Origin: Gemmatimonadales bacterium
GTDB lineage: Bacteria; Gemmatimonadota; Gemmatimonadetes; Gemmatimonadales; GWC2-71-9
Direction of reading: 5' to 3'
NCBI GenBank assembly: GCA_041615815.1
Contig: JBFJCP010000038.1
Location: 1-37,051 of the forward strand
Length of the DNA: 37,051 nucleotides
The notes beneath the pieces are model-generated. The model was not told the origin of the DNA and did no database searches. It saw nothing but the letters and a program-made list of their open reading frames with translations. The position numbers and the translations under genes are program-made. Position 1 is the first letter of the stretch; every line of letters begins with the position of its first letter. Of the stretch, positions 1-37,051 are shown piece after piece.

Positions 1-338
1 CGCTGACCGTCTCGGAGGTGAGCCCCGGTCGGAAGAACCAGTTGAGGATCGAAATCGTGGGAACCGACGGAACGCTCGCGTGGGATTCGGAGCACGTCCA
101 GCATCTCTGGGTCGGGCGAAAGGACGAGCCCAATCAAAGCGTGGTTGCCGGGTTCCCGGACGGATTCGATGCCACCTTCGACCGCTTACACCACGAGGTC
201 TATCGCACGATCCGTGGGGATCCGCCGCCGTCGACCTCGTTCGCGACCTTCGCCGATGCGCACGAGATCGTGCGGGTGTGTGATGCCATGTCTCGCAGCA
301 GCCGGGAGCGCCGGTGGATCGACCTCAGGAATACATGA
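1..338 (+). CDS. Gfo/Idh/MocA family oxidoreductase, C-terminal part (truncated by window edge)
   Basis: Open frame to TGA at 336-338; SEVSPGRKNQLRIEIVGTDGTLAWDSE...FATFADAHEIVRVCDAMSRS...RWIDL is typical of Gfo/Idh/MocA C-termini. Confidence 0.75.
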   Translation, partial: LTVSEVSPGRKNQLRIEIVGTDGTLAWDSEHVQHLWVGRKDEPNQSVVAGFPDGFDATFDRLHHEVYRTIRGDPPPSTSFATFADAHEIVRVCDAMSRSSRERRWIDLRNT

Positions 339-366
339 GGAGTGAGCGCCGACGGGCGGGGACCCG

Positions 367-3114
367 TCAGTTGCCCGAGCCAGCGCCCTCGGTGAGGTCT
401 TGGAGTCGCCGGACCAGCTCGCCCACCTGTCGGATCTCTTCCCCGTACCGGCCCCAGTCGCCGGCGCGTTGGGCGGCCATCGCTGCCTCGTAATGCTGCG
501 CGGCCTGTCGCACCAGCGCACTCACGTCGATCCCCGCGGCAGCATCGCCGGTCAGCGCCGCCGCCGCTGCCGCGACCGGAACGGGGCGTGCCCGGTCGAA
601 ATCCCCTCCACCACCAAACAGCAGCTGCAGCCCACGGGCCAACGTCTCTTCCATCACTACCTGGTTCTGGTAGGCCACGACGACGCGCTTGAGCTCCGGG
701 ATCTGCCCGCCTTCCGCCCGCAGATAGAGCGCCTGCACAAAGATCAGTGACTCCTCGATGGGAATCACGAGGAGATTGCCGCGAATCACTTCGGAGCCGC
801 GCTGGTCCCAGAGCGAGACCTGACGGGAGATCTCCGTATTCTGATTCATGCGGTTGATGATCTGTACCGGACCGAACACGAGGCTCTGGCGCGGGAAACG
901 ATACACGACGAGTTGGCCGTAATGCTCACCGTCGTTCCGCGCCACCATCCACGCGGCGAGATTCTCCTTCTGCCTCGGCGTGAAGGGAACCATGAAGATG
1001 AACTCTTCCTGCTCCTCTTCGGGGAGCTTCATGACGATGTGGCGGAGGAACGGATCGCGCCCCACGCCCGCCGGTCTGGCCACCGAGGGGATCTGCCACT
1101 GATCCTCACGATAGTAGAAGGTCGCCGGCTCTCGCATATGGTACGTCGTGTACAGCGCCGTTTGCACCGCGAAGATGTCTTCGGGGTATCGGATATGCGC
1201 CCGCAAGTCCGCGGGCATCGAGTCCAGCGGCACGAAGATGTCAGCGAAGATCTGTGCGTAGGTGACGATCAGGGGATCGTCGGGCTCCGCCACATAGGGA
1301 ACGACGGTGCCGTCGTATGCGTCGATCACCACCTTCACACTGTTCCGCATGTAGTTCGTGCCGTCGAAGATGGGCTGGGCGTAGGGGTATCGGCTGGTGA
1401 ACGTGTAGGCGTCGAGCATCCACTTCAGACGGCCGTCTTCCGTGATTACCAAATACGGATCCCCATCCCACCGCAAGAATGGGAGAGCCTTCGCCGCTCG
1501 TTCGCGAATCTCCCGATGGTAGAGGGCTCGAGACTCCTCGCCAATGTCCTGTGACAACAGGATCTTGAGCGAGGCAAACCGTGCGCTGAGCACGGCCCGC
1601 CGCAGCCACGAGCTCACTGTCACGCCGCCCATGCCTTCGTACGTCGTGAACGCGTTCTGATCCCCGGCCGGGTAGTCGAACTCCCGTTGGCGAGTCTTGA
1701 CGAAGACATAGTCGTTGGAGAGCTCACCAAAATAGAGCTCGGGACGCGTGACGGTCAGGGACACGGACGAGGCCGGTGGAAGGTCCTTCACGAAGAGTAC
1801 CGGAAGGCCTTCCTGGGTGACCTGGTTGACGGGACCCAGCGTCAGCCCCATGCCGTGCGTGAAGGTCAGCCGTTCGTTGATGAATGTGCGGGTCGGGAGG
1901 GCGGCCGAGTTGAGCTCCCGTGGCGAAAGCAACACCTGCCGATACTCGCCATCGATCCAATAGCGATCGTCGTCGACCGACACGAAGTCGTAGTACGTCC
2001 GAATCTCTTGCAGCTGACCAAACGTCTGCAGCAGAGGGTCGCGATCCCATAAACGCACGTTGCGAATGGTGCCGGCGTTGGCCCGGATATCATCCAGTGT
2101 GAGCGTGGCTTCGCCAGTGAGATCGCGAACCGTCACATCGTCCAGCGCCCACGCCCGCCGAGTGGCGGAAATGTGGTGTTCCAGCTGCGGTGTTTCCTTG
2201 ACCAACTCGTTGGGAATGACCACCAACCGCTGCATCGCCCCCGGCACGATAGCGCCCAACACACCGGACACGGCGATGTACAGCACGATTGCCGCCGCGG
2301 TGTTCCGCGCCAGTGCCCGCGCGCGGGGTCCCAACAGCACCATGACCGCGCCGACGAGTGCAGTGATCCAGGCCGCGTGCAGCAAGGGACGACGCACGAC
2401 GAGGTCCGTGTGGCTCGCCCCGAACAACGGACCGGTAGTCGAGTACAGCAGCGATGGGATACGAACGAAGTACACGTTGATCGCCAAGACCACGAAGAAC
2501 GCGGCCACGAGCACCGCCAGGTGCCACTCCGCCGATGGCTCGATCGTCACACGCCGACGCATGACGACGATGTCACGACGTAACAGATATAGCGGGACCA
2601 CGAGGAGCAGCCCTAGAGTCAGCAGCGCAAGCGCGAGCCCAATGCCGGACGAGATGACGGGCAGCGAAAACACGTAGTACCCGACGTCCCGGCCAAAAAT
2701 CGGATCGACCTCGTTAAACGGCGTTCGCTCCAGAAACCGCAGGACCGCCAACCACCCCCCGGTCGCAATGAGCCCCACGATCAGCCCCAGTAACGCCGCC
2801 GCCGGCCACGACAGGCGGCGGAGGATCTGTGTGACATCGACCGACGGCTCTCGCCCGAGGCGAACCACGAGCGGATCCGGGACCAGGCCGCGCTGCGCCA
2901 ACCGGAGATTCAGAAAGAAGAACAGAAAGGCAAGGACCCCTACGCCGACGCCCAACACAAGCTTGGCCATGAGCGACGTGAGGAAGACAGTCTGAAATCC
3001 GAGCGCTTCGAACCAATACCAGTCGGCCACCACGCCCACGAGCGAGGGAAGCGCCGTGGCGGACAAGAAGACCACCACGATGAGCGCCAGGAGAACCACG
3101 GGACCTCGGTGCAT
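367..3114 (-). CDS. UPF0182 family membrane protein
   Basis: N-terminal TM helices, DWYWFEALGF, DPIFGRDVGYYVFSLP, NVRLWD..QLQEIRTYYDF, NYMRNSVKVVIDAYDG; start moved to ATG 3114 (MHRGPVV). Confidence 0.93.
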   Translation of the reverse strand: MHRGPVVLLALIVVVFLSATALPSLVGVVADWYWFEALGFQTVFLTSLMAKLVLGVGVGVLAFLFFFLNLRLAQRGLVPDPLVVRLGREPSVDVTQILRRLSWPAAALLGLIVGLIATGGWLAVLRFLERTPFNEVDPIFGRDVGYYVFSLPVISSGIGLALALLTLGLLLVVPLYLLRRDIVVMRRRVTIEPSAEWHLAVLVAAFFVVLAINVYFVRIPSLLYSTTGPLFGASHTDLVVRRPLLHAAWITALVGAVMVLLGPRARALARNTAAAIVLYIAVSGVLGAIVPGAMQRLVVIPNELVKETPQLEHHISATRRAWALDDVTVRDLTGEATLTLDDIRANAGTIRNVRLWDRDPLLQTFGQLQEIRTYYDFVSVDDDRYWIDGEYRQVLLSPRELNSAALPTRTFINERLTFTHGMGLTLGPVNQVTQEGLPVLFVKDLPPASSVSLTVTRPELYFGELSNDYVFVKTRQREFDYPAGDQNAFTTYEGMGGVTVSSWLRRAVLSARFASLKILLSQDIGEESRALYHREIRERAAKALPFLRWDGDPYLVITEDGRLKWMLDAYTFTSRYPYAQPIFDGTNYMRNSVKVVIDAYDGTVVPYVAEPDDPLIVTYAQIFADIFVPLDSMPADLRAHIRYPEDIFAVQTALYTTYHMREPATFYYREDQWQIPSVARPAGVGRDPFLRHIVMKLPEEEQEEFIFMVPFTPRQKENLAAWMVARNDGEHYGQLVVYRFPRQSLVFGPVQIINRMNQNTEISRQVSLWDQRGSEVIRGNLLVIPIEESLIFVQALYLRAEGGQIPELKRVVVAYQNQVVMEETLARGLQLLFGGGGDFDRARPVPVAAAAAALTGDAAAGIDVSALVRQAAQHYEAAMAAQRAGDWGRYGEEIRQVGELVRRLQDLTEGAGSGN

Positions 3115-3262
3115 GATGGATAAGTGCCCCTCGGGGACGGTCGAGGCAAGTCCTCCGGACTTGCCGGGGGCCGGGCATCCCGCCAAATTCCGCCGCTTCG
3201 CCCACCCCGACCCCGGTGGGCCCCAGTCGCCGAACACCGGCTCGGTGCTGGTAGCCCCGTCA

Positions 3263-3287
3263 TAACAGCAGAAATGACAACAAGTTA
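3263..3287. promoter_or_regulatory. TAA-N19-TTA AT-rich IHF-like site in divergent promoter region
   Basis: TAAcagcagaaatgaCAAcaagTTA; right half resembles IHF WATCAANNNNTTR; same spacing recurs at 26798 and 30899. Confidence 0.4.
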
Positions 3288-3362
3288 AATGCTGGCACAG
3301 CGTAGATGGCCGCAGGCCCCAGAAGGTCTGCACACGGTATGAAAGTTGCCCCTGCCCTCAGC

Positions 3363-4793
3363 ATGGAAAACGTCTCCCTCATCCCGCTGAACTTCGACCG
3401 TTTCGTCAGCGTTCTCGACGAGATTGGACGCAAACGGCTCCGTGGCACGATCGCCGACGCCCACGCGTTGTTGGGTGACCGCATCGTTTGGCACATCAAT
3501 TCCACCAGCAAAGGCGGGGGCGTCGCCGAGATGTTGCAGACGCTCCTGGGCTACGAGCGAGGTGCAGGTCTGGACAGCCGTTGGCTCGTGATCGACGGCG
3601 ACCCCGAATTCTTCACGCTGACCAAGCGGCTCCATCATCGCTTGCACAGCAAGCCCGGAGACGGCGGCAGTCTCGGTGAGGCCGAGCGGCGCCACTACGC
3701 CCGCATCGCGCAACGGAACGCGGAGCAGGTGCTGAGCGTCGTGCGCCCACGCGACGTCGTGGTGCTGCACGATCCGCAGACCATCGGGTTGGCGCCGGCG
3801 CTCCGTGAAGCCGGAGCGCTGGTGGTTTGGCGCTGTCACATCGGAAGTGACAAAGTGAATACGCACCTTCGCGAGGCGTGGGAGTTCTTACGGCCGCATC
3901 TCGAGCAGGCACACGCGTTCGTGTTTTCGCGGGAACGTTACGTCCCCAGATGGCTGGGGCTTTCCAACGTGTTCATCATTCCCCCGGCGATCGACGCCTT
4001 GTCGGCGAAGAACGCGCCGATGAGTCGTGGCGGCGTCCGAAGCGTCCTTCGCTTCATCGGGATACTGGATGGGACCTCGCGCAACGGGCAACATCTCGGC
4101 TTCACCCGGCTCGACGGCTCCGTCGGCCGGGTTCGGCGGCGAGCCGAGATCGTACAAACGGCCCCAGTCTCCGGGCCCGAGGTACCGCTGGTCGTCCAGG
4201 TCTCGCGCTGGGACCCGCTCAAGGACATGGCGGGCGTGATGCGAGGGTTTGCCGATGGGATCCGCCGGATGGGGAAGTCCCATTTGGTCCTCGTGGGTCC
4301 GGATGTGCGCGGGGTGACCGATGATCCGGAGGGCGCCCGGGTGCTCGAATCGTGCATCACTCGCTGGCGCCGGCTTCCGCCGGCGGTGCGAGATCGCGTG
4401 CACCTGGTCTGTCTCCCCATGGATGACGTCGAAGAAAACGCCGTGATGGTCAACGCCATTCAGCGACATGCGGCGATCGTCGCCCAGAAGAGCATCCACG
4501 AGGGATTTGGACTCACCGTCACTGAGGCCATGTGGAAGGGCCGGGCCATCGTCGCCAGCGCCGTGGGGGGAATCCAGGATCAGATCGTGGACCAGACGCA
4601 CGGTCTCTTGCTGACCAAGCCCCGCGACATAGAGGCATTCGGGGACGCCGTGTCGTTCCTGCTACGCAATCCGGAGGCCGCCCGACGGCTGGGTCGCAAT
4701 GCGCGCCGCCGCGTGGCATCCAAATACCTCGGACCCCGCCGGCTCACACAGTTCGTCGACTTGTTGCACACCCTCGAAGGCAAGAAGCGATAG
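3363..4793 (+). CDS. treT: GT4 glycosyltransferase, trehalose synthase TreT-like
   Basis: WHINSTSKGGGVAEML, HDPQ, WRCHI, SRWDPLKD, QKSIHEGFGLTVTEAMWK; start uncertain (3306/3339/3363). Confidence 0.85.
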   Translation: MENVSLIPLNFDRFVSVLDEIGRKRLRGTIADAHALLGDRIVWHINSTSKGGGVAEMLQTLLGYERGAGLDSRWLVIDGDPEFFTLTKRLHHRLHSKPGDGGSLGEAERRHYARIAQRNAEQVLSVVRPRDVVVLHDPQTIGLAPALREAGALVVWRCHIGSDKVNTHLREAWEFLRPHLEQAHAFVFSRERYVPRWLGLSNVFIIPPAIDALSAKNAPMSRGGVRSVLRFIGILDGTSRNGQHLGFTRLDGSVGRVRRRAEIVQTAPVSGPEVPLVVQVSRWDPLKDMAGVMRGFADGIRRMGKSHLVLVGPDVRGVTDDPEGARVLESCITRWRRLPPAVRDRVHLVCLPMDDVEENAVMVNAIQRHAAIVAQKSIHEGFGLTVTEAMWKGRAIVASAVGGIQDQIVDQTHGLLLTKPRDIEAFGDAVSFLLRNPEAARRLGRNARRRVASKYLGPRRLTQFVDLLHTLEGKKR

Positions 4794-5602
4794 CACCTCC
4801 GCCGTTTCACGACAACGTCGTCATCGTGACCGGTGCCTCGCGTGGTATCGGTCGTGAGCTTGCTCTGCAATTGGCCGCGCAGGGGGCAAGGCTCGCACTC
4901 GCCGCACGTACGAAGGATCGGTTGGAGGCCGTGGCCGCCGAATGCCGCGAGCGGGGAGCCAGCACCGTTACCGTGTCAACCGACGTCACGAGTCCGGACC
5001 AATGCCAGGCCCTCGTCACCCGCACCGTCGCGGAATGGGGCTGCGTCGATACGCTCGTGAACAACGCCGGGATCACCATGGCGTTTCGCTTCGACGAACT
5101 CGCCGACCTCACCCTCCCTGACCGCATCATGCGCGTCAACTACGTGGGCAGCCTGTACTGCACGCACTTCGCGCTCCCTCATCTACGCCACTCGCGCGGC
5201 CGCATCGTGGGCGTCGCGAGCCTGACCGGTCGCGCCGGCGTGCCACTCCGGAGCCTCTACGCGGCCAGCAAACACGCGATGGCCGGGTTCTTCGATTCGC
5301 TCCGCATCGAGCTCGCGGACACGGGCGTGAGTGTAACCATGATCTATCCCGATTTCGTGCAGACCGAGGTGCGCGATCGGGCGATGGGTCCGGACGGACG
5401 TCCCGTGACGATCGCCCCAAGGTCCGGAGACTTCATGACGGCCGAAGACTGCGCCGCCCGAATCGTGAAGGCCGCGGCGCGGCGACGACGCGAGATCATC
5501 ATGGGTGCACGCGGCAAAGTCGGCATGTGGCTCAAAGTGATCGCCCCCGGGGCGGTCGATGCCATCGCCCGCAAGGCGATCCGGCAAGTACGCATCGAGT
5601 AA
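4790..5602 (+). CDS. Short-chain dehydrogenase/reductase (SDR)
   Basis: TGASRGIG, NNAG, YAASK (YxxxK); no ATG/GTG/TTG near the domain start, probable ATA start at 4790 overlapping treT stop. Confidence 0.9.
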   Translation: MAPPPFHDNVVIVTGASRGIGRELALQLAAQGARLALAARTKDRLEAVAAECRERGASTVTVSTDVTSPDQCQALVTRTVAEWGCVDTLVNNAGITMAFRFDELADLTLPDRIMRVNYVGSLYCTHFALPHLRHSRGRIVGVASLTGRAGVPLRSLYAASKHAMAGFFDSLRIELADTGVSVTMIYPDFVQTEVRDRAMGPDGRPVTIAPRSGDFMTAEDCAARIVKAAARRRREIIMGARGKVGMWLKVIAPGAVDAIARKAIRQVRIE

Positions 5603-5693
5603 GGGGAGCGGGGAGCCGACCGTAGCGAGCGGCGCCCGCACACACGGGGGAGGGACACCTTTCCCGCAACCACACCTGGCGCTACCCTCCACC

Positions 5694-6266
5694 ATGTCCC
5701 TCCTGGGTCGGCCTGGCATCCTGTGGATCGCGGTGACCGTGGAACTCGGCCTTCTCGTCGCCGCCGCCGTTCTCATGTGGTTGTTCGGCGTCTCACCCGC
5801 TCGCGGACTGAGGCTGGGCGCGTGGCCCTTCCTGCAAGGAATCGCGGCGACCGTCCCGTTAGTGGTCCTGATGTGGTGGAGTCTCCAAACCCCGTGGCAG
5901 CCTATTGCCGGATTGCGTGAGGACGTGCTGCGCGACGTCGCTCCAATGTTTGCGGGCTGCCGTGTTATCGACGTCGCAATCATCGCCGTCACGGCGGGGG
6001 TTGCGGAGGAGGTGCTGTTTCGTGGCGTGTTGCAGAATGCCGTGAGCGAACTGTCGACGCCCGCATTAGGTCTGATCGTCGCGAGTGTGGTATTCGGTTT
6101 GGCACACTTCGTGTCACCGCTCTACGCCGCGCTCGCCGGTCTCATCGGCGCGTACTTGGGGACGCTCTGGCTGTCGACGGGAAACCTCTTCGTGCCCATC
6201 GTCGTGCATGCCGCGTACGACTTCGTGGCGCTGCTGGCGGTGTTACGGGAGGCACGAACGCGATAG
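5694..6266 (+). CDS. CPBP (CAAX protease/Abi) family intramembrane metalloprotease
   Basis: AGVAEEVLFRG, FGLAH, VHAAYD motifs within hydrophobic helices. Confidence 0.9.
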   Translation: MSLLGRPGILWIAVTVELGLLVAAAVLMWLFGVSPARGLRLGAWPFLQGIAATVPLVVLMWWSLQTPWQPIAGLREDVLRDVAPMFAGCRVIDVAIIAVTAGVAEEVLFRGVLQNAVSELSTPALGLIVASVVFGLAHFVSPLYAALAGLIGAYLGTLWLSTGNLFVPIVVHAAYDFVALLAVLREARTR

Positions 6267-6328
6267 CGATTGCGGCTGGGGCGGCTGGCACCGGTGCAAA
6301 TCACACGAAAGCGCTCATGGCATTTCCC

Positions 6329-6371
6329 GGTGACAAACGTCACAGGCCCCTGCACCTGCCGATGCTACCTT
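6329..6371 (+). promoter_or_regulatory. CRP/FNR-type box plus extended -10 (class II geometry) upstream of bactofilin
   Basis: GGTGA-caaacg-TCACA 6329-6344; TGcTACCTT 6363-6371; box centre about -41.5 from the inferred TSS. Confidence 0.5.
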
Positions 6372-6421
6372 ACAACCGAAAAGCAAGTTCGACGCGGGTC
6401 CCATTCAAGGAGTCGATTCGA

Positions 6422-6940
6422 ATGGCGATGTTTTCCACCCCGAAGAGGGACGGTGATCTCCCGGTGGCCCTGCGACCGGGGTCCCACGACGCGAGGCTCT
6501 CCGTATTGGCCGCGGGGATTCGTGTCATTGGTCAGATCGAGACCGAAGGTGTCGTGAAGATCGAGGGTGAAGTGGAGGGGAGTGTGCGGGCGGAAGGGCA
6601 GGTCCTGGTAGCCAAGGGCGGCGTGGTGAAGGGCGATATCTACACGCGACAAGCGGTCGTCGCCGGCGAAGTGCACGGGGGTATCCTCGCGGAGGAGCGG
6701 GTGGAGCTCCAGGCAAGCTCGGTCATCGACGGGGACATTACGGCTCCCCGCATCGTCGTGGAGGAGGGCGGTCAGGTCAATGGCCACCTCAAGATGGCCG
6801 CCCCGGACGCGGTGCACCGCCAGGTGGGGCGCACACCGGAGCGGAACCGGCCGGAATCCCCGACGGCGAGTGGTTCGCCCTCGGCGTTCACCATCAGCGA
6901 CAGTGGACCCAAGAAAGTCTCGGCGGGACGACCGAACTAG
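6422..6940 (+). CDS. Bactofilin (polymer-forming cytoskeletal protein)
   Basis: SVLAAGIRVIGQIETEGVVKIEGEVEGSV...VVEEGGQVNGHLKM beta-helix repeats; AAGGAG RBS at 6407. Confidence 0.9.
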   Translation: MAMFSTPKRDGDLPVALRPGSHDARLSVLAAGIRVIGQIETEGVVKIEGEVEGSVRAEGQVLVAKGGVVKGDIYTRQAVVAGEVHGGILAEERVELQASSVIDGDITAPRIVVEEGGQVNGHLKMAAPDAVHRQVGRTPERNRPESPTASGSPSAFTISDSGPKKVSAGRPN

Positions 6941-6960
6941 CTGATCGGCTTGAAGTTACG

Positions 6961-6999
6961 GAGCGGCCCGCCCCTCCCTCCCGGGACGGTGGGCCGCTC
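6961..6999 (+). terminator. GC-rich hairpin after bactofilin
   Basis: gagcggcccgcc ... ggtgggccgctc followed by tcattt. Confidence 0.55.
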
Positions 7000-7162
7000 T
7001 CATTTCCGGCTGCTCGGCCGGATGTGAGGCGCATCACCGCCCGCTGGCCCGCGTGAGCAGACTTTGGGAGTCCTTCACATCATACTTCGAGACGTGACCG
7101 CCGGCCCGTGGGGTCGGCGACTGTCGTCGTGGCAGACGCCGTGTGCGAGGAGTAAAACGACC

Positions 7163-8068
7163 ATGTCCGCAATGCGATTCTCGATCCCGTCCCGGTGGTG
7201 GCTGTCTCTGCTCGTGGTGCCTCTCGTGGGCTGTGACGCCGGAGCCCGGGAACAGATGCAGCTTCAGCTCGAGCAGCTGCAGACGATCTCAGCCGAAAAG
7301 GACAGCCTGCTCCAGCAGGTGGCGGAAAACGCTCAACTCATGAACGACATCAGTGGCGAGCTGAGCAAGGTGCGGGAGGGGAAGGGAGGCCTCGTGGTCT
7401 CGCCTGAGTCGCCGTTTCAGGTTTCCCGCGACAGCATCCTCCATGCGATCAAAGAGGTGACCGAACGGGTCAACGAAAGCGAGTCGCGGTTGCGCGCGAG
7501 TCAGCGGCGGATTCGGACCCTCACGTCGGTCAACGACAGCCTCCGCAACAGCGTTTCGGCCTTCGAGGCAACAATCGCCAACTTCGAGACGGTGATTGCC
7601 AACCAGCGAGTGACCATCCGCTCACTCGCGGATCAGGTCAACACGCTCATGGCACAGAACCTCCGCCTGGCGGCCGAGAAGGCCGCGCTCAAGGACACGG
7701 TCCAGGACCTCGCGACGCGCGATGCGACGGTGTATTACGTGATCGGAACCAAAAAAGAGCTGATCGAACGGGGCATTGTGGTGGAAGAGGGCGGGAGTCG
7801 GGTCCTTTTCATCTTCGGCAAACGTGGCAAGACCATCCGACCGGCCACGGAGCTGGATGAAGAGGAGTTCATCGCCATCAACAAGAACGAAGTCACTGAG
7901 ATCGAGCTACCCAAGCCGGACAAAAAATATCGCATCGCCTCGCGGCAGAATCTGGGGTACCTGGCCGAGCCACCCGACGACGATGGGAAGGTGCAGGGTG
8001 CCATCGCCATCAGCTCGCCGGCCGAGTTCTGGGAAACCTCGAAGTTCTTGATCATCGTGGAGAGCTAG
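7163..8068 (+). CDS. Coiled-coil lipoprotein of unknown function
   Basis: GAGGAG RBS, lipobox LVGC, long heptad region, C-terminal YYVIGTKKELIERGIV...FWETSKFLII domain. Confidence 0.75.
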   Translation: MSAMRFSIPSRWWLSLLVVPLVGCDAGAREQMQLQLEQLQTISAEKDSLLQQVAENAQLMNDISGELSKVREGKGGLVVSPESPFQVSRDSILHAIKEVTERVNESESRLRASQRRIRTLTSVNDSLRNSVSAFEATIANFETVIANQRVTIRSLADQVNTLMAQNLRLAAEKAALKDTVQDLATRDATVYYVIGTKKELIERGIVVEEGGSRVLFIFGKRGKTIRPATELDEEEFIAINKNEVTEIELPKPDKKYRIASRQNLGYLAEPPDDDGKVQGAIAISSPAEFWETSKFLIIVES

Positions 8069-8071
8069 CCC

Positions 8072-8138
8072 GAGGACCAGGGACTGGAGGCGGGATCGGC
8101 GCGAGACCCACCGCACCCGCTCTCCGTCCGTGGTCCTC
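8072..8138. terminator. Long imperfect hairpin between convergent ends
   Basis: gaggacca..ggag.gcggg ... cccgc.tctcc..tggtcctc. Confidence 0.45.
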
Positions 8139-8141
8139 AGC

Positions 8142-8282
8142 TTAGCGATTCTCGCGGCTCAGCGTCGGGTATACGATTCCCAGCTGCTCCAGGTACGTGT
8201 CAAATCGGGTGTCGTCGAAGTAGTACGGCTGAAGCGCCGGGCGGAACTGCTCCATCGTCCCTTGATTCAGATCGACCGCCGG
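8142..8282 (-). pseudogene. 3' remnant of an M20/AbgB-like amidohydrolase
   Basis: Minus frame reads PAVDLNQGTMEQFRPALQPYYFDDTRFDTYLEQLGIVYPTLSRENR*, matching my recollection of the YY.P.KY.TYLEQLGI.YPT tail of these enzymes; the rest of the gene is absent. Confidence 0.6.
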
Positions 8283-8293
8283 GAGCCCGCGGC

Positions 8294-8833
8294 CTATGGA
8301 ATCACCGCCTCCAAGCCATCGGCCACGGCCATCGCCAGCAGATGTTGATTCTCGGGATCCACGAGGAACTCGAGCTGCGTGGGGTTGGTGATGAACTCGT
8401 GCTCGATGAGCACTGCAGGCATCGCGGTCAGCCGCAGGACCGCGAAGTTCGCCTCCTTCACGCCGCGATCGCGGTGGGTCGGGAACATCCCAATCAGCGA
8501 AGCGAGCACGGCGGACGACAGCAACCGCCCCGTAACCGACCCCGGGAAATGATAGACTTCCATCCCTTGCGCGGATGGAGTCCCGGCCGCGTTCACGTGC
8601 ATGCTGACAAAGACGTCCGCATCGAACCGGTTAGCGAAGGCCGCGCGGGCTTCCAGGCCGAGCGTGCGATCCCGCCGACGGGTCATCACGACCCAATGAC
8701 CGCGGGCCTCGAGCTCTTCCTCCAAGAAAATGGCGAGCTGGAGACTGATGTGTTTTTCCTCGAGGAAGAACGGCACCGTCCCAATGCCACCCGGATCAGC
8801 TCCACCATGTCCCGCGTCGACGCAGACTTTCAT
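8294..8833 (-). CDS. N-acetylmuramoyl-L-alanine amidase (Amidase_3), catalytic domain only
   Basis: VCVDAGHGG, EEK, FVSMHVNA, PAVLIEHEFITN zinc-amidase motifs. Confidence 0.9.
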   Translation of the reverse strand: MKVCVDAGHGGADPGGIGTVPFFLEEKHISLQLAIFLEEELEARGHWVVMTRRRDRTLGLEARAAFANRFDADVFVSMHVNAAGTPSAQGMEVYHFPGSVTGRLLSSAVLASLIGMFPTHRDRGVKEANFAVLRLTAMPAVLIEHEFITNPTQLEFLVDPENQHLLAMAVADGLEAVIP

Positions 8834-8906
8834 TCGGGCAGGAGTACGTGAAGGCGCCCACCGGCACAAGGAAGGCGGCAGCAAAGGTGCTTGGAGGGAC
8901 GCACCA

Positions 8907-9548
8907 CTAGCTGGTGTAGTCGACGTCCTGGCCGCAGGCGGTGCCAGTCACCTGCCGCGTGCCGTCCTCCCGCAGGGTGATGGTGAGATCCACATCGCAG
9001 CGATCTCCCCGCCCATCGGCGGTACTCCAATCGAACGTTCCGGTCACCGTGAGTGTCCCGGTCACCGTCTCGCCCGCCACAGTGAGCTCCCCGGTCTTCT
9101 GAAGGTGTGGCTCCACCGTCGAGATCGTAAAGACGGTTTCGTCGTGCGTGAAACTACAGGCGTCGGCGATGATGGTAGCGTCGACGGCGATCGTCCCCTG
9201 CTCGGTGTCCGGATCGAACGTGCCCGTGATACGCCCATCCAGTTCGAGCGAGCCGCCGCGTTCGCAGGTAGCCATGGCGACGACGCCGAAGGTGATCTCG
9301 ATCGTGGCGCCCGCTGACGCGCGGGCTCCCAAACCGGATACCACCCCGTCTCCCAGAGCGGTGACCGCCACTCCCACGATCTGGCGGGAGACCGCCTGGG
9401 CTTCGGCCTGCGAGAGCTGGGTGGATGCCTCCGGCGGGTCCGGCATCACGGGTGGGGTGGGCGACGAGCCCCCATCTCCACAGCTCACGGCGGTGAGGGC
9501 CACCAGAACGGCGCCCCCGATGACGCGGAGAGTTCGCGACTGTGTCAT
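8907..9548 (-). CDS. Hypothetical lipoprotein, beta-rich with Cys pairs
   Basis: GAGGT RBS, signal peptide with lipobox AVSC, Pro linker, CERGG/C..TH/C-C pattern. Confidence 0.7.
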   Translation of the reverse strand: MTQSRTLRVIGGAVLVALTAVSCGDGGSSPTPPVMPDPPEASTQLSQAEAQAVSRQIVGVAVTALGDGVVSGLGARASAGATIEITFGVVAMATCERGGSLELDGRITGTFDPDTEQGTIAVDATIIADACSFTHDETVFTISTVEPHLQKTGELTVAGETVTGTLTVTGTFDWSTADGRGDRCDVDLTITLREDGTRQVTGTACGQDVDYTS

Positions 9549-9629
9549 TTCGACCTCGGCGTGCCACTGTCCATCTACTGGAAGATAAACCGTTACGGGT
9601 GCTGCAGGGTCTCGGGCAGCAACCTCTCG

Positions 9630-9825
9630 CAAGCTGCTGGTTCCACAGGACCGGACGCGGTGATCCGGGTCACGCCACTGCGTGCTCAGCCTGGTCGTGC
9701 AGTACGAGCGCTCTTGGCGATGACGATGGACGACAAGGCCCCAAGCTCTTGCCAAAGCTGCTGAACCCGGTCATGAGGGAGTCATTCGGAAGGCGATCGA
9801 GGGGGATATGGACGCCGCGACGGCG
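9630..9825 (+). pseudogene. Frameshifted 3' remnant of an SRPBCC-family gene
   Basis: Joining three frames across single-base losses near 9741 and 9779 gives LLAMTMDDKA-KLLPKLLNPVMR-GVIRKAIEGDMDAA. Confidence 0.45.
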
Positions 9826-9887
9826 CAAACGGTGAGGGGACCGTGCGCGGAGCTCAGCCCGCGTGGACCGTGTGGTGATTACAAACG

Positions 9888-9922
9888 AGACGGGCGCCGA
9901 GTGATCACTGCGGCGCCCGTCT
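9888..9922 (-). terminator. Intrinsic terminator of the basic repeat protein gene
   Basis: 12-bp perfect stem agacgggcgccg/cggcgcccgtct; T-rich tail on the minus strand. Confidence 0.65.
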
Positions 9923-9949
9923 TGCACGACAACAGCCAGGGTGGGCGGC

Positions 9950-10156
9950 TCAGCGCCGCTTGGCCCGACTCGCGGCCGCGCGCTTCACAGCTCGGCGGCG
10001 CTTCCGCGTGCGCACGCCCTTCCGAGCGGCAGCCCGGCGCTTGCGTGTCGCGGCCGCTTTCTTGGCAGCCGCACGGCGCTTCCTGGTCACCGCAGCCTTC
10101 TTGGCAGCCGCGCGGCGCTTGCGTGTCGAAATGGTTGAGCCTCGACGAGTGGGCAT
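9950..10156 (-). CDS. Small, highly basic histone H1/protamine-like repeat protein (68 aa)
   Basis: GGAGGA RBS, ATG, downstream terminator; 13-aa repeat TRKRRAAAKKAAx; 32/68 Arg+Lys, no Asp/Glu. Confidence 0.8.
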   Translation of the reverse strand: MPTRRGSTISTRKRRAAAKKAAVTRKRRAAAKKAAATRKRRAAARKGVRTRKRRRAVKRAAASRAKRR

Positions 10157-10218
10157 CTTGTCCTCCCAGTTCTGAGGGCTAAGTCCAGCTTCTATTTACG
10201 TTGTCGAGGAAACTCGGC

Positions 10219-10234
10219 TGTGACGAAGCTCACA
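10219..10234. promoter_or_regulatory. Perfect CRP/FNR-family box upstream of the basic protein gene
   Basis: TGTGA-cgaagc-TCACA, extended palindrome gcTGTGA..TCACAgc, 63 nt before the ATG. Confidence 0.6.
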
Positions 10235-10439
10235 GCGCGCGGCACCATTTCCCGCACGGCTTGCACGGTGCACACCGGTCGCGCCGCATTCACCCCCACT
10301 AACCGAACAGAAGTTCGCGAACAGACGGTGCGGCTGGAGAGGGGATCGAGCCGCATGAGCGGTTTGCACGAGGCGATCATCGGTAGTTCCAACACGGCGA
10401 GCATCAGCGGCTGAGCTCGAGGGGCTAGCAGTCGGGGAC

Positions 10440-11525
10440 TCAGTCATTCGGTTCCTCACCAAGCAGGATTGCGGAGATCCCGTCATTGAGCGGTCGGCGC
10501 CAGTTCCGTTCCATGTTGTTGTGCGCCCAGACGATTACGTACCCGACGTCCGGGTAGGCGAGCACCTGACTCTGCATGTAAACAAGTCCACCCCCTTTAT
10601 GAATCCGTCGGCGTCCCGTAGCCGTTGTATCGACGTGCCACCCGTACGCCTCCGTCTCGGTGGGGTCGAACAGTTTCCTCTGCTGGGCCGGTGGTAGCAA
10701 CGCGCCGGACCGCAACGCTCCGTACCACCGGTGGATGTCACCCACCGTCGATATGAGCCCCCCCGCTCCCTTCGTCTGCCAGGTCCATCCATATGCCGGC
10801 GGTGCCGGCTCATCTCCCTCGTCCCGGTAGCCACGTGCCAGTCGCCCATCATTCGCCGTGAAGTCACCGAGGAAACCCGTGTTCTCGAGGTTCAGCGGCC
10901 GGAAGAAGTGGGTGCGCACGTAGGTCTCATATGACACCCCGCTGGCGATCTCCACCACGGCGGCGAGAAGACTCGTGCCGGCGTTACTGTACCGGTACGC
11001 CGCGCCCGGTGACGACTCGATGGGGGCCTTCTTCATCGAAGAAATGAACCGCTCCCGCGTGTCGCCGTCGATGAAGCTCTCCGTACGGTGGGCGAGTCCG
11101 GCCCGGTGGGTCGCGAGATGGTGAATGGTGGCGGCCGACTTAGCCAAGGGGAATGCACCGAGGTACGCCTCCAGACGGTCAGAGGTCTGCAGGATCCCGT
11201 CCGCCTCCAGGCGCAACACTGCCGCGCCGGTGAACGTCTTGGCGAGAGAGGCGAAATCGAACAGGGTGCGTGGGGTGACTGAAATGCCGCGAGCACGGTC
11301 GGCCATTCCGTATCCGCGCTCGAGGATGACCTTGCCGTCAACGGAGACGAGCACGGTGCCGGAGAAGCCCTGGGACTCGTAGGAACGCAAGAGGGAATCG
11401 AGCTGTGCCGATAGCTCGGACGTTTGTGCCGTGCCCACCGCGGGTAGGACCCCGAGTCCGAGCGCAAGTAGTGATACGACGATTCCGGCGTTTTGGTGGG
11501 TTCTCGCACGGCGCTGCTTCTTCAT
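10440..11525 (-). CDS. Serine hydrolase, beta-lactamase/class C-like family
   Basis: Signal peptide, FASLAK (SxxK), YRYSN, HKGG; start set at MKKQRR. Confidence 0.88.
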   Translation of the reverse strand: MKKQRRARTHQNAGIVVSLLALGLGVLPAVGTAQTSELSAQLDSLLRSYESQGFSGTVLVSVDGKVILERGYGMADRARGISVTPRTLFDFASLAKTFTGAAVLRLEADGILQTSDRLEAYLGAFPLAKSAATIHHLATHRAGLAHRTESFIDGDTRERFISSMKKAPIESSPGAAYRYSNAGTSLLAAVVEIASGVSYETYVRTHFFRPLNLENTGFLGDFTANDGRLARGYRDEGDEPAPPAYGWTWQTKGAGGLISTVGDIHRWYGALRSGALLPPAQQRKLFDPTETEAYGWHVDTTATGRRRIHKGGGLVYMQSQVLAYPDVGYVIVWAHNNMERNWRRPLNDGISAILLGEEPND

Positions 11526-11602
11526 TCTCAAACCACGCGCCGAGCGACGAAGGCATAGATCGGCGGGGTCGGGCCGGCTCATGCCACTGGAGACCGACAC
11601 AA

Positions 11603-11675
<73 letters not shown>

Positions 11676-11860
11676 ATACGAGTAGGGCGAGAAACATAAC
11701 CATTCAACGCTCTGAAACCACCCCTGAACCCGCTCCGGTCCCGACGGGCGGGGCGGGACAGCCGGTCAGGGTCGCTCAGTTTTCATGTCACGCAGGATAG
11801 CACGAGCGGGAAGAGCGCCCCCGGTGTCGATTCGGGCTTTAGGCAAGTTGCGACCGAGCT

Positions 11861-13066
11861 TCACTCACTCTTCCGGCGCGGGATCACCACGTTTGCCACC
11901 AAGAGTCCGGCCACCAACGCCGTTGCGATGAAGATCATCGTAAAAGCCGTCTCGATGCCGGAGACGACCTCTCGGTTCAACATCGCGGACACACTTCTGA
12001 AGCCGATACTCCCGGGCACCAGGAGCAACACACCGGGCACCAGGAGGATTTGGGCCGGCCGATCTCGTAGCAGCGCATACACGTTGCTCGCCACACCAAC
12101 GGTGAGGGCACCGAAGAACGCCCCGAGCTCCGCGCCCAGCACCACCGCGCCGAGCCTTGCCCCACCGTAGGCCAGCACGCCCGCCAGCACGATCCACCCC
12201 GTGTCTCTCGCTTCGGCTCGGAGGAGCACGACGAACGCTAGCGGCGCCACTGCCAATGCGACGAACTCCGTCCACACCGGAAGTCCCGTGGGTGAGACGG
12301 CCGGAGCGGAACCTATGGCCAGCTCCACGAGCTTCCCACCCAACGCCACACCGAACAGGATCGTCACGAACAGGAAAAACGCGGAACTGAGGCGCGCCGT
12401 CCCCGACACGAGATGCCGAGTGGCCAGTTCCGTCATCGCAACGGTGAGCGTGAGCCCCGGGATGAGCACAATGAGCCCCGCGAGCACCGCCACGAACACC
12501 GACAGTGGCGTGACGAGCACGGCCGTCGCGCCCGCGATAGTGGCGGCCAAGAACGCCGCCACCGGTTCGAAGATCCGCCCGAGGCGCGGCGCCCGCTCTG
12601 CCCCCAGTGCGAGAACTCCCGTCACGAGTCCAATCCCCCCCGCCACGACGACCTCTCGCATTCCTCCGCTCAGGAACCGCCCCGCGGCAGCGGATGCCAC
12701 GCCGTACGCGAGGATCATCAATATCGAGCCATACGGCGGCGGGGCCGTCACCAACACATCCAATAGGCGGGATCCCTCGGCGGCTGACATCTCGCCACGA
12801 ATGACACGCAAGGCGATCCGGTCTACCTTGGCGAGCCCCCCGAGATCCGTCCCACCGGGCTCCACACGTAACATGAACGTCTGCTGGTCTTCTTGGGGAC
12901 CGAGAGAAACGAAGATGGACGTTGGGGTCGAAAAGAACTGCGCCTCGACACCCAATCGGTTGGCCGTGGCCGCGAGCGCTTCCTCCAACCGATGCGCAGC
13001 ATATCCGAAGCCGTGCATCGCGCGCCCCATCTTGAGAATGAAGCCGACTCGTTGGTCAGCGCTCAT
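11861..13066 (-). CDS. Threonine/serine exporter family (ThrE, fused DUF1212/ThrE_2)
   Basis: LGRAMHGFGYAAHRLEE-like N-terminus, LIVLIPGLTLTVAMTELA...SGTAR, LLLVPGSIG; about 10 TM. Confidence 0.88.
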   Translation of the reverse strand: MSADQRVGFILKMGRAMHGFGYAAHRLEEALAATANRLGVEAQFFSTPTSIFVSLGPQEDQQTFMLRVEPGGTDLGGLAKVDRIALRVIRGEMSAAEGSRLLDVLVTAPPPYGSILMILAYGVASAAAGRFLSGGMREVVVAGGIGLVTGVLALGAERAPRLGRIFEPVAAFLAATIAGATAVLVTPLSVFVAVLAGLIVLIPGLTLTVAMTELATRHLVSGTARLSSAFFLFVTILFGVALGGKLVELAIGSAPAVSPTGLPVWTEFVALAVAPLAFVVLLRAEARDTGWIVLAGVLAYGGARLGAVVLGAELGAFFGALTVGVASNVYALLRDRPAQILLVPGVLLLVPGSIGFRSVSAMLNREVVSGIETAFTMIFIATALVAGLLVANVVIPRRKSE

Positions 13067-13108
13067 GCGATTCCCGCGTCAGGCGCGGAGCTGGCGAGGA
13101 CCGCGTGG

Positions 13109-13462
13109 CTAACCGAACGGCTGCTCGAGATAGGACTGGAGGGCAACCGCGTTGTTGTGCGCTTGATCCTTCGCGGCGTACAGGAGCGTCACACGCCCCG
13201 CCTCATGAAGCTCGCGGAGCCGTGCGACGTGGGACGCGTGGGTCTCCAGCTCCTTACGGTATCGCTCCTGAAACTCATGCCATTTCCGGGGATCGTGATC
13301 GAACCATTTTCGCAGGGCGGTGCTCGGCGCGATCTCCTTCATCCACTCGTCCACTCGCGCGCCCTCCTTCGTCAAGCCACGGGGCCAGATGCGGTCTACG
13401 AGCACTCTCGTTCCGTCGTCCGTGGCCGGGTCTTCGTACACCCGCTTGGTCCGAAGCGTCAC
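13109..13462 (-). CDS. DUF488 (YeaO-like) protein
   Basis: KRVYE...DGTRVLVDRIWPRG..KE, EIAPSTALRKWFDH, TLLYAAKD..HNNA; GTG start overlaps upstream TGA (GTGA). Confidence 0.9.
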   Translation of the reverse strand: MTLRTKRVYEDPATDDGTRVLVDRIWPRGLTKEGARVDEWMKEIAPSTALRKWFDHDPRKWHEFQERYRKELETHASHVARLRELHEAGRVTLLYAAKDQAHNNAVALQSYLEQPFG

Positions 13463-14235
13463 TGTGCCCACGTGGTGTACCCGATCCGAAGCTCTCCAGG
13501 GCTCGGTGCCACAGGCTGATTCACGCGAAACTGCGAGAATCGTCCCTCGTTGGTCCGCACACAGACGTAGGAACCGACCGGCAAGTCCCCAATGGGGATT
13601 CGCGCGCTCGTGAGGGCGGCGTTGGCACACCCGTCACGACCCACGGAGGTGGTGCCCACGGGCGCCAGCACTGCGCCGTTGCGTGGCGTGACGTAGCGCT
13701 CCGTGGCCGTCACGGCCTCGAACCAAATATCCGCTTGCGGCTCGGCCCCCACGACGCCCTCATCCAGGTCCGCGGTCCACGTTTGTGGGATGACCAACGA
13801 CGCCGTGGAATGGGTGCGCGGTCCAGAGGCGCGCTGATCGGACCAAGCGACCATGACGGTGAAGCGAGTATCGGCCGGACTCCCTTGCGCCCCGTAGCAG
13901 CGGATGTTGACGATGAAATCCGCACCGCCCGAGTTCCAATTCACGATCTTGCAGAATTCGCTGCCCGGGCCGTAGGCGGTGACCTGAACGTGCCCTCCCG
14001 CCCGGCCATTACCACCGAGGCCTTCGAAGGTCGCGGTATACGTCCCGACCCCACTCCGGCTGATCCGGATGGGACGCCCGGCGGAACTGTGGGCGTAGAG
14101 CGCCGAGGGAACGTAATTGGCGGAGGTGGGATCATCGGCCCACGCGTAACCCGAGACTTGCCCTTCGGCAGGAGACGTGAGCGTGAATGCGAGCACAGCG
14201 CCCACTAGACCAGCAAGCAACAGTTTCCCAGCCAT
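13459..14235 (-). CDS. Secreted two-domain hypothetical protein
   Basis: Signal peptide (..AEG/Q); two beta-rich domains each with a Cys pair. Confidence 0.7.
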   Translation of the reverse strand: MAGKLLLAGLVGAVLAFTLTSPAEGQVSGYAWADDPTSANYVPSALYAHSSAGRPIRISRSGVGTYTATFEGLGGNGRAGGHVQVTAYGPGSEFCKIVNWNSGGADFIVNIRCYGAQGSPADTRFTVMVAWSDQRASGPRTHSTASLVIPQTWTADLDEGVVGAEPQADIWFEAVTATERYVTPRNGAVLAPVGTTSVGRDGCANAALTSARIPIGDLPVGSYVCVRTNEGRFSQFRVNQPVAPSPGELRIGYTTWAQ

Positions 14236-14389
14236 CACACCCCCCACGCTGAGGTTTCGGTTTTCCGATGCATTCGATTGTGGGCGCGTTGACAGGCAAT
14301 TTGACGAGTCACCCTCGGATATGCCACCACCGAAACAGGGGACACGTGCTGAGGGACACCATTCGTACAATGAAAGAGTCAGTGAATGA

Positions 14390-14914
14390 CTAGAAGGAGA
14401 CCTTCACCGTTGTGAGCGGGACGGGGGCACTGTTCCCCACAGCACGCTCTCCGCTCCGCGACACCACCGTCCCCAGCACCGCCCCCACTGCACCACCCAC
14501 CAGCGCCATGCCGAGACCGGTGAACGGATCGGGTTCCCGCCCATGGGTCAGGTGCGCCACGCCGGACCAGACGGTCCACGCCAGCGCACCACCCAGGACA
14601 CCGACCCCTGCCCCGATGAACCCGCCGTAGGCCCGCTCGCGATCCACGACGCCGGCCACGGACCCAGCGGTGACGCCGGCGAGCCCGAGGACGAGCGGCA
14701 CGAGCGGGCAGCGGCGCGGGCGTGCACAGACGAGCCGGGCCGTGACGCTGCCAAGCACGAGTCCGCCGTAGCCTCCCGCGAGGCCACCCAGAACCGCGTG
14801 CCCAACCGAGCCTGCGTTGGCATCAGTGGAAACCGATGCTTGGGAGAACCCGGGTGTGGCGGCGAGCACGAGGATCCCCGCCACGAGACCTGCCGCACGG
14901 AGACTGCGGTTCAT
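14390..14914 (-). CDS. Gly-rich multi-TM hypothetical membrane protein
   Basis: ATGA overlap with upstream gene; signal peptide plus GxxxG helices; C-terminal VKVSF. Confidence 0.6.
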   Translation of the reverse strand: MNRSLRAAGLVAGILVLAATPGFSQASVSTDANAGSVGHAVLGGLAGGYGGLVLGSVTARLVCARPRRCPLVPLVLGLAGVTAGSVAGVVDRERAYGGFIGAGVGVLGGALAWTVWSGVAHLTHGREPDPFTGLGMALVGGAVGAVLGTVVSRSGERAVGNSAPVPLTTVKVSF

Positions 14915-15300
14915 TCCGGCCGGATACTCGCCGGACGCTGGCGGTGGAGGTCCGGTTCAATGATGAGCTCCAGCTCGTCTCCCTCTTCCACGGGAAGGAC
15001 GTCACTCAAGTAGGTCCCGACGGAGATCAGGTGGATCTGCACCTGGAGTTCTCGGGCTGGTGGCCAGCGAAATGTGAAGTTCTCCGTCGCATTTCCGGCT
15101 ACGAAGCCGAGCCGCACCCGATGGCCGCTTTCGTCCCGGAGATAGAGCTCCGCGTCGTAGAAGTTGAGGTTCTTGACCTCGACGAAGATCTCCCGGGAGT
15201 CCTCAACAGCGGGGAGCAGCTCCGGATCGCCGCCAGTCGACCCTGCCCCACATCCGAACGCGCCGAGTAGGAGAACGGCCACCGCCAAACGAGCTTCCAT
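14911..15300 (-). CDS. Hypothetical lipoprotein (paralogue 2)
   Basis: GGAGG RBS, lipobox AFGC, EVKNLNFYDAELY...LPVEEGDELELIIEPDLHR. Confidence 0.8.
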   Translation of the reverse strand: MEARLAVAVLLLGAFGCGAGSTGGDPELLPAVEDSREIFVEVKNLNFYDAELYLRDESGHRVRLGFVAGNATENFTFRWPPARELQVQIHLISVGTYLSDVLPVEEGDELELIIEPDLHRQRPASIRPE

Positions 15301-15310
15301 TGCCTGCCTC

Positions 15311-15724
15311 CTAGCGACGCACCGGAGCCTTGCGGTGCAGGTCGGGCTCGATGATCAGCTGCAGATCGTCACCCTCCTCGACCGCCAGCGGCGGCGTGAG
15401 ATACGATCCAATCGTCTCGAGAACGATCTCGATCCGCAGTTCGAATGTTGGGAGCCAATGGAATTTGAGGGTCCGCTTGCCGTAGGCCTGGATGTATCCT
15501 AACCGCTGGCGGTGTCCCGCTCCTTGGGTGACGGCATAGAGTGTGGCGTCGTAGAAGTTCTGATTCTCGACCTCCAACGTCAGCTCGCGCCCCCCACCTG
15601 CCGCCTGGGCCTCGAGATCGTCCATGGCGAGCTCGTCAGAGCCCGGCGTGGTGCCGGCACCGCAGGCCGCGCCCAGAACCAGCGCAGCCACGACCCACCA
15701 TCCCCGGTCCATCGATTGCCTCAT
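15311..15724 (-). CDS. Hypothetical lipoprotein (paralogue 1)
   Basis: GGGAGG RBS, lipobox GAAC, EVENQNFYDATLY...LAVEEGDDLQLIIEPDLHR. Confidence 0.8.
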   Translation of the reverse strand: MRQSMDRGWWVVAALVLGAACGAGTTPGSDELAMDDLEAQAAGGGRELTLEVENQNFYDATLYAVTQGAGHRQRLGYIQAYGKRTLKFHWLPTFELRIEIVLETIGSYLTPPLAVEEGDDLQLIIEPDLHRKAPVRR

Positions 15725-15962
15725 TGCGTCCCTCCCGGCGGCCTGTCTGCCGTCTGCATACCCCAAAGTACGTTGGGAGTGGCACCTACGCGACGCGGCG
15801 CGACGCTCGCCGAGCATGAAGGTGGCACTTGCCGGACGCCCGGGTGTAGGAGGAAAGCGCCCAGGAGGCACCGACTTCGTTGAGGCCCATTCATTATTAT
15901 CGCGCACGATCTAGCCACCGGCGGCCGACGTCTCGCGCCGATCTGAGTACATTTCCAGGCCC

Positions 15963-18092
15963 ATGACTCTCTCTGGAACGCTCATGGCCCTCGCGGGGGC
16001 CTTGTTTTCGGCCCAGGCCCAACAACCACCCGACACCGTGATCAACCTGTCCGAAGTCGTCGTGACGGGAACGCGGGTGCTGGGGACGGCCCGGCTCGAG
16101 CAATCGGCGGCGCTCTCGCTCTCGCTCCCTCGCTTGGAGATCAAGGCGGCCAGTGCCGTGTCCGTGGATCTCCTGCGCGATCTCCCCGGCGTCTTCGTAC
16201 AGCAGACGTCCGCCGGACAGGGAGCGGTGATTCTCCGAGGCCTGGTGGGCAACCAGGTTTTGTACCTGGTGGATGGCGTCCCGCTGAACAACGGAACTTA
16301 TCGCGACGGGCCGGGCCAGTACTTCGCCACCATCGATCCCGAAATGATCGAACGCATCGAGGTGATTCGGGGTCCGGCATCGGTGCTCTACGGCTCGGAC
16401 GCTCAAGGAGGCGTCGTCAACATCATCACCAAGAGCCACCCATTCGCTGGAACGAGAAGCGTGCGGGTCGCCGCCAATGGCTCCACGGCTAACATGGGTT
16501 ATCGAACTCGCGTGTCGGCCGGCGCCACCGGCTCCCGCTGGAGCCTCGGAGCGGGCGGGACGCTCGTTCAGGCTGGCGACCTTCGTGCTGGTGATGGTCT
16601 TGGCGAGCAGGACCCGAGCGGATTCAACGCCGTCGGGTTCGATTTCGAGTTCCAGTACGAGCCGCGCGCGGGGCATGCGATTACGGCAGTGGGCCAGCAC
16701 TTTCGCATGGATGACGTTCCCCGTTACGACCGGTACGTAGACTTTCGCGCCCCCGCCCTCGGCAGCGATGCCGAGCACCTGTTCAGTCCGCAAACCCGTC
16801 AACTCGGCTACGTACGCTACACCTTTTCCTCCCGCGATCCCAAGCTCTCTCGATTTGAAGCGACGATGAGTCTGGCCATCCAACGGGAGGGCCGCACGCG
16901 GGTTCGGCTCTTCGACGACGGAACGAGCGATGTGATCCGGACGCGGCTGCGTGACGACGTCTACACACCCGGCGTCAGTCTCCTCGGTACGAGTGACGTC
17001 GATCTGGCTAACCGCGTCGTCACGTTGACATGGGGTGGGGAGTTCTACCATGACCGCCTGGACAGTCGGGGTAGCGAGGAGAACATGGCTACGGGCGTCG
17101 GAGTAGCCTCTCTTCTGCCCGTGGCGAATGGAATCGCCATACCGGTTGGGAGTTTCCCGGATGGAGCCAACAGCGATCGTGTCGGCCTGTTTCTGGCGGG
17201 GGAGACATACCTCTTTCCGGAACTCAAGGTCGAGGCTGGTGTGCGGTGGAGTCGTTTTCGAAACGAAGCCGACGTGGGCATCGATTTCGGTGGCCGCGTG
17301 GAGAACGTGAGCGCTGACGTTACGGGTCAGATGGGACTCGTGGTGATTCCCTCACCAGAGTGGCGTATCGCGACGAGAGTGGCCGAGGGGTTCCGGGCCC
17401 CCAACCTGTACGACCTCACCCGCGTAGGGCCCGTCCCCGGCGGCTTCGCGGTGCCGAATCCGGGGGCGACACCCGAGCGATCGCTCAGTCTCGATGTCGG
17501 CATTCGGTATCTCACCCATCGGGGCGCCGTTGCACTCACGTTGTACCGCACCCGCATCACCGATTTCATCGACCGAGCACCGGGGACGTTCCAGGGCGAT
17601 ACACTCTTCAACGGCGAGCGGGTGTTTCAGGGAATCAACGTGGGGACCGCGCGACTCATCGGGTTTGAACTCGAGGGCCTCCGACGGTTTGGACCTGTCG
17701 AGGCACGCGGGACCGTGCTCTACACGCGCGGCGACCAGACCGAAGCCGACGGAACCGAGGCACCGATGTCCAAGATCCCACCGCTCAGTGGATCGGGGGG
17801 CATCCGCTGGACCTCGCCCGGCTACCCGGTGTGGCTGGAGTACGTCGTCCGGTGGTCCATTCGCCAGGACCGTCTCGGCACTCGTGACCTGACCGACCCT
17901 CGGATCCCCGCTGGCGGCACCCCCGGACACTTCGTGCAGAGCGTCCGGGCCGGTACCTCGCTACGCCCCGGCTTGAATCTGTCTGTGGGTTTCGAGAATA
18001 TCACGGACGAACTCTACCGCACACACGCCAGCGGCGTGGATGCCGCCGGTCGGCATGTGTGGGTGGGCGTGGAAGCGCTGGGGGTGCTGTAG
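15963..18092 (+). CDS. TonB-dependent receptor
   Basis: TonB box EVVVTGTR, plug LLRDLPGV/IERIEVIRGPASVLYGSDAQGGVVNIITK, FRAPNL, C-terminal FENITDELY. Confidence 0.93.
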   Translation: MTLSGTLMALAGALFSAQAQQPPDTVINLSEVVVTGTRVLGTARLEQSAALSLSLPRLEIKAASAVSVDLLRDLPGVFVQQTSAGQGAVILRGLVGNQVLYLVDGVPLNNGTYRDGPGQYFATIDPEMIERIEVIRGPASVLYGSDAQGGVVNIITKSHPFAGTRSVRVAANGSTANMGYRTRVSAGATGSRWSLGAGGTLVQAGDLRAGDGLGEQDPSGFNAVGFDFEFQYEPRAGHAITAVGQHFRMDDVPRYDRYVDFRAPALGSDAEHLFSPQTRQLGYVRYTFSSRDPKLSRFEATMSLAIQREGRTRVRLFDDGTSDVIRTRLRDDVYTPGVSLLGTSDVDLANRVVTLTWGGEFYHDRLDSRGSEENMATGVGVASLLPVANGIAIPVGSFPDGANSDRVGLFLAGETYLFPELKVEAGVRWSRFRNEADVGIDFGGRVENVSADVTGQMGLVVIPSPEWRIATRVAEGFRAPNLYDLTRVGPVPGGFAVPNPGATPERSLSLDVGIRYLTHRGAVALTLYRTRITDFIDRAPGTFQGDTLFNGERVFQGINVGTARLIGFELEGLRRFGPVEARGTVLYTRGDQTEADGTEAPMSKIPPLSGSGGIRWTSPGYPVWLEYVVRWSIRQDRLGTRDLTDPRIPAGGTPGHFVQSVRAGTSLRPGLNLSVGFENITDELYRTHASGVDAAGRHVWVGVEALGVL

Positions 18093-18174
18093 GTCTGAAC
18101 GTCCGAGAAGGGAAAGTCGGACGGGAGGATTCCAAGGTCCTTCCGGCCTCGGGTCCGGCGTCCTTCAGCCGTGA

Positions 18175-18246
18175 TGCCCCCAAGGGGAATCGAACCCCTA
18201 TTCCCACCTTGAAAGAGTGGTGTCCTAGCCGTTAGACGATGGGGGC
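18175..18246 (-). tRNA. tRNA-Glu(TTC)
   Basis: GCCCCCA/TGGGGGC acceptor stem, TCGTCTAACGGCTAGGAC D arm, CCACT-ctTTCaa-GGTGG, GGTTCGATTCC; CCA not encoded. Confidence 0.95.
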
Positions 18247-18283
18247 GGGTGGCGGTGCAGCGGCGAAAGGTAACGGGGCAGCA

Positions 18284-18356
18284 TAGCGGTAACGGGATTC
18301 GAACCCGTGTTTCTGCCTTGAGAGGGCAGCGTCCTAGTCCCCTAGACGATACCGCC
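18284..18356 (-). tRNA. tRNA-Glu(CTC)
   Basis: GGCGGTA/TACCGCT acceptor stem, CTGCC-ctCTCaa-GGCAG, GGTTCGAATCC; CCA not encoded. Confidence 0.95.
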
Positions 18357-18380
18357 ACAGACCGGCAGCGCCGGGGTTCA

Positions 18381-18409
18381 AATATCACCCGCCGCGGACG
18401 TCCGGGCAA
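18381..18409 (-). promoter_or_regulatory. sigma70-type promoter of the tRNA-Glu pair
   Basis: TTGCCC-N17-GATATT on the minus strand, about 25 nt upstream of tRNA-Glu(CTC). Confidence 0.55.
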
Positions 18410-18441
18410 CCCGGAATAACGGGTGTGGTAGGCTGTGGGGG

Positions 18442-18999
18442 GTGCGGACTAACGAGTTGGACGCGCAGGCACGAGGAGCCGTGCTGGGCATGGACTACAT
18501 CGCTGCAGCCTCGACGTACGTCGCCACCATCCTCGAGCGGCTCCAGGCCAGGTGGCCCGAGATCCGCCAGGTGCTCGTCAGCGCGTATGGTCGCCACCCC
18601 GCCCTGGCGGACGACGACGCCAACTACGCGGAAGCGGCTCTCGCCGCCCTTGCCGTGGGACTCCAAGCCCTCGATCAGAGCGCGCCTCCCTCGTTGACCA
18701 GCCAACTGCGCCCGGCCGTCTACGACGCCGTCATCGACCGATTCGGCACCCCTGAGGCCGCCACGGCACTGGATCAATACTCCGAGCTTTGGGATCGTAC
18801 GCGCGATCCGAGCGGACTCGGTATGGGCTTCATTATGAGCGTTCTCGGCGAAGAGCCGAAGCGCGAGGGCGAGCACGCCATTCTGCGGTACAGGACCGAG
18901 AAGCTCGCTGGTGGGACACTGATCGACGTGGCGGTGGGTGTCTGGCCGGAGGTGCTGGGCGGCGAGCGGGGAGCAGGCAGCGGAGAGCGGGAACAGTGA
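18442..18999 (+). CDS. Hypothetical helical protein
   Basis: 185-aa ORF with GC3-rich codon use filling the gap between tRNAs and ppk; no recognised motif. Confidence 0.55.
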   Translation: MRTNELDAQARGAVLGMDYIAAASTYVATILERLQARWPEIRQVLVSAYGRHPALADDDANYAEAALAALAVGLQALDQSAPPSLTSQLRPAVYDAVIDRFGTPEAATALDQYSELWDRTRDPSGLGMGFIMSVLGEEPKREGEHAILRYRTEKLAGGTLIDVAVGVWPEVLGGERGAGSGEREQ

Positions 19000-19107
19000 G
19001 AGGGCAGAGGGAAGAGCGATTGCAGAATTCAGCACGCACAATGCGGCGGCGCCAGAACGCCGGCTCCTCCGACTCCCCGCTCACCGCGCCCTGCTCCCCG
19101 CTCGCCG
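18960..19107. repeat. Inverted arrays of degenerate heptamer repeats with an 18-bp perfect inverted repeat
   Basis: cggcgagcggggagcagg (18960-18977) is the reverse complement of cctgctccccgctcgccg (19090-19107). Confidence 0.7.
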
Positions 19108-22100
19108 TAAGAACTGCTCCTGTGCTCCGGCGGCATCCGCCAACGACGCCGAGCGTCGCTCGTAAGATCCATCCGGACTCAATTCCCACGCGGTGGGGTC
19201 GGCGAACTCCGTGGTGAGAATCTCGTCGAGCCGTTTGCGGGCAGCGGCATCCGCGACCGCGGTGACTACCTCAACGCGCCGCCGGAGGTTGCGCGGACGC
19301 CAATCGGCCGAGCCGATGTAGTACTCGTCGTCTCCGCCATTGCGGAAGTGGTAGATCCGCGCGTGTTCGAGAAAGCGTCCCAAGATCGAGACCACGCGGA
19401 TGCGTTCCGAGAGACTGGGGACGCCCGGACGAAGCGTACACATTCCCCGCACCACCAACTCGATCACCACCCCGGCCTGCGAGGCAGCATAGAGCGCTTC
19501 GATGATCTCCGCATCGGCGAGGCCGTTGACCTTCACGCGGATCCCGGCCTCCCGCCCGGCTCGCGCATGCTCGGCCTCCCGCTCGATGAGCGAGACAAAG
19601 CGCGGTAGCATATCGTTGGGGGCCACCAGCAAGTGCCGAAAGCCGGTCTGGGACGGGCGGGACGATCCCATCAACTGGTTGAACAGGTCGCCCACGTCCG
19701 CACCGAGCTTTGGATCGCCAGACAACAGGCCAAGATCCGAATACAGCCGCGCCGTACTGGCGTTGTAGTTACCGGTTCCTACGTGCACGTACCGTCGAGC
19801 CGCATCCTGCTCACGCCGGACGATCATGGCGAGCTTGGAGTGGGTCTTGAGGTTGACGAGTCCGTAGATCACGTGCACGCCTGCCCGCTCGAGCTTTCTC
19901 ACCCACTCGATGTTGCGCTCTTCGTCGAAGCGAGCTTTCAACTCGACCAGGACATCGACTTCTTTCCCAGCCTCCACCGCCGCAATCAGGGCGTCGACCA
20001 CTGGTGAGCGCTGCCCCGCCCGGTACAGGGTTGCCTTTACAGCGACCACGTCGGGATCGGACGCCGCTTCGGTGAAAAGGCGTTGCGTAGTACTCTCGAA
20101 CGCGTCGTACGGATGGTGGACGAGGATGTCGCGCTCCCGCAAAACCGCGAAGATGGACTTGTCGGCGGGAATGGGGTTCGCCGCGTCGAGCGACGGATAG
20201 TCGAGCGCCGGCTGTTCCACGTTGGCGATCTGCGTGAGCGCGCTGAGGTCGAGCAGCCCGTCGACCTCGTAGATGCCGGAAGCTCCCGGCGTGGTCCCAC
20301 GGACCCCACCCACCATTTGGAGCTCTCGCATCAGGAGGTCCCGCATCACCGGCGGCATGGCGCGTTCGACCTCGAGACGAACGACACCGGCGAAGGGGCG
20401 CTTTCGTACCTGCTCCTCCACCGCGTCGAGGAGATCTTCCGCTGCCTCTTCGTCCAACTCCAAGTCACCGATCCTCGTCACACGAAAAGGGTGTACAGCC
20501 TCGACGCGCCGCCCGGGATAGAGCTTGTCGAGATTCGCCCGCACGATTTCTTCCAACGGCACGAACCGGTCACCTTCAGGCAGCCTCACGAACCGCGGGA
20601 GCGACGCCGGGAGGGTCGTGACACCAAACCGCAACCGGCCCGTCCCTTCGTCCCGTACCATGGCTGCCAACGAAAGATGGAGATTTTCGATGTGTGGGAA
20701 CGGGTGTCCGGGCGCTCGGGTGACCGCGTGAGGCGTGAGCAACGGAAACACCTGATCGTCATAGTATCGGCGGAGGTATCGCGCTTCATCCGGCGACAAC
20801 TCCTCCCAGCTATGGATCCGAACGCCCTCCGCGGCCAACGCCGGCAGTAGCTCGTGCTCGAGACACCGCCGCTGCCGGTTGAGCTGCTGACGGAGGCGAA
20901 CCGAGATGGCATCCAACCGCTCGTGGGCCGTCAGGCCGTCGTCACCCCGATCGTTCTTGCCGCCTGCCAGTGCTCGCTTGAGTGCCCCCACGCGAACCAT
21001 GAAATACTCGTCCGTGTTGCTCGTATAGATCGCCAGAAACCGAAGCCGTGCGAGGAGTGGGACTCCGGGATCCTCGGCGAGCGCGAGCACCCGTCCGTTG
21101 AATTCCAGAAGACTCAGATCGTCGGTGAGGAACCGCTGCGCGGTTGGCAACGCTCCCGGCCCGGCAGACGGCGGCAGGCGGCGAAATTCCTCTCTGGACA
21201 AGGCGGGAGGTGCCTCGGCCCCATCTCGTGCGAGGCAAAAACCCTCGAACGCCGCCTGCCGGGCAAAGAGCGCGAGCGCCGCCAGTGTGCGACCATCGCG
21301 CAACGCGGGAGCACCGGCCAGGTCCAGGACGTCCCGCGAATGGACCCAGCTGAAGTCCCCACTCATTCCCACCTCCCCACCGTTCGCCGGAAACGTCGCC
21401 AACCACACCTCCATCGCCGCGGCGCTTGGAGAGGCGGCCACGGTTCCCATGAGCTCCAGCTCGGCCCCGGCCAACCCGAGCGCGGTGGTGAGGATGCGGC
21501 GCGACGCCTCCTCGCCTTTGCCTTCCTGAATGGGCAGACGCAACGCCCGGCCGTCGTAGCGCATGGCCACTCGGTCGTTGGCCACCGCGATAACGGCGAC
21601 CTCGGGGATCGAGGTCACGGTGGTTTGGGGCGTTTCCGACTCCATGGCGCTGAGGAGCTCTTCGGCCCGCTCCACCCGTCGCGACGGCATCGGACGCAAG
21701 CCGTATTCCTGGGCGAATGCGCCACCCAGTTCTTCGATGGGCGGACCCCCAGGCGCGAGGCGCCGAATGCGTACCTCGTGAAACGTGCGAGAGAGACCAC
21801 CGCTGTGTACGGCGATCGTGTCGTACGCGATCTCGAACGCCTTGATGGGGAGCCAGCGGGGGCGGACCGTTCGTGCGATGCGCTCGATCTTCAGCTCGAT
21901 GCGAATCCCTAATTGACCGGGATCCACCACCGCTCTGAGGCGCCTGGCAGGCTCGGAGGCACCGTGCAGCGACGCCAGGGGGTCCACCTCGGGGACCTCG
22001 GACTCAAAATGGTCGTACTCCACCAAGGCACCACCAGCCACTGCAGTACGTATCACCACACGCAACGTCCGACGATCATCCATGCCGATGCGAAATCGGC

Positions 22101-22284
22101 AGCTCACACCGCGGCGTTGAAGCTCGCCATCCGGGGTGTCGAGATAGATGTCGCGATGGAAACTGCGATGGGGGCGACCGGCGCGCAGACCGAGTGGCAG
22201 AGGCGCGGCCGTCAGGGACTGGAGGACGTCCGCGCTCGGCACCTCAAAGCGTAACGCATTCTCCGATACAGTTTGGGTGGTCAT
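19081..22284 (-). CDS. ppk1: Polyphosphate kinase 1 with N-terminal CYTH-like and NUDIX-like domains (copy A)
   Basis: LEFNGRVL, SNTDEYFMVRV, HPFP, VHHPY, TLYR, ELKARFDE, KTHSK, GTGNYN, RFLEHARIY, SADWRPRN; N-terminal DIYLDTPDGELQRRGVSCRFR. Confidence 0.95.
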   Translation of the reverse strand: MTTQTVSENALRFEVPSADVLQSLTAAPLPLGLRAGRPHRSFHRDIYLDTPDGELQRRGVSCRFRIGMDDRRTLRVVIRTAVAGGALVEYDHFESEVPEVDPLASLHGASEPARRLRAVVDPGQLGIRIELKIERIARTVRPRWLPIKAFEIAYDTIAVHSGGLSRTFHEVRIRRLAPGGPPIEELGGAFAQEYGLRPMPSRRVERAEELLSAMESETPQTTVTSIPEVAVIAVANDRVAMRYDGRALRLPIQEGKGEEASRRILTTALGLAGAELELMGTVAASPSAAAMEVWLATFPANGGEVGMSGDFSWVHSRDVLDLAGAPALRDGRTLAALALFARQAAFEGFCLARDGAEAPPALSREEFRRLPPSAGPGALPTAQRFLTDDLSLLEFNGRVLALAEDPGVPLLARLRFLAIYTSNTDEYFMVRVGALKRALAGGKNDRGDDGLTAHERLDAISVRLRQQLNRQRRCLEHELLPALAAEGVRIHSWEELSPDEARYLRRYYDDQVFPLLTPHAVTRAPGHPFPHIENLHLSLAAMVRDEGTGRLRFGVTTLPASLPRFVRLPEGDRFVPLEEIVRANLDKLYPGRRVEAVHPFRVTRIGDLELDEEAAEDLLDAVEEQVRKRPFAGVVRLEVERAMPPVMRDLLMRELQMVGGVRGTTPGASGIYEVDGLLDLSALTQIANVEQPALDYPSLDAANPIPADKSIFAVLRERDILVHHPYDAFESTTQRLFTEAASDPDVVAVKATLYRAGQRSPVVDALIAAVEAGKEVDVLVELKARFDEERNIEWVRKLERAGVHVIYGLVNLKTHSKLAMIVRREQDAARRYVHVGTGNYNASTARLYSDLGLLSGDPKLGADVGDLFNQLMGSSRPSQTGFRHLLVAPNDMLPRFVSLIEREAEHARAGREAGIRVKVNGLADAEIIEALYAASQAGVVIELVVRGMCTLRPGVPSLSERIRVVSILGRFLEHARIYHFRNGGDDEYYIGSADWRPRNLRRRVEVVTAVADAAARKRLDEILTTEFADPTAWELSPDGSYERRSASLADAAGAQEQFLRRAGSRAR

Positions 22285-22291
22285 GTCTACA

Positions 22292-22297
22292 ATTGTA
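22292..22297 (-). promoter_or_regulatory. -10 hexamer TACAAT directly upstream of ppk1-A start (leaderless candidate)
   Basis: Minus strand gtg-TACAAT-tgtagac-ATG; no SD. Confidence 0.45.
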
Positions 22298-22356
22298 CAC
22301 CGATCCCACGGCGGACGCGCCAGGTGTTGCCGAAAGACGTACGCGCAGCGCGGGTG

Positions 22357-25227
22357 CTAGGGTGCGCCGCCGGTCAGCGAATCCCGCAGGGACTTCCTGG
22401 CGCCATTGGCGAAGCGGACGATTTCGATGAGCAGCGCGCGTACGCTGTCGGCTTCGGTCCCCGCTCCCAGCTGGCGAAGCGCATGCTCGCGAAGCGGCAG
22501 TACCTCCGTCCACGCAATCTGGTCCTGGAAGCCCGCCATCTGCATGAAAGGATCCGTCGCCGCAACGAGTTCCCGCGGCGCACTTCCTACCGCAGACACG
22601 CGGGCGACCTCCAATCGCAGCGGCCAGAGGGAGGCCGTCAACCCAAAGACGAAACGGCCAACGCTGTAGCGCCGCTGCGCGTCTTTCCACAGCCGCACTG
22701 CCGTCGCCGTATCGCCGCGGGCCAGCGCCTCTCCCGCCCGCAAGTCACCGGAGAGACTCTGGAACAACGGGTCGGCCGTGGGCCGGGTGGCCAACGCCTC
22801 GAGACGGGATCGGGCAGTGGCATACCGAGCGGGGGACCGCCTTCCATACCAACGGGCTGCCAACCACAACGCCTCGCCGTCTTCCGTACGATCGAGGAGC
22901 CGACGGGCAGCCTCGGCTTGACGACCCTCGTCACCCAATTGGGCCACCGCGGTAACGGCGGTTAGGAGAATCCAACGATCCAGCTCGGCTTGAGAAACGT
23001 CCAACCGCTCGGCGTCGCGGAATAGCGAGTCCGCTGTCGCGTCCCGTCCCCCTCCCAGCTCGACCGCCAGCATCATCCGAAACGCCGCCTCCCGGTCGGC
23101 ACGAGTGGCTGCGCGCTTCCACAGGGCTCGGACGGCCTGCGTGGACACGAGCCGGCTCGACGCTGCCTGTTGGAGCTCTCCAGCGCCGAGCCCAATCGTC
23201 TCCAGCGCGATGGCGGGCCGCGTGGGAAACGATTCCCGTACTCGCAGGGCGGGCCCGGAGCCCTGGAACACGAGGGAATCGACCATGTGCACGAGCTCGG
23301 CCCACACCGAGGTGTTGTCCACCGCAAGATAGGCCTCGACGAATCGCTGGGCATCGTCGTTCCGGCCGTCCAGGAACGCGAGCTGAGCCAACAGCGCGAG
23401 GGCGGTAACGAACTGCGGATCGAGACCATGGACGCGGCGCCATGCTCGTTCCGCCGAGACCCTGGGTGTGCCGAGTACGGCGGCGAAATAGAACTGGACG
23501 TAGCCCAGCATGACCCAAGCGTCAATCACTTGTGGATTTTGGACCGCGACCGCTTCCAGCAACTCGATGGCGGCCGCGAGATCCCCATGGCCCGCGAGCA
23601 ATTCGTAGGCGTCGAGAAGAGCGGCGGAGGTAGGGTCGAGGCGGTCGCGATACAAGCGTGCGGCCTCCAGCGCCGACCGCAGGTTGTGGACGCGGCTGGG
23701 CTGGGTCCGGCTCAGCTCCGAGAGCATGCGCTTGAGGTATGCGGGGGCAAAGGTGGAGTCGAGCCGGATCACGTCGTCGAAGCGCTCCGTGGCGCGATCG
23801 AAGGCGCCCCGGCGATAGAGCTCTTCAGCCTCGTAGTACGCATTGAACGCATCCAGTCCCCGGGGGAGGGCTTGGCGCCAACCGGTCAGTCGTCGCGCAG
23901 CGCGGCCAGCGAACACATCGAGCACCACGGCCGACACCAGGGACGAGAGGCTGTCGACGGGTCCCGTCACGCGGCCACTCTCGAGCACCCGGCGGCTCGC
24001 CGCATCGCGTAGTTGGACCTCGATGGTGAGATCTCCGCCGGGCGTCACTGCCGCATTTCCCCACACGGTTTCGCTCACCGCAAAGCGCCCGATCACGAAA
24101 TCCTGCAGGCTGTCGAGATCCCCCGTGGTCCCGAACCGCGCGGTCACCGCATCGCCCACCCGGTCCGCACTCACCACGCGGTAGTCCGGCACCCACTGCA
24201 ATTGCGCTTCGAACGCACGAGGGAGCGCCGCGCGTAAGTCGATGGTCTCGAGCCCCGTCGTCACCATGAACGGCAAGATGGCGACTGACGGTGTGACCGC
24301 TGTTCCCGGTCCGCGTGGCTGCCAGAGCCACCAGCCGGTGAGCCCCACGAGCACGAGCGCCGCTGCGCCCACGGCTGCCGTCAGCCAGCTGCCAATTCGT
24401 CTCCCCCGCTGGGCACTGCTGATCGTGTCCAGCCACGCCTTGGCCGATGGCGGGCGCTGGTCTCGGTCCAGGGCCAACGGCGCGGTCAGCGCGCGGACCG
24501 CCGGGATGCTCAGTTCGGGGCGCGCTTTGCGTAAGCGGCGCTCCGCCGTGGTCCGGTCGCTCATCACGTTTGGCAGTGTGCCGACGAGCGCCTCGTGCGC
24601 CGCGGCGGCGAGTGCATATAGGTCCACGCGGCCGTCGATGTCCCGGGCACCGGCTGCCTGTTCCGGAGCCATGTACGCGGGGGTGCCAATCACGGCGCCG
24701 GCTTCGGTGAGCGTTCGCTCGCCCGACGTCCGCTCCCGTGCCACACCAAAGTCGGTCACCATCCACCGACCCGTGGCTTCCTCTCGCAGGATGTTGGAAG
24801 GCTTGATGTCGCGGTGAATCACACCCCGGTCATGAGCGAACTGCAGCGCAGCACCCACCTGCGTCACCATCTCCCGCACCACGTCGTACTCGAGCGGGCC
24901 CTGCGCGGCCACGTATTGTGCCAGCGTCTTGCCCTCGACAAACGGCATGACCAGGTACGCGAGATCGTTGGTGGTGGCGAATTCGAAAACCGAGACGATG
25001 TGCGGATGAGAAAGGTTGGCCGCCAGCGCGGCTTCACGCTTGAAGCGCGCCAAGCGCTGGGGGCCCAGGGTCAGATCGCGATGCAGCACCTTGATAGCGA
25101 CCCGCGAGCCCAGCTCCCGATGGCGACCGAGGTACACCGCGCCCATCCCTCCCTGGGCGTGGAGGCCTTCCACCTCATAGTGCTCGCCGGTGGCGGCCCG
25201 TACATCCTCGATGGACGGTTGGTTCAT
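22357..25227 (-). CDS. Hanks-type Ser/Thr protein kinase with TM helix and TolB-N/TPR-like C-terminal region
   Basis: GGMGAVY, VAIK, HRDIKPSN, DFG, GTPAYMAPE; TM near aa 280-300; VAILPF; helical repeats. Confidence 0.92.
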   Translation of the reverse strand: MNQPSIEDVRAATGEHYEVEGLHAQGGMGAVYLGRHRELGSRVAIKVLHRDLTLGPQRLARFKREAALAANLSHPHIVSVFEFATTNDLAYLVMPFVEGKTLAQYVAAQGPLEYDVVREMVTQVGAALQFAHDRGVIHRDIKPSNILREEATGRWMVTDFGVARERTSGERTLTEAGAVIGTPAYMAPEQAAGARDIDGRVDLYALAAAAHEALVGTLPNVMSDRTTAERRLRKARPELSIPAVRALTAPLALDRDQRPPSAKAWLDTISSAQRGRRIGSWLTAAVGAAALVLVGLTGWWLWQPRGPGTAVTPSVAILPFMVTTGLETIDLRAALPRAFEAQLQWVPDYRVVSADRVGDAVTARFGTTGDLDSLQDFVIGRFAVSETVWGNAAVTPGGDLTIEVQLRDAASRRVLESGRVTGPVDSLSSLVSAVVLDVFAGRAARRLTGWRQALPRGLDAFNAYYEAEELYRRGAFDRATERFDDVIRLDSTFAPAYLKRMLSELSRTQPSRVHNLRSALEAARLYRDRLDPTSAALLDAYELLAGHGDLAAAIELLEAVAVQNPQVIDAWVMLGYVQFYFAAVLGTPRVSAERAWRRVHGLDPQFVTALALLAQLAFLDGRNDDAQRFVEAYLAVDNTSVWAELVHMVDSLVFQGSGPALRVRESFPTRPAIALETIGLGAGELQQAASSRLVSTQAVRALWKRAATRADREAAFRMMLAVELGGGRDATADSLFRDAERLDVSQAELDRWILLTAVTAVAQLGDEGRQAEAARRLLDRTEDGEALWLAARWYGRRSPARYATARSRLEALATRPTADPLFQSLSGDLRAGEALARGDTATAVRLWKDAQRRYSVGRFVFGLTASLWPLRLEVARVSAVGSAPRELVAATDPFMQMAGFQDQIAWTEVLPLREHALRQLGAGTEADSVRALLIEIVRFANGARKSLRDSLTGGAP

Positions 25228-25509
25228 AGCGGATCAACGGTCACAAAGGCAGAGGGCAGCAGTCAGGTCGATAACGACGATACTGACGAATGTAGACGGC
25301 AGGCCTCGAGCAGCCAGTGTTTCGACACCTCGGTATCCGTGTGCCGGCCACGGTCGACCCTCAACCCTCGGATCTCTCGGCGGATCGGCAGGGCCCACAT
25401 CAACCCCATGGACTGCCCTCTGCCCCCGCCCCCCGAACCACCCGCTGGCGCCACTCGACACGGAGCCCTAGAATGGAAAGACCTGCCAGCCCCGGGAGGT
25501 CGATCACCC

Positions 25510-25944
25510 ATGGCAACCGTCAAGGACATCCTGGCTCACAAAGGTGGCGACGTCGTCACCATGGTCGCCGCCGAGTCGGTCCTCAACGCCGCGCGTCTCA
25601 TGAACGAGCGGGGCATCGGCGGCATCGTAGTCATCGACGAGGGACAGATGGTGGGCATTTTCACCGAGCGCGACATCCTGCGTCGCGTCGTGGCCGAGCA
25701 GCGCGATCCCGCACAGACCGTGGTTCGCGACGTGATGACCGCCCCGGTGGTCACCTGTCGACCCGCCGCGACCCTCGAGCAGTGTGTCGCGATGATGACC
25801 GAGAAGCGCATTCGGCATCTGCCCGTCGCTGGTGATACAGGCCCGGAAGGCATCATCACGAGCGGGGACATCCTCGCGTATCAGGTACGAGAGCAGAAGG
25901 ACACGATCGAATACTTGAACAGCTACGTGTTTGACTTGCGGTGA
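25510..25944 (+). CDS. CBS domain protein (stand-alone CBS pair)
   Basis: GGAGGT RBS; MATVKDILAHKG, GIFTERD, VRDVMT, RIRHLPV, GIITSGD. Confidence 0.92.
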   Translation: MATVKDILAHKGGDVVTMVAAESVLNAARLMNERGIGGIVVIDEGQMVGIFTERDILRRVVAEQRDPAQTVVRDVMTAPVVTCRPAATLEQCVAMMTEKRIRHLPVAGDTGPEGIITSGDILAYQVREQKDTIEYLNSYVFDLR

Positions 25945-26579
25945 GCAGGTTCAGGGGGTGGTGGTTCTTCACCGCTCCCTGCTGCCCGCTTCCCACCGAG
26001 CTTCTCGACTTCCTCGTATCGAGGACATCCCAGTAGGTGGTCGTTGACGAGGCCCGCGGCCTGCATGAAGGCGTAGCAGATCGTTGACCCAACAAACCGA
26101 AACCCCCGTTGCTTGAGAACCTTGCTCATCGCGTCGGATTCCGACGTCGTCGCGGGCACCTGCGCGAGGGAGCGCCAGCGGTTTTGACGCGGGACCCCAT
26201 CTACGAACCCCCAGATGAACGTGTCGAAGGACCCGACCGCGGCCCGGACCTCGAGTAACGCCTGCGCATTTGTGACGGCGGCGTGGATCTTCTGCCGGTT
26301 GCGGACAATTCGGGCGTCCTCCGCCAGCCGTTCCAGCCGGCGGGGGGTGAACCGCGCCACTTTTGTGGGATCGAACCCCTGAAAGACCTCCTGAAACGCC
26401 TCGCGTTTACCCAGGATCACCGCCCAGCTCAGACCGGCCTGGAAACCATCGAGCACGAGGTACTCGAAGAGGAGCCGGTCATCGTGCACTGGCACCCCCC
26501 ATTCTCCATCGTGATACGCCCGCATGAGTGGGTTGACCTCCGCCCAGGGGCAGCGGCGAAGAGCGCGATCGCGTGGCAT
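25923..26579 (-). CDS. tag: DNA-3-methyladenine glycosylase I
   Basis: RCPWA, YHDGEWG, LDGFQAGLSW, IVRNRQKI, FVGSTICYAFMQAAGLVNDH...C. Confidence 0.93.
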   Translation of the reverse strand: MPRDRALRRCPWAEVNPLMRAYHDGEWGVPVHDDRLLFEYLVLDGFQAGLSWAVILGKREAFQEVFQGFDPTKVARFTPRRLERLAEDARIVRNRQKIHAAVTNAQALLEVRAAVGSFDTFIWGFVDGVPRQNRWRSLAQVPATTSESDAMSKVLKQRGFRFVGSTICYAFMQAAGLVNDHLLGCPRYEEVEKLGGKRAAGSGEEPPPPEPAHRKSNT

Positions 26580-26796
26580 GGAGCTTCCAGCGTTCGGGGT
26601 CGGGTGGGAGCTTCCGAGAAGGTGCGTGGAACCTATGCTCGCCGCGGTGCGGCGTGAAGGCTTGGGGATCTGGTGGTGCAGGAAGAAACCTCCACCCATG
26701 TCTTATCAACGAGGCACCCAAAACTTTCACTAGCAGAGCAGTGTCGATACATTGTTGCGCACGTGCCTCGACCGTCGGGTCACTGGCGCTAGTAGC

Positions 26797-26823
26797 GTAA
26801 GTTATTGTAGATAAAATACTTGC
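26797..26823. promoter_or_regulatory. IHF-like AT-rich dyad GTAAGT-N15-ACTTGC
   Basis: gTAAgttaTTGtagataaaatacTTGc, about 40-65 nt upstream of the sigma54-like element. Confidence 0.5.
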
Positions 26824-26860
26824 GTTGCTTCGCCCGTGTGGCCGGTGCAACGGTGATCGA

Positions 26861-26876
26861 TGGCACAAGGTGTGCT
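26861..26876 (+). promoter_or_regulatory. sigma54 (-24/-12) promoter candidate
   Basis: TGGCACaaggtgTGCT with GG-N10-GC spacing; overlapped by a CRP-like TGTGC-N6-TCACA at 26871-26886. Confidence 0.55.
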
Positions 26877-26934
26877 AAAAATCACAAATAGTCCTGGGCG
26901 TATTGTATCCACGCCTGGCAAAGGAGACACACCG

Positions 26935-27054
26935 TTGCGTAGCATGAATCTGCTCAACCGTATCACCGACGTGGGCTTCGTCGTGGCCAGCATCATCGGC
27001 ATCGTGACCCTGGTTGGGGTCATTGGGGCCATCTGGGTGCTGCTTGTCCGATGA
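26935..27054 (+). CDS. Small single-TM protein (39 aa; 36 aa if ATG 26944)
   Basis: AAGGAG 8 nt before TTG; (M)RSMNLLNRITDVGFVVASIIGIVTLVGVIGAIWVLLVR*; GC3-rich codons. Confidence 0.6.
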   Translation: MRSMNLLNRITDVGFVVASIIGIVTLVGVIGAIWVLLVR

Positions 27055-27229
27055 TTCGCCGCGTCGTGGGCGCCGTGGCCGTGGTCTTGTCCTTTGCCGC
27101 TCCCGGGGTCTGGATTGCCACGTGGTGTCATCTCCTCCTCAAGGCGCTCAAGGCCGGTCTTCTCTTCTGACGAATCAGCCACGCGGCTCGGCGGCGTAGG
27201 ACTGCCGCCGGCGCGAGAGAACCAACGAC

Positions 27230-27257
27230 AACCGCCCGGCCTCACGGCCGGGCGGTT
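27230..27257. terminator. Bidirectional-type terminator hairpin
   Basis: aaccgcccggcc-tcac-ggccgggcggtt perfect 12-bp stem between convergent genes. Confidence 0.75.
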
Positions 27258-27283
27258 TCCGCTTTTGGGACACTCGCCGCCGC

Positions 27284-30064
27284 TTACTGCGTTGCGGTGG
27301 CGGCCGTCGTGACGGCGACCAATTCCGTGGTCGTGCTCCCACCGCCCACCGCTGCCCCGAGCTTGGTCGTGCTCCGAACAAGATCGTGGGGCGCTTCCCG
27401 CGACACATAGAGCGTGGCCGTTCCCGCGTCGTCGTCGTCCAGGGGAATGAGCTCGACGACCAGCGTCTCGTAGGTCCCGGCTGCGGCTTCGGTGTCTTCC
27501 ATGCCCACCACGCGGAGCCACATCGGGCGGACGCGCTGCGTCTCGAGGTCGAAGACCCGCAGCGTGGTTTCGTATCCTACCGCCAAGGGCAGCGCCGCCA
27601 TCACCAGGGTGAGCGCGGACTCGTTGCCGAACACCGGGACGTCGAGCGCCACGCGGACCGGGATTACCTGGCCGCGCACGCGAAGCTCCCCGGTCACCGC
27701 GGTATCGGAGAAAACCAGCGATACCCCCCCCGTGCCCTCCGCTCCGCGACGGAGCGGGGCCAACGAGGCGCGATCCAGATCAAACGTGTCCACCGCCACC
27801 CCGAGCGGCGAGTGGACCTCGTCCACGACGCGCCATATCTCGCGCTCGTCCAGCCTCGCCCGCACGACCGTTCGAGCCACATCGATGTCGATGGTCTGCC
27901 CCATCGCTTCGATGGTGGTCCGGTACTGCACAGCCCGTGGACGAATCAGCGCTCCGTCAGCGGTGGGCAGGGGCGCCGTGGCCGCAATCTCCGCGGCGGC
28001 GGCTCGCTCGGTGATGTTCACCTTGGCGACATCCACGGTGAGCCGCGCGAGACGCTCGGCAAGTAGCGGCGACAGCTCTTCCTGACGTCGCCCGCCCACA
28101 TGCTCTGCGAGAAACCGCTCCATGGCGGTGGCAAAGGCAAGTCGATTCTCCGGTCCCTGGAATCCATGCCCCTCGTCCGGCACGAGAAGGTACTCGACGT
28201 CGCGTTCCAGATCCCGCAACGCGACGACGATCTGCTCGGATTCCCGTCGATTGACGCGCGGATCATTGGCGCCCTGGGCCACCAGGAGCGGGGCTCGGAT
28301 CCGCGACGCCAAGAAAAGCGGCGACTGCGACTCGAGGCGCTTGCGGTCATTGGGATCGTTGGGATCCCCCACCCGGACATGGAAGATGTTCCGAATGGGT
28401 CCCCAGTAGGGGGGGATCGATCGCAGGAGCGTCACGAGGTTGGACGGTCCAACCAGTGAGATACCTGCGGCATACAGGTCCGGTGTGAACGCCAATCCGG
28501 CCAGGGCCGCGTACCCTCCGTAGGAACCGCCAAAGATCGCCACCCGCGCTGGATCGGCAGTACCACGCTCGACGAGATACCGAACACCATCGGTGAGATC
28601 GTGCTGCATCGCGCCAGTGCCCCATTCCCGATTGCCGGCATTGAGAAACGCTTTGCCGTACCCAGTGGAGCCCCGAAAATTGGGTTGTAGCACCGCGTAT
28701 CCGCGGTTGGCGAGGAACTGGGTAAACGGGTCGTATCCCCAGACGTCGCGGGCCCAGGGACCTCCGTGGGCATAGATCACGAGCGCCAGATTCCTGGACT
28801 CGACACCGCGCGGTAGGGTGAGATACGCAGGGATTTCCATCCCGTCACGCGCCCGATAGCGGATGGCCCGAACCGGGGAGAGGTGTTCCGTCGGAAGACC
28901 GGGCCGGGCGCGATACAGCAGCTCGACCCGTCCCGTGGCGCGATCGTACAGGTAGACCGAGCCCGGATCCACGTCCCGGGTGACCCGCACGATCCGCAGC
29001 TGCCCATCGTCGGAGGACGACGCGAAATAGATCTCGCCTTCCGGGAGCCGTCTGCGGAGCAACTCGAGATCTTGCGCAAACTCCCGGTCCTTGGGGTAGA
29101 TGCGAAGCCGGTTGCCAAGGTAGTACGTGGCGACGAGCTCCTCGGTGACGTCGGAGAACTCGGCCCCTGCGAAATCGACTTGGCGCTCCGGATCCTCCTC
29201 CACGAACTCTTCGATCCCGGTCGCGGGATCGAAGAGGACCAGGCGCGTGAGGTCCACGTCTTCCCCGCGGTTAGTCACCATGTACACCCGACGCCCATCC
29301 GTGTGGTAGCGAATGGGCGCGCACGTCTCCTCGTGATTGCACTGGTAGACCGGGATGAGGGAGTCCCCCTGCACCCGGAGAATCTCGGTCCCACCCTCGG
29401 GGCCCACCCGGAGCCCGAGCCGCAGCCGGCCCTCGAGATCCGTCTGCCACCCCGCCACGTTCTGTTCGTTGCGGAACAACAGCTCACGGGCCCCGCTCCG
29501 GAGCGCGATGCGGTAGACGTCGTGGACCTGAGGATCCCGATCGTTGAGTCCCACAACGATGGTCCCTGGCGTCGGCTCGGGAATCGCGAGAACACGCGCA
29601 CGCACACGCTCAAACGGCGTGAGGTCGCGGGCCGGTGGTACCCCCGTGGACGCATCGGCCTCGGCGGCCGGATCGAGCACGTACACGTGGAAGTTTTCGT
29701 TGCCACCCCGGTCCTGAAGGTAGACGACGAAACGGCTGTCCTGACTCCAAAACGCGGCCCGAACGGGGCGCGTGGTGTCGGCCGTGATAGGCCGAGCGGT
29801 GTCGAAGGCGGCTCGGGTCTCGGTGACCCAGAGGTTCATGACGCCACGGTACGGCTTGCGGAACAGAATCCAACGTCCATCGGGCGAGAGTTCGCCGCCG
29901 GCGTGCTCGGGATCGCCGAAGAACAGCTCGCGATCGAGCAGGGGCACAAGCCGGTCCACGTACGACAGGCGCTCGGCGCTCTGGCCTGGGAGCATCTGCG
30001 GGCTGAGCGTCATCGCCAGCACGACGCCCAGCAGGATCGGGTTGCTTGGGCCGTTGGACCTCAT
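27284..30064 (-). CDS. S9 family peptidase (beta-propeller + alpha/beta hydrolase) with extra C-terminal beta domain
   Basis: Signal peptide, HGGPW, GGSYGGY, QGANDPRV, DEGHGF (Ser-Asp-His); about 200-aa C-terminal extension. Confidence 0.92.
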   Translation of the reverse strand: MRSNGPSNPILLGVVLAMTLSPQMLPGQSAERLSYVDRLVPLLDRELFFGDPEHAGGELSPDGRWILFRKPYRGVMNLWVTETRAAFDTARPITADTTRPVRAAFWSQDSRFVVYLQDRGGNENFHVYVLDPAAEADASTGVPPARDLTPFERVRARVLAIPEPTPGTIVVGLNDRDPQVHDVYRIALRSGARELLFRNEQNVAGWQTDLEGRLRLGLRVGPEGGTEILRVQGDSLIPVYQCNHEETCAPIRYHTDGRRVYMVTNRGEDVDLTRLVLFDPATGIEEFVEEDPERQVDFAGAEFSDVTEELVATYYLGNRLRIYPKDREFAQDLELLRRRLPEGEIYFASSSDDGQLRIVRVTRDVDPGSVYLYDRATGRVELLYRARPGLPTEHLSPVRAIRYRARDGMEIPAYLTLPRGVESRNLALVIYAHGGPWARDVWGYDPFTQFLANRGYAVLQPNFRGSTGYGKAFLNAGNREWGTGAMQHDLTDGVRYLVERGTADPARVAIFGGSYGGYAALAGLAFTPDLYAAGISLVGPSNLVTLLRSIPPYWGPIRNIFHVRVGDPNDPNDRKRLESQSPLFLASRIRAPLLVAQGANDPRVNRRESEQIVVALRDLERDVEYLLVPDEGHGFQGPENRLAFATAMERFLAEHVGGRRQEELSPLLAERLARLTVDVAKVNITERAAAAEIAATAPLPTADGALIRPRAVQYRTTIEAMGQTIDIDVARTVVRARLDEREIWRVVDEVHSPLGVAVDTFDLDRASLAPLRRGAEGTGGVSLVFSDTAVTGELRVRGQVIPVRVALDVPVFGNESALTLVMAALPLAVGYETTLRVFDLETQRVRPMWLRVVGMEDTEAAAGTYETLVVELIPLDDDDAGTATLYVSREAPHDLVRSTTKLGAAVGGGSTTTELVAVTTAATATQ

Positions 30065-30188
30065 ACGAGCCTCCGTCCCCTCAACAAACGACGACCCCGC
30101 CGTGGCGGCCATTTCCTGTATTCGGCGCCGCGGCAGGGTCGGACTTCACCAACTACGCGAATTGTGTACCGCGTGACTCGTCGTGCCG

Positions 30189-30839
30189 TTAGTTGGACTG
30201 CTGCGAGACGCGCATGCCAGCATCACCCGCGTGATCGATCACGAGCGCGACGCGCCGGTTCTCGACACCTTGGTCTCCGGGGCCGTGCACACCGGGACGC
30301 ACCTGGCGATTCCGGTCTTCCCCATAGCTGACGGCGCGCACCTGGTCGGCGGCGAGGCCGGCAGTGTTGAGGTAGGACTTGACGGCCTCGGCCCGGCGCA
30401 TGCCAAGCCGCCGGTTGTATTCAGCGCTCCCAGCCGGATCGGCGAAGCCCTCGACCGTGATCATCGCGTTCTGGTAGTGATCTCGTACGATGGTCGCGAA
30501 GCGAGTCAGGACCTGCTTGTCCTGCTCGCGCACGGTCGCGTTGTCGTATCCGAAATACACCGGTACGTTGAACCTCAGCATGCCCTGCATCTGCGTGACC
30601 TGGGCGTTGAACTCGCGGCGGAAGGCCTCGAGATCGCGCTCCAACGCGCCCACGCGCCGGGACAGTGAGTCGATTCGCCGACCGGCGTTGGCGGCAACCT
30701 GTTGGTCACCAGCCTGCATCTCCGAGCGCATCTCCTCGCGCATGTTGGCGAGCTGCTGATCCACCTGGTCCTGCTTCACGCCGCAGCCGACGACGAGCAC
30801 GGCCAGTCCAACAGCCCCTAACAACGCGGACTTACGCAT
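30189..30839 (-). CDS. OmpA/Pal-like peptidoglycan-binding lipoprotein with coiled-coil linker
   Basis: AAGGAGG RBS, lipobox VVGC, VYFGYD, EGFAD..GSAEYNRRLGMRRAEAV, SYGE, NRRV. Confidence 0.92.
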   Translation of the reverse strand: MRKSALLGAVGLAVLVVGCGVKQDQVDQQLANMREEMRSEMQAGDQQVAANAGRRIDSLSRRVGALERDLEAFRREFNAQVTQMQGMLRFNVPVYFGYDNATVREQDKQVLTRFATIVRDHYQNAMITVEGFADPAGSAEYNRRLGMRRAEAVKSYLNTAGLAADQVRAVSYGEDRNRQVRPGVHGPGDQGVENRRVALVIDHAGDAGMRVSQQSN

Positions 30840-30897
30840 GACATTCCTCCTTCGAGTGGCTTTCGCCCCTGGGTAGTTTCCACAGTTCAGTTTTCAG

Positions 30898-30924
30898 GTA
30901 AGTTGTAGGAACCTAACTACTTAC
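30898..30924. promoter_or_regulatory. IHF-like AT-rich dyad GTAAGT-N15-ACTTAC
   Basis: gtaagttgtaggaacctaactacttac upstream of the OmpA gene. Confidence 0.5.
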
Positions 30925-31144
30925 ACACCAAAATGCGAGTGGCGGCGCCCCGGACGGCAGCAACCCGCCGGTCCGCGCCACATCTTAATCACCGGTCGTT
31001 GTGGAGTGAAGCCTCGTCCGTCGGGACCTGGACACCCCGCCCAAGCCGACCTGACGACTGGCTGATTGTTACGCTCTCGGGACAAATTCAGGCGGTGATC
31101 TGGCTCACGCGCCATCCCGCGTGCATCCAGGAGTCCCTAAACCC

Positions 31145-32059
31145 ATGCTCCTCCCGATCGTCTGGCACCCGGGGTACGAGGTCGATATCGGCCCCCACGT
31201 GTTTCCGACCAACAAGTACCGCCTCGTGCGGGATCGCCTTCTCGAGGACGGCACTACGTGCGAAGCGACTATTCGCCAGCCCGAGCCCGCCACCGACCGG
31301 GAGGTGGGGCTCGTCCACACCCCCGAGTACCTGGCGAAGATCCGGCACGACCAGCTCACTCCCGATGACGAACTCCGTCTCGAGCTCCCATTCTCCCCAG
31401 GTCTACGACGCGCGTCTTGGCTGTGCGCGGGTGGGTCCATCCTCACGGCGCGCCTGGCGCTGGAGGGCGGCGTGGCGGCGCACCTCGGAGGTGGTTTCCA
31501 TCATGCCTTTCCGGATCACGGCGAGGGGTTCTGCCTGATCAACGACGTGGCCATCGCCGTTCAAGTGTTACGACACGAGGGACGCGTTGGGCGGGCGATG
31601 GTCGTCGACTGCGATGTCCACCAGGGGAACGGCACGGCGGCAGTCTTCGCAACCGAAGCGGACGTGTTCACGTATTCGATGCATCAAGAGGCCAACTATC
31701 CCCCATGGAAACCCCCCAGCGATCTCGATGTCGGTCTCGAAGACCAAATCGGTGATGCCGACTACCTCGCGCAGTTGGAACAGACCCTTGCGCCGGCCGT
31801 TCAGCACCACGAGCCCGAGCTGGCGGTATACTTGGCGGGGGCCGACCCGTACGTTTTCGATCAGTTGGGGGGCCTCGGACTCACCCTGGCCGGCCTGCGC
31901 CAGCGAGACGAATTGGTGCTGGAGATCTTGCGAGACCGCAGCACCGCGGTCGCGATCGTGCTGGCCGGCGGGTACGCCCGCCGCCTCGAAGAAACGGTCG
32001 AAATCCACTGCGCGACCATCCGGGCCGCCAAGACCGCATTGGACGAGGAGAGACCATGA
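31145..32059 (+). CDS. Zn-dependent histone deacetylase family protein
   Basis: HVFPTNKY, GGGFHHA, GEGFC, DCDVHQGNGT, GADP..D, AGGY. Confidence 0.93.
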   Translation: MLLPIVWHPGYEVDIGPHVFPTNKYRLVRDRLLEDGTTCEATIRQPEPATDREVGLVHTPEYLAKIRHDQLTPDDELRLELPFSPGLRRASWLCAGGSILTARLALEGGVAAHLGGGFHHAFPDHGEGFCLINDVAIAVQVLRHEGRVGRAMVVDCDVHQGNGTAAVFATEADVFTYSMHQEANYPPWKPPSDLDVGLEDQIGDADYLAQLEQTLAPAVQHHEPELAVYLAGADPYVFDQLGGLGLTLAGLRQRDELVLEILRDRSTAVAIVLAGGYARRLEETVEIHCATIRAAKTALDEERP

Positions 32060-32487
32060 TGTGTCGACTGTCGCGTTTTGTGATCCACATCGCAACAGTG
32101 CTCGTCGTCGCGACCGGTGCAGCCTGCAGCGACGGCGGTATCGCGCCCCGTGTCGGCATCGTGGCACCCGTGGACGGTGCCGTCTTGGATCGGGGGACCG
32201 TGCGCGTGGAGCTCGCAGCGACGGGTGTGGAAATCGCCGCTGCCGCGGACGAGCGGCCGGGGACGGCTCACCACCACATCTTCATCGACCGAGATATCAC
32301 GCCGCTCGCCGACACGATTCCGGCCGGCGTCTCCGGGATCGTGCATCTCGGCCGGGGGCAAACGACGTTTGACATCCTCGAGCTGCCGGCCGGCGAGCAC
32401 CGCGTGATCGCCGTGCTGGCCGACTGGGCGCACGTGCCCCTCAGCCCACCGGTGACCGACACCGTCCATTTCACGATCCGCCCCTGA
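32056..32487 (+). CDS. DUF4399-like lipoprotein
   Basis: ATGA overlap; lipobox GAAC; AHHHIFID, HLGRGQT, LPAGEHRVIAVLAD..H. Confidence 0.75.
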   Translation: MMCRLSRFVIHIATVLVVATGAACSDGGIAPRVGIVAPVDGAVLDRGTVRVELAATGVEIAAAADERPGTAHHHIFIDRDITPLADTIPAGVSGIVHLGRGQTTFDILELPAGEHRVIAVLADWAHVPLSPPVTDTVHFTIRP

Positions 32488-32605
32488 CAGGGGTGCTAGC
32501 CCGATCGGCCCGAAACCCGTAAGTTTTGATGACGAGGCCGGTTGACTGCTCCATGTCGCGCTTTTCCGACCTTCCAATCTTTCCGCCATGCGGGGAGGTC
32601 GATCC

Positions 32606-33658
32606 ATGGTTCGCGCCGCTGGGCTCACCGCAGCGTTCGCCGTCTTCACCGCTGGGGACCTCGCCACGCAGGAACCCATGACCACGGCTGCGGTGGAGAC
32701 GGCAGCTGACCCACTCTTCACGTCCCATGCGATGCTGGAGATCACGCTGGAGATGGATCTCCGGACGGTGGTCAAGGACGTGGGGGACGAGAACCAGCAC
32801 CACCCCGCGACACTGACCGTTTGGGATACGGGCGGCGAGCACACGGTCGAGATCGAGGTCGAGACACGCGGCCATTTTCGGCGCAACAAGCGAAACTGCA
32901 ACTTCCCGCCTCTGCGGCTCGCGTTCCCCGATTCGGGAACCGAGGGGACGCCGTTCGCCGGACAGCGCGAACTCAAGCTCGTGGTGCACTGCCAGGACAA
33001 GAAAGACGAATATGAACAGTATGTTCTCGAGGAGTATCTGATCTACCGCGTGTTCAACGTGCTCACCGACCGGAGCTTCCGGGTGCGGCTGGCCCGCATC
33101 ACCTACCGCGACCGCGTGGGGAAGCGGGACCCACTCACCAAGTACGCGTTTCTGATCGAAGAACACGAAGCAATGGCGGCCCGCAACGGCTGTACCGTCC
33201 TCGAAGTCAATGCGCATCCGCTCGAGTTCTCTCCCGCAGAGACGGCGCGGATGGTGCTGTTCCAGTACATGATCGGCAACACCGATTTCTCTATCGCCTA
33301 CTTGCACAATGTCCGGCTGCTGATGTGCCCAAACTACGAATCCGTCGCCGTACCGTACGATTTTGACTGGTCTGGAGTGATCGGTACGCCATACGCGAAG
33401 CCGGATCGCAAGCTGCCCATCCGATCGGTGCGAGACCGCTTGTTCCGCGGGTTCTGTCGCGACGAGGCCGTGTACCAACAGGCGGCGCGGGAGTTGCTGG
33501 AACGTAAAGACGCGATTTACGATCTCTACCGCACCCAGGATGGTCTCGACCCCAAGCGCCTCGAACGGACGCTCGAATACTACGACGAGTTCTACGAGAT
33601 CCTGGACGATCCACGAAAGTTCCGCCGGGAGATTCTCGACCGCTGTCGCGAAACATGA
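32606..33658 (+). CDS. Secreted CotH-like (atypical kinase fold) hypothetical protein
   Basis: GGAGGT RBS, signal peptide; RGHFRR..CNFPPLRL, KLVVHC, EEYLIY, FLIE, IGNTDF...HN, VPYDFD. Confidence 0.65.
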   Translation: MVRAAGLTAAFAVFTAGDLATQEPMTTAAVETAADPLFTSHAMLEITLEMDLRTVVKDVGDENQHHPATLTVWDTGGEHTVEIEVETRGHFRRNKRNCNFPPLRLAFPDSGTEGTPFAGQRELKLVVHCQDKKDEYEQYVLEEYLIYRVFNVLTDRSFRVRLARITYRDRVGKRDPLTKYAFLIEEHEAMAARNGCTVLEVNAHPLEFSPAETARMVLFQYMIGNTDFSIAYLHNVRLLMCPNYESVAVPYDFDWSGVIGTPYAKPDRKLPIRSVRDRLFRGFCRDEAVYQQAARELLERKDAIYDLYRTQDGLDPKRLERTLEYYDEFYEILDDPRKFRREILDRCRET

Positions 33659-33722
33659 ATCGCCGCCACTGTACGGCGGCTTCCGACCGGACCACCGCAT
33701 GCCATGAGGTCCTCAAGCGCTG

Positions 33723-36700
33723 ATGCCCGCATCCGAGCTCCGCTACGCCGTTTCCGATGTTGCCACCCTCAACCGGATCCTGACCGACGACCTTCCCGGC
33801 CGGTTCCGGGGCGGTGACGTCCGGGATCGATTTTTCCGCGACGTGTACTACGACACGTCCGACGGGGTGCTGCGATCGAAAGGGGTCACCTGCCGCTTCC
33901 GGATCGGCGCCGACGACCGCCGGTGGTTGGCCGTCGCCTTTGGCGGAGGTGACCGGGCCGCGCAGGAGTTCGAAGTGGCCGTTGAGGAAGCAGACCTCGC
34001 CGCGGCTCTTGTCGGAGATTCGACCCCTGCCCGCCGGCTGCGCGGCGTCATCGACCCGTCACGGCTGGTCCTCTGTCTGGAGCTCGAAGTGCACAGGCGT
34101 ACTCGTCCGGTTCGGCACGCCATCCTTCCGCTGGCCCCGTTTGAGCTTATCGGGGACGCCGTCACCGTGCGGGCAGACGACGTCTCGCACGCCTTCCAGG
34201 AGATCGCCGTCGCGGCCAGGCTGCGCGTGGGGCCCAAGCCGGATCGGCTGGGCGCCGCACTCAAGGAGGCGTATGCGCTGCGTCCGCTGCTCGACGGGCG
34301 GCTCGCCCGGGCGATGAGCATGCTGGAGACGCTCGAGGCGACGAAACTCGCCGAAAAGGTGCAACAGGTCCGGGAAGTCGCCATCCTCGTCGTGGACGAG
34401 GGTCGGGTCGCGTTGTGCCGGCAGGAATCCGACTTTCGATTGCCCGTGCAAAAGGGGACGGGGGAGGAGGCGTGCCGGGCGCTGCTGCGGGCGACGTTGG
34501 GTAGCGCCGACGGCAAGCTCGCTCAGTTGGGACTCGTGCGAACCACGGGAACCAGACCACCGCTCGAAGTGTGGGTGGCCCGACGGGTGCATCAGGCCTC
34601 GGCCGCGCCGGGACTGGAGTGGTTCTCTCCCGGTGAGGTGATCGCGCGGGCCGGCTCGCCCGTGCTCAAGGATCCCCGCACGCTGGCGGCCCTGTCCGTG
34701 GCCGGACGCTCGGATCGCATCCCGGAATGGAGCACACCCGAGGGGGGAAGCGATCACGCCGAGCCGTCCATTGAAGTCACCACGCAACGGAAGAGCTTCA
34801 TCGCGGTGGCCGCGGCTCCTCTCCCCAAGGGTGCCCGGAAACAGGAGCACGGGACACCCGATCAGTTCCTCAACATTCAGCTCGGCCATCTCGAGTTCAA
34901 CAGCCGCGTGCTGGCGCTCGCGGAAGACCCCGGGGGTCCGCTGCTGGCTCGCCTCCGGTTTCTCGCGATCTTCAGCACGAACATGGACGAGTTCTTCATG
35001 ATCCGGGTGGGCGGGCTGAAACGGGCCGTGGCCGTCGGGAAGGAAAAGCTCTCGTTGGATGGCCTGACGCCGGAGGAGCAGCTCCACGCCATCACCATCC
35101 GCGTGCAGGCACTCTTGGAACGCCATCGGCGCTGTTTTCGGAACGTGCTGGAGCGCGACCTCCCCAGGGCCGGGCTGGCGCTTCGAAAGTGGAGCGACCT
35201 CCAACCGGAGGAACAGGCGGAACTCCAGGACTACTTCGAGGTGGAGCTGCTTCCTTTGCTCACCCCCAAGGCGATCACGTTGGCGCCCGGGCACCCCTTC
35301 CCGCTCATCGACAGTCTCTCACTGTCCATGGCCGTGATGGTGAAGGATCCGCAGACGAAGCGCTCACACTTCATCGATCTCACGCTGCCCAGCCACGTCC
35401 CGCAGCTCACGCGCGTGGGACAAACTCGCTCGTTCGTGCCGCTCGAAGAGATCGTGCGCGCCAACGCCGCCACGATCCACCCCGGCCGGAAGGTCGTGGC
35501 CGCACACGCGTTTCGTGTGACCCGCCTCGGAGACCTCGAGCTCGACGAAACCCACGCCGCCGATCTGACCCAGGCGATCGAGGAAGAGGTCAATCGACGC
35601 GGCCGGGCACCGGTGGTGCGGGTCGAGATCGATCGCGCCATGCCGGCGGAGATCCGCAGCCGGCTGAACAAGGAACTCCGTGCGGAAGACACCGGTGAAC
35701 ACAGCGTCTTGGGTGAACCGGACATGCACGAGGCGGATGGGTTGCTCAATCTCGGCTCGCTGATGGACATGGGGACCTTCGACGCCCCGGAGCTTGACTA
35801 CCCCTCATTCACTCCGGCCGACCCCTTCGCCGGCACCAGCGGCACCATCTTCGATGTGCTCGACCAGCGGGACGTGCTGGTGCACCACCCATACGATTGC
35901 TTCGAGGCAAGTTTCGAGCGCCTCCTCACCGAGGCGGCTGACGATCCGGACGTCATGGCCATCAAGCTCACGCTCTATCGTCCGGGCCGCCCGTCCGTCA
36001 TCAGTGACGCGCTCCATCGAGCTGCGGCAGCCGGGAAACAGGTTTCCGTCTTCGTGGAACTCAAGGCCCGTTTCGACGAGCAGCAAAACATCGTGTGGGC
36101 GCGAAAACTCGAACGGGCTGGCATCCACGTCGTGACGGGACTCGTGAAGTACAAGACACACGCCAAGATCGCGCTGGTGGTGCGACGCTCGAACGGAAAA
36201 GTGAAGCGCTACTCGCACATTGGGAGTGGGAACTACAATCGGAAGACGGCCAAGGTGTACACCGACTTCGGGGTGTTCACGTCCGACGACGGGATCGGGA
36301 CGGATCTGCAGGCCCTGTTCAACGAGCTGACGGGCTCCTCACGCCCGCCGCAGGCGGATTTCCACCGGCTGATCGTGGCCCCGACCAACGCGCTCCGACG
36401 ATTCCTGGATCTCATTCAGCGGGAGATCGATCACGCCACGGCGGGTCGTCCTGCTCGCATTCGCGTCAAAATGAATGCGCTGGTGGACGCCGAAGTGATC
36501 GCCGCGCTCTACCGAGCCTCCCAGGCCGGCGTCGAGATCGACATGATCGTGCGCGGCATGTGCGCGCTCAGGCCCGGCGTCCCGGGTCTGTCGGAGCGCA
36601 TTCGTGTGATCAGCATCCTCGGGCGTTTTCTGGAGCACGGGCGCATCTACTACTTCGAGAACGACGGAAACCCAGAGTACTTCATCGGATCCGCCGATCT

Positions 36701-36941
36701 CCGCCCGCGAAACCTCAGGCATCGGGTGGAGGTCGTGACCCCGATCCTCCAGCCCGAGGCGCGCGCGTATCTGCAACGGGCTCTGGAGACCGAATTGGAC
36801 GACCCCACGGCATGGGTATTGAACTCGGATGGCTCGTACGATCGCGGCCTAGCCCCCACCGGTGTGGAGTTGACGAGTGCGCAGGAACAGTTCATTCAAT
36901 GGGCCGGAGAACGGGCGGAAGCGCGTCCGGCTCCGGCCTGA
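33723..36941 (+). CDS. ppk1: Polyphosphate kinase 1 with N-terminal CYTH-like and NUDIX-like domains (copy B)
   Basis: LEFNSRVL, STNMDEFFMIRV, HPFP, VHHPY, TLYR, ELKARFDE, KTHAK, GSGNYN, RFLEHGRIY, SADLRPRN; N-terminal DVYYDTSDGVLRSKGVTCRFR. Confidence 0.95.
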   Translation: MPASELRYAVSDVATLNRILTDDLPGRFRGGDVRDRFFRDVYYDTSDGVLRSKGVTCRFRIGADDRRWLAVAFGGGDRAAQEFEVAVEEADLAAALVGDSTPARRLRGVIDPSRLVLCLELEVHRRTRPVRHAILPLAPFELIGDAVTVRADDVSHAFQEIAVAARLRVGPKPDRLGAALKEAYALRPLLDGRLARAMSMLETLEATKLAEKVQQVREVAILVVDEGRVALCRQESDFRLPVQKGTGEEACRALLRATLGSADGKLAQLGLVRTTGTRPPLEVWVARRVHQASAAPGLEWFSPGEVIARAGSPVLKDPRTLAALSVAGRSDRIPEWSTPEGGSDHAEPSIEVTTQRKSFIAVAAAPLPKGARKQEHGTPDQFLNIQLGHLEFNSRVLALAEDPGGPLLARLRFLAIFSTNMDEFFMIRVGGLKRAVAVGKEKLSLDGLTPEEQLHAITIRVQALLERHRRCFRNVLERDLPRAGLALRKWSDLQPEEQAELQDYFEVELLPLLTPKAITLAPGHPFPLIDSLSLSMAVMVKDPQTKRSHFIDLTLPSHVPQLTRVGQTRSFVPLEEIVRANAATIHPGRKVVAAHAFRVTRLGDLELDETHAADLTQAIEEEVNRRGRAPVVRVEIDRAMPAEIRSRLNKELRAEDTGEHSVLGEPDMHEADGLLNLGSLMDMGTFDAPELDYPSFTPADPFAGTSGTIFDVLDQRDVLVHHPYDCFEASFERLLTEAADDPDVMAIKLTLYRPGRPSVISDALHRAAAAGKQVSVFVELKARFDEQQNIVWARKLERAGIHVVTGLVKYKTHAKIALVVRRSNGKVKRYSHIGSGNYNRKTAKVYTDFGVFTSDDGIGTDLQALFNELTGSSRPPQADFHRLIVAPTNALRRFLDLIQREIDHATAGRPARIRVKMNALVDAEVIAALYRASQAGVEIDMIVRGMCALRPGVPGLSERIRVISILGRFLEHGRIYYFENDGNPEYFIGSADLRPRNLRHRVEVVTPILQPEARAYLQRALETELDDPTAWVLNSDGSYDRGLAPTGVELTSAQEQFIQWAGERAEARPAPA

Positions 36942-37051
36942 GGACAGTGTCTGGACAGGACGCCGCCGCGCGTGAGGTTCAGATCGCCGTCGATACCGTT
37001 CTCGACACTGGTTCTTTGAGTCGGGATTCTCTATTGTTCGTCGTGCCGTTC

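Follow-up and report, generated by a model that had tools for sequence, protein, structure and literature searches.

A Gemmatimonadota family of PPK1 proteins with degenerate TTM and Nudix domains, often encoded beside DUF4956

The polyphosphate (polyP) kinase PPK1 is, as a rule, a bare enzyme of 690 residues. Its activity requires His435 and His592, according to the accessible part of bioRxiv 10.1101/630129. Among proteins with the TTM (CYTH) tunnel fold, YgiF requires E160 (site 1) and E4, E6 and E162 (site 2), and polyP translocation has been demonstrated for the eukaryotic VTC complex only, both as given in the available part of PMC4641920. A gene triad of S. intermedius, SIR_1592–1594, comprises a membrane, a VTC and a CotH gene in the accessible part of PMC12345266; by its described architecture, SIR_1592 may be a DUF4956/MgtC-like protein. 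The TTM–Nudix–PPK1 architecture is undescribed in the literature searched, in which no paper on it was found; the original prediction likewise knew of no characterised PPK1 of this kind.

Two such proteins, P0001 and P0002, are encoded in the window (the whole stretch of DNA analysed, 37,051 nucleotides from a Gemmatimonadales bacterium), which carries the following features:

19081..22284, minus strand: TTM–Nudix–PPK1 gene P0001, 1067 residues (ORF from ATG, Pfam, TIGR03705)
21640..22260, minus strand: TTM/CYTH tunnel domain, residues 9–215 of P0001 (AlphaFold2 model, fold matches, alignment)
21250..21609, minus strand: Nudix-fold domain with a degenerate box, residues 226–345 of P0001 (fold match, alignment)
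21133..21249, minus strand: poorly conserved linker, residues 346–384 of P0001 (conservation, dN)
19105..21132, minus strand: complete PPK1 (N, head, C1 and C2 domains), residues 385–1060 of P0001 (Pfam, TIGR03705, residues)
22357..25227, minus strand: gene for a Ser/Thr kinase-TM-TPR protein; it ends 72 nt upstream of P0001
33723..36941, plus strand: second TTM–Nudix–PPK1 paralogue P0002, 1072 residues, 48% identical overall to P0001
32588..33658, plus strand: gene for a CotH-like, kinase-like protein that is probably exported; it ends 64 nt upstream of P0002

The original prediction had the ends of the P0001 ORF exactly but gave no strand, and the motifs it quoted are all present in the regions it named: DIYLDTPDGELQRRGVSCRFR (45–65), FESEV (93–97), IERIAR (133–138), EIAYDTIAV (151–159) and FHEV (168–171) in the TTM region, and VAVIAVANDRVAM (229–241), LRLP (248–251), GEEASRRILTTALG (257–270), EVWLA (292–296) and FSW (311–313) in the Nudix region. 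Chance read-through, a frameshift or an assembly artefact is ruled out because the same architecture is found within one ORF in 43 database proteins as well as in most of those genomes of the phylum that have a match (51 of 301). P0002 lies 11 kb from P0001 and is 37% identical to it in the N-terminal module; no PPK1 beyond these two was found in the genome. The Ser/Thr kinase-TM-TPR gene has a counterpart in matching position beside one orthologue (L135, 68% identical) and none beside another (L134, 72%). A promoter and terminator scan of positions 18300–26000 gave no promoter-like and one terminator-like site, fewer than in shuffles.

The C-terminal part of P0001 is a complete PPK1, as had been predicted for the portion following the first ~380 residues. 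Pfam places four PPK1 domains across residues 386–1050, with the N, head, C1 and C2 domains all above curated cut-offs, and TIGR03705 scores 749.8 bits against a cut-off of 465.85. His815 and His974 correspond to E. coli His435 and His592, and K433, H435, R375, R564, H592, R621 and E623 (E. coli numbers) are invariant in all 47 fused PPK1 domains. With these catalytic residues intact, the kinase is probably active.

The N-terminal domain has the eight-stranded CYTH/TTM tunnel fold. A single-sequence search of the PDB with residues 1–380 gives no significant match; the Pfam CYTH profile matches residues 13–157 (E 0.0011) with the whole protein as query and scores 23.2 bits, equal to the cut-off, on residues 1–220 alone. 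Across the family, PF01928 matches 41 of 47 members at E ≤ 0.1, and the N-terminal region matches YgiF in a profile comparison (E 9.3e-6). An AlphaFold2 model of residues 1–351 (pLDDT 91.2) bears out both folds proposed for this region, and its TTM part matches E. coli YgiF (5a60, Foldseek E 9.8e-10; 5a61, Z 15.2, rmsd 3.8, 195 residues aligned). The basic tunnel residues R12, R63, R65, R135 and R206 are kept, the first four at the positions of the YgiF substrate residues K8, R56, R58 and R126, and 119 of 155 homologues have a basic residue at each of the positions R63, R65, R135 and R206. The N-terminal ExExK of TTM triphosphatases (YgiF/AtTTM3/SaTTM type) is missing from P0001, which has E8-N-A10-L-R12, and ExEx[KR] occurs in none of the 155 homologues. 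The YgiF metal glutamates E6, E160 and E162 align with A10, R172 and R174, so that both strand-8 ExE ligands are replaced by arginines. Positions 172 and 174 are acidic in 16 and 4 of the 155 homologues, respectively, one or the other is basic in 112, and the complete TTM acidic patch or YgiF metal-ligand set is found in none; the strand-8 register here is that of a sequence alignment. With its metal ligands lost and its tunnel arginines kept, the TTM domain looks like a pseudoenzyme. Some of its invariant residues (R44, D49, R138) may be structural.

Two other identities do not fit the TTM domain. An adenylyl cyclase is rejected on its motifs: class IV enzymes (CyaB) combine HFxxxxExExK with loss of the first xRxR arginine (PMC8233210), a combination that P0001 does not show. 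The site-1 glutamate and catalytic lysine of VTC-domain polymerases (PF09359) were not found either; PF09359 has no match anywhere in the genome, and the TTM profile does not match a bacterial VTC protein (E 0.088).

The second domain (residues 226–350 of the model) has the Nudix fold and matches 2w4e with Z 14.7 (rmsd 2.4, 117 residues aligned). Pfam finds no match in residues 216–360, and the ESM Atlas relates the region (0.93) to a PF00293 cluster with 87 shared features. Set against the hydrolase box, GX5EX7REUXEEXGU, P0001 has a degenerate GxGEE-A-x-R-RILTT without REuxEE, and REuxEE is found in one of 126 homologues. Fold matches include the non-catalytic NrtR (3gz8, Z 13.2) and AraR (5bs6, Z 13.0), whose Nudix domains act as sensors. 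Judged by its box, this domain, too, looks like a pseudoenzyme. As a ligand sensor it is the less likely of the two domains, since no other folded portion of the protein evolves as fast and one nested lineage of the clade has lost it. The built-in binding modules of the original prediction agree with the loss of the metal ligands from both folds, whereas its granule targeting and a control by (p)ppGpp or Ap4A are speculative here; the prediction had missed this catalytic degeneracy, the paralogue and the DUF4956 link.

All named matches of the family belong to Gemmatimonadota (37 of 37), and the fused PPK1s form one clade in a quick tree (SH-aLRT 100). With three profiles built here, no other partner domains were seen among the best 150 representatives listed; many of these are fragments, and a stand-alone form may therefore exist. 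In 17 of 50 genomes, no PPK1 other than the fused form was found. Relative to the closest orthologue, dN is 0.11 for the TTM domain, 0.15 for the PPK C-domains, 0.35 for the Nudix domain and 0.67 for the linker, at a dS of about 1.4. The TTM domain is under purifying selection and as conserved as the kinase. In one member (L031), the kinase lacks C1 and C2, yet the TTM–Nudix module is retained.

The fused genes have characteristic neighbours. DUF4956, CotH-like or Omp85-like genes accompany 48 of 52 fused loci (DUF4956 in 37, CotH-like in 21, Omp85-like in 20) versus none of 30 canonical ppk1 loci, and 33 of the 37 named loci. The CotH-like and Omp85-like genes are alternative partners, present in 35 and 43 loci and together in none. 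All nine candidate loci examined (nine genomes) encode an in-frame fusion of the DUF4956 transmembrane part to PPK1, lacking TTM, Nudix and the C-terminal part of the DUF; the four placed on trees nest within the fused-PPK1 clade. This fusion, present in two genera, probably goes back to a single event, and it could be a tolerated deletion between neighbouring genes. A TTM-type gene also accompanies DUF4956 elsewhere: a VTC-domain gene does so in all 16 VTC-positive genomes, mostly in adjacent position. Genes of the DUF4956, CotH-like and Omp85-like kinds are missing beside P0001 and beside its orthologues L134, L135 and L137, and the sole DUF4956 gene of the P0001 genome lies on contig C4. 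A complex prediction for the TTM–Nudix module with this DUF4956 scored 0.00, which is no evidence either way. Canonical ppk1 is sometimes near DUF4956, too (L181, L183, L184, L200, L203–L205).

The CotH-like gene upstream of P0002 is a recurrent family neighbour, and its label is a lead only: the ESM Atlas places it (0.97) with a cluster in which PF08757 accounts for 17%, and PF08757 matches 2 of 33 members weakly (E 0.04–0.1). Comparison with the Omp85-like N-terminus by hhalign (E 0.35) aligns only putative catalytic-loop stretches. That both are kinases is a motif-level guess, because neither the CotH-like protein nor the Omp85-like N-terminus has a match in a PDB sequence search.

Ppx was found in 2 of the 16 genomes that have the fused form only, in 31 of the 33 that have another PPK1 as well and in 31 of 32 controls; in the genome of P0001, no match was found for Ppx, PPK2 or CHAD. 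Its absence may reflect co-loss of the linked ppk–ppx pair in fragmented assemblies. Ppx is also absent from one genome (G063) in which the sole PPK1 is fused to DUF4956 and has neither TTM nor Nudix.

The reading we prefer, at about even confidence, is an active, membrane-coupled PPK1 of a Gemmatimonadota clade with a non-catalytic, phosphate-binding TTM tunnel and a dead Nudix domain; kinase activity, ligand binding in the tunnel, DUF4956 docking and the fate of polyP are what we infer. The ATP-dependent PPK1 would make polyP on the cytoplasmic side, as a subunit of a membrane module that also contains a DUF4956 inner-membrane protein and an exported partner of the CotH-like or Omp85-linked kind. 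The arginine-lined tunnel of the TTM pseudoenzyme would hold a phosphate polymer or triphosphate without cleavage, guide or sense the nascent chain and help link the kinase to this module; the Nudix domain, without catalysis of its own, would act as a spacer or offer an accessory surface. Against membrane coupling, DUF4956 is without a match in 5 of 50 fused genomes, and 88 of 133 DUF4956 genomes lack the TTM–Nudix module; 16 of 20 loci examined from the latter have no PPK1 of the fused clade. A rather unlikely alternative is purely cytosolic: TTM and Nudix would serve an otherwise ordinary storage PPK1 as allosteric sensors or for granule targeting, and the membrane genes would be neighbours without physical coupling to it. 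This alternative agrees with the position of P0001 outside a DUF4956 operon in a genome whose PPK1s are all of the fused type, with the fused form as sole PPK1 elsewhere, with the sensors NrtR and AraR among the fold matches, and with a full-length pTM of 0.81, which suggests that the module may pack on the kinase; against it stand the neighbour linkage (48/52 vs 0/30), the direct DUF4956 fusions, in which TTM and Nudix are dispensable, and the loss of Ppx where the fused form stands alone. Doubtful, and bolder, is a VTC counterpart built from other parts, in which a TTM-docked PPK1 on DUF4956 would move nascent polyP across the inner membrane and an exported CotH-like or Omp85-tethered atypical kinase would use it as phosphoryl donor in a compartment without ATP. 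Such a system would account for the fusions of DUF4956 to PPK1, for the missing Ppx and for the fact that the two partners never share one locus.

The absence of Ppx (14 of 16 fused-only genomes, including that of P0001) could also speak for a bifunctional synthase-hydrolase, in which TTM and/or Nudix cleave polyP or tripolyphosphate in place of Ppx. Of 155 homologues, 133 retain R63, the catalytic arginine equivalent to YgiF R56, deep-branching members retain the site-1 glutamate (16/155), and eukaryotic PPK1–Nudix (DIPP) fusions are known (available part of PMC12526157); nevertheless, we regard this as improbable, with metal site 2 complete in none of 155 sequences under either strand-8 register, REuxEE all but missing and Ppx absent from G063. 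Still less probable is a Vtc4-like TTM that polymerises polyP or makes primers for PPK1 to extend. Vtc4 is likewise basic where the acidic patch is expected (accessible part of PMC4641920), as at R172 and R174, the fold search also returned Vtc4/Vtc2 (3g3q, Z 11.9), the domain takes the place of the VTC gene beside DUF4956, and a strand 8 shifted by two would make E170 (123/155) the site-1 glutamate. But E170 aligns with YgiF E158 in ungapped alignments, and site 1 is therefore R172; K69 and K191 (Vtc4 K458) are at variable positions, YgiF and other CYTH folds outscore Vtc4, and the bacterial VTC protein gave no profile match. That TTM and Nudix are functionless passengers of an old fusion is hardly credible: Nudix is gone from one nested lineage and both domains from another, and Nudix dN is 2–3 times that of the kinase, but TTM dN is as low as that of the catalytic domains, the tunnel arginines are near-invariant over 155 sequences, and L031 has kept the module.

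In this clade, a single chain brings together PPK1 and the TTM fold used by Vtc4, polyP machineries unrelated to each other, and DUF4956 thereby gains a concrete, testable partner. The TTM–Nudix domains are soluble and open to direct assay, and should be annotated neither as CYTH adenylyl cyclases nor as Nudix hydrolases.

Similar to E. coli Ppk (PDB id: 1XDO; TIGR03705), P0001 has all four domains, the catalytic histidines and the core residues, and its model superimposes on 1XDO with a TM-score of 0.86–0.91 by target length. Unlike bacterial PPK1, it carries 380 additional TTM–Nudix residues, and the fused form is a separate clade linked to DUF4956 instead of ppx. The TTM domain shares the tunnel fold, the DxY motif, the xRxR arginines and the positions of R126, D143, E158 and R194 with YgiF and CYTH triphosphatases (PF01928; 5A60/5A61), but its ExExK and both metal sites are degenerate, and it is joined to Nudix–PPK1 where YgiF has CHAD. 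The Nudix domain has the fold of DR2204 (2w4e), NudE-type 1vhg, NrtR, AraR and the MutY C-domain (Z 13–14.7), with a remnant GxGE..R box that lacks the REuxEE glutamates. PPK1 and Nudix also share one chain in C. merolae, where, by description only, the Nudix is of the eukaryotic DIPP type and no TTM is reported in the available part of PMC12526157. With the SIR_1592–1594 triad and the eukaryotic VTC complex, as far as their accessible descriptions go, the Gemmatimonadota loci have in common a membrane protein, a TTM-fold protein, a CotH-like gene and a polyP polymerase; in the Gemmatimonadota loci, however, the role of polymerase falls to PPK1, the TTM resembles YgiF and is degenerate, and DUF4956 is longer than in the triad, at about 350 residues.

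Two genes in the window encode polyphosphate kinases of the same build, P0001 and P0002, in which a TTM (CYTH, tunnel-fold) domain and a Nudix domain precede PPK1 (fused PPK1s; those lacking this N-terminal module are called canonical).

11602–11676, 18175–18246 and 18283–18357, minus strand: tRNA-Lys and two tRNA-Glu genes
18442–18999, plus strand: 185-residue ORF with no Pfam match, between the tRNA genes and the ppk stop codon, conserved in the 68% orthologue of P0001, L135
19081–22284, minus strand: TTM-Nudix-PPK1 gene, P0001 (ORF, 1067 residues)
27284–30112, minus strand: S9 peptidase with a C-terminal DUF3108 domain, 942 residues
33723–36941, plus strand: second TTM-Nudix-PPK1 gene, P0002 (1072 residues)

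All motifs quoted in the original prediction are present in P0001, and the complete PPK1 it described is borne out by four PPK1 Pfam domains (residues 386–1050) and a TIGR03705 score of 749.8 (cut-off 465.85). Further upstream, Pfam gives a borderline CYTH match (residues 13–157) and no match in residues 216–360. A profile built from an alignment of 47 module sequences matches E. coli YgiF (E 9.3e-6) and, at E 0.22, an ADP-ribose pyrophosphatase of the Nudix type from Thermus. The AlphaFold2 model of residues 1–351 (pLDDT 91.2) has YgiF as its top Foldseek match (E 9.8e-10), followed by other TTMs and Vtc4/Vtc2. In VIA-align, residues 1–215 superimpose on the TTM 2gfg (Z 15.7, rmsd 3.8, 177 aligned), 5a61 (Z 15.2, rmsd 3.8, 195 aligned) and Vtc4 (3g3q, Z 11.9), in agreement with the proposed CYTH/TTM fold. 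The Nudix fold, also proposed, is recovered for residues 226–350 (2w4e, Z 14.7, rmsd 2.4, 117 aligned) and in ESM Atlas (0.93). The full-length model (pLDDT 90.6, pTM 0.81) gives target TM-scores of 0.83–0.91 with solved PPK1s. P0001 is a PPK1 by membership, and its other two domains are TTM and Nudix by fold only. The two proteins are 48% identical overall and 37% identical across the module, and tblastn and PF13089 find no further PPK1 in the source genome (95.7% complete). P0002 is located behind a CotH-like gene (32588–33658, plus strand), whose CotH label is a lead, and falls in a CotH-linked subclade that does not include P0001.

The kinase retains its catalytic residues. E. coli K433, H435, R375, R564, H592, R621 and E623 are invariant in all 47 fused PPK1 domains; R53, R405 and H454 (E. 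coli numbering) vary among some fused members and are unchanged in P0001 and P0002. His435 and His592 (H815 and H974 in P0001) touch ATP and are required for activity, according to passages of bioRxiv 10.1101/630129. For the TTM, passages of PMC4641920 give E160 as the ligand of metal 1 in YgiF and E4, E6 and E162 as those of metal 2, report impairment by E6A, E160A and R56A, and describe Vtc4 as retaining site 1 but carrying basic residues where the acidic patch would be; TTM motifs are additionally given in part of PMC8233210. In ungapped alignments of strands 7–8, YgiF E158, E160 and E162 correspond to P0001 E170, R172 and R174, a register derived from sequence alignment, in which a shift by two would leave site 1 in place and not site 2. 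A deep-branching fused member falls into the same register and retains the E160 equivalent. Among 155 sequences (non-redundant at 90%) with a complete TTM, taken from database proteins, profile-search matches and loci L054–L103 of related genomes, none has ExEx[KR] or, whichever the strand-8 register, the full acidic set; an acidic residue stands at position 172 in 16 and at position 174 in four, and R63, R65, R135 and R206 are jointly basic in 119. REuxEE, a part of the Nudix box consensus, occurs in one of 126 sequences, and G255, G257, E258, R262, E292, W294 and W313 are retained in 108–126 of them. In comparison with the closest orthologue, the TTM has a dN of 0.11, PPK1 0.15–0.18, the Nudix domain 0.35 and the linker 0.67 (dS ~1.2–1.5); two further orthologues give the same order. 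Judged by its missing metal motifs and low dN, the TTM has lost its catalytic equipment yet is under constraint as tight as that on the kinase.

The architecture is real and conserved. All 43 database proteins matching P0001 residues 1–380 carry PPK1 domains (partial in two), within a length window (586–1868 residues) that is blind to stand-alone forms. A module profile search yields 190 representatives at E ≤ 1e-30; the matches named in GTDB, close relatives only, are all from Gemmatimonadota (37/37). A fused-module match is found in 51 of 301 Gemmatimonadota genomes, weakly in one, and the fused gene is the sole PPK1 found in 17 of the remaining 50. One unpublished genome, G181, is counted in these three figures and in the DUF4956 tallies of 45/50 and 133/301, and another, G157, in the PPK1 tally; no conclusion depends on either. 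In midpoint-rooted trees, fused PPK1 domains are monophyletic (48 of 79 rows, SH-aLRT 100), and the clade recurs (52 of 85 rows) when E. coli and one long branch are excluded. A TTM-PPK1 form without Nudix (three rows) nests within this clade, so the Nudix domain was lost secondarily; such genes (L033–L035, L166–L168, L170; ~930 residues) are preceded by DUF4956 and CotH-like genes where flanks existed. In another form (L031:3079–5235, minus strand; P0084; P0168), TTM-Nudix precedes a degenerate PPK1 that consists of N/head and stops short of the catalytic C1/C2; this may be a non-catalytic subunit. The fused gene is frameshifted in three genomes (L032, L037/L102, L169), through sequencing error or decay.

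The genomic case for a putative coupling of fused PPK1 to the membrane is strong. Among 52 fused loci with ~8 kb flanks (50 of 58 genome matches and both window genes), 37 have a DUF4956 gene, 21 a CotH-like gene and 20 an Omp85-like gene, with at least one of these in 48, counts that include related genomes and are not independent. A Ser/Thr kinase gene is nearby in 26. No DUF4956, CotH-like or Omp85-like gene occurs at 30 canonical ppk1 loci taken from the top of the PPK1 match list, 20 of them from genomes also bearing a fused gene; elsewhere, canonical ppk1 is at times near DUF4956. The linkage is seen in 33 of 37 named loci, and CotH-like and Omp85-like genes (35 and 43 loci) never share one. 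In all nine fetched loci with DUF4956 frames of 940–1245 residues (L181–L184, L201–L205), the membrane part of DUF4956 runs in frame into PPK1, the DUF C-terminal part, TTM and Nudix all being missing; a canonical ppk1 often lies next to the fusion. Four of these placed on trees fall within the fused clade beside P0002, and that of L204 has a CotH-like gene directly upstream. A tenth long DUF4956 frame, L206, was examined and is not such a fusion. A calcineurin-like metallophosphoesterase gene is near the fused gene in 14 loci (e.g. L079:614–1912) and an SdiA-regulated-like gene in 10 (e.g. L068:5054–6169).

We favor, at about even chances, a reading in which the fused PPK1 would be an active kinase, the pseudo-TTM would hold a phosphate polymer or triphosphate without cleavage and tie the kinase to the DUF4956 module, and the Nudix domain would be a catalytically dead accessory. 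A function limited to cytosolic regulation or granule targeting is a genuine if unlikely alternative. It would suit P0001 itself, which, like its 68% orthologue, has only a Ser/Thr kinase-TPR gene upstream, while the only DUF4956 gene of the source genome (L053:1165–2283; contig C4 39420–43213), behind which lies an Omp85-like gene containing a kinase-like motif stretch, has no ppk beside it. Speaking against membrane coupling, too, no DUF4956 match is found in 5 of 50 fused genomes, 88 of 133 DUF4956 genomes have no TTM-Nudix module, and 16 of 20 fetched module-less DUF4956 loci carry a CotH-like (11), Omp85-like (4) or kinase (1) gene and no PPK1 of the clade. Against the cytosolic alternative stands the linkage. 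The 53% orthologue, L136, is directly preceded by an Omp85-like gene, suggesting that the operon was split in the P0001 lineage. Loci in which DUF4956 accompanies a CotH-like or Omp85-like gene but has no polyphosphate kinase nearby (L185–L199) are common in the phylum.

Export of polyphosphate as phosphoryl donor for extracytoplasmic kinases, the boldest reading, is doubtful. A built-in hydrolase replacing Ppx would match the scarcity of Ppx above cut-off in fused-only genomes (2/16, compared with 31/33 with a second PPK1 and 31/32 controls, related genomes being included; the Ppx-less control has only a DUF4956::PPK1), and profile searches for Ppx, PPK2, CHAD and VTC in the source genome gave no match. 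It is nevertheless improbable given the missing metal and Nudix motifs, and Ppx absence may reflect co-loss of ppk and ppx. Primer synthesis by the TTM in the manner of Vtc4 would agree with the fold matches and is quite improbable. That TTM and Nudix are a vestige is scarcely credible: the fast-evolving Nudix domain would allow it, the tightly conserved TTM speaks against it.

The architecture, predicted to be uncharacterised, is apparently undescribed: in mostly open literature we found no account of PPK1 with TTM/CYTH and Nudix, none in work on Gemmatimonadota ppk, VTC with CotH, or PPK-Nudix-tunnel proteins, and no paper joining DUF4956 and polyphosphate; supplementary CYTH network tables of PMC8233210 might list it. 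The nearest published chimera is the C. merolae PPK1-Nudix fusion (cited in the review PMC12526157). Of the 301 genomes, 16 carry VTC-domain genes; each of these also has DUF4956, and in most cases the VTC-domain gene adjoins a short DUF4956. In passages of PMC2879425, C. perfringens VTC, membrane and CotH genes are clustered, and in those of PMC12345266 the S. intermedius pel locus has a triad of membrane, polyphosphate-polymerase and CotH genes, in which deletion of the polymerase has no reported effect and deletion of the membrane or CotH gene lowers aggregation.
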